NCBI GenBank assembly: GCA_964652415.1
Contig: CAZZDG010000002.1
Span: forward strand, 1-40,802
Direction: 5' to 3'
Length of the DNA stretch: 40,802 bases
Origin: an uncultured Pseudomonadales bacterium
Lineage (GTDB): Bacteria; Patescibacteriota; Microgenomatia; UBA1400; PJMF01
The notes beneath the pieces are model-generated. The model was given only the letters and a program-made list of their open reading frames with translations, was not told where the DNA came from and searched no databases. Both the position numbers and the translations under genes were made by a program. Shown one piece after another: positions 1 through 40,802 of this stretch. The stretch's first letter is position 1. Each line of letters opens with the position of its first letter.

Positions 1-36
1 TCTATCAACTAATTTAGCACATATTGTGTGGCTAAA

Positions 37-306
37 CTAGGAAAGACCCAAAATAATTATATAGTTTTCTAATAAATATGCATAGATAACTCGCCACTGT
101 CCTTGAAATCTAATTCTCATTTCAAAAAGATCCTCAGTGAGTCTTTTTCCGAATGGTTCTTCTAGTTTTCCATCTCGAGATAAGATTTGAGCTCTTGCTT
201 CTATTTTCGCTTGAACTAAAATAGGAAACTTTTTAATTTCTTTCTCTGCCTTCTTATCATAGCGAATAATTTGATGCACATTAGTATTGTTCCTTATAAA
301 GAACAA
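37..306 (-). CDS. RelE/ParE-superfamily toxin, phage Gp49/HigB-like, apparently C-terminally short
   Basis: 89-aa ORF. The segment LFEMRIRFQGQWRVIYAYLLENYIIIL resembles the ElR...g.yRviY...ivlL core of Gp49/HigB-type toxins. The ORF stops right after that strand, where family members usually continue with a basic KKtqktP tail. The track start is TTG at 306; an in-frame GTG at 279 is an alternative. Any partner antitoxin would lie off the left edge. Confidence 0.45.
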   Translation of the reverse strand: MFFIRNNTNVHQIIRYDKKAEKEIKKFPILVQAKIEARAQILSRDGKLEEPFGKRLTEDLFEMRIRFQGQWRVIYAYLLENYIIILGLS

Positions 307-407
307 TAAGTCAAGCGGGAAAAGAAGCCATTTTTTACTGCATACTAAAAACAGTATTTTGTTTTTTTAAATCTCATCTGTTTTTGTGGCAATCATGATT
401 TTCCTTT

Positions 408-509
408 TTATAGATAAAACAGCGCACTTGCGAAACTGCTGGCTACCATTCCGACAATAAATAAAATTGCAAAGATTTTAATAATAGTTTGTTTTGTTTT
501 TTTTGTCAT
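408..509 (-). CDS. Candidate 33-aa single-pass membrane peptide (below the ORF-track size cutoff)
   Basis: Hand translation gives MTKKTKQTIIKIFAILFIVGMVASSFASALFYL*: a Lys-rich N-terminus followed by about 20 hydrophobic residues. The ATG lies 5 nt after the tyrS stop on the same strand. No SD is visible, so only translational coupling would support expression. Confidence 0.25.
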   Translation of the reverse strand: MTKKTKQTIIKIFAILFIVGMVASSFASALFYL

Positions 510-514
510 AGTTT

Positions 515-1705
515 TTATTTCAACTTAAAATACTTTCTTTTTCCGATTCTGACAATTTCAATATCATTTGTTAATTCGGCGAATAGATCAGTTAATTTTT
601 CTCCAGTTTTAGCATTCTGTACCGCTCCTTGCTCTAGCAATCTTCGTCTATTAGTATTACTTTCTTCGGGCAATGCAGCTTGTAGCAAAGTTGAAATAGT
701 TGCTCCGCTCGATCTTACTGAAAGTTCTGGGATGTTAATTGGAATTTCTCCTTGCTGTACCGTTTTTTCAAAATGTTTCTGTGCCAGTTGTGCAGCTTCG
801 CTATCATGGTACATTTCTGTAATGATAAAGGCCAATTTTTTCTTAAATTGCATTGGGTTTTCGCCCGCTTTTATCCTGCTAGCCATATCTTGAATTTCGT
901 TCATTGGCACATCAGTTAAAACTTCAAAGTAAGTAATGATTTCTGCATCAGCGGTAGACATTAACTTGCCGTACATATCAATTGCGTTTTCGGTGAGGGC
1001 AACAAAATTGCCATATGATTTACTCATTTTTCTGCCATCAGTGCCGTTAATAATTGGAGTGGTTAATACCCATTTTTCGTGGTTGTTGTAGGCTCTTTGC
1101 AAAGTTCTACCCATCATCATGTTGAATGTTTGGTCAGTACCACCAAGTTCTAAATCGACATCCATAGCAACGGAATCGTACCCTTGAAGTAGTGGGTACA
1201 TAATTTCGTGGCCATGAATTGGTTTGCCTTCTCTTAAACGATCTTGAAACATGTCTCGTTCCATAAGTTGTTGCACAGTTGTTTTTGCCATCAGCTTCAC
1301 AACATCTGGCATTGTGAGTTTGTCGAGCCAGTCACCGTTATATCGAATTTCAATTTTGTTGAAGTCGAGGACTTTGCTCGCTTGTTCCTTCCAATTCTTA
1401 AAGTTTTCTTTGATTTGCTCATCAGTTAATTCTGGTCTGGTTGAATCTTTTCCAGTTGGGTCACCGATGCGAACTGTTCCATTGCCAATTAATAAAATAA
1501 CTTCGTGCCCTAGTTCTGCAAATTGTTGAAGCTTACGCAAAACCACAGAGTGTCCTAGAGTTAGTAGACTGCCTGTTGGGTCAATGCCTAAATACAGTCT
1601 GATTTTCTTTTCTTGTAGCAATTTTTTGAGAGTTTCTTTATTTGGTAAAACTTCAGCGACACCTCTAGAGAGAACTTCATCAATTTTCTGAGAATCTGTG
1701 ATCAT
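515..1705 (-). CDS. tyrS: Tyrosine--tRNA ligase
   Basis: GIDPTGSLLTLGH (class I HIGH-type motif in the TyrRS context), an exact KMSKS motif (GRKMSKSYGN), and a C-terminal S4-like tail. 396 aa. Confidence 0.93.
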   Translation of the reverse strand: MITDSQKIDEVLSRGVAEVLPNKETLKKLLQEKKIRLYLGIDPTGSLLTLGHSVVLRKLQQFAELGHEVILLIGNGTVRIGDPTGKDSTRPELTDEQIKENFKNWKEQASKVLDFNKIEIRYNGDWLDKLTMPDVVKLMAKTTVQQLMERDMFQDRLREGKPIHGHEIMYPLLQGYDSVAMDVDLELGGTDQTFNMMMGRTLQRAYNNHEKWVLTTPIINGTDGRKMSKSYGNFVALTENAIDMYGKLMSTADAEIITYFEVLTDVPMNEIQDMASRIKAGENPMQFKKKLAFIITEMYHDSEAAQLAQKHFEKTVQQGEIPINIPELSVRSSGATISTLLQAALPEESNTNRRRLLEQGAVQNAKTGEKLTDLFAELTNDIEIVRIGKRKYFKLK

Positions 1706-1752
1706 AATAATCTTTCTTTTTGTATTGTAGCAGGTTTTATTGGTGCACTAAG

Positions 1753-3726
1753 CTAGAGTGTTCCCACCAAAATCCCCTGTTGTTTTTCGAGTTCCTGAAC
1801 AATTTTTTTTCTGACAGGTTTGAGGTCGTCAGAAGCAAGGTTGTTTTTTGGATCGTGATATGTGATTGCAAACGAATAATTTTGGTTGTAAATTCCTTTG
1901 AGTTCTACATCTGTAATAAGAGTGCTGGATTCTGAAATTAATTTCATAATTTCCCCAACCCTTATCTTTTTTGGTAGCGTGAAAGTTAAATCTTCTGTAA
2001 CAATTGCAGTTTTTGGAATTGGCTGATAGGTTGGGTGTGTCTTTACAATTTGTAGAAGTTTGGCAAATTCTAGTTCTATTGCAATACGGTTGTTTGTAAT
2101 GATTTGTATTGTCCCTAATTTCACCACTTTTCCTGAATTTATAACAGTAATTGTGCCAGTTGTGTCAGTATTTTGAGTTACTGCTATTTCTTTTATGAAA
2201 AATTGCCCAAGTAAATTTTCTACTATTCCACGCACTTCTCTGTAAGGTTTTGTTGAGACAATAGAGAGTCGCAATGTTTCTTCAGGAAGGTTGTTTTTTC
2301 TTGGCAAATATATGTTTGCAATTTCAAAGACTGACAACTCAGAAACATGAGAATTTTGGTCCAAAATTTCACTTAAAGAAGGAATTAAAGATTTTCGCAA
2401 AAAAACTCTATCATCTGTAAGTGGGTTTTGTAGTTTAAGATGATTTTCTAGCATGTCGGTTTGTAATGCGATTGCTTCACTCACCATTGAGTAGGAGTAT
2501 ATTTCTTGTAACCCAATACTTGCCAGGAAACGTTTCATCCTGTTTTCAATTGAAAAATTGACGCCAACTTGTCTTTGGGTAGGAATTTGCGTATCCATAA
2601 TTACACTTGGTAATTTGTGATATCCATAAATTCTGGCAATTTCTTCAACGATATCTGCAGGAATAGTCAAGTCAGGACGGAAGGTTGGTGGATGTACAGT
2701 TAAGTCATCCTTGTCTGTTTCAACTTTACATTCGAGTTGCTCTAAAATAGAGATGACTGTTTTAATACCGATATCAATTCCTAAATACTCATGAATTGTT
2801 TGTAATTTTATTTTTACAGGTGTTGGTTCTTCACTTCCAGGAAAATCATCATAAATCTCGCTAGCAACGGTTGTGTCACAAAGTTCTGTGTAGAGTTGTA
2901 TGCCACGAACAAGCACATCTTTTGCTAAGTTTGGATCAACATTTTTTTCCATAAGTTGAGCCGCAACAGTTCTAATTGCGTGGGTCATGCTGGCGAAGCG
3001 TACTTTTTCAGCTTTGATTGATTCAAGTAAAAGCAAAACATTTTGAGTTGAATCATCAATTGAGGTGTTAGCCGTTCCTTTGATAGAAGGAAGGTCAATA
3101 ATTTCACCTTTGCCATTTTTAAAAACAACTTCTCCACCAACTGTTGTGAATTCATTACCGTCCAGTGTTTTAAATGTTTCACCTTTTTTTGCTTCAACAA
3201 CGTTAATTTCTCCCCCAGTTTTCATGAGTTTGTCATAATCAAATGCATGGCAGGGATGGCCTAATTCATGGGTGATGTAGTTGGTAATATCAATTACGCT
3301 GTCGTGTATATTCTGGTCTGTTTGGAGCAATCGTTTGCCCATCCAATCAGGAGTTGGATTTCTTTTTGCCCCCTTGAGCACAATACAGATTAAGCGTTTT
3401 GAAAGTTTTGGATCATTGCTGATTTTTGGTAGAGGTAGAGTCGTATCAGTTGTAGGCTTAGCAATTTTTAGCAAGTTGTTTGGTTTGAGTTTTGCGTCAA
3501 TTCCAAATTGTTGCAAAATAACGGCAACTTCTCTAGCAATTCCGCGAATAGACATGCCATCGACTCTATTAGTTGTAACTTCAATGTCATACACTTTTTC
3601 ACCTTCTTTGTCGTAAATTCTTTCAATTGAAGGTCCGCATAACGAAACATATTCCTGAATTTTTTCTGGAGTTGCGTTAGTGTCTAAATGTTCAAGTAAC
3701 CAAGTATGGGGTATTAAAATGTTCAT
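1753..3726 (-). CDS. pheT: Phenylalanine--tRNA ligase beta subunit (short form lacking the N-terminal OB/tRNA-binding domain)
   Basis: N-terminus MNILIPHTWLLEHL...SIERI runs within about 10 residues into YDIEVTTNRVDGMSIRGIAREVA (the PheT TPNRxD motif). B3/4, B5 and core regions are present, plus a C-terminal FDX-ACB-like end. It lies immediately downstream of pheS with an AAGGA SD. Confidence 0.88.
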   Translation of the reverse strand: MNILIPHTWLLEHLDTNATPEKIQEYVSLCGPSIERIYDKEGEKVYDIEVTTNRVDGMSIRGIAREVAVILQQFGIDAKLKPNNLLKIAKPTTDTTLPLPKISNDPKLSKRLICIVLKGAKRNPTPDWMGKRLLQTDQNIHDSVIDITNYITHELGHPCHAFDYDKLMKTGGEINVVEAKKGETFKTLDGNEFTTVGGEVVFKNGKGEIIDLPSIKGTANTSIDDSTQNVLLLLESIKAEKVRFASMTHAIRTVAAQLMEKNVDPNLAKDVLVRGIQLYTELCDTTVASEIYDDFPGSEEPTPVKIKLQTIHEYLGIDIGIKTVISILEQLECKVETDKDDLTVHPPTFRPDLTIPADIVEEIARIYGYHKLPSVIMDTQIPTQRQVGVNFSIENRMKRFLASIGLQEIYSYSMVSEAIALQTDMLENHLKLQNPLTDDRVFLRKSLIPSLSEILDQNSHVSELSVFEIANIYLPRKNNLPEETLRLSIVSTKPYREVRGIVENLLGQFFIKEIAVTQNTDTTGTITVINSGKVVKLGTIQIITNNRIAIELEFAKLLQIVKTHPTYQPIPKTAIVTEDLTFTLPKKIRVGEIMKLISESSTLITDVELKGIYNQNYSFAITYHDPKNNLASDDLKPVRKKIVQELEKQQGILVGTL

Positions 3727-3735
3727 ATGTATCCT

Positions 3736-4788
3736 TTAAAATTGTTCCAAAAATTTTAGATCACCGCTGTAAAGCAATCTAATATCATCAATATTTAATC
3801 CTTGTTTGAGTGTGTAAGTTCTCTCTACTCCCCACCCAAATGCAAAACCAGTGTATTCTTCTGGGTCTATGCCACCTGCCTTGAGTACATTTGGATGTAC
3901 CATGCCTGCCCCACCAACTTCATGCCAACCAGATTTGCAGAATTTGCATTTGGTAGTACTTTCTTGAGATTCAATTTTTCCAGTCCCATGACAAATATGG
4001 CAAGAAAAATCGACTTCAAAACTTGGTTCAGTAAATTGAAAGTGAAATGGTCTAATTCTAGATTTTGTGCCTGGACCATAAAACTGTTCTGCAAAGTAAT
4101 CTAAAGTACCTTTGAGATGTTGAATGTTGATGCCTTTGTCGACAACCAAGCCCTCAAATTGGTGAAACATTTGTGTGTGAGTTGCATCCTGTTGTCGTCT
4201 ATAACAGCGAGCTATGTTAATCATTCTGATCGGTGGTTTCGATTTGAGTCGTTCCATTTCACGAACTTGGCCATTAGAAGTATGGGTTGTCATGACCACT
4301 TTGCCTTTTTCTGTATCTTGTGGGGCATCAACAAAAAAAGTTTCCCACTCATCACGAGCAGGATGACTTTTTGGCATATTTAAACTTTCAAATACATACC
4401 AGTCCCAGTCTACTTCTGGATATCTGGCACGAGAAAAACCAATTCGCTCAAAAATTTGAGTGATTTCTTCCATTGCTTGAGAAACAGGGTGCATGTGTCC
4501 AGTTTTTTGTTTAATTCCTGGGGCAGTCAAATCTTGCCAAGCATTTTTTTGTGGACCTGAACTTATTTTTTCTATTGTGTCTGTTAAATATGTTTTGAGC
4601 TCGTTTAGGATTCTGCCTGCTTCTTTTCTTTGGTCAGGCTCAACTTGCCCGATAGCTTTAGCCAACTCATTAAATAAGCCCTTTTTGCCAAGGTATTTTG
4701 TTTTAATTTCCTCCGCAGAGGTTCCAGTCTCATTTTTAAGCTGGGTTTCGATTTTTGTGATTTTTGATTTGAGTTCTGTGAGTGTCAT
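3736..4788 (-). CDS. pheS: Phenylalanine--tRNA ligase alpha subunit
   Basis: The C-terminus GAGMVHPNVL...GFAFGWGVERTYTL...DLKFLEQF matches the PheS class II motif 3 and tail. The FTEPSFEVD motif 2 region carries the common CxxC..CxxC knuckle. Confidence 0.95.
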   Translation of the reverse strand: MTLTELKSKITKIETQLKNETGTSAEEIKTKYLGKKGLFNELAKAIGQVEPDQRKEAGRILNELKTYLTDTIEKISSGPQKNAWQDLTAPGIKQKTGHMHPVSQAMEEITQIFERIGFSRARYPEVDWDWYVFESLNMPKSHPARDEWETFFVDAPQDTEKGKVVMTTHTSNGQVREMERLKSKPPIRMINIARCYRRQQDATHTQMFHQFEGLVVDKGINIQHLKGTLDYFAEQFYGPGTKSRIRPFHFQFTEPSFEVDFSCHICHGTGKIESQESTTKCKFCKSGWHEVGGAGMVHPNVLKAGGIDPEEYTGFAFGWGVERTYTLKQGLNIDDIRLLYSGDLKFLEQF

Positions 4789-4794
4789 ATATGT

Positions 4795-4800
4795 ATTCTA
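4795..4800 (-). promoter_or_regulatory. Candidate -10 box (TAGAAT) 6 nt upstream of the pheS ATG (leaderless-type arrangement)
   Basis: The minus strand reads TAGAAT-acatat-ATG. The -35 region is only T-rich (it lies in the terminator U-tract). Confidence 0.35.
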
Positions 4801-4813
4801 TCTCATGCCTTAT

Positions 4814-4842
4814 AAAATAAAAAACTCCCATTTGTTGGGAGT
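4814..4842 (-). terminator. Intrinsic terminator after the 1098-aa membrane protein gene
   Basis: 7-bp stem ACTCCCA/TGGGAGT with a 5-nt loop. On the minus strand it is followed by TTTTTATTTT. Confidence 0.6.
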
Positions 4843-4981
4843 GTGTTTTTGTTATTCTTTCTACTTAAAACCTGCTCCCTTTATTTTTGGAAGTTAAAAA
4901 AGAAGCCGGTAAAATATTTGTTTGTGAACATTACTAAAGTGAATTATAGTACACGATGTATCTTTTGTCAGTATTAATAAA

Positions 4982-7900
4982 TTATTTAGTTTTTCCTTGC
5001 ACTGATTTTTTTACTTTTTGAGAAATAGTAGTTCTAGCACTTTCCCTTCTTGGTTTATGTGTGAACAGTTTTATTCCAACAACAGTAAAAGTGAGCGCTG
5101 TGACACCTAGAAAAGCAAACGCAAAATACTGCGGTATGTAAATAATTACAATGGCATGTTCTCCACTGTTTAGTTCCCATAGATTAGCCCAGTTGTTATA
5201 TCGATAATGTGGGAGAATTTTGTTTGAACTAAAGTCATAGGCAATCCATAGATCATCATATGCTTGGTTAATGCCAATAAAACAGGTTGAGTTGCAGTTT
5301 GCATCAAGACTATATCGACTGATTGAATGTTTGCGTTGATTAGTGATAGAAACGGTATTTTCAACTGACATATTTTTGTTATCTTTTGCAGTCAATTTTA
5401 TTTTTGCAAAGTTTGAAATATGAAATGGAACAATAGTGAGCGAATCTAGTCTGTTTTCACTTTTCTGTCCGAATGATCTGGTCTCCCAGTTTAAGAACAA
5501 TTTGTGTTGAGGATCAGAGCTCAATTGTTTGAGAGGATAACTGACTGAATACTTATCTTCGGGAAAAATATATTCGGTGGGTACCGTGTTTGGTTTAGAA
5601 CTGTGTATAAACAACTTTATACTTCTGCCTTGAATATTTTCACCAGCAGCAATTGCCATGTATTCATTCACTGGACTCAAGAATGGCAAATAGATTGAAT
5701 TGCAATTTACACCATATTTATCAGCTGAATATGTTGCGGCACCTGATTGTGAATATGTAGTTCGAATGCTACCTCTTTGTGGCTTAACACAGTTTTCTGA
5801 AGGTTGTAGTTCCAGATTTGCCTTAATATTTGGAAAATTTGTTATAATTGTTAGGTCAGAATTTATTTTTTTCTCAAATATTTGATCTTTAGTTAATAAC
5901 TGCCAATCAGGTGTAATTTCTGTAAGGATTTTTCCTGTTCCAACATCTTGAATTTTCAGAGTATTCCCAACAGGTATATTGAGTTCTGAATATGTATATT
6001 CATCAGTTTTGTTAAGTGCAACTTCTTGTCCATTAATCTGAACTGCTGAAACTTCATTTTTAAGCTGAATTATTTGATTATCAATAGTTTGAATTTGCAA
6101 AATCTCAGATCCAGTATTGAGATGGTATTGAGGGAAAAAGATTTGTAATTGAGAATCTTGAAGTTTTAATGCAACTGTTGTTTTATAACTATTCGTGGCA
6201 AAAGCTGGAATTTGAATTGTATATTGACCAGGATTTGTATTTGAGTTCAATGAGAGTTCAGAATCTGTCACAGTTTGTTTTTTTTGCTCATTTTTTTGGA
6301 GCCAGCTAAAAGGAAAATTAACAACTGCTTTATTTGAGTCGGTAATTATATGTTCTGGGTACTCTATGACAACTGGGTCTACACTGAGCCGTTCTGTATT
6401 TGCAGAGACTTTTGCGATTGACTCAGGAATAATAAAAGAGGTTGATTTTTTGGCGATTGTTGGATGTTCATACACAGTTAAAAATTTCTTCTGCCAGATT
6501 TTTTTAAAGCCAGCTTTTTCAAGCATTTCTTTATCTAAGCTAAATGAGTGTTGTGTATATGGTTGAATTCTCGACTCATCAAGTATTGCTAGAGGTATAA
6601 TGTATTTCTGGGCAATTTGTTCAAGCTGTTGCGGATTTTGAGAATTAATTGCAAAACTTAATTCTTCATATAAATAGTCATTCGCGCCACTCCAACGAGC
6701 AAAATCAGAAGTTAAAAATGGTTGTGGAATACCAAAAAATTGGAATCCAAGCCCTTGATAACCGAGTACTCTTCCTGGTGTAGACCAGTCATGTAAAACC
6801 CAACCTTCTCGGGAAGTATATGGCATTTCTAGAACTCTGTCTGCATGATCTTGTGTTCGTAAAAAGCTGTAAAGTTCTTGATATTCTTGAGGGAAAATCA
6901 CATAAAGTTTTTCGTTGATAAAGTTTCCAGAAAAACTTGGAGCAGTAATTGAAAGGGTGTAAATATATCCCAAACCAATAATAATGGGCACCACAGTTTG
7001 AATGAGTTGTTCAGATACTTTCTTTTGTAATATTTCTACCATTTTGGCTAGAGTTTCACTAGCTAAAATAACAACAAATACTGAATGTAAGATGGAGAGT
7101 TTAGTGAACGGATTTCTGAATATTTCTAGAAAAGTTTTGGATTCATAGAATTTTAGTAATAGTTCTTTGGTTGGGAACAACTCAATCCAAATGAATGCTG
7201 AAGTGAGTAAAAACAGCACGGACATGGCGGCTTTGACAGGGTGTTTTTTACTTGCAATTAAGCCGATAATTGCGCCACATATTGATAGTCCAGCTAAAAT
7301 ATAGAGCTGTAAATTGTGAAACGGATTTGCAAAATGATTTACCCATTCATTAAAAATAAGTTCGTGTTCTTTGCTTTCAAAATTATAGTCTTTCCATGAA
7401 GTCAGATAGTGATAACCGGTGAGAAAACTATGCACTGTGCTTGCTTCTCTAATGCTCCAGAGAGCTTCTGGGCCAAAAACAATATTTGCTTTACTTTCAG
7501 TTACGTACTTAGAGTTGTGAATACTGTAGTACAGATTTGGTACAATCCAAAAACCATTCATCATAAAAGTGAGTAAGCCAATTACTAGACTAAATCTGAT
7601 AGCTTCGTAGGTTTTTTTATGTACCTGTAGGTATATTGCGAGTGCATATAAAACTGATGCAATAGCCCCAAGGTAAAAAACTGTTGGAGTATGAGCACTT
7701 GCTGCAAGCAGTATTTGTACTGAGCAGAATAGCAATACAGATTTGGGGGAAGTTTTTTTTACCAGCTCATGCAATGAAATTAACAGAAGTGGAAAAAAAG
7801 CAAATTGAACTGTGAATAGCTCAAAACTAATATAAAACTGTTGCAAAGTCAGAGGATGGAGCAAATATAAGAGTCCTGCAAAGCCAGCAATCCAGGTTTT

Positions 7901-8278
7901 GTATTGTGTTTTGTTTTGAATCCAATAGTTCTTAATAAAGAAATATATGGTTACACCACCAATTACATACATGGTAAAGAGAAAGACTGCGCGAACCAAG
8001 TGAAGAGGAAATATTTGCATGAGAATAAATAAATAGGGCATCCGGGTGATTTCAGCCAAAAAACCTTTTGCTGCTGGGCCGCCAAGACCTTCATGTTCAC
8101 TCCACGCACCATAGAGTCCTCTGTATGTATATTGGCCAAGATTTAACTCAGCATGAATATTATCCCAGCCAGAATAGTATCCACGAATACTGGTGTTTTG
8201 AAGCGCAATAAAAATACTCACTAGGATAACAATGAGCAACGGAATATTTTGTCTTAGCTTATTAAATATTTTTTTCAT
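4982..8278 (-). CDS. Large polytopic membrane protein, putative GT-C-type glycosyltransferase (YfhO/AftD-like architecture)
   Basis: 1098 aa. About 450 aa of N-terminal TM helices, about 570 aa of beta-rich soluble region, and one C-terminal TM helix with a basic tail. The assignment rests on architecture only. Confidence 0.45.
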   Translation of the reverse strand: MKKIFNKLRQNIPLLIVILVSIFIALQNTSIRGYYSGWDNIHAELNLGQYTYRGLYGAWSEHEGLGGPAAKGFLAEITRMPYLFILMQIFPLHLVRAVFLFTMYVIGGVTIYFFIKNYWIQNKTQYKTWIAGFAGLLYLLHPLTLQQFYISFELFTVQFAFFPLLLISLHELVKKTSPKSVLLFCSVQILLAASAHTPTVFYLGAIASVLYALAIYLQVHKKTYEAIRFSLVIGLLTFMMNGFWIVPNLYYSIHNSKYVTESKANIVFGPEALWSIREASTVHSFLTGYHYLTSWKDYNFESKEHELIFNEWVNHFANPFHNLQLYILAGLSICGAIIGLIASKKHPVKAAMSVLFLLTSAFIWIELFPTKELLLKFYESKTFLEIFRNPFTKLSILHSVFVVILASETLAKMVEILQKKVSEQLIQTVVPIIIGLGYIYTLSITAPSFSGNFINEKLYVIFPQEYQELYSFLRTQDHADRVLEMPYTSREGWVLHDWSTPGRVLGYQGLGFQFFGIPQPFLTSDFARWSGANDYLYEELSFAINSQNPQQLEQIAQKYIIPLAILDESRIQPYTQHSFSLDKEMLEKAGFKKIWQKKFLTVYEHPTIAKKSTSFIIPESIAKVSANTERLSVDPVVIEYPEHIITDSNKAVVNFPFSWLQKNEQKKQTVTDSELSLNSNTNPGQYTIQIPAFATNSYKTTVALKLQDSQLQIFFPQYHLNTGSEILQIQTIDNQIIQLKNEVSAVQINGQEVALNKTDEYTYSELNIPVGNTLKIQDVGTGKILTEITPDWQLLTKDQIFEKKINSDLTIITNFPNIKANLELQPSENCVKPQRGSIRTTYSQSGAATYSADKYGVNCNSIYLPFLSPVNEYMAIAAGENIQGRSIKLFIHSSKPNTVPTEYIFPEDKYSVSYPLKQLSSDPQHKLFLNWETRSFGQKSENRLDSLTIVPFHISNFAKIKLTAKDNKNMSVENTVSITNQRKHSISRYSLDANCNSTCFIGINQAYDDLWIAYDFSSNKILPHYRYNNWANLWELNSGEHAIVIIYIPQYFAFAFLGVTALTFTVVGIKLFTHKPRRESARTTISQKVKKSVQGKTK

Positions 8279-8337
8279 TTAGTGTCAGCATTTTGTGCCT
8301 GACTTCAGTTTAACATTTTTTGTTACAATGATGGTAT

Positions 8338-9501
8338 ATGGTTAATAAGTTGCGGTGGTTTTTAAGCAAAATTTTCATTCCATTTGGAATTACCAGGGTG
8401 TTATTGTTGTTTGTAGGTTTCGCTTCTCAATATTTTTTGCCTGTACATAGTGGCCAAAATGACGCTATTAGGGTAACTGGATTACAGTTTTCAGAGAATC
8501 GATTGATTGATATGTGGGCACGTTGGGATAGTGGCTGGTATCTATATATTATAAAAAACGGATACAGTAGTGGTGGGAGCTTTGAGATTCAAAGTAATTT
8601 GCCATTTTTTCCTGGATACCCTGTTTTAGTGAAGTTTTTTACTTTGTTTGTTCCTTCTAGTTTGTTGAATGATGGAGTTATTGTTTTGATAGGTATTCTG
8701 TTATCTAATGTTTTGTTGTTAGTTAGTTTGATATTTTTGTGCAAGATTGCACACAAACTCAGCGATTCTAAACGAGTTGCCGACTTAACGGTTTGGTTTA
8801 TTTTGGCTTTTCCAAGTAGTTTTTTCTTATCAAGTTTTTATACAGAATCTTTGTTTTTATGTTTGTCTGCAGTTGGGTATTGGGCTGCGCTAAAGAAAAA
8901 GTGGTGGCTGGCATGTATTATGGTGAGTTTAGTTGCCGTAACAAGAAACGTAGGATTATTTTTAGTGATTCCCGTGTTGTACGAGTACTTGAAAGCTAAA
9001 AACTTTTCTTTACAGAAGATTGATTTTTCCGTTTTGTGGTTTGGAGTTATTCCATTCGGATTGGGTGTTTTTTTTTGGTATTTATATACTTTGACTGGCG
9101 ATTTTTTGGCGGCAATTAAAGTGCAAGCAGCATGGGGTCGAGTTGCTGCTGATCCAGTGAGTTCTCTACTCTTTCCTACTAATTTTTGGTTGCATATAAC
9201 TCCAGTTGATCAATTTTTTGTAGTTAGTGTTTTGGTGTTCTGTTGGAGATTGTTTACTCAAAAGGTACTAAAAAATGGTAAGATTCTTGCCTTGTATTCT
9301 CTATTAATGTCTATTCCTACTCTTTTTACAGGAACTTTAGACTCTTTTACGAGATATATTTTGGTTGTTTTTCCCCTGTTTATATATTGGGCTAGCGTGA
9401 CTAAAGATAACAAGCGATTTGCTACGGGAGCGATTGTGGTGTTTTTAGTAGTTCAGCTGATTTATTTTGGGTTATTTTCCCAGTTTTATTGGGTTGGGTA
9501 G
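8338..9501 (+). CDS. Polytopic membrane glycosyltransferase, PIG-V/Mannosyl_trans2-like
   Basis: 387 aa, multi-TM. The segment WARWDSGWYLYIIKNGY...LPFFPGYP resembles the WD..wY..ia..GY...aFfPlyP signature of PIG-V-type mannosyltransferases. It is divergent from the 4982-8278 gene. Confidence 0.5.
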   Translation: MVNKLRWFLSKIFIPFGITRVLLLFVGFASQYFLPVHSGQNDAIRVTGLQFSENRLIDMWARWDSGWYLYIIKNGYSSGGSFEIQSNLPFFPGYPVLVKFFTLFVPSSLLNDGVIVLIGILLSNVLLLVSLIFLCKIAHKLSDSKRVADLTVWFILAFPSSFFLSSFYTESLFLCLSAVGYWAALKKKWWLACIMVSLVAVTRNVGLFLVIPVLYEYLKAKNFSLQKIDFSVLWFGVIPFGLGVFFWYLYTLTGDFLAAIKVQAAWGRVAADPVSSLLFPTNFWLHITPVDQFFVVSVLVFCWRLFTQKVLKNGKILALYSLLMSIPTLFTGTLDSFTRYILVVFPLFIYWASVTKDNKRFATGAIVVFLVVQLIYFGLFSQFYWVG

Positions 9502-9536
9502 TTTTTTTTTGATTAGTTAAAATAGTGTTTAAGACG

Positions 9537-9568
9537 CAAAAACGGCACTCTTTTGGAGTGCCGTTTTT
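9537..9568. terminator. Bidirectional intrinsic terminator
   Basis: 9-bp stem ACGGCACTC/GAGTGCCGT (9542-9550 / 9556-9564) with a 5-nt loop, flanked by an A5 run on the left and a T5 run on the right. It sits between convergent genes. Confidence 0.8.
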
Positions 9569-9619
9569 AACTAGATATACATGGATAAGGTGGAAGGGCT
9601 CGTGTCTTAGCCCAACCTT

Positions 9620-10753
9620 TTAGTGGGTGCCGTAGGCAACCACGTTGGTCCAGACCGTTTCCCACCCCGCATCGGCGGTGTGGAGCATGAGGGTTAAGCT
9701 CATGTCATTCAAGTCCAGCACCCATTGGTAGAAGCGGTCATTATCGCCGGGCCCGGAGCCGTTGTTGTTGCGCTCATGGGCGTTTTCGGCTTGAGCTGTG
9801 CTATATCCTTGCGAAAACCATTGAGCCATTGCAGGCTCCACCGTATATTCTGTCCAACTCGCGGCGCCAGGGGCGCCATAGTCGGAAATGATAACGGTGG
9901 TATTCAGGTCCTCGCCCGGCCGTTCAAGCCAGTTGCGGATAAGGAGGCCTTGCCCGCAATGGGCGCCGCAGGTCGGGATATTCAGCACGATGAAAGGGTT
10001 GCCAGCAGGGCCGATTTCTACGCGGCCAAAGTTGAGGGCATATGCATCACAGTAACTGCCCTCGGGGCAAAGCATAGAGAATTCTGAAGCGGCGTTATCG
10101 GGGCTTCCGTGCCAGATGCCACCCCAGACGGCAGAGCCGTTGGCTTGGGCTTCTTTGTAGTCGTCGGCCAACAGAACGCCTTCTGGTCCGTACACGTTGC
10201 AAGCGCCCGGCATATTGCAGCCGGTTGAAGCGCGTTTCCAAGTCTGCGAAACGCTTTTCCACGAATCCAAGGCGGTCTGGGTTTGATACCAGCCGCCATT
10301 GGGCGACAGCTCACTCGGCGCCCAGCCGGACATCGTGATCGGGCCGTCGAAACCGTCCAAATTCAGGGTGAATGTGGGGGTCAGGACAACCGTTTCGGTC
10401 GGTTCGGGGGCGGCCGTGGCTTCAGCCTTCGGACAAGACAAGTTAGTTTCGCCAACGGTCCAGACATCGCCAGAGCGCATGGAGTAGACGAGTTTTTTTT
10501 CTTTCGACTCGTATTGACCATTGCAGTCTGTCAAGCTGGTGTGGGTTAAAACCACCTCATCTTCCGAACATTCCACTTCGTAGTTACCCACCTGCGTGGT
10601 GCCAACTTCGACCACATAGCTCATGCTGTTGATTTTGCCTTTGCAGACGTAACCTTCAGCTGGAGCAGCGGGAGTGGGCGCAGTCGTCCCGCCGCAAGCG
10701 GCGAGCGCGAGGATCATGGCCAAGAGGCCAAAGCGTAAAAGCAACTTAATCAT
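9620..10753 (-). CDS. Cys-rich secreted lipoprotein of unknown family, encoded on a high-GC island
   Basis: I prefer ATG at 10753 (AAGGAG-N7-ATG) over the track's TTG at 10825. N-terminus MIKLLLRFGLLAMILALAAC|GG is a signal peptide plus lipobox. It has APTPAAPA and ATAAPEPTE linkers and 13 Cys in the mature part. I recognise no family motif. G+C is about 58-62% against about 28-42% in neighbouring genes. Confidence 0.75.
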   Translation of the reverse strand: MIKLLLRFGLLAMILALAACGGTTAPTPAAPAEGYVCKGKINSMSYVVEVGTTQVGNYEVECSEDEVVLTHTSLTDCNGQYESKEKKLVYSMRSGDVWTVGETNLSCPKAEATAAPEPTETVVLTPTFTLNLDGFDGPITMSGWAPSELSPNGGWYQTQTALDSWKSVSQTWKRASTGCNMPGACNVYGPEGVLLADDYKEAQANGSAVWGGIWHGSPDNAASEFSMLCPEGSYCDAYALNFGRVEIGPAGNPFIVLNIPTCGAHCGQGLLIRNWLERPGEDLNTTVIISDYGAPGAASWTEYTVEPAMAQWFSQGYSTAQAENAHERNNNGSGPGDNDRFYQWVLDLNDMSLTLMLHTADAGWETVWTNVVAYGTH

Positions 10754-10756
10754 CGG

Positions 10757-11161
10757 GAGTCTCCTTAAGATTTGTTTGTATGCACTTGGGGTTAAGCCCA
10801 AGTGCAAATTGAAATTGATTGACAATTAAACAGAGGCTGCCGAAAGACTGCCTCTGGAAAGTGGGTTAGTGAGATCTTCCAGGACACATCTGGTTGATCT
10901 CGCGCTATTGTTTTGTTTTACCAAAACAACACTGCGAGACCACCAAACGTGTCTTTTCTTATTTTTGTATATCTTTGTTAAAGAGCTGACTCTTTCGAAT
11001 ACACTTGTAAACAAGGATTCAAGCAAGTCTGCGTTTCCTGTAAAACAATTTTGATCGCTTAGAAATATGTAAATATATTTGTAGCAATTTTGAGTGTTTA
11101 ACAGGTGAATATTTATATGTCAGTCTTAATAAAGAAATATATACATTCATCTACCAAATAC
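10757..11161 (-). promoter_or_regulatory. About 400-nt ORF-poor, hairpin-rich transcript segment (long 5' leader of the lipoprotein gene, or an independent ncRNA)
   Basis: It lies downstream of the consensus promoter at 11168-11196. Hairpins are at 10896-10941 (8+8 bp; a G.U wobble forms only in minus-sense RNA), 10831-10856 (terminator-like) and 10781-10806 (perfect 10 bp). Only short, basic, SD-less ORFs are present. Confidence 0.4.
10831..10856 (-). terminator. Terminator/attenuator-like hairpin about 75 nt upstream of the lipoprotein ATG
   Basis: Minus-sense sequence is CAGAGGC-AGTCTTTCGGCA-GCCTCTG: a 7-bp GC-rich stem plus 3 inner pairs, followed by TTTAATT. The U-tract is imperfect. 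Confidence 0.4.
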
Positions 11162-11167
11162 ACACAT

Positions 11168-11196
11168 AGTATATCAAACTAATGTATACTTGTCAA
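11168..11196 (-). promoter_or_regulatory. Near-consensus sigma70-type promoter (TTGACA-17-TGaTATACT)
   Basis: On the minus strand, -35 TTGACA is at 11191-11196, the spacer is 17 nt, and the extended -10 TGA+TATACT is at 11168-11176. It lies 45 nt downstream of the sortase stop and points toward 10757. Confidence 0.6.
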
Positions 11197-11238
11197 GTAT
11201 TATAGGACGGAAACAGAATATGTCAAAATTTGTCGGTA

Positions 11239-11877
11239 TTATTGAGAGATGAGTTTCGCATACCTAAAAATTCGTATGTCCGACTCGAGGAATCTACACG
11301 TATACAAGATTAGATCTGCTGTGTAATGGGTAATCTCAGTACCATCTTCACTCTGGTAGATTTCATATATAAACCTTCTCTGGTCCCAGATAATCTCTAC
11401 TCTATCACCATTCTCTAGCTCAGGTAGATTAAAAAATGAGTTCTCTTCTCTAAATTGTTGGGTCCAGTTTAAATATCCAAATCTATGTGCAACTAAAATT
11501 ATTGGCGGACCCTCTTTTATTGGCACACCAAAATCAGGCACTCTCCAAACTCCTTGTTGTAATGCTGATTCATAATTTTCTTGAGGTGCTTCCAAAATTT
11601 GAGTTTCTACACCTATTTTTGGAATTCTAACAATTGTTTCTTTTGGAAGCGTGAGGTCTTGTTCTGGAAGTACAAACTCAGATTGGGGCTCTAGTACTTG
11701 AATTTCTGAGGTTGTGACAGGTTTAGCAAGTAGTTTGGCGAGAGCAGCACTGGTTTTGGGAAAAATTATATTCCAAACTAATGCAGCAACAGGATAGCTT
11801 ACCATCACAAAAGCAACGACGAAGCAAAGAAATGAGCTAATAAGTAATGTACGTGATATTTTCATTCTGGTGTTCAT
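11239..11877 (-). CDS. Sortase-family transpeptidase
   Basis: N-terminal TM anchor. Candidate catalytic triad: IILVAHR (His), DLILYTC (TLxTC-type Cys), IRIFRY (Arg). VRIPKIGV is a typical first strand. 212 aa. Confidence 0.75.
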   Translation of the reverse strand: MNTRMKISRTLLISSFLCFVVAFVMVSYPVAALVWNIIFPKTSAALAKLLAKPVTTSEIQVLEPQSEFVLPEQDLTLPKETIVRIPKIGVETQILEAPQENYESALQQGVWRVPDFGVPIKEGPPIILVAHRFGYLNWTQQFREENSFFNLPELENGDRVEIIWDQRRFIYEIYQSEDGTEITHYTADLILYTCRFLESDIRIFRYAKLISQ

Positions 11878-11885
11878 TATATTGC

Positions 11886-11925
11886 AAAAACTCCCGCTCA
11901 GATAGTATATCTGAAACGGGAGTTT
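11886..11925 (-). terminator. Intrinsic terminator/attenuator between the 77-aa gene and the sortase gene
   Basis: Two-tier hairpin AAACTCCCG..TCAGATA-gta-TATCTGA..CGGGAGTTT followed by a T5 run on the minus strand. The sortase ATG lies only 11 nt beyond the hairpin, so the sortase gene must be expressed by read-through. Confidence 0.7.
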
Positions 11926-11942
11926 AATTACATAAATTTAAT

Positions 11943-12176
11943 TTATTTTGTCTTTTTGAGTAAGATTGCAGTAGTAATCATACCGGTAAGGGCTGATCCA
12001 GCTAAAACAACCTGAGGGAGCACATCAGTAAGTCCAGCGTTAACTGGGGTATGAGTGGTTACTCCAAGCACGACATCAGAACCGTAGATGGCAGCGACTG
12101 GTGAATAACTTGCGCCAGCAAGGTATACAAGACCAAAAAGTCCTAATGTAGTTCCGATTTTTGTTATGTTTTTCAT
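11943..12176 (-). CDS. 77-aa secreted/membrane mini-protein, candidate sortase substrate
   Basis: N-terminal signal-like segment MKNITKIGTTLGLFGLVYLAGA. The C-terminus LPQVV-LAGSALTGMITTAILL-KKTK has the tripartite sorting-signal layout: motif, 16 hydrophobic residues, basic tail. AAGGAA SD, consensus promoter, own terminator, and the sortase gene immediately downstream. Confidence 0.6.
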   Translation of the reverse strand: MKNITKIGTTLGLFGLVYLAGASYSPVAAIYGSDVVLGVTTHTPVNAGLTDVLPQVVLAGSALTGMITTAILLKKTK

Positions 12177-12221
12177 AATTTATTCCTTATTACTTTACTT
12201 GTGTTTTTTAAACACGAGATT

Positions 12222-12250
12222 ATTATATCCTATAACTAACTTTTTGTCAA
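12222..12250 (-). promoter_or_regulatory. Perfect consensus sigma70-type promoter (TTGACA-17-TATAAT) for the 77-aa gene
   Basis: On the minus strand, -35 is at 12245-12250 and -10 at 12222-12227, with an exact 17-nt spacer. The spacer contains TTATAGGATA. Confidence 0.75.
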
Positions 12251-12301
12251 CTATAATATATCAAATGATAACAATTATAAATTTCACAGTAAAATAAAAA
12301 T

Positions 12302-12329
12302 TTGTGCTTCCAGAAAAATCAGGTATACT
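12302..12329 (+). promoter_or_regulatory. Candidate promoter for the PBP gene (TTGTGC-16-TATACT)
   Basis: Hexamers are at 12302-12307 and 12324-12329. Confidence 0.4.
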
Positions 12330-12383
12330 TGGAGATATTATTAAAGTGTCGTACCCCGGAGTGCTATACCAGAGGATACACAA

Positions 12384-15182
12384 GTGAAAATAAATATTAC
12401 AAAATTCAAGCAAAAAAGCTCAGAAATTGTTGCGCAACTATTAGAAACTGCTCAAGAACAAATTGGGGTCAAATTTCCCAAAATAAGGAATATCATGCCA
12501 AAATCTTCACGTAGTCGTAGGTTTAGAGCTAATTCAGGGTCAATTTTTGCTCCACAAAATCGCCAACTACTTTATGCTAAACTGTTGAGATTTTTTGCTT
12601 TTGGAAGTTTGGCTGCTGTTATAGGTGGAGTTATACTCTTTTTTGTGATGTTTGCTTGGTTCTCAAGAAGTTTGCCAAAACCGGGTGAAGTTGTGCGGCG
12701 TGAAGGTTTTAGCACTCAAATCTTAGATAGAAATGGCAACTTGTTATACGATCTCTTCAATGATGAAAGAAGAACTCCTGTAACGATTGCTCAAATTCCA
12801 GTTGATTTGCAACATGCAGTCGTTGCAACAGAAGACAAAGATTTTTATACACATCGGGGTTTTGATTTTTTAACTATCTTGAGAATTCCATATAATATTC
12901 TATTTAAACAGCGTGTTGTTGGTGGTTCTACTCTTACCCAACAGTTGGTAAAAAATGCTCTGCTTACTAATGAAAGAAGTATTACTAGAAAATTTAAAGA
13001 GCTGGTTTTATCTCTGCAAATTGAGAGAAAATTTACAAAAGATCAGATTTTAGAAATGTATCTTAACGAAGCTCCATATGGCGGAACTGCCTGGGGTGTT
13101 GGTACAGCAAGTGAAGTGTATTTCAACAAACCTGTGAACGAGTTGAACTTAGTTCAGTCAGCAATTCTGGCTGGATTACCTCAACGCCCATCTGCATATT
13201 CTCCATATGCAGGTAAAACTGACGAAGACGGTGTTCCACTTTGGAGAGTCCGTACCATGGGAGTGCTCCGTCGTATGCGTGAAGATGAGTATATTACAGA
13301 AGCTGCATACCAACAGGCCTTGGGTGACTTAGATTCTGTGGTTTTTGAAAAATCAGCAATTGATATAAAAGCACCACATTTTGTATTTTATGTCCGTGAT
13401 CTGCTTACGCAGATGTATGGCGAAGAAGCCGTTGATGCTGGTGGTTTTAAAGTGACTACAACCCTGAATGTTGATTTGCAAGAAAAAGCACAGGAAGTTG
13501 TTGCCAACGAAATTGCAAAGGTTGAAAAACTCAATATAACTAATGGTGCCGCACTCGTAATGGATCCAAGAAATGGTGAAATATTAAGTATGGTTGGGAG
13601 TCGTGATTATCATAGCTCTTCTATTAGTGGGCAGTTTAATGTTGTTGTTGATGGACTCAGACAACCTGGTTCTTCAATCAAACCAGTTACCTATTTGGCA
13701 ATGTTGCAACGTGGCTATACACCTGCGAGCATGTTGATGGATGTTGAAACAGTTTTTGCTCCACACGAAAATGCTAAAGAATACAATCCTAAAAACTATG
13801 ATGGCAAGTTTAGAGGTCCGGTTAACTTAAGAAATAGTTTGGGTAGTTCTTTAAATATTCCTGCCGTTAAGTCACTTGCAATAGTTGGTGTGCAGGACTT
13901 CTTAAGCCTTGCGTACGACATGGGTTTTGTAACTCTAGAGCCAACAAAAGAAAATATGAGCAGGTTTGGTTTGGCAGTTACTCTTGGTGGTGCTGAAATT
14001 CATATGATCGATACTGTTACTGCCTACTCTTCTTTTGCAAATTATGGCCAAAAAGTTGAGCCAGTTGCCATTCTTAAAATTGAGGATACAAAAGGTAACG
14101 TTATTTTTGAGCACAGACCAGTGCAAGGACGTAAGGTTATTGAGGAAGAAGAAGCATTTTTAATTAATCATATTCTTTCTGATAACAATGCGCGTGCGAT
14201 TGCGTTTGGCACGGGTTCGCTCCTAAATGTCAGTCCAAATGTTGCGGTTAAAACTGGTACTACTAATGATCAAAAAGATAACTGGGCAATTGGTTGGAGT
14301 AGTGAGCTAATTGTTGGAGCTTGGGTAGGAAATAATGACAATACTTCAATGAAAAGCGTTGCCTCCGGTGTTTCTGGTGCTACTCCAATATGGCGTAATA
14401 TTATTGTAGAAGCGCTTAAAATTGATGGGTACAAAGCTCCTGAATGGAGAGTTCCAGATGGTGTTGAACAGGTAACTGTAGATAAAATATCTGGATATCC
14501 TGAACATGATGGTTTTGAAACTCGTTCTGAGTATGTGATTAAGGGTACGCTTCCAAGTTTGCCAGATCCAATTCACTCCAAATTAAAACTTTGTAGAGGT
14601 GAAAATAAGTTAGCCCCAAATGCGCGTATTGCTGGTGGCGACTATGATGAAAAAGAGTTTTTGATTTTCAAAGAAGAAGATCCATTTAGTACTGATGGAG
14701 TAAATAGATGGCAGACTGCTATTGATGCTTGGATCGCATCTCAAGGTGATGAAAGATATCGCCCACCAACTGAATACTGTGGTGACCAAGGAGAGATTTA
14801 TATTTCGATAAAAGATCCAGGTGATCATTCAAACTTTGATGGAACTAATATCAAGATTAAAGTTGAGGCAGAAGCACCTGATGGGATTGAGTATTTAGAG
14901 TTGTATATCAATAGTGATTCTCCTATTAGAGTAAATGATAGAAAAATTGATGATAACTTTACCCTACCAAAAGGAAAATATGTGATTCGTGCAAAAGCTC
15001 ATACAAAGGGCGGCAAAGATAAAGAGACAGGCAGCATTCGTATTGGTACTGGTGGTACAAAATGGGATGAGCCAGATCCAACTCCTACCCCTACCCCATC
15101 TCCAATACCGACTCCGACAGTGACACCCACTCCAACCCCAACGGCAACACCGATTCCTACACCACCAGGAAAATCGAATTAG
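12384..15182 (+). CDS. Class A penicillin-binding protein (glycosyltransferase + transpeptidase) with a C-terminal Ig-like domain and Pro/Thr tail
   Basis: GT51 motifs ATEDKDFYTHRGFD and GGSTLTQQLVKN. Transpeptidase motifs SSIKP (SxxK) and KTGTT. The C-terminus ends in a PTPTPTPSPIPTPTVTPTPTPTATPIPTPP tail. The start is ambiguous: GTG at 12384 (GAGGA SD) or ATG at 12495 (AAGGAA SD). Confidence 0.9.
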   Translation: MKINITKFKQKSSEIVAQLLETAQEQIGVKFPKIRNIMPKSSRSRRFRANSGSIFAPQNRQLLYAKLLRFFAFGSLAAVIGGVILFFVMFAWFSRSLPKPGEVVRREGFSTQILDRNGNLLYDLFNDERRTPVTIAQIPVDLQHAVVATEDKDFYTHRGFDFLTILRIPYNILFKQRVVGGSTLTQQLVKNALLTNERSITRKFKELVLSLQIERKFTKDQILEMYLNEAPYGGTAWGVGTASEVYFNKPVNELNLVQSAILAGLPQRPSAYSPYAGKTDEDGVPLWRVRTMGVLRRMREDEYITEAAYQQALGDLDSVVFEKSAIDIKAPHFVFYVRDLLTQMYGEEAVDAGGFKVTTTLNVDLQEKAQEVVANEIAKVEKLNITNGAALVMDPRNGEILSMVGSRDYHSSSISGQFNVVVDGLRQPGSSIKPVTYLAMLQRGYTPASMLMDVETVFAPHENAKEYNPKNYDGKFRGPVNLRNSLGSSLNIPAVKSLAIVGVQDFLSLAYDMGFVTLEPTKENMSRFGLAVTLGGAEIHMIDTVTAYSSFANYGQKVEPVAILKIEDTKGNVIFEHRPVQGRKVIEEEEAFLINHILSDNNARAIAFGTGSLLNVSPNVAVKTGTTNDQKDNWAIGWSSELIVGAWVGNNDNTSMKSVASGVSGATPIWRNIIVEALKIDGYKAPEWRVPDGVEQVTVDKISGYPEHDGFETRSEYVIKGTLPSLPDPIHSKLKLCRGENKLAPNARIAGGDYDEKEFLIFKEEDPFSTDGVNRWQTAIDAWIASQGDERYRPPTEYCGDQGEIYISIKDPGDHSNFDGTNIKIKVEAEAPDGIEYLELYINSDSPIRVNDRKIDDNFTLPKGKYVIRAKAHTKGGKDKETGSIRIGTGGTKWDEPDPTPTPTPSPIPTPTVTPTPTPTATPIPTPPGKSN

Positions 15183-15203
15183 CCGTTGTCTAAGTTATCC
15201 AAA

Positions 15204-16481
15204 TTAATCTGTGAGCCAGACTGTAACTGCCAAAAGTAGGAGTCCTGATTGGATTGTAAGTAGATAGTGATCTAGTGCTAGTATTGGGAGTAACGCCAGC
15301 AGGTATTCTGGATGACGTATTTTTCTATTTTTTTTCAGGTATGGCAGAATGAGAAGCAAAAAAAATGTTGTACCAATTAGTCCAGCTTCTGACAAAAATA
15401 AAAGTAAAACGCTGTGAGCTGGTTGTATAAAACGCACTACTTCTTGGTTTGTACTATTTTTTTCTAAGTATGCTGTAAAGTTTTGAAAACCTACACCGGT
15501 AAATGGTTCTTTCTGTAGTATTGCTATTGCTGCACTATTCAAAAAGTTTCTTCTCAAAACACTATTTGAATTGATAACTGTTTGATCTGTGATCTGTGTT
15601 AAGAGTAAAATAGTAAGTGCGCTCAGTACAAGAAAGAATATGGCAATTTTTTTAGGGGTGTAAACAAACAGTTTTTTTTTGTTTATTACAATGACTGCAA
15701 CACCAAGCAATAGTCCTAATATGGCAGAAACAGATTGGGTAAGCAGTATTGTGGAACTTGAAAGGATAAGTATGAGTATTTCCGTAAGTTTTGTTTTTGA
15801 ATTTTTTGAAAAGTTATTGAAAATAAATAACGAAAAAATTGTCAGTATTCCAGCTAAAACATTTGGATGGGCGGTTGTTCCATATGGCAAAATTTTCTGA
15901 ACTCCTAAGAGCGAACTTTGTGCAATTCCCGCGTATGCGTTAAGATTTGTTTCGCCAAGAAAGTAATAATTAAAAAGTGATCCTTGCGATAAGTATTGAT
16001 ACCAAGCAAGCAGTGATTGAAAAATGACTGTGATTTTTACTGTTGTAATTGTTATTTGAGATTTTAGAAGGTGCGTGTCGCTGGTAATGATGAGACCAGT
16101 GATTGCAAGGATTAAGATTCGCAACAAAAACAGAATGGAAACGATAGGATGTTCACTGGTTATTTGCTGTAGGATCAAAAGTGTTCCTAAAATACCTAGG
16201 GTTGGTTTATACGGTATATTTCTTATTATTTTTGTGAGAAATTTTCTATTCTCTGCCCTAAAAATGAGGACAAAAAAGAGTGTTAGCAAAAAAATATCAC
16301 TCAAATGAAATTTGGGTATTAAATAATCAACCTGCAAACCGCGGACATATGCAGTTTCTAGTAGAAAAGTCTTAAATAAGTTTGAGGGAATTGAAAAAAT
16401 AAGTCCAGCTAGTAACAGTAAAACAAACATATCTGGTTTAGATTCTAACAGGGCTTCGCGCGTTTCGTAAGCGCTATGCAT
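15204..16481 (-). CDS. O-antigen ligase/polymerase-like (Wzy_C) membrane protein
   Basis: 425 aa with about 10-12 TM helices. PAHSVLLLFLSEAGLIG resembles the HN.yL..l.E.G motif of the O-antigen ligase family. Confidence 0.55.
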   Translation of the reverse strand: MHSAYETREALLESKPDMFVLLLLAGLIFSIPSNLFKTFLLETAYVRGLQVDYLIPKFHLSDIFLLTLFFVLIFRAENRKFLTKIIRNIPYKPTLGILGTLLILQQITSEHPIVSILFLLRILILAITGLIITSDTHLLKSQITITTVKITVIFQSLLAWYQYLSQGSLFNYYFLGETNLNAYAGIAQSSLLGVQKILPYGTTAHPNVLAGILTIFSLFIFNNFSKNSKTKLTEILILILSSSTILLTQSVSAILGLLLGVAVIVINKKKLFVYTPKKIAIFFLVLSALTILLLTQITDQTVINSNSVLRRNFLNSAAIAILQKEPFTGVGFQNFTAYLEKNSTNQEVVRFIQPAHSVLLLFLSEAGLIGTTFFLLLILPYLKKNRKIRHPEYLLALLPILALDHYLLTIQSGLLLLAVTVWLTD

Positions 16482-16526
16482 TTTTCGTACCTACGACTTT
16501 TTCTATGAAAAAGATCGGGTCCGAAA

Positions 16527-16553
16527 GAAAAAACCCACCGTTTTGGGGTGGGT
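16527..16553 (-). terminator. Intrinsic terminator after rplT
   Basis: Minus-sense sequence is ACCCACC-ccaaaac-GGTGGGT followed by TTTTTCTTT. Confidence 0.7.
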
Positions 16554-16582
16554 TTTAATTTTAATTCTGTTAGTACCAAATA

Positions 16583-16936
16583 TTATTTGGTAGCTGCTGT
16601 TACGATGTCTTTGAATGTTCTGTTATCAGTAACTGCAATGTCTGAAAGCATTTTTCTATCTAAAGAAATGTTTGCTTTTTTGAGAGCATTGATAAATCTT
16701 GAGTATTTTAAGCCATTACCAAGTTCGGTTAATGCTGCATTGATACGCAAAATCCAGAGTTTACGCATATCTCTTTTACGGAGTTTTCTTCCGATATATG
16801 CATATTGTCCTGCATGCATGTATGCTTCGTGAGCTCTTTTGTATAATTTTCTGTTAGCACCTCTAAAACCTTTGTTTGCATCTAAGACTTTCTTATGTCT
16901 TTTTCTGCGGGTTATGCCTGTTTTGACTCTTGCCAT
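16583..16936 (-). CDS. rplT: 50S ribosomal protein L20
   Basis: [18 protein letters not shown]... is the typical L20 N-terminus. 117 aa, in the infC-rpmI-rplT order. Confidence 0.95.
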
Positions 16937-16955
16937 ATAATCCTTATCTTTTTTA

Positions 16956-17159
16956 TTATGCTATACCAAGCATTTGCTTGATTTTCTTTGCCCATTTTCC
17001 AACTACTTGTTTTGGTACTTTGTAAGCTCTGATTGCTTTTTTACTTTTGATTCTTCTTCTGTGACGCATATTTTGTGAGCGTCTTAAGACTTTACCTGTT
17101 GCAGTAATCTTGAATCTTTTTGCAACACCACTTCTGGTTTTTTGTTTTATTTTTTTCAT
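16956..17159 (-). CDS. rpmI: 50S ribosomal protein L35
   Basis: 67 aa and highly basic. [18 protein letters not shown] is L35-like. It sits between infC and rplT. Confidence 0.92.
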
Positions 17160-17164
17160 GCTCC

Positions 17165-17716
17165 TTATCCTTTTTTGTTCTTAGCAGGCATCAATTGCGC
17201 AATTAGTTTTTTACCCATGAGTTTTGGTTTCATTTCAACAGTTGCAATGTCGGTTGTTGCCGCAAAGATTTTGTTAAAAGTTTCAAATCCAAACTCTTTT
17301 TTTGTTATTTCTCTTCCTTTAAACATTAAAGAAAGTCTTACTTTATCACCTTTTTCTAAGAAAGTCTTTACTTTCTTTAGTCTTGATTCAAAGTCTCCTT
17401 CTCCCATAAATGGGGTAAAACGGAGTTCTTTGATATCTTGTGCCTTAGATTTTTTTCTCGATTTAGCTTCTTTTTGTTGTTCTTGGTATTTGAACTTTGC
17501 TAAGTCAATAATTTTTGCTATTGCTGGGCTTGCTTGTTCGTTGATCAATACGAGGTCTTTCTCAACGCTGCGAGCCTTTTCTAAAGCTTCTGATCTGGAC
17601 ATTACGCCCATCATTTCACCAAATTCGTTCAATACTCTCAATTCCGGAGCATTGATTCTTTCGTTAATTGTGTAATATTTTTTTCCGAAAGATCTGTTGT
17701 TGTTTCCTGGTTTCAT
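17165..17716 (-). CDS. infC: Translation initiation factor IF-3
   Basis: INERINAPELRVL and the C-domain KELRFTP...D...R match IF-3. It is in the conserved operon context. Confidence 0.92.
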   Translation of the reverse strand: MKPGNNNRSFGKKYYTINERINAPELRVLNEFGEMMGVMSRSEALEKARSVEKDLVLINEQASPAIAKIIDLAKFKYQEQQKEAKSRKKSKAQDIKELRFTPFMGEGDFESRLKKVKTFLEKGDKVRLSLMFKGREITKKEFGFETFNKIFAATTDIATVEMKPKLMGKKLIAQLMPAKNKKG

Positions 17717-17833
17717 GTTTAGGTGTTTATTTGTAATATCCTTCTTCTTTTACCTTCTATTTTGTTACACTGTATTGTACATCAAGTTACTTGAAATAAA
17801 AACAGCGTCCCTGAATATTAGTGACGAGTGAGT

Positions 17834-17862
17834 ATTATACCATCAAATCATGTAATTGTTAA
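17834..17862 (-). promoter_or_regulatory. Candidate infC operon promoter (TTAACA-17-TGgTATAAT)
   Basis: On the minus strand, -35 is at 17857-17862 and the extended -10 at 17834-17842. This leaves a leader of about 110 nt before infC. Confidence 0.5.
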
Positions 17863-17883
17863 AGAGAAAATATTTGATATAAT
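17856..17883 (+). promoter_or_regulatory. Candidate tRNA-Val promoter (TTGTTA-16-TGaTATAAT)
   Basis: -35 is at 17856-17861 and -10 at 17878-17883, preceded by TGA. The tRNA starts about 18 nt after the -10. Its -35 overlaps the -35 of the divergent infC promoter. Confidence 0.55.
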
Positions 17884-17900
17884 TTACGGGTGCTCAAGAT

Positions 17901-17974
17901 GAATCTGTAGCTCAGTTGGTTAGAGCGCTTCATTGACATTGAAGAGGTCAGAGGTTCGAGTCCTCTCAGATTCA
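17901..17974 (+). tRNA. tRNA-Val (anticodon GAC)
   Basis: The cloverleaf folds by hand: acceptor GAATCTG/CAGATTC, D stem GCTC/GAGC, anticodon stem CTTCA/TGAAG with loop TTGACAT, T stem AGAGG/CCTCT with loop TTCGAGT. No CCA is encoded. Confidence 0.9.
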
Positions 17975-17990
17975 CTAAGTTCAATACTTA

Positions 17991-18665
17991 TTATTCTCCA
18001 AAGTTGTCACCACGCTCGCTATTAAAGAATTGATCCATATTAGCACGTTGTTCGTAACCAGAACTTTCAGCCATTTGTTTACCAAGACCCTTTGCACGCT
18101 TTGCAATTTTCTTCTTCTTTGTGTTTGCCTGTTGAGCCCAAGTTCGAGCACTTCTGACTTTTTGTGTTAAAAGAATAATAAATGCACGAAGTCTGTCAAA
18201 AAAGTTTTCATCTCCAGTGCCATCTAGGCCTGAGTTTGTAGCTTTGCCCATCAAGACAATATCAATTTCTTTATGAAATTTTTTGATTTCTTGTGCTAAA
18301 TTCTTGAGTTCTTTTCTAATCTGTTCAATTTTCTTTTTTGTCGCATTCTCTCGAGCATCAAAAACATCTTTGGCATCAACAGGATTAATTCTTTTGTGGA
18401 GTTCTAGGCGTTTTTGTTCATATTCTTGTTTTTTGAGGTCTTCTTGTTGTTTTTGAAGTGCGCCAAATTCTGAATTATATCCACCAAATTGATCAAAACT
18501 ACTTTTGTTAAATGGATTGTTTTCTAGAATTGAATTATTGGCAGTAGAACTAAAGTTTCGTGCTCCTCCACCAGATGTGTTTGCGAGAGCTTCGGTAAAT
18601 GGTCTGCTAGGTTTGTTTCCTCCTGTAGAGCCTAAGGCTGCTGCAAAAGGGTTGTTATTTGCCAT
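17991..18665 (-). CDS. Hypothetical protein with a low-complexity N-terminus and a coiled coil
   Basis: 224 aa. It has a Gly/Asn/Ser-rich N-terminal ~70 aa, a charged coiled-coil centre (QKQQEDLKKQEYEQKRLELHK...), a hydrophobic patch FIILLTQKV and a basic segment KKKKIAKRAK. I recognise no family. It has its own near-consensus promoter. Confidence 0.6.
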   Translation of the reverse strand: MANNNPFAAALGSTGGNKPSRPFTEALANTSGGGARNFSSTANNSILENNPFNKSSFDQFGGYNSEFGALQKQQEDLKKQEYEQKRLELHKRINPVDAKDVFDARENATKKKIEQIRKELKNLAQEIKKFHKEIDIVLMGKATNSGLDGTGDENFFDRLRAFIILLTQKVRSARTWAQQANTKKKKIAKRAKGLGKQMAESSGYEQRANMDQFFNSERGDNFGE

Positions 18666-18697
18666 ACATGTAACTTAACTATAGTTTAATAGATCTA

Positions 18698-18726
18698 ATT
18701 ATAGGATACTTTATCCTATAAGTCAA
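18698..18726 (-). promoter_or_regulatory. Near-consensus promoter (TTGACT-17-TATAAT) whose spacer is filled by a palindromic operator-like site
   Basis: On the minus strand, -35 is at 18721-18726 and -10 at 18698-18703, with a 17-nt spacer. Confidence 0.65.
18699..18721. repeat. Perfect inverted repeat TTATAGGATA-ctt-TATCCTATAA (10+3+10)
   Basis: Read directly from the sequence. It overlaps the -10 and -35 hexamers of the promoter above. Confidence 0.9.
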
Positions 18727-18767
18727 GTTATCTTCACATTATACTTGAGGGCAAGCAATTTTTCCAG

Positions 18768-19736
18768 TTATTTTAGATTGAGCAAATGTTCAGCGACTTT
18801 TTGTCTTAAGATTGTTTGACTCATCATTTCGAGGTACTGTGGGTCGGTTTCTTGTTGTTTCTTAAGGTTTTCGTCAGTAACTTTGGCAAATGCTGCATCA
18901 AGATCTGTTTTTTCTACGGATAATTTAGCAGTTTTTGCAATTTCGTCAATAACAAATGCAATTTGTAGTCTTGCTAATGCGCCAGCTGCGAGTTCATTTG
19001 AAAGTTGTTCAAAGGTCATTTTTCTTTGTTCTAGGAATTTTTCAAAAGGGATATTAAATTGTTTGAGTTGTTTTGCAAGGTTCTGCAGATCATAGCGGGT
19101 TTCTTCTTTTACAAGAAGTTCTTGAATTTGAGGTTTGATTGTTTGTACTAGTTCTCTGTAGATAAATTGAACAATATAGTCTTTTTTCTCTTGCTCAGTA
19201 GGTTCAGCATGTGAATGGCTATGCTCTTCTCCTTTGCTTTCTTCGACATGTTTTTCCATTTCAGCCATTTGTTTTTCGAGCTCTTTTTGAGCATCTTTTT
19301 GTGCTTTGACTGCGACTTTTTCGTAGCCATTGAGGTTTATATCTGGTCTGACCGCAATATATGCCTCGACAACCCAGTCTTTACCTTTTTCTAATGAAAT
19401 TGGGTTAAATTCTGGATATGTTAATGGTTTGAGTTCTGATTTTTTAAGTTCTTCTGTGTAGAGTGCAGGAATGACAATTTGGAGTGATTCTTCAATAACT
19501 GCCTCTGGTTTTAAGTTTTCTTCGGCAACTTTTGCAGGTACTTTTCCTTTTCTAAACCCAGCTACACTCACTTTTTTTGCAAGTTTAGTGAGGGCTTTGC
19601 TATAAGCAGCTTCTGCAACTTTTGCAGGAATTGTTAAAGTAATCACAGTATTTGCAGAAATAAGTGGTTTTTCTGTAGTTGCCTCTGGTGCAATTGTTTT
19701 TTTTGCTATTTTGGTGGTTTTTTTAGCATCTGCCAT
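18768..19736 (-). CDS. tig: Trigger factor-like chaperone lacking the PPIase domain
   Basis: GFRKGKVPAKV is the ribosome-binding signature of the trigger factor N domain, and the C-terminal helical arm region is recognisable. At 322 aa there is no FKBP-like segment; a charged His-rich linker occupies its position. Confidence 0.7.
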   Translation of the reverse strand: MADAKKTTKIAKKTIAPEATTEKPLISANTVITLTIPAKVAEAAYSKALTKLAKKVSVAGFRKGKVPAKVAEENLKPEAVIEESLQIVIPALYTEELKKSELKPLTYPEFNPISLEKGKDWVVEAYIAVRPDINLNGYEKVAVKAQKDAQKELEKQMAEMEKHVEESKGEEHSHSHAEPTEQEKKDYIVQFIYRELVQTIKPQIQELLVKEETRYDLQNLAKQLKQFNIPFEKFLEQRKMTFEQLSNELAAGALARLQIAFVIDEIAKTAKLSVEKTDLDAAFAKVTDENLKKQQETDPQYLEMMSQTILRQKVAEHLLNLK

Positions 19737-19769
19737 AGTTGTATTCTTTCCAAACTTTATAGACCATGC

Positions 19770-19798
19770 ATTATACCCCAGAAATAATGATTTATCAT
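19770..19798 (-). promoter_or_regulatory. Candidate tig promoter (ATGATA-17-TATAAT)
   Basis: On the minus strand, -10 is at 19770-19775 and -35 at 19793-19798. Confidence 0.4.
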
Positions 19799-19799
19799 G

Positions 19800-19808
19800 T
19801 GATATAAT
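19800..19808 (+). promoter_or_regulatory. Candidate extended -10 (TGaTATAAT) for the 19866 gene
   Basis: TG is at 19800-19801 and TATAAT at 19803-19808. The -35 is weak. Confidence 0.4.
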
Positions 19809-19865
19809 AAAACGTACAAATTATCACCCTTTTAAGGAGGGGAATTTCAAAAAGGAAAATTCACA

Positions 19866-20693
19866 ATGAGTGAAAATAACGTTTTACTACATCATATTGA
19901 TGACTATGTTTCTGGTGGTTTAGAGTTTGCCGAGATTGATACTCGACTTTTTTCAAACATGAACGAACCAGAAAAAGTTCTGATTCATGACACTTCAGTC
20001 CCATCACTTGATACCATGGCACTTGGATTTGTAACTGGTCAACTTGCATATGCGCCTACCAATGGTCGAAGAATGGTAATTTATGGCAACTGTGCTCCAA
20101 GAAGAACAAGCGATAAAGCACACAAAAACAACTTTGATCACGGTATTAAATATGCCAAACTCAAGAATGGTGTTGAGATAATTAATGTCTGGTCAGATCA
20201 TGCATTCGGCTTTGTTAAAAAAGATATTATTGAATTTAGAGATATCAATTGCCCAAATTCAGGGTCACAGTTTAGATCAAGAGACTTTTTCCCGTTGGCT
20301 GTTGCAAAAATTATTAATGGTGACTATTCAGAATTGGGTGCCCAGTTACCAATAGAAGAAATTCCAGAAATTCCAAATAATATGATTGCTTGGACAGATG
20401 GTTTTGGTAACATGAAGACTACTATGAGAATGTCTAATATTCAGAAATTAGGTTTGAAGCCTGGAGATAAGGTGCAAGTTATACTAAATAATGTAAGTAT
20501 GGTTGGTATTGTTTCTATTGGTGGATTTCAAGTTGATCGTGGCGTGCTTGCAATTAATGCAGGCTCAAGTGGATATGAAGATCCATTTATTGAGTTTTTC
20601 CTTAGAGTGCACCAAATTTCAGAAAAAACTGCTGCTGTCCGGTTTGGATATCCAACTGGCGCAACTGAATTTGAGTTGAAAGTTTTGGAATAG
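19866..20693 (+). CDS. Divergent SAM hydrolase / SAM hydroxide adenosyltransferase-like protein (DUF62 family)
   Basis: 275 aa. SQFRSRDFFPLAVAKI compares with the family motif stFHGRDiF.paa. WTDGFGNMKT compares with yiD.FGN.iTN. The C-terminus GVLAINAGSSGYEDPFIEFFL compares with ..l...gS.g.lEiav. The N-terminal TDFG motif is not conserved. Confidence 0.5.
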   Translation: MSENNVLLHHIDDYVSGGLEFAEIDTRLFSNMNEPEKVLIHDTSVPSLDTMALGFVTGQLAYAPTNGRRMVIYGNCAPRRTSDKAHKNNFDHGIKYAKLKNGVEIINVWSDHAFGFVKKDIIEFRDINCPNSGSQFRSRDFFPLAVAKIINGDYSELGAQLPIEEIPEIPNNMIAWTDGFGNMKTTMRMSNIQKLGLKPGDKVQVILNNVSMVGIVSIGGFQVDRGVLAINAGSSGYEDPFIEFFLRVHQISEKTAAVRFGYPTGATEFELKVLE

Positions 20694-20710
20694 AATACGA
20701 TTAAAATTGA

Positions 20711-20742
20711 AAAACGGGAGGTAAAATAAACCTCCCGTTTTT
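20711..20742 (+). terminator. Intrinsic terminator after the DUF62-like gene
   Basis: 8-bp stem ACGGGAGG/CCTCCCGT with a 9-nt loop, followed by TTTTT. Confidence 0.8.
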
Positions 20743-20792
20743 ATATTCTTGCTCTATAATAGGGTGGTTGTTGTAAATGAGTACCATAATGT

Positions 20793-20865
20793 GGCGCGAT
20801 ACCAGAGTGGTTAATGGCTAGGTCTGCAAAACCTCAGTTCGCGGGTTCGAATCCCGCTCGCGCCT
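20793..20865 (+). tRNA. tRNA-Cys (anticodon GCA)
   Basis: Acceptor GGCGCGA/TCGCGCC with a U73 discriminator, anticodon loop CTGCAAA, T arm GCGGG-TTCGAAT-CCCGC, and a 3-bp D stem with a G13.A22 mismatch. No CCA is encoded. Confidence 0.85.
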
Positions 20866-20869
20866 CGAT

Positions 20870-21568
20870 TTGTCCTTAGCTATAAAACAATTAGTTATCA
20901 AACAAGAGGAAATCAAAGTGATTGTGACTGAAGCTACAATTTGGAGACCTATTCATATTTTTTTGGTTCAGAACCAAAATTTGATAAAAAGATTTTTCTT
21001 TCTTACATATGCGATTTGTGTTTTTTTGATTGTTCTTGGTTTTTATTTATTTAAGGAGAATCCAGATTTGTATATCGTTCTCTACTCTCTTGCTGGAAAA
21101 GTTGGCACTATTGCACTAGTTCTTTTTTTAGGAGCACTTCTTCCGGGGATTTTTCAAAGATTTAAATTTTTGCCATTAGTAAGCGCAAGCATTGTTTTAT
21201 TTAGAAGACAGATTGGCATTCTCATGTTTTTTTGTGCACTAGTACACTCAATGTATATTTCAACAATTCCCGCAATTATGTCTGGAATAACTAGCTTAGA
21301 TGAGTTGCCGCCAAATGCTTTAACTGGTATGTTAACAATTATAATTTTGTTTCCTGTTTGGATTACTTCTAATGATATTTCGCAAAAGAAGTTAGGAAAA
21401 TTCTGGAAAACAATCCAAAGACTCACTTATTTTGCAATGATAACTATATTTTTTCATGTGGCTATGATAGAAAAATCTGCAGCTGTTTTGACAATCACAG
21501 TTTTTGCGTTGGAAATTGCGTCTTGGGTTAAAATTTGGTTTTTCACATCTAAACAGCGAACTGTATAA
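20870..21568 (+). CDS. Ferric-reductase-like / MsrQ-like transmembrane heme-binding protein
   Basis: About 6 TM helices. Conserved-looking His residues lie in FRRQIGILMFFCALVHSMY and FFHVAMIE. The track start (TTG at 20870) abuts the tRNA. GTG at 20918, preceded by GAGGAA, is a more likely start. Confidence 0.4.
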   Translation: MSLAIKQLVIKQEEIKVIVTEATIWRPIHIFLVQNQNLIKRFFFLTYAICVFLIVLGFYLFKENPDLYIVLYSLAGKVGTIALVLFLGALLPGIFQRFKFLPLVSASIVLFRRQIGILMFFCALVHSMYISTIPAIMSGITSLDELPPNALTGMLTIIILFPVWITSNDISQKKLGKFWKTIQRLTYFAMITIFFHVAMIEKSAAVLTITVFALEIASWVKIWFFTSKQRTV

Positions 21569-21618
21569 AAGAATTTATCTCACAAAACGTCCCGTTTTAA
21601 TGATAAAATACAACCCTC

Positions 21619-22779
21619 ATGACAGGTAAAAAAACATATTATATCCACACATTTGGTTGCCAATCAAATAAGAGTGATTCCGAGCGTATTGCAGGTGACT
21701 ATGAGGCGCGCGGGTTTACGGAAAGCAAAAGTTGGCACGACTGTACTGAGTTAATTGTGAATACTTGTGCGGTGCGTCAGCGCGCCGAAGATCGTGCTCG
21801 CGGATTTTTGTATAACGTAACAGTTTATTTTCACGAAAAGGGTTTGCAACGTCCCAAAATTATTTTGACCGGTTGTATGGTTCATCACGGCAACGAAAAG
21901 TTGTATGAGATGATGCCGATGATTGACGAAATTTTACCAATTAATGAAGTTGGTTTTAACAATGCAACTGTTCGCAAAGATAAAAAGAATGCGTGGATTC
22001 CGATTTCTGTTGGGTGTAATTCATTCTGCACATATTGTATTGTGCCCTACTCTAGAGGTCGAGAAAAATCACGCAGTATGGAGTCAATTTTAGAAGAAGT
22101 TGCTCGACTTGAAAAAGAAGGTTTTGAAGAAATTACTTTATTAGGTATGAATGTGAATTCTTGGGGACTAGAAAAACTGGGAATTGGTTTTAGAAAACTA
22201 ATGATGGAAAATAAGGACTTTACGCGCGAAGATTTGCCAGATAACCAGACACAGTATTTGACTCCAACAGGTACTCCTCCATTTGTAAAGTTGCTTCAAG
22301 AAGTTTCAAAGTTTAATGGTATTAAGAAAATCAGGTTTATGAGTAGTAATCCTTGGGATTTTCATGATGAACTTATTGCGGAAGTTGGCAAAAATAAAAA
22401 AATCGATCGCTATGTTCATTTACCAATTCAATCTGGAAGTAACGGCGTTTTGTACAGAATGAATCGTGGTTACACAAAAGAAAGATATATAGAAGTTGTA
22501 GAAAAGTTACGAAAAGCAGACCCAGAAATAGTAATAGGCACAGATATTGTGGTTGGGTTTGCAAATGAGACAGAAGCAGAGTTTGAAGAAACTGTTGATT
22601 TGGCAAAAAAAATTGGTTGGACAGTTGGTTTTGTTGCTATGTACTCTCCTCGTCCTGGAACCGCTGGCTGGAGAATTTATCCTGACAATATTCCTCATAA
22701 AGAAAAAAAACGCCGTTGGGAAGTTTTGGATCAGATTATTAATAAAGATAACTTACATCAACGTCCAATTGTGATTTAA
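21619..22779 (+). CDS. miaB: Radical-SAM methylthiotransferase MiaB-like, lacking the TRAM domain
   Basis: N-terminal UPF0004 Cys cluster (HTFGCQSN..., NTCAVR, GCM) and a radical SAM CNSFCTYC motif. At 386 aa it ends where TRAM normally begins. It is adjacent to miaA. Confidence 0.8.
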   Translation: MTGKKTYYIHTFGCQSNKSDSERIAGDYEARGFTESKSWHDCTELIVNTCAVRQRAEDRARGFLYNVTVYFHEKGLQRPKIILTGCMVHHGNEKLYEMMPMIDEILPINEVGFNNATVRKDKKNAWIPISVGCNSFCTYCIVPYSRGREKSRSMESILEEVARLEKEGFEEITLLGMNVNSWGLEKLGIGFRKLMMENKDFTREDLPDNQTQYLTPTGTPPFVKLLQEVSKFNGIKKIRFMSSNPWDFHDELIAEVGKNKKIDRYVHLPIQSGSNGVLYRMNRGYTKERYIEVVEKLRKADPEIVIGTDIVVGFANETEAEFEETVDLAKKIGWTVGFVAMYSPRPGTAGWRIYPDNIPHKEKKRRWEVLDQIINKDNLHQRPIVI

Positions 22780-22798
22780 TTGTATTGGTCTAAAAAAT

Positions 22799-23815
22799 AT
22801 GAACAAGATACTTGCAGTCGTTGGTCCTACCGCAACAGGAAAAACTGCGTTTGCTTTGAAGTTAGCAAGCCAAGTTTTGGAGTCGACTAATACATATACT
22901 GGTGTTGATCTTATTTCTGTTGATTCTCGCCAAGTATACAAAGGTTTAGAGATACTAACTGGTGCAGATATTCCAGAAGATTTTAGATTGATTGCCTATC
23001 AACAGGGCTCAAGTGAACCTCTCACTTTTCCTTATTATGAGAACAGATATGCTGATATTACTTTGCATGGTATTTCTATAATTTCAGTTGAGCAAGATTG
23101 GTCTGTGACGCATTTTAAAGATTTTGCAACAAATATCATTTTAGATTCCTTTAAGAACAAAAGATTGCCAATTTTAGTTGGTGGAACAGGCTTGTATCAT
23201 GAACACTTACGAAATAATGATATAAGTTTATATACTCCACCTAATGTAGATGTGCGAAGAAAAGCAGAAGAAATGAATGCCGCCCAATTAAGTGAATGGC
23301 TGTTCGCAGTTGATCCAGAAGCGTTAATGCAGATGAATGATTCAGATATAGATAACCCCAGAAGATTAGTTCGAGCAATTGAGAAAGCGCTACAGACCAA
23401 ACAATATTTTGTAAATGATCCATTGATTGAACAAACAGGAAAAGTTGAAAAAAAAGAACAAGAAAACCTACTAACACAGAGTGAAATTATAACTTTTGGT
23501 ATGCAAGTATCACTAGAACAAATTCAAGAAAAAATCGCGGATAGGGTTCGTGAGCGCTTCAAGCAAGGTGCTCTTGCAGAAGTTAAGAAAATTCGGAAAT
23601 TATGTAAGCTAAATATAGCACCTTCTTGTTCAACCTTAGGTGTTTCAGATCTTTTAAAATTTATTTCTCATCAAATTTCTGAAGAAAAATGCCTGGAGAA
23701 CTGGGGTCTACATGAACTTCAATATGCAAAGCGTCAATTAACCTGGTTTAAAAAGCAAGAAGGTATAATTTGGTTGGACGAATTGCAAAAAAAACAGTAT
23801 ACTTTGTTTAAATGA
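22799..23815 (+). CDS. miaA: tRNA dimethylallyltransferase
   Basis: P-loop VVGPTATGKTAFAL, then SVDSRQVYKGLEILTG and LVGGTGLY. Confidence 0.88.
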   Translation: MNKILAVVGPTATGKTAFALKLASQVLESTNTYTGVDLISVDSRQVYKGLEILTGADIPEDFRLIAYQQGSSEPLTFPYYENRYADITLHGISIISVEQDWSVTHFKDFATNIILDSFKNKRLPILVGGTGLYHEHLRNNDISLYTPPNVDVRRKAEEMNAAQLSEWLFAVDPEALMQMNDSDIDNPRRLVRAIEKALQTKQYFVNDPLIEQTGKVEKKEQENLLTQSEIITFGMQVSLEQIQEKIADRVRERFKQGALAEVKKIRKLCKLNIAPSCSTLGVSDLLKFISHQISEEKCLENWGLHELQYAKRQLTWFKKQEGIIWLDELQKKQYTLFK

Positions 23816-24825
23816 AAAAACTGTTTTATGGTGACCATATGGTTACAATTTCTCCACTGTCGATTGTGTTTACTATTTGCTTTCTTTTGAGTTTGTATGG
23901 ATTTTATTATATTCGAGGTGTTTTAGTTCTTTTATTACTTTCTTTTATTCTAATGGTTGCGTTGAATCCCGTTATAACATTTTTAAACAGAAAACTTAAA
24001 ATTCCTAAAACATTGAGTATTATTCTTGCCTACTTTTTGATGATATTGGCGATAGGTGGAATTCTAGGACTTTTGGTACCACCTCTCGCCCGAGAACTGG
24101 TTCAGTTAATCAACAATTTTGATATTCCTTTTTTTCAAGAGAAATTAAGATCATTTAACTTTACTTTGCAAGAAATGAGCTCAGTAATCAATAATTTTGG
24201 TGGTAGTTTTTCAGTTATTTTTAATGTGGTAAACATGACATTTAGCGGAGTCTTTACTTTGTTTACAATAGTCGTAATGTCATTTTACTTAATGGTAGAA
24301 CGTCCACAGTTGCATAGAAAAATTTCTTGGTTTACCAAAAAAGAAGTGCATTTAGAAAGAATGAAAGATTTTATTGACTCTGTAGAACTACAACTGGGTG
24401 GGTGGGTTCGAGCACAGGCAATTTTAATGTTTGTTATTTTTGTTATCACTTTAATAAGTTTGAGTTTGCTCTCCATTCCTTATGCGTTGCCACTTGCACT
24501 TTTAGCTGGATCTTTAGAAATTATCCCAAATTTGGGTCCAACAATTGCAATGTTTCCAGCAGTTTTTGTTGCATATGTAACCTTTGGACCAGTGATGGCA
24601 GGAATTGTTGTTTTACTCTACATTGTGATTCAGCAATTGGAAAATAACATCTTAGTTCCAAAAGTAATGAAGGAAAATGCAAATGTCAATTCACTTGTTG
24701 GAATTACAAGCATATTAGTAGGATTAAAAATTGGTGGCATTATTGGTGCTTTATTAGCAATTCCAATTTATATATTAATAAGAGCTATTTTTTCTAACTT
24801 TATTCAACCAAGATTACGAGATTGA
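23812..24825 (+). CDS. AI-2E family transporter (PerM/UPF0118)
   Basis: 337 aa with about 8 TM helices, and the QQLENNILVPKVM motif typical of the family. It overlaps the miaA stop (ATGA). Confidence 0.75.
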   Translation: MKKLFYGDHMVTISPLSIVFTICFLLSLYGFYYIRGVLVLLLLSFILMVALNPVITFLNRKLKIPKTLSIILAYFLMILAIGGILGLLVPPLARELVQLINNFDIPFFQEKLRSFNFTLQEMSSVINNFGGSFSVIFNVVNMTFSGVFTLFTIVVMSFYLMVERPQLHRKISWFTKKEVHLERMKDFIDSVELQLGGWVRAQAILMFVIFVITLISLSLLSIPYALPLALLAGSLEIIPNLGPTIAMFPAVFVAYVTFGPVMAGIVVLLYIVIQQLENNILVPKVMKENANVNSLVGITSILVGLKIGGIIGALLAIPIYILIRAIFSNFIQPRLRD

Positions 24826-24850
24826 CACTCATTGTTATAGGATATATACT
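24822..24850 (+). promoter_or_regulatory. rnpB promoter (TTGACA-17-TATACT)
   Basis: -35 is at 24822-24827 (overlapping the upstream stop codon) and -10 at 24845-24850. The predicted TSS, about 7 nt downstream, coincides with the 5' end of the P1 helix at 24857. The spacer contains TTATAGGATA. Confidence 0.7.
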
Positions 24851-24856
24851 ATTAGT

Positions 24857-25199
24857 GGTTAACATTCGAGACAATGGCTTTTACCTTGTGTAAAAGAGGA
24901 AAGTCCGGACAGCTGAACAAAGGGTGCTTTGCGTAGTATATAGAAATATGTGCGAGTAAAGGGTAAAAGGTCAAACTTTTAGACAGTTAGAGCAACAGTG
25001 ACGAATTGGGGTTGCGCCCAAGTGAAACGACCAAGCTTATGGGTACGAAGTAAAAACTCGTGGCAATCCTCCCTGCTGCAACTGACGAATTTCACCGTAG
25101 AATGGATCTGTTCCCAATTCCCTCGAGGAATCGGTGATAAAGTCTCAGGCATAGATAGATCATTGTCAAATACAGAATCCGGCTTATTGCATGTCAACC
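24857..25199 (+). ncRNA. rnpB: RNase P RNA (bacterial), about 343 nt
   Basis: The universal P4 strands GAGGAAAGTCCGGAC and ACAGAATCCGGCTTA are present. The P1 helix GGTTAACAT/ATGTCAACC joins the two ends. A terminator follows. Confidence 0.9.
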
Positions 25200-25208
25200 T
25201 CTATCAGG

Positions 25209-25241
25209 AAACGTCAGCTAAAATTGAGTCTGACGTTTTTT
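25209..25241 (+). terminator. Intrinsic terminator after rnpB
   Basis: 9-bp stem AAACGTCAG/CTGACGTTT with a 12-nt loop, followed by a T run. Confidence 0.8.
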
Positions 25242-25283
25242 GTAATTACCCAGTATAATGAAAAAAAAATGAAGGAGTACGAT

Positions 25284-25976
25284 ATGTCAGCACAAGTATA
25301 CGATACACTAGTATTTTTGAGTAATCAGGTTCTTACAGACCTCGTTATTTTTCTCCCAAAGTTAATAATTGCGTTTTTAGTCTTAGTTATTGGAGCAGGT
25401 TTGGCCAGGACTTTTAAGAAAGTTGTGGTAAAAATTATGGAATCCTTAAGATTTTCTAAAGCATTCCAAAAGACACCTGTAGAGCATTTTTTAACTGATG
25501 CAGAATTGGGCAACAGAGTTGAAGAAGTTATTGGAACTGTTCTCTATTGGCTTGTTATGCTGGTGGTGATCCACACAGCGGTGAGCATTCTCGGTCTAAC
25601 TTCACTAACAGTACTCATTGGACGTATTCTCACTTATTTACCAAGTCTGTTTTCTGCACTCATCATTCTGTTCTTTGGTTTACTAATTGCTGGAATCGTT
25701 GAAAGTTTAGTCAAAGGTGCAATTAAAAGTGTAGATGGCAAGAGCTCTCGGTTGCTGGGAAAAATTTCCAGCTATGCGGTAATGGTTGTTACTGTATTGG
25801 CGGCAATTAGTGAGCTTGGAATTGCAAGTGAGTTTATCTTTATTCTCTTTGTAGGTTTTGTAATCACTTTTTCTATGGCACTTGGTCTCGCACTTGGTCT
25901 CGGGGGCAAAGATGTCGTCAACATGATGCTTACCGAATGGTATAAAAAAACAAAATCAGAAGTTTCTAAAAAATAA
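25284..25976 (+). CDS. Membrane protein with conserved-TM-helix repeats (MscS-associated type)
   Basis: The start is moved to ATG 25284 (GAAGGAG SD) or 25269, because the track's 25191 start lies inside rnpB and its terminator. It has four long TM segments with short basic loops. Confidence 0.45.
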   Translation: MSAQVYDTLVFLSNQVLTDLVIFLPKLIIAFLVLVIGAGLARTFKKVVVKIMESLRFSKAFQKTPVEHFLTDAELGNRVEEVIGTVLYWLVMLVVIHTAVSILGLTSLTVLIGRILTYLPSLFSALIILFFGLLIAGIVESLVKGAIKSVDGKSSRLLGKISSYAVMVVTVLAAISELGIASEFIFILFVGFVITFSMALGLALGLGGKDVVNMMLTEWYKKTKSEVSKK

Positions 25977-25993
25977 TTTTTTATTGATTGCTT

Positions 25994-27505
25994 TTACATG
26001 TCTACCTTTCTGTATTGGAGTGCTTGAGTAATTTCCTGAGTTGATATTGTATTTTTTTGTTCTAGATCAGCAATTGTTTGTGCAACTTTAATGAGTCTAA
26101 AGTAGGTTCTAGTAGAAAACTGATATTTTTGGTTCGCTTTTTTGAGCAATGAATCAGCTTGAGGTTCGAGTTGACAGTATTTTCTTATTAGTTTTGTAGT
26201 GAGCTGGCTATTTGTAAGAATATTTTCGTTTTTATAACGCTCTGCTTGAATTTTTCTTGCAAGTATTACTCTTTTTTTAATTATCTTTGATGTATCATTT
26301 TTTTGCAAATTTTCTTCAGTTATTTTTTTTGTTTCTACCGGTTGCACAAAAACACGTAAATCTACTCTGTCTAAAATTGGTCCAGAAAGCTTTTTTTTAT
26401 ATTGTTGGTATTGATTGAGATTGCAAATACAATTTTTGGTCTGACTAAATCTATACCCACAAGGACATGGATTACTTGCTGCAACAAGAATGAATTCGCA
26501 AGGGTACTTGGTTGTTCCAGAAACTCTAGAAATAGAAATAACTCCGTCTTCCAGAGGTTGCCGCAATGACTCTAAGACATTTTTAGGAAACTCTGAAACT
26601 TCATCCATAAACAGCACTCCTCTGTGTGCGAGCGAAATTTCTCCAGGTAAAATGTTCGTGCCACCACCAATCATTGCAGGTCCAGAAATTGAGTGGTGTG
26701 GTGAACGAAATGGTCTTTGAGTAAGGAGGGTATTTTCAAGTAACCCTGCTACTGAATAAATACTATTTACAGTAAGTAGCTCAGATTTTTCGAGTGGTGG
26801 TAATATGCTCACCAAAGCATGTGCGAGCATGCTTTTGCCAGTTCCTGGTGGTCCTGTGAGTAAAATATTATGACCTCCGGCTGCAGCAATTTCTAATGCA
26901 CGTTTAGCTTCCTCTTGTTCGTAGATGTCTTCAAAGTTATTTTTGAATTGTGCTCTCTGTTCCTGTGTTTCATTCTTTTTTTGCAGTAAAGGTAATTGCT
27001 CTAGTTTTTTTATTTCCAATAGTTCTCTCAAGTGTGAGATAGGGTGAATTTTTATTCCGTCTAAGAAAGACACTTCATGTTCGTTATTTTTTGGAATTAT
27101 GACATGTGTAAAACCAGATTTTTTTGAATGAATGAGCAAAGGTAATATGCCTTTTGTTTTTTTTATATTTCCATCAAGTGAAAGTTCGCCAAAAAGCATA
27201 GTGTCTGGAAGAGAGTATTGTATAGAACCATATGCCTTGAGTATGGCAACAACAATCGCCAAATCAAAACTCGTGCCAGATTTTTTAATATCTGCAGGAG
27301 CCAAATTAATGATTGTTCGTTTTGATTTTGGTATGATTCCGCAGTTGAGTAACGCGGAAGTTACTCGTTCTTTAGCCTCTGAAATTGCTTGTGAAGCTAA
27401 ACCTATGATTATGAGTTGTGGCTTACCTCTACTTAAGTCAACTTCAACAGTTATAGTTGTGGGTTCAAGTCCAGTGACAAGTGCAGTAGTGGTTTTGGCT
27501 AACAT
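25994..27505 (-). CDS. comM: YifB/ComM family Mg-chelatase-like AAA+ ATPase
   Basis: N-terminal Lon-like ChlI domain, Walker A GPPGTGKS, Walker B VLFMDE, the Zn-like CPCGY..C.C segment, and a C-terminal Mg_chelatase_C-like tail. Confidence 0.88.
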   Translation of the reverse strand: MLAKTTTALVTGLEPTTITVEVDLSRGKPQLIIIGLASQAISEAKERVTSALLNCGIIPKSKRTIINLAPADIKKSGTSFDLAIVVAILKAYGSIQYSLPDTMLFGELSLDGNIKKTKGILPLLIHSKKSGFTHVIIPKNNEHEVSFLDGIKIHPISHLRELLEIKKLEQLPLLQKKNETQEQRAQFKNNFEDIYEQEEAKRALEIAAAGGHNILLTGPPGTGKSMLAHALVSILPPLEKSELLTVNSIYSVAGLLENTLLTQRPFRSPHHSISGPAMIGGGTNILPGEISLAHRGVLFMDEVSEFPKNVLESLRQPLEDGVISISRVSGTTKYPCEFILVAASNPCPCGYRFSQTKNCICNLNQYQQYKKKLSGPILDRVDLRVFVQPVETKKITEENLQKNDTSKIIKKRVILARKIQAERYKNENILTNSQLTTKLIRKYCQLEPQADSLLKKANQKYQFSTRTYFRLIKVAQTIADLEQKNTISTQEITQALQYRKVDM

Positions 27506-27559
27506 ATTGCAAGTTTACTTGTGAATTCTTACAAGAAGTGTAGCGTAAAACGAGCAATC

Positions 27560-28177
27560 TTATTCAGATTTATCTTTTGGGTTGTATTGTGTTTGATATC
27601 CAGGGTTATCTTGCGGTCGGAGTTGATTAGGGTATTCAATATCTGATTTTACAGCATGTGAAATCTCTTTAAAAAAATTAAAGACTTTGTATGGGTCTTT
27701 TATATTTCTGAGTGAATATGGTCTTTGTGATGGACCATTTTTTGAGGACACAATAGTGCCCGCTGTAGAAATAGAGATGCTGCCAGATTGTTTTCCAAAC
27801 AAAATATCAAGAAAATCGACTTTTACGTCAGCATTTGTTACTTTATCGAAATCAACTATTTGAAAATCTCTCCCAATGAGTCCTTTTTGAATGATTACTC
27901 TTTTATCTGTAACAGCATAAAAAATGTGTTGATGAACAAGTGCCGTATAAGTTGGTGCGCCAAATGTAAATAGAAATCCAATCCAGAAATGTGGAAGTAA
28001 AATCATTAAGTAATTGCCAGATTGTATTCCTTCTATTATGGGAATACCACCAACAGCCATAAAGATAAGTCCAAAAAGAATTCCAACAAAACTACTGAAG
28101 AAAAATGGCCAGAATGTTGGCTTACCCTCCCACATAATTTTTTCATTTGTATTGAGGACTTTGTGTATCTCGTTCAT
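27560..28177 (-). CDS. Membrane protein with a bacterial PH (bPH_2/YdbS-like) domain
   Basis: A two-TM hairpin followed by YAVTDKRVIIQKGLIGRDFQIVDFDKV, typical of bPH_2. Confidence 0.5.
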   Translation of the reverse strand: MNEIHKVLNTNEKIMWEGKPTFWPFFFSSFVGILFGLIFMAVGGIPIIEGIQSGNYLMILLPHFWIGFLFTFGAPTYTALVHQHIFYAVTDKRVIIQKGLIGRDFQIVDFDKVTNADVKVDFLDILFGKQSGSISISTAGTIVSSKNGPSQRPYSLRNIKDPYKVFNFFKEISHAVKSDIEYPNQLRPQDNPGYQTQYNPKDKSE

Positions 28178-28195
28178 AAATTATTTTTTCAAGGT

Positions 28196-29236
28196 CTAAA
28201 CCAGTGCCAACTGTTCTACTAACCTACAACAATACCCCCATTCGTTATCATACCAACTGATAACTTTAACTAAATTGCCACCAATTACTTGGGTTAGCTC
28301 AAGATCAACAATTGAGGATTCTGATCTGCCAATAATATCTGAAGAAACAATAGGGTCATTTGTAACAGCCAGAATGCCTTTCCATCTATCTTGTTTGGAA
28401 GCATCAGTAAGTGCTTGATTAACTTCTTCTACAGTCACAGGTCGTTTGGTAACAAAAACCATGTCAGAGAGTGATCCTACAGCAACAGGGACACGAACTG
28501 CCAATCCATCAAACATTCCCTTGAGTTCTGGAATAATTTCTGTGACTGCAATTGCAGCACCAGTTGAAGTAGGAATAATATTTTTTGCTGCGGTTCTGGA
28601 TCTGCGCAAATCTTGGTGTGAGTTATCTTGTGTATTTTGATCGTCGGTGTAGGCATGAATAGTTGTAAGCATTGCTTTTTCAACTCCAAAAATAGAATGC
28701 ATAATTTGTGCGACAGGAGCTACACAATTTGTGGTGCATGAGGCATTAGAAAGCACAGTTGCGCCTTCTGCATATTGGTTTACACCAATGACAGAAGTAG
28801 AAATGGCGCCACCTTTTCCAGGTGCGGTTAGCATGACTTTTTTTGCTCCACCAGCAAAGTGTTGTGCCGCTTTTTCTTCTGAGGTAAAAGCTCCAGTTGC
28901 TTCAACGACTGTTTCAACTCCATATTTACCCCATGGGATTAATTTTGGATCACGTTGTGCAGTGATGGTAACAACATGACCATTGATGGTGAGTGTGCCA
29001 AGAACTGGATTTTCTGGTGTTGCTTCTTTAGTACCTTGTATTTTTTGAATGGTAATTTCACCTGTGAATGGACCATAGTTACTATCATATTTGAGTAAGT
29101 GTGCCCAAGCCTCTATTTCCATAGAACCAGAAGTATTGATAACTGCCAAGTTCAAGTTGGGATCATTTTGACTGATCCATGCACGCACAAATGTTCTACC
29201 AATTCTACCAAATCCATTTAATCCAAATTGTTTCAT
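28196..29236 (-). CDS. gap: Glyceraldehyde-3-phosphate dehydrogenase
   Basis: NGFGRIGR (NAD-binding), active site SNASCTTNC, and a C-terminal WYDNEWGY motif. Confidence 0.95.
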   Translation of the reverse strand: MKQFGLNGFGRIGRTFVRAWISQNDPNLNLAVINTSGSMEIEAWAHLLKYDSNYGPFTGEITIQKIQGTKEATPENPVLGTLTINGHVVTITAQRDPKLIPWGKYGVETVVEATGAFTSEEKAAQHFAGGAKKVMLTAPGKGGAISTSVIGVNQYAEGATVLSNASCTTNCVAPVAQIMHSIFGVEKAMLTTIHAYTDDQNTQDNSHQDLRRSRTAAKNIIPTSTGAAIAVTEIIPELKGMFDGLAVRVPVAVGSLSDMVFVTKRPVTVEEVNQALTDASKQDRWKGILAVTNDPIVSSDIIGRSESSIVDLELTQVIGGNLVKVISWYDNEWGYCCRLVEQLALV

Positions 29237-29248
29237 AAAATCCTCCTT

Positions 29249-29989
29249 TTAAACTACCTTTGTTTTAACATCATTAGAGAGTAACGTTCCTACTGGTTCT
29301 CCACTGACTGCATGAATTAAATTGTTATCTTTAAATAAAGCAAAAACTAAAATTGGTAAGTTATTTTCGCTTGCCATAGAAAGTGCGGCTGTGTCTATTA
29401 CTTTAACATCTTTCATCTCGATTGCATCTTTGAAGTTAAGTGTTGCATATTTTTGAGCGTCAGGTTTTTTTGCTGGATCAACCTCATAAATACCATCAAC
29501 TTTACTAGTTCTCATAAGAATATCGCAGTGTAGTTCAAGAGCATGTAAAGTTGCACCTGCATCTGTAGTTACAAACGGCACACCAGTTCCAGCACATAAA
29601 ATTACAACTCTCCCCTTTTCCATATGTCTAATTGCTTTGCGTCTAATAAAACTCTCAGCAACAGCAGGCATTTGTAATGCCGATTGCATACGAGTCGGGA
29701 TCCCCATTTTTTCGAGTTCATCTTGTAGTGTGAGGCCATTCATTACTGTTGCCATCATTCCCATGTAATCTGCGGTAGTGCGGTCAAAACCTTCTTTGTA
29801 AGCTGCTCTACTACTAAAAATATTTTTTCCGCCCACTGATACAACAATTTGAACATGTTGTGTGTATACAGATTTGATTTGTTCGGCAACTGTTCTTATT
29901 GAGTTGAGGTCAATGCCATATTCTTTGTCGCCTTTCATAGCATCGCCACTGACTTCAATCATGATTCTTTTATATTTAATGTGTCCCAT
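29249..29989 (-). CDS. pyrH: UMP kinase
   Basis: YKRIMIEVSGDA, GGKNIF and GTGVPFVTTD are amino-acid-kinase fold motifs of PyrH. Confidence 0.9.
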   Translation of the reverse strand: MGHIKYKRIMIEVSGDAMKGDKEYGIDLNSIRTVAEQIKSVYTQHVQIVVSVGGKNIFSSRAAYKEGFDRTTADYMGMMATVMNGLTLQDELEKMGIPTRMQSALQMPAVAESFIRRKAIRHMEKGRVVILCAGTGVPFVTTDAGATLHALELHCDILMRTSKVDGIYEVDPAKKPDAQKYATLNFKDAIEMKDVKVIDTAALSMASENNLPILVFALFKDNNLIHAVSGEPVGTLLSNDVKTKVV

Positions 29990-30008
29990 TATTTTTTTCT
30001 TTCTGTGT

Positions 30009-31040
30009 TCAGATTTTTAATTTTGTTTTCAACCGTAATAATTTCCAACGGACGGCGTCACCAATTTTGAACAGTTGGTACATTGGCATATCAACTACAT
30101 AATCAAAAGTTCCCATAAATTCAACTAAGTCTCCCGAGTATCCTTTTTTGAATTTATGGAATCCAAACCATGGATCTTTTTCATTTGGTTCTGGTCCAAG
30201 AGATCCCCACATATCAAAGCTACGGCAATTTTGCATTTTTCCAAAGCGAATCATTTCCCACATCATCAAGTTACTAGCCATGACGTCTCTATTCTTATTG
30301 CTGGATGCACCATATGGGTAGTACAGAACGCCATTAAAAACAAACATAATCCAGGAAGTAAGTATTTCTCCTTCGTACACAGCATTAAAAATTCTCATCA
30401 TGCCAGAGTTGCCCAACTCTTTCCACATTTTTTTAAAATATTCTGGTGAGTGAGCATAAAAGCCTTGGCGTTTTGTTGTTTCCTCAAGGATTTTGATGTA
30501 TTGTTCCATTCCTTCTTCTGAAGTATTTTCGAAAATTTGCACGCCTTTTTTGTGTGCGAGATTCACGTTATATCTCGTTTTGCTTGCCAAATTTTGGAAC
30601 AAAATGTCTTCATCAGGACTTAAATCAAGTTGAAATGTGTATTTTGTGAAGAGAGGTTTTCCTGGTACACAGTCGTTAGCAAGTAAAAACTTCGCTATGT
30701 CTTTGTGTGCGGAAGGAGCGCCAACTTTACTCGCAATATTTGGTTCAAGTTTTATAGAAATAGCGTTATACTGTTTTGCTGTTGCTCGCAATGCTCCAAG
30801 TTGGTCTGCATCAGGCATATATCCTTTTGGGAGGTAGCCGATATTTTTGTTGAGTATTGGAACTGGGTGGAAAGTAATCTGTAAAGCCTTAACGAGTTTT
30901 GAACCGTTATAGATACCTAAGCGTTCGACTTTCAGACCCGTTGTTTTTCTGAATTCACCCCATTCCCATGATTGCAGTGGGTGATTTACAACCTTATTGT
31001 AAATGTCTTTTTCTTCTGGTCTTATGGCGCGGATAAACAT
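30009..31040 (-). CDS. FemAB-family peptidoglycan interpeptide-bridge aminoacyl transferase (FemX/MurM-like)
   Basis: 343 aa. The HPLQSWEWGEFK-type N-terminus and the overall length and pattern match FemX-like lipid II aminoacyl transferases. Confidence 0.7.
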   Translation of the reverse strand: MFIRAIRPEEKDIYNKVVNHPLQSWEWGEFRKTTGLKVERLGIYNGSKLVKALQITFHPVPILNKNIGYLPKGYMPDADQLGALRATAKQYNAISIKLEPNIASKVGAPSAHKDIAKFLLANDCVPGKPLFTKYTFQLDLSPDEDILFQNLASKTRYNVNLAHKKGVQIFENTSEEGMEQYIKILEETTKRQGFYAHSPEYFKKMWKELGNSGMMRIFNAVYEGEILTSWIMFVFNGVLYYPYGASSNKNRDVMASNLMMWEMIRFGKMQNCRSFDMWGSLGPEPNEKDPWFGFHKFKKGYSGDLVEFMGTFDYVVDMPMYQLFKIGDAVRWKLLRLKTKLKI

Positions 31041-31086
31041 ATATGTTACTTATTATACATGAGACTTGGTGTGTGGAATCAACAAA

Positions 31087-33054
31087 CTAGCTGTTGATGA
31101 GCTTGTCTATATCGAAGTCACCATTAATTACTCCATCTAGGATATCATCATCGACAATAATTCTTCTAGTCGATTTTTGTTCATCAGGTTTTTTTTGTTT
31201 TTTATCATAATATGAATAATTCTGTTTTCCGTAGGAATTTGATTGTGAGTAGTGTTTTTTCTCAGTTTCTTGGGTAACTATACTTTCGTCTATATCAAAT
31301 AGAAATCTACTGGCAACAGTCTCTGCAGGAATACCATATTGGGCGCGTGATCTGCAGTAAGTAAGGTACAATTTTGATTTTGCTCGAGTAATTCCAACGT
31401 AGCAAAGTCTTCTTTCCTCTTCCATTTGTTCGTTATCTAGTAGTGAGCGTGAATGTGGCAATAAACCTTCTTCCATACCAACAAGAAAGACGACTTCAAA
31501 TTCTAAACCTTTTGCTGAGTGCAAACTCATGAGGTTTACACTTCGTTTGCTGTCTATGGCAGTATCAGTATCTGCAAATTCGTTGTCTTGTATTAATGCA
31601 ATATTTTCTAAAAATTGAGCTGCTGTTTCAAACTGAACAGCGACTGATAGTAATTCTTCTACGTTAGCAGCTCTATCTAGATTTTCTTCTGTTTCTCTTT
31701 TGAATTTTTCTAAATAGTCAGTAACATCAAGAATGTCTTTGAGCAGTGCGGCTGGATTTTGAGTTGCCAATTCTTCTGGTTTATTCTGTTTACTCCAAGC
31801 ATGAAACTTTTCAAATCGTCGTTTACCTAATTTTGAAATTCTTTGATAGCTGACCATGTCAAAGTCGTTGATGGCAAATCGTAAGTATGAAATCACATCC
31901 TTCACTTCTTTTCTCTCGTAAAATTTTGTGCCTCCTATCAATTTATAGGGAATGCCAGCTTGCATAAGTGCTTCTTCGAAAACGCGGGACTGGGCATTGG
32001 TGCGATATAAAATCGCCATTTCACCAAGCTCTATATCTGCAGAATGTTGGTGGACATATTGCACTACTTTTTTTGCTTCAGAATAATTATTGTCTGCTTC
32101 AAAGTTAGTAATGGTATTACCTCGTGGTTTTGTAGTCCACAATTTTAAGATAGGATGTGTTTTATTAAGTGAAATAACCTGAGTTGCTGCATCTAAAATG
32201 TTTTGGTTAGAGCGATAGTTTTGTTCAAGTCTGTATTCTTGTATTTCAGGAAAATTTTGCTTGAGTTGCATCATGTTTTTGTAATCTGCACCTCTCCATG
32301 CATAAATACTCTGACAAAAATCACCAACAACAAACAAGTTATTTTGGGGTGTGGCAAGAATCTTGGTTAGTTTATATTGTGCTTTGTTGGTATCTTGATA
32401 CTCATCTACCAACACATGTTCAAATTTTTTTTGATATTTTTCTCTAATAATTTGATCGGTTTGTAATAATTGTAAGGTTTTTGAAAGTAAGTCATCAAAG
32501 TCAACTGCCCCCGCTTTATTTAATTCATATTGGTACATTTTATACACTTTTGCGACATGTTTTTGAAATGTGCCAGTAGCAACTTCGCTATATTGTTCTG
32601 GGTTTAATAGTTCATTTTTAGCATTAGAAATTGCAGCTTGCACTGCTTTAATATTAAATTCATCTTTATCAAAGTTGTTTTGTTCATAAATTGTTTTCAA
32701 TAAAGACAGTTGGTCTTGAGAATCATAAATCACAAAATTAGGGCCAAGCCCGACCGACTGTCCATCGATACGCAATATTTTTGCACACAAACTATGAAAC
32801 GTTCCATTCCAAGGAATGTGCATTCCGGTTGCTTGTAAAATTCTTTCTTTGATTTCTTTGGCTGCTTTGTTGGTAAATGTAACAACCAAAATTGAAAATG
32901 GGGACGCATTTTGTTCTGAAATTAGCCATCCAACTCGTGTTGTTAATACAGTCGTTTTTCCAGATCCTGCACCCGCCAAAACCACAGCTGGTCCAGATTT
33001 ATGGATGACAGCTTGTTGTTGTTCGGGGTTCAGTTTTTCAAGCAAGTTTGACAC
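31087..33054 (-). CDS. UvrD/PcrA/Rep-family ATP-dependent DNA helicase (compact, 655 aa)
   Basis: Walker A AGAGSGKT, VDEYQDTN (motif II), and the YRSN and LMSLHSAKGLEF / YVGITRA motifs. GTG start. Confidence 0.9.
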   Translation of the reverse strand: MSNLLEKLNPEQQQAVIHKSGPAVVLAGAGSGKTTVLTTRVGWLISEQNASPFSILVVTFTNKAAKEIKERILQATGMHIPWNGTFHSLCAKILRIDGQSVGLGPNFVIYDSQDQLSLLKTIYEQNNFDKDEFNIKAVQAAISNAKNELLNPEQYSEVATGTFQKHVAKVYKMYQYELNKAGAVDFDDLLSKTLQLLQTDQIIREKYQKKFEHVLVDEYQDTNKAQYKLTKILATPQNNLFVVGDFCQSIYAWRGADYKNMMQLKQNFPEIQEYRLEQNYRSNQNILDAATQVISLNKTHPILKLWTTKPRGNTITNFEADNNYSEAKKVVQYVHQHSADIELGEMAILYRTNAQSRVFEEALMQAGIPYKLIGGTKFYERKEVKDVISYLRFAINDFDMVSYQRISKLGKRRFEKFHAWSKQNKPEELATQNPAALLKDILDVTDYLEKFKRETEENLDRAANVEELLSVAVQFETAAQFLENIALIQDNEFADTDTAIDSKRSVNLMSLHSAKGLEFEVVFLVGMEEGLLPHSRSLLDNEQMEEERRLCYVGITRAKSKLYLTYCRSRAQYGIPAETVASRFLFDIDESIVTQETEKKHYSQSNSYGKQNYSYYDKKQKKPDEQKSTRRIIVDDDILDGVINGDFDIDKLINS

Positions 33055-33070
33055 AGAAACTCATACTAGC

Positions 33071-33117
33071 ATATTGCACCCTCAAAACGAAACGTTGTTT
33101 AATTGAGGGTGCAATAT
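33071..33117. repeat. Perfect 15-bp inverted repeat (ATATTGCACCCTCAA-N17-TTGAGGGTGCAATAT) in the uvrD-tpiA divergent intergenic region
   Basis: Read directly from the sequence. The 17-nt centre is itself partly palindromic (AACG-aaa-CGTT). No U-tract lies on either side. Confidence 0.9.
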
Positions 33118-33130
33118 TCAGCAATTTTAG

Positions 33131-33139
33131 TGATATAGT
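33131..33139 (+). promoter_or_regulatory. Candidate extended -10 (TGaTATAGT) 11 nt upstream of the tpiA ATG
   Basis: TG is at 33131-33132 and TATAGT at 33134-33139. There is no SD between it and the ATG. Confidence 0.4.
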
Positions 33140-33150
33140 TAGATTAAATT

Positions 33151-33843
33151 ATGAAAAAATTACTCTTAGCAAATTTTAAATCAAATAAATCTGTAGAAGA
33201 ATCAAATGAATGGTTGGATAAATTAGTGAAAACTGTAGATTGGAACGCATTGGGGAATTTTGAAGTTGGAGTTGCCCCAGCGTTTCCCTCAATTGAAGAA
33301 TTCTCACATAAAATTAAGGAGGCTCGTGTACCTTTAAAGCTAACGACACAAGATTTGAGTGCTTATCCTGCTGGCAGTTATACTGGAGCAGTTTCAGCGC
33401 TCAATTTGGCAGATTTACGTGTTAAGTATGCAATTATTGGTCACTCAGAAAGAAGAAGATATTTTGAAGAGACCTCTCAACTAGTAGCAAAAAAAATTGC
33501 ACAAGCATTAGATAACAATATTATTCCTCTAGTTTGCATAGATGAGCCCTATTTAGAAGAACAAATCTCACTTTTAGATAGTGAGGTTCTTTCAAAATGC
33601 GTGTATGTGTATGAACCGCTTGCTGCAATTGGAACCGGTGATACTGTGAGTGTTGGCAAAGTTACAGAGATTTTTAAAAAAATTCATGATTTATGCGGGG
33701 ATGTTCAATGCATGTATGGCGGTAGTGTTACTGACCAAAATGTTTCTGAATATCTGCTTGTAGCTCAGGGAGTTTTAGTTGGTTCTTTTTCTTTAAAGGC
33801 TACTGATTTTGCAAAGCTCATTGCTGCTGCCACAGTTGTCTAA
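33151..33843 (+). CDS. tpiA: Triosephosphate isomerase (short, 230 aa)
   Basis: ANFKSN (the catalytic Lys region), IIGHSERR (His) and YEPLAAIGTG (Glu). Confidence 0.88.
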   Translation: MKKLLLANFKSNKSVEESNEWLDKLVKTVDWNALGNFEVGVAPAFPSIEEFSHKIKEARVPLKLTTQDLSAYPAGSYTGAVSALNLADLRVKYAIIGHSERRRYFEETSQLVAKKIAQALDNNIIPLVCIDEPYLEEQISLLDSEVLSKCVYVYEPLAAIGTGDTVSVGKVTEIFKKIHDLCGDVQCMYGGSVTDQNVSEYLLVAQGVLVGSFSLKATDFAKLIAAATVV

Positions 33844-35497
33844 CATCGTAGACAATAGTGTCTTCATTTTGAAATGCAATTGGAAATTGTTGTAAATACT
33901 GGGCATTGATAGTGAGTGTAGACTTTTCTTTTTGTCCAACAAAAATATAACTAATTCTATTCTCAATGATAATTTTGTTGGCTTCTGGTCTACCGCTAAA
34001 CACTGCAATCAGTTCTTTTTCTCTATCAGTGTGATCAAATCCAAAATTTCGCACCCAACCTAGGTACCCTAAAAAGATTGGTCGATTTGCCCATAAAGGA
34101 ATTGGATGATTGTGTGTGGTACTGGTTAAAAATACGGCATCGGTTACAGTGTTACTTACAATTTTTTGCGCTAAGAGTATTTCTGAGCTTGAAGAAAGCA
34201 TATGAGTGTTGGAAGAAAAGTTTACTATCCTTAATAATTCAACCATTCCCGTGGTGCTTAAAGTAATAATTAAAATAATACTAGCTAACTTTTGTGTAAT
34301 TGAGTTTCTCCAAAGATGTGCAAGGAGTTTTGCGACTAGAATTGATAGCCCTAAGTAGACCCATGCAAATAGTTTTGTGTTATCCCATGCTGTTGGTTGA
34401 AAGATAATTATATTCGTCAAAATGAAGACCAAAAAAAAACCCAGAAAAGTAGCAGTTTGTTTTTTGATTGTTAGTTTTTTTCTGAATAAGATAAATGAAA
34501 AAAGTGCACCGGGCAAAAATGTTCCCCATAGTTGCAACCACATTTTCTGCCACGAAAATAGATCTTGAAAAAAGTTTCCTGTTTTTGGAACAGTCCAACC
34601 TACTGATATTCTCATGAAGTTAGGAATTTCTATTCCTCCATAAATAAAAGTAAAGTATAGTGTTGCTGAAATAAGTGCTGCGGGCAATACGAAGTATGGC
34701 AATATTTTTCGAAATTTCTCCCAGTTAAATACACAAATTATCCCGGTAACGATTGTGATAACTATGAAACTGTGCATGTGAGCAATTGGCAAAATTCCGG
34801 CTAAGATACTCGAAAATAAAAGCAATTTATTGCTATCTTTTTTGCCATTGTTTAGTCCCCACAGTAATAAGTTCAGTACCCAGACACCTATTGTCACACC
34901 AATAAAAAATGCACGTTGTGGGATAAGCATTGCAGCTGGAATATTGCCAGCTAGCCAGTCAAATTCGGCAAATTTAGAGTAATCTTGTAGCGGGTGTAAT
35001 ATGTTTTCTAGTTTTAGTGATTCTATGTATCTAAAAATTCCCATTCCTGAAGAAGTAAAGAAAATAAAAATACCTAAGATCGATTCTTTTCGCGAATTGC
35101 TGAGATTAAAATATAATAAATATAATCCAGTTAAGAAGAAGAATAAAAGGAGTATTGAGACAATAAAAAATGCATCAGTGAATGAAAATCCAATTCTCAT
35201 AAATACTGCTGTTATGAGATGAACTAAAAAACCATACGTCAGTTTGCCATAGGCAAAAAACGGATGGTACAAAAACCATTCCGAAATAGGTTTTGTAGCG
35301 AAAATATTTGTAATGCTGATGTGCACAACCCAATCACTCCAAGAATTAGGTTGGCCAATGTATACTCCATCAGGTCTAATGAGTAGAATTTTTGAAAAAA
35401 TAAAGGTAAAAAATCCCCCAAAAACCACTAGCACAATTTTTAATGCTGGTTTGTGAAATGCGAGATTCTTACTGAACCAACTGCGCATATTGTCCAC
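33818..35497 (-). CDS. Polytopic membrane protein, putative GT-C-type glycosyltransferase
   Basis: 559 aa with about 12 TM helices followed by a ~130-aa soluble C-terminus. The assignment rests on architecture only. It overlaps the upstream lipoprotein gene by about 20-29 nt. Confidence 0.35.
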   Translation of the reverse strand: MDNMRSWFSKNLAFHKPALKIVLVVFGGFFTFIFSKILLIRPDGVYIGQPNSWSDWVVHISITNIFATKPISEWFLYHPFFAYGKLTYGFLVHLITAVFMRIGFSFTDAFFIVSILLLFFFLTGLYLLYFNLSNSRKESILGIFIFFTSSGMGIFRYIESLKLENILHPLQDYSKFAEFDWLAGNIPAAMLIPQRAFFIGVTIGVWVLNLLLWGLNNGKKDSNKLLLFSSILAGILPIAHMHSFIVITIVTGIICVFNWEKFRKILPYFVLPAALISATLYFTFIYGGIEIPNFMRISVGWTVPKTGNFFQDLFSWQKMWLQLWGTFLPGALFSFILFRKKLTIKKQTATFLGFFLVFILTNIIIFQPTAWDNTKLFAWVYLGLSILVAKLLAHLWRNSITQKLASIILIITLSTTGMVELLRIVNFSSNTHMLSSSSEILLAQKIVSNTVTDAVFLTSTTHNHPIPLWANRPIFLGYLGWVRNFGFDHTDREKELIAVFSGRPEANKIIIENRISYIFVGQKEKSTLTINAQYLQQFPIAFQNEDTIVYDVRQLWQQQ

Positions 35498-36368
35498 TAA
35501 CCCATCCAGATTTTTCGTCTAATAGTATGTTGTGCCAATTGTTTTCAGTTTTTCCTAAGTATTGGTATAGATTACCAACAGTTGCAAATCCAACTTCTTT
35601 TCCGTTTGGACTTGGAAGGTCGCGGGTACGTAACACTTCTTTTTCCGCAACAAAAAAGTTTGTTGGTTTGATGAGTACTTGTTTTGCAGAGTCAGATGCG
35701 GCAGGTGACGCAAGAGGGTTTATAGCTGGTGGCGTTTGTGTTGCAGATTCACTTGCAGGTTCTGCTACAACATTTTCTATGACGACATTTTTTTCATTCA
35801 GGTTTTCTTTTGCGAGTTTTACTGTAATAACCATTCTATGTCCTGGTATAGCGTTTATGGTGTGTTTTTGAACTCCATATGAGGGAAGAGTGACTTCGAA
35901 TTCTACATGTCCTGGAGTAATATCTGGAATGATAATTGGTGCAAACATTTTTTCTTTACCAGCAACAGTGACTATTGCGCCATCTGGAATGGTAACAAAT
36001 GAAATTTCAGATTTATGTTTGGTGTTGATAGGTTCCATTTCGTACATGACGCCCCCACTAAATTCTGGTCTTTCTGCTAGCTTCCATGTGACAACAGTTA
36101 AAAGTCCAGGTCTCAAAGTGATTTTTGTTTCATATGGGATTAATTTTGGATCATCTGGTTGAATTTTGAGAGTATATTCCCCAGGACTGAGCTCACGATT
36201 TATGAAAGGAGTTTTTTCAACGTAGTTTTCGTTGAGGTAGACAGCTGCAGCTACACCATCAGTGATTTGAATTTGCAAACCAGATTTTGCCTTTTTTGCC
36301 AAAGGGTTGCAAGCACTTAAAAGTAAGCTAGAAGTAACTAGGATTATAAGTAAGAACAAGCGCTTCAT
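35469..36368 (-). CDS. Lipoprotein with PEGA-like repeats and a C-terminal bacterial SH3 domain
   Basis: Signal peptide plus lipobox LLLSAC. There are two PEGA-like beta modules (YTLKIQPD, GAIVTVAGKE). The C-terminus LRTRDLPS..G..VG....G.....L........W..I......GWVSGQY is SH3_3-like. Confidence 0.55.
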   Translation of the reverse strand: MKRLFLLIILVTSSLLLSACNPLAKKAKSGLQIQITDGVAAAVYLNENYVEKTPFINRELSPGEYTLKIQPDDPKLIPYETKITLRPGLLTVVTWKLAERPEFSGGVMYEMEPINTKHKSEISFVTIPDGAIVTVAGKEKMFAPIIIPDITPGHVEFEVTLPSYGVQKHTINAIPGHRMVITVKLAKENLNEKNVVIENVVAEPASESATQTPPAINPLASPAASDSAKQVLIKPTNFFVAEKEVLRTRDLPSPNGKEVGFATVGNLYQYLGKTENNWHNILLDEKSGWVSGQYAQLVQ

Positions 36369-36404
36369 ACTAGTAGTGTAGCATAGTCTTGTCTGTGAGT
36401 AAGC

Positions 36405-38858
36405 TTATTGTTTGAGCGGTTTTGGTTTTTGTGTGAGTGCAATTTCAAGTACCTGTGAAACATGTGCAACTGGAATGAAAGTAATATCTTTTTTTACTAT
36501 CTCTGGAAGTTTCTCAATGTCCCTCTCATTATCTTGTGGAATCAGTACTGTTTTACTTCCTGCCATGTGGGCAGCAATGCTTTTTTCTTTGAGGCCGCCA
36601 ATACGTAACACTCTTCCTCTTAAGGTGACTTCGCCTGTCATAGCAATATCTTTTTTCACTGGAATATTTGTGAACGCAGAAACAATTGCAGTTGTCATAG
36701 TAACGCCAGCAGATGGACCATCTTTTGGTACGGCGCCTTCCGGAACGTGAACGTGAACGTCAGTCTCTTTGAGTTTTTTTGCCGAAATACCAAGTTGTTC
36801 ATGGTTTGCTTTGACGTAAGTATATGCAGCTTGAGCTGATTCTTTCATTACATCACCAAGTTTTCCCGTAAGTTGGATAGTTCCTTTTCCAGGAGTAAGG
36901 GCAACTTCAATAAATAAGACTTCGCCTCCTACAGATGTCCATGCAAGACCAGTAGCTTGACCAACGATATCTGATTTTTCAGTTGATTCTATATCAAATT
37001 TTTCTGGTCCGAGATATTCACGAACAATTTTCTGGGTAACTGCAACAGATTTTGTCTTTGAATGAGAAATAATCTCTTTTGCTGCTTTTCTCATGATGCT
37101 ACTGAGTGTTCTTTCGAGGGAGCGAACGCCAGCCTCACGGGTGTAGCGGTGAATAAGGGTGTTGATTGCTTCATCCGTAATACTAATTTGTTTTTTTGAT
37201 AATCCATTAGCTTTTAAGACCTTGTCAAACAAGTAGTCTTTGCCAATATGGAATTTTTCTTCCCAGGTATAGCCAGAGTATCTAATAATCTCTAAACGAT
37301 CTCGTAATGCGGGTGGGATTGTATCCATGGTGTTTGCAGTAGTAATGAAGATAACTTGTGATAGATCAAATGGCATATCTAGGTAGTGGTCTTCAAATCC
37401 AGAATTTTGCTCAGGATCTAAAGCTTCTAGTAGTGCAGCGGAAGGATCCCCTTTGTAGTCAGAGCCAATTTTATCAATTTCATCAAGCATAAACACTGGG
37501 TTCATAGTTTTTGCTTGTTTCATACCATTGATGATTTTCCCTGGCATGGCGCCAACATATGTGCGTCTATGACCACGAATCTCTGATTCGTCCTTGATAC
37601 CTCCCAATGAAACTTTGATGAATTTTCTGCCCAAAGATTGTGCGATTGATTTACCAATACTTGTTTTACCAACACCTGGAGGTCCAACAAAGCATAGTAT
37701 GGTTGGCAAACTCTGGTCTTCTTTTTTGTTATTTTTTTGTTTTAGTGTTAGAACAGCAATGTATTCCAAAATTCTGTCTTTGACTTCTTCTAGGCCAAAA
37801 TGATTATCGTCTAGGATTTTTTGTGCTTTTTCAATTTCTAAAACTGCTTTTGAGTATTTATTCCAGGGAAGTTCAAAAACTGTATCTAACCAACTTCTTA
37901 CATATCCGGATTCTGGATTGTTTTGAGACATGGTGCGTAGGCGCTTAATCTCTTTCTTCACCTTAGCTTTGAGGTCTGGAACCAACTTAAGTTTTCCTAT
38001 TTTTAATTGGTATTCATCTGCTGCTTCTTCTTCGTCATCAATATCGCCCAACTCTTTTTGAATAGTTTTTAAGCGTTCGCGTAAGATACTTTCACGCATA
38101 TGCTTGTCAAATTTTTCTTGGGTTTTGTGGACCACATCTTTTTCAATTTCAAGCACTTTTATTTCATGTGCTAAGTGTGATAAGACTTTTTTCAAGCGTT
38201 GTGTAACATCTAAAGTTTCGAGTAGTTCTTGTTTCTCTTCAGTTTTTATTGTGAGAGTGCTTGCAATTTGATCAACCAGTTCGCCGTTGGTAACTCCTCC
38301 CATAAGTTTCATGAAGCTCAAAAATTCAACAGGTTTTCCCATGTGTACAGCTTTTCTGAATTCTGCCTGTAAATGAGTAACGAGTGCTTTGTTTTCCTCA
38401 GCACTCTCTTCTACTTCAGTGAGTTTTTCAACTTCTACAACTAACTTTGGAGAAGTTGAAACGAAACGAATAATTTTGACTCTTCCAATACCTTTTACAA
38501 GTGCATTGATATTGTCATCACTTTCAAGTTTTTTTTCTACAATAGCAAGAGTTCCAATTTCATATAAATCTTTTTCTTCTGGAAGATTTATTTGTGGATC
38601 TTTTTGAGAGATTAACACGACGGTTTTTTTGCTGGTCCCTAAGTTCTTAACTGCGTTGAGAGAAAGTTGCCTACCGAAGGAAAGTACAGACTCGGTGCTT
38701 GGGAAAAGCAACCCCTCACGAATTGGGATACCATCAAGTACCAGCGTCTTTGATTTATCAGGATCTGTTTGAGTTTCTGCCTGTTTTTCAGTCTGGTCTG
38801 TTTTCTCTATATCTATATTTTTTTCTGTTTGTTTTGTTTCTTCGGTTTTATCTGTCAT
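36405..38858 (-). CDS. lon: ATP-dependent Lon protease
   Basis: LON N domain, Walker A GPPGVGKTS, Walker B FMLDEIDK, and a protease domain with PKDGPSAGV (catalytic Ser) and the downstream Lys region. Confidence 0.95.
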   Translation of the reverse strand: MTDKTEETKQTEKNIDIEKTDQTEKQAETQTDPDKSKTLVLDGIPIREGLLFPSTESVLSFGRQLSLNAVKNLGTSKKTVVLISQKDPQINLPEEKDLYEIGTLAIVEKKLESDDNINALVKGIGRVKIIRFVSTSPKLVVEVEKLTEVEESAEENKALVTHLQAEFRKAVHMGKPVEFLSFMKLMGGVTNGELVDQIASTLTIKTEEKQELLETLDVTQRLKKVLSHLAHEIKVLEIEKDVVHKTQEKFDKHMRESILRERLKTIQKELGDIDDEEEAADEYQLKIGKLKLVPDLKAKVKKEIKRLRTMSQNNPESGYVRSWLDTVFELPWNKYSKAVLEIEKAQKILDDNHFGLEEVKDRILEYIAVLTLKQKNNKKEDQSLPTILCFVGPPGVGKTSIGKSIAQSLGRKFIKVSLGGIKDESEIRGHRRTYVGAMPGKIINGMKQAKTMNPVFMLDEIDKIGSDYKGDPSAALLEALDPEQNSGFEDHYLDMPFDLSQVIFITTANTMDTIPPALRDRLEIIRYSGYTWEEKFHIGKDYLFDKVLKANGLSKKQISITDEAINTLIHRYTREAGVRSLERTLSSIMRKAAKEIISHSKTKSVAVTQKIVREYLGPEKFDIESTEKSDIVGQATGLAWTSVGGEVLFIEVALTPGKGTIQLTGKLGDVMKESAQAAYTYVKANHEQLGISAKKLKETDVHVHVPEGAVPKDGPSAGVTMTTAIVSAFTNIPVKKDIAMTGEVTLRGRVLRIGGLKEKSIAAHMAGSKTVLIPQDNERDIEKLPEIVKKDITFIPVAHVSQVLEIALTQKPKPLKQ

Positions 38859-38867
38859 ACGTTTAGC

Positions 38868-38896
38868 ATTCTATTGTTTTGATTGCTAAATTTCAA
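38868..38896 (-). promoter_or_regulatory. Candidate lon promoter (TTGAAA-17-TAGAAT) only 9 nt from the ATG
   Basis: On the minus strand, -35 is at 38891-38896 and -10 at 38868-38873. The ATG is at 38858. Confidence 0.5.
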
Positions 38897-38929
38897 GGGG
38901 GAAATCAATAATCGAACTAAAAATTAGGG

Positions 38930-39003
38930 TGGGTGTACATCGACTCGAACGATGGACCTCAGTCTTATCAGGACTGCGCTCTAACCAGCTGAGCTATACA
39001 CCC
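38930..39003 (-). tRNA. tRNA-Ile (anticodon GAT)
   Basis: Reverse complement: GGGTGTA-TA-GCTC-AGCTGGTTA-GAGC-G-CAGTC-CTGATAA-GACTG-AGGTC-CATCG-TTCGAGT-CGATG-TACACCC-A. No CCA is encoded. Confidence 0.9.
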
Positions 39004-39080
39004 ATGGTGTTATACAGTTTTTCATCTGCAACAGAAACATATTTTATCATATCAGTGGTAAAAATACACAAATAAAAAAT

Positions 39081-39623
39081 TTAGAGAGAAATGGAGATGT
39101 CTGACTGGGTTTCATCTAGCTTTACTTGAATGAGGCGTTTTTTTTCTGCGTTAGAGGTGCAGTCTCCTGATTCGTCACAGGTGCTTATTTCGCTATAAAA
39201 AACCTTTTTTTCTGCAGGTGGGAGCATTGCATAGATTTCGTATGTCCCTTGTGGAACTTCGAAGGTAAATTCATATATGAGTTTTTTTGCTTCGAAGACA
39301 AAATCAGTACAGCTTTCTTGTACTGTACGAACTTCTTTAGTGCAGACAATAACTACTTCAGTCTCGGTTGGGTTTGAAAGTGTTACAGAACCAGTTATTG
39401 TCCCAGTAGAGGTAGAAGCTCCTTGTACTTCGCCTGTATTGATTGTTGTTGCGGGAGTTGTTTGCTGATTCAGCTGTGTCTCTAAATTTGCAATTTGTTC
39501 CTGTTGCGATTCAATTTGAGATTCTAGAGTTCTTTTTTCAGTATCTGCTTTCCAGATATAAATGATAGAGGAAAAAACAATTACGAATACCAGTGTTAAG
39601 AAACTACCAGTTATTTTTGACAT
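39081..39623 (-). CDS. Hypothetical membrane-anchored protein (TM, coiled coil, Thr-rich linker, 4-Cys beta domain)
   Basis: 180 aa. N-terminal TM FLTLVFVIVFSSIIYIW, coiled coil QIESQQEQIANLETQLNQ, and a C-terminal domain with 4 Cys. I recognise no family. Confidence 0.55.
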   Translation of the reverse strand: MSKITGSFLTLVFVIVFSSIIYIWKADTEKRTLESQIESQQEQIANLETQLNQQTTPATTINTGEVQGASTSTGTITGSVTLSNPTETEVVIVCTKEVRTVQESCTDFVFEAKKLIYEFTFEVPQGTYEIYAMLPPAEKKVFYSEISTCDESGDCTSNAEKKRLIQVKLDETQSDISISL

Positions 39624-39684
39624 ACTAAAATCTAGTATAGCACTGTTTTTAGAAGTTGGGAAATAAATGTATATTGCTGCTAGT

Positions 39685-39945
39685 CTATGCCAGGGTAAAC
39701 GATTGGCGAATTGATTTTGAAACCCTTAGCCTTGGGTTGAACATTGTATCTAATGTGGCGAACAGAGCTCCAATATGGGTTTCAAGGTTTGAAGTGACTG
39801 CAATTTCTGTTTTGTATTCTTCTTGGAGTAATTCTAACAAGGCAAAAAATCCCATTGCTTCTAAAAGACTTTTTATTTCTAAGATATTTTTGTATTCTGT
39901 GACTTTTAGCAGCAATGCTTCAAGTTTTTCAGTGTTAGTTGACAT
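39685..39945 (-). CDS. Hypothetical small helical protein
   Basis: 86-aa ORF preceded by an extended -10 element. I recognise no motif. Confidence 0.4.
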   Translation of the reverse strand: MSTNTEKLEALLLKVTEYKNILEIKSLLEAMGFFALLELLQEEYKTEIAVTSNLETHIGALFATLDTMFNPRLRVSKSIRQSFTLA

Positions 39946-39967
39946 ATATTGATATATTTAGATTGCA

Positions 39968-39976
39968 ATTATATCA
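39968..39976 (-). promoter_or_regulatory. Candidate extended -10 (TGaTATAAT) for the 86-aa ORF
   Basis: On the minus strand, TATAAT is at 39968-39973 with TG at 39975-39976. It lies directly after the 16S terminator. Confidence 0.45.
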
Positions 39977-39980
39977 TTTA

Positions 39981-40011
39981 AAAACAAAAAAACCACCGAG
40001 TTATGGTGGTT
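39981..40011 (-). terminator. Intrinsic terminator about 170 nt downstream of the 16S 3' end
   Basis: Minus-sense sequence is AACCACC-ataactc-GGTGGTT followed by TTTTTGTTTTT. Confidence 0.75.
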
Positions 40012-40178
40012 TCTAATATGAGTTAAACATTTTTAGTTAAGAGAAAGACAAATTCTGGTGCAAACATGGTGATAGAGCCGACCTGGATATGGTGGTCTCA
40101 GGATTTTTGTTAGGTAATTCGTTTCGTATTGCTACAAAACGGGAATGGGAGGTCGTGATACTCCTACCCATCTCCTTA

Positions 40179-40802
<624 letters not shown>

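Follow-up and report, generated by a model that had tools for sequence, protein, structure and literature searches.

The window (the whole stretch of DNA which was analysed, 40,802 nucleotides) carries on its minus strand a gene for a sorting-signal protein of 77 aa with a C-terminal sorting signal (positions 12176..11943), a sortase gene (11877..11239, with its stop codon at 11241..11239) and a lipoprotein gene, which together with its ribosome binding site (RBS) occupies positions 9620..10766. A PIG-V-type mannosyltransferase is encoded on the plus strand (8338..9501), convergent with the lipoprotein gene; between these two genes lies a perfect 13-bp hairpin with A-runs and T-runs on its flanks (9538..9568, no strand assigned), which is likely where the transcription unit ends. 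A gap of 485 nt separates the sortase gene from the lipoprotein gene and encodes a leader RNA of about 410 nt. An imperfect inverted repeat of 17 nt flanks the region 9573-10974; a recent insertion is disfavoured here, because the locus is syntenic in all relatives.

A 16S rRNA fragment at the end of the window had its closest match in L045 (97.9% identity), followed by matches of about 92%, and places the organism in the candidate phyla radiation, within the Microgenomates group. Two runs from freshwater sediment, X1 and X2, contain the organism at full identity. The list of 16S matches is dominated by Shapirobacteria, Woesebacteria and Collierbacteria; the organism-named matches at 91-92% include genomes labelled Pacebacteria or Paceibacterota.

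Homologues of the lipoprotein were found in nine other protein clusters among 5.8 billion, a profile query included; beyond these 10 protein clusters the profile search of the 5.8 billion yielded none. Five loci of organisms other than that of the window (L001, L008, L010, L015 and L018/L019) share the order sortase-gap-lipoprotein, as does L007, whose contig is a copy of that of the window. Like the window, each of these loci encodes the sorting-signal protein 5' of the sortase, and its mannosyltransferase gene follows the lipoprotein gene. The contigs L005, L009, L012 and L016 end upstream of the lipoprotein gene, and the downstream half of the locus is visible there. In L013 and L011 the neighbouring genes are partly different; the leader still accompanies the lipoprotein gene. 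Promoter, leader and lipoprotein gene occurred together in all eight organisms with upstream sequence, and a divergent ninth locus (L011) shows the same layout. Searches with a profile and pattern scans of metagenome and viral contigs found no leader RNA without the lipoprotein gene; the pattern ACCTGT..GCAGA..TCAGCTCTTTAAC gave three matches in metagenome contigs, all of them due to chance and within coding sequence. Viral contigs yielded no match. Judging by the public data, the leader family is limited to about nine organisms of one clade.

The initial annotation of this DNA had given 10753 as the position of the next credible start codon after the promoter, in agreement with the ATG at 10753, the RBS AAGGAG at 10766..10761 and a signal peptide with the lipobox LAAC; the stop is at 9620. 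The N-terminal part of the lipoprotein is variable among the relatives, being rich in Ala, Pro and Glu or swapped altogether, and the C-terminal domain of about 250 aa is conserved and contains invariant cysteines. In L018, an N-terminus of the type found in the window is joined to a very different C-terminal part. No match to Pfam was obtained. The AlphaFold model was weak (pLDDT 62.7), and a structural search with it gave no match (best E value 0.056, TM-score at most 0.16). The G+C content of the gene is 52-58% in every locus, compared to 36-42% for the genome, and its G+C content at third codon positions is 0.49-0.78, compared to 0.24-0.39 in the neighbouring genes. The gene had initially been called foreign. 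A G+C-rich gene stands at the same place in all relatives; therefore, its "foreign" character is old and stable in the clade, and a recent transfer does not account for it. The lipoprotein is best described as a variable surface protein beside a sortase system.

The main promoter of the minus strand, TTGACA-17-TGaTATACT with an extended -10 (11168..11196), is present as initially annotated, with 11 of 12 matches plus the TG. The distance from the sortase stop codon to the -35 element was measured as 42 nt, close to the reported 45 nt. A transcript start near 11161 had been suggested, and a predicted start near G11161 to G11163 is plausible. Among the eight organisms with upstream sequence, seven have CTTGAC...TTTGATATACT with at most one change, located in the -10 element; in L015, CTTGAC is retained and the extended -10 is more diverged (AATGCTATACT). 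The promoter is thus not an "orphan", as it had been called, since every relative has kept it as the promoter of the unit formed by leader and lipoprotein gene. A perfect promoter-like site, TTGACA-16-TATAAT (11199..11226, minus strand), adjoins the main promoter on its upstream side; its -10 element (TCCTATAAT) is kept in the relatives, and its -35 element occurs in the window only. The leader was covered by none of the RNA sequencing runs; one RNA-labelled run contained just a contig of 177 nt, at 9592-9768.

In all eight organisms with upstream sequence the gap could be aligned from the promoter to the start codon. Between L010 and the window, identity is 89% in the leader, 86% in the sortase gene, 80% in the mannosyltransferase gene and 74% in the lipoprotein gene; the leader is therefore conserved at least as well as the flanking coding genes. 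For folding, the stretch from 11161 to 10740 (422 nt) was used, which reaches 14 nt into the coding sequence. Its minus strand had a minimum free energy of -131.9 kcal/mol, versus -81.7 ± 5.5 kcal/mol for shuffled sequences (z = -9.2; none of 100 shuffles was as good). The z value of the plus strand was -5.0; those of four divergent members ranged from -6.7 to -9.2, and the leaders of L013, L015 and L011, each folded alone, gave the same architecture as that of the window.

The structure was derived from the window and projected on eight related sequences. In this alignment, the helices S1 to S4 comprise 84 pairs, which were paired to 87.7%, compared to 37-44% in slid controls, i.e., with the partners moved by 1-3 columns. 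Compensatory double changes were present in 23 pairs versus 7-10 in the slid controls, and represent few independent events, because the eight to nine sequences come from a narrow clade; none of 500 shuffles reached the observed values. Covariation in relatives had been proposed as a check by the initial annotation, and its outcome supports a structured RNA. G.U is the most frequent pair in seven positions of the helices; the other strand would have A.C there. These seven mostly G.U pairs argue for an RNA on the minus strand. Large insertions are confined to the loops of helices (the apex of S4 in L001, L013 and L015, and in L015 also the 5' hairpin). A conserved small open reading frame, which had been considered as another explanation of the region, was not found: reading frames of at least 15 aa vary in start, frame and extent among the members, and none is common to L001, L013, L015 and L011. 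Rfam 15 gave no match to the leader at gathering score; the best results at E values up to 10 were noise of the microRNA-hairpin type (at most 23 bits, with thresholds of at least 43 bits). Judged from these alignments, the leader is a conserved, covarying RNA of several helices, and the region is under selection.

The individual elements, all on the minus strand, are as follows from 5' to 3'. S1 is a 5' hairpin (11107..11148), whose helix 1 is 94.7% paired with four compensatory pairs. S2 (11037..11105, helices 3-5) is a branched stem closed by CCUGU...ACAGG, with an invariant ACCUGU inside and three compensatory pairs in the closing stem. S3 (10985..11032) is a hairpin, GCAGACU...AGUCAGC, which directly abuts the boxA described below and has the position of boxB in rRNA leaders; its pair 193:232 is CG in five sequences, AU in two and UA in one, and its pair 194:231 is UA in five and AU in two. 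S4 (10884..10952) is a long helix of approximately 30 bp, formed by a 5' arm X (10952..10936) and a 3' arm Y (10901..10884); its helices 7 and 8 are paired to 91% and 98%, respectively, with six compensatory pairs. A hairpin had been reported here at 10896-10941; it exists, and its true extent is 10952..10884. S4 begins 22 nt past boxA, at the position of boxC and the leader-trailer helix, and is likely a substrate of RNase III. The base of S4 excludes the alternative hairpin S5 (10871..10901), in which Y (GAGAUCAACCAG) pairs with Z (CUGGAAGAUCUC, 10882..10871), a segment further downstream which is also conserved. The G+C-rich hairpin S6 (10831..10856) is followed by UUUAAUU in the window and is terminator-like in some members only. 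The element S7 (10772..10806) consists of a perfect 10-bp hairpin (10806..10781), leading into a GCAUACAAACAA motif (10783..10772). Both hairpins had been correctly described in the initial annotation.

The initial annotation had missed a boxA element, which points to antitermination by Nus factors. It has the sequence GCUCUUUAACAA (10975..10986, minus strand), and its first 11 nt (GCUCUUUAACA, i.e., GCTCTTTAACA at 10986..10976) match exactly GYTCTTTAANA, the consensus for functional NusB/NusE sites given by Baniulyte et al. (PMC5725501). The leader contains the single consensus match in the 40.8-kb window; by chance, about 0.6 matches would be expected in the whole window and about 0.003 in the leader. 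The element is invariant in nine of nine loci of the family, including L011, where the flanking leader has diverged beyond alignment. Located on the same strand as the conserved promoter and about 175 nt further downstream, it is mostly unpaired in predicted folds, between S3 and S4. The distance from boxA to the AUG ranges from 222 nt in the window to about 470 nt in L001. The 11-nt motif could be conserved for structural reasons alone. A second sequence close to boxA (TCTCTTTAACAA at 17867..17856) was discarded, being the -35 region of the infC promoter. No genes for nusB, rho, rnc or other nus factors were present among the 25 open reading frames of the window which were scanned.

The rRNA operons of related Microgenomates were recovered via the 3' end of the 16S gene, and 16 of them included the leader; the window's own operon lies beyond the end of the contig. 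A boxA-like 12-mer was found in 15 of these 16 leaders, at 41-331 nt before the 16S gene. Therefore, the motif is probably the rRNA boxA of this clade. Five of the 16 had the exact consensus (GCTCTTTAACAA or GTTCTTTAACAA); in L045, the closest relative by 16S rRNA, the rRNA boxA is degenerate (GAACATTAACAA, three mismatches). The possibility that the lipoprotein leader is a copy of an rRNA leader was rejected, since boxA alone is common to both: an nhmmer profile of the leader had no match in the rRNA leaders of the clade, and Smith-Waterman comparisons with them gave nothing above shuffled sequences except boxA. A complementarity of 10 nt between arm X and the 16S trailer (GAGACCACCA) was likewise dismissed as being at chance level, the real partner of the trailer in the rRNA leader being a different segment.

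We propose, with somewhat better than even confidence, that the region is a leader of about 410 nt which provides the lipoprotein mRNA with Nus-factor-dependent, rRNA-like antitermination and processing. The proposal is built on the conservation, the covariation, the boxA match, the occurrence of the motif in the leaders of related rRNA operons and the ability of Y to pair with Z; transcription, Nus binding, antitermination, cleavage by RNase III and an effect on expression are what it would entail. Transcription would start at the strong conserved promoter, at about 11161, and the nascent RNA would fold into S1 to S3. The single-stranded boxA (10986..10975) could then recruit NusB-NusE(S10), which together with NusA and NusG would make the RNA polymerase resistant to termination, as on rRNA operons. 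The modified polymerase should pass the long untranslated, hairpin-rich leader, the terminator-like S6 included, and would be shielded from Rho. S4, formed 22 nt past boxA, would probably be cut by RNase III; after the cut, arm Y could refold with Z to give S5, at the 5' end created by the cut or close to it, where it could cap the mature message. The outcome would be a strong and robust expression of the variable surface lipoprotein. The bacterium thus probably expresses a surface lipoprotein with the machinery that transcribes its rRNA.

The pairing of Y with Z might also be read as part of a switch. When arm X was blocked in silico, S5 formed in eight of eight sequences. Y and Z are CCAG/CUGG in most members, CCUG/CAGG in L001 and L015, and CCAU/AUGG in L012; in a second stretch, GAGAUC/GAUCUC is found versus GAGACC/GGUCUC. 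In L001 and L015 arm X is also altered, from UUGG to UAGG, and thus all three strands X, Y and Z co-vary. L013 has a different Y/Z pair which is fully complementary nevertheless, GAG(A)UCAGCC/GGCUGACUC. In the automatic alignment, where L013 and L015 are misplaced at S5, the hairpin was 85% paired compared to 23-45% in the slid controls, and its values were not above the shuffle control. S5 as a conserved alternative helix is moderately supported. S4 is more stable than S5 by 12-21 kcal/mol; therefore, S5 needs a trigger, for which a cut by RNase III in S4 would be the simplest candidate.

A new riboswitch or a switch responding to a protein would use another trigger: a ligand, a protein or a trans-acting RNA would capture X or stabilise S1 to S3, and the shift from S4 (X:Y) to S5 (Y:Z) would alter expression of the lipoprotein gene, possibly in coexistence with a functional boxA. 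The large, conserved 5' domain with its several helices would suit such a device, and so would two mutually exclusive helices which are both conserved, with the linked change of UUGG/CCAG/CUGG to UAGG/CCUG/CAGG in L001 and L015 and the deviating, still complementary pair of L013. The three-way change may, however, represent a single evolutionary event, and the covariation of S5 in the automatic alignment did not exceed the shuffle control. Furthermore, no output of S5 is obvious, since it is not followed by a U-tract and leaves the RBS uncovered; no Rfam class matched, and the lipoprotein is without known function and hence suggests no ligand. We regard a switch of this kind as unlikely. Of the riboswitch or attenuator-type leader suggested in the initial annotation, the leader RNA and the pair of exclusive helices are retained, and a known riboswitch or a terminator-based attenuator are not. 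In common with riboswitch and attenuator leaders, the RNA is a long, conserved and structured 5' untranslated region with an exclusive helix pair, S4/S5; unlike them, it belongs to no curated class and possesses neither a conserved terminator tied to the switch, nor a helix sequestering the RBS, nor a leader peptide.

A weak helix competing with S6 had been noted as well. It is present and perfect in the window (CUGGAA at 10882-10877 with UUCCAG at 10859-10854), weaker and bulged in L018, and absent elsewhere. The pairing of the S6 stem is kept in most members, with differing sequences. S6 is strong and G+C-rich in the window, where UUUAAUU follows, and in L005 it is followed by CAUUUUUAC; moreover, stable RNAs such as rRNA are the usual products of a polymerase modified at boxA. 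An independent stable noncoding RNA of about 300-330 nt, ending at S6, might therefore be considered, with the lipoprotein gene expressed separately or by read-through. Such an RNA, ending at 10831, had been offered as one interpretation in the initial annotation. The variation of S6 speaks against it: L010 and L012 have AAAACAAA (A-tracts) instead of a U-tract, L001 has no G+C stem, and across the members no terminator is conserved from boxA to the lipoprotein gene. The conservation also does not stop at S6; it continues through S7 and GCAUACAAAC, a motif without variation in the seven closer members, as far as the RBS. In S7, an inner stem-loop of 12 nt found in the relatives is deleted in the window and in L018, and inspection of the sequences by eye showed compensatory changes in L001; the automatic alignment misplaces the deletion, and several S7 pairs are counted as broken there. 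A second conserved promoter before the gene was not found, and the 12-nt indel would shift the spacing of any such promoter. Finally, a boxA-modified polymerase would be expected to pass such a terminator, and the RNA was never seen without the lipoprotein gene and is therefore read as a leader and not as a separate RNA. A separate RNA seems quite doubtful to us; in the organism of the window, a share of the transcripts may end at S6.

Even less probable is a repression as in suhB, where the Nus complex bound to boxA would block translation and thereby bring about termination by Rho. Repression of genes other than rRNA genes by Nus factors and boxA was shown in Escherichia coli, with a gene from Citrobacter koseri also being tested in E. 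coli (PMC5725501). The genome search in that study was limited to boxA sequences at most 50 nt from a start codon, and regulation from further upstream was called possible (PMC5725501). In the leader described here, boxA is at least 222 nt away from the AUG, with several stable helices in between, and the order of hairpin, boxA and long helix resembles the arrangement in rRNA leaders. Distances of 222-470 nt are too large for a block of the suhB type (about 50 nt); therefore, antitermination fits better. That the interval is devoid of function (terminators from a donor genome, a decayed mobile element or a translated small reading frame) is highly improbable and effectively refuted: the G+C content does climb across it toward the G+C-rich gene, and the 17-nt inverted repeat flanks 9573-10974, but the interval is conserved at least as well as the neighbouring genes, its covariation is strong, its promoter is conserved, no reading frame is conserved across the members and the locus is syntenic in all relatives. 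The hairpin at 10831-10856 had alternatively been taken for a terminator carried in from the donor, which does not agree with a region that covaries and is under selection.

Antitermination together with processing can be compared with several known systems. The leaders of E. coli rRNA operons contain, in this order, boxB, boxA and boxC, the latter inside the leader-trailer helix which is the site of RNase III (PMC10250234). The lipoprotein leader has likewise a strong promoter of the sigma-70 type with a second promoter-like site just upstream, and then, in the same 5'-to-3' order, a hairpin, a consensus boxA and the GU-rich strand of a helix of about 30 bp; the boxA motif itself also occurs in the rRNA leaders of related Microgenomates. 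It differs in that a protein-coding gene and not an rRNA follows, that S4 closes on itself over a loop of 6 to approximately 100 nt, whereas the rRNA helix encloses the rRNA of 1.5 kb, and that there is no sequence similarity past boxA, with additional domains S1, S2 and S5 to S7. Judged by its sequence, the leader carries a boxA as defined, shows no homology to rRNA leaders and is contained in no curated RNA family.

The antitermination complex of rrn operons comprises NusA, NusB, NusE, NusG, SuhB and the protein S4. Other cis-acting structured leader RNAs which render the RNA polymerase resistant to termination are nut of phage lambda, put of HK022 and EAR of Bacillus. The role proposed for the structured leader with respect to its downstream gene is similar; in contrast to these elements, neither an N-like protein nor a phage context is present, and the boxA is of the cellular rrn type. 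Rfam gave no match of the leader to EAR or to any other family.

A consensus boxA in the 5' untranslated region of an mRNA is also known from suhB and from CKO_00699 of Citrobacter koseri, and these provide the precedent for the control of protein-coding genes by Nus factors in gamma-proteobacteria (PMC5725501). There, boxA was at most 50 nt from the start in the genome search and caused repression in the tested cases, and the targets are translation-related or toxin genes; here, it is found at 222-470 nt as part of an extensive conserved structure, a lipoprotein is the target, and the host belongs to the candidate phyla radiation. A boxA on protein genes of gamma-proteobacteria is thus known; new here is a large, covarying, rRNA-style leader that precedes a lipoprotein gene of the candidate phyla radiation.

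A more far-reaching version of the antitermination reading, which we put forward tentatively and with less than even confidence, is that the clade has built an "rRNA-operon mimic" (promoter, boxB-like hairpin, boxA, self-closing helix and X/Y/Z refolding), by which the mRNA of a fast-evolving surface lipoprotein would be made and matured with the rRNA machinery for antitermination, chaperoning and RNase III processing. This would amount to a new family of structured RNA, and to the first protein-coding gene controlled by Nus factors and boxA outside of Proteobacteria and phages. If antitermination is correct, the control of protein-coding genes by boxA and Nus factors would extend from gamma-proteobacteria to the candidate phyla radiation, where regulation is almost unstudied, and the lineage-specific lipoprotein would be a probable highly expressed surface component of uncultured, likely host-dependent cells. 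With the leader, a new structured and conserved RNA of about 410 nt would be defined that has no match in Rfam.

A long-range helix between the 5' end of the RNA (GUGUAUUU) and AGAUAUAC, just 3' of boxA, could form in addition; this pairing is weakly supported, with compensatory changes in L013 only.

The lipoprotein gene (window 9620-10753, minus strand) and its homologues at the relatives' loci L001, L005, L008, L010, L013, L015 and L018 have a G+C content at third codon positions of 0.49-0.78; in the adjoining genes the corresponding values are 0.24-0.39. The high third-position G+C persists despite kept synteny and an amino-acid identity of 48-67% (full alignment), i.e., the synonymous sites of this gene have not drifted to the composition of the genome. 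The G+C-rich segment is bracketed almost exactly by an inverted repeat of 17 nt (9573-9589 and 10958-10974; 82% complementary), which could be due to chance or be the scar of an old insertion.

A protein alignment (A5; window 9620-10753, L018 3001-4089) showed the lipoprotein to be a mosaic. The N-terminal 100-130 residues differ or are swapped among relatives, and in the protein of L018 an N-terminus of the window type (84% identity) is joined to a C-terminal part that has diverged strongly. This make-up suggests that a surface protein has undergone recombination or diversification.

From a freshwater sediment run labelled as RNA-Seq (X21), a contig of 177 nt was obtained at window positions 9592-9768; it matches the 3' end of the lipoprotein gene and the first 28 nt past the stop codon at full identity. 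No sequence covering the lipoprotein leader was found in this run. DNA may also be present in X21, its RNA label notwithstanding.

Among 12 promoter-like sites in window 9000-12500, three were near-perfect, and all three point at minus-strand units. A perfect promoter, TTGACA-17-TATAAT (12222-12250, minus strand), precedes the genes for a sorting-signal protein of 77 amino acids and the sortase. Further away, a near-boxA, TCTCTTTAACAA (17856-17867, minus strand), with one mismatch to boxA, is located upstream of infC (encoding IF3) and the gene for ribosomal protein L20. This site falls on the -35 element of a promoter (TTAACA-17-TGgTATAAT), and is thus probably not transcribed; it was therefore rejected as an RNA boxA.

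In the window (39990-40180, minus strand) and in L045 (2100-2420, 3860-4330), the closest 16S relative, no 23S gene comes after the 16S gene; a terminator and, beyond it, protein-coding genes are found there instead, and thus the rRNA genes are unlinked. The 16S trailer contains a segment, GCUCUAUCACCAUGUUUG, complementary to AAACAUGGUGAUAGAAC of the rRNA leader of L045, and pairing of the two would form a leader-trailer helix. A separate 10-mer of the 16S trailer, GAGACCACCA, is complementary to the 5' arm (10952..10936) of the long helix of the lipoprotein leader; this match was at chance level and was dismissed.

The public assembly of L001 contains a gap of 100 N within the leader, with identical 55 nt on either side (3740-3900); this is a scaffolding artefact, and the duplication was collapsed before alignments. 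In L011 (2641-2720 and 3001), homopolymer-length errors in an A-run and a G-run break the start of the lipoprotein gene, which was therefore called 120 codons short; the real start is at 2641 and encodes MKKIVVLLALLVVLVALAACGG. The leader of L011 comprises about 520 nt; it has a promoter of its own, TTGCGC-17-TGcTATAAT, and carries the boxA of the other leaders unchanged. Many contigs with a clearly Microgenomates-type 16S gene (L029, L032, L035, L045 and other 16S-matched loci) are titled "uncultured Gammaproteobacteria" or "uncultured Pseudomonadales", organism labels which look wrong.
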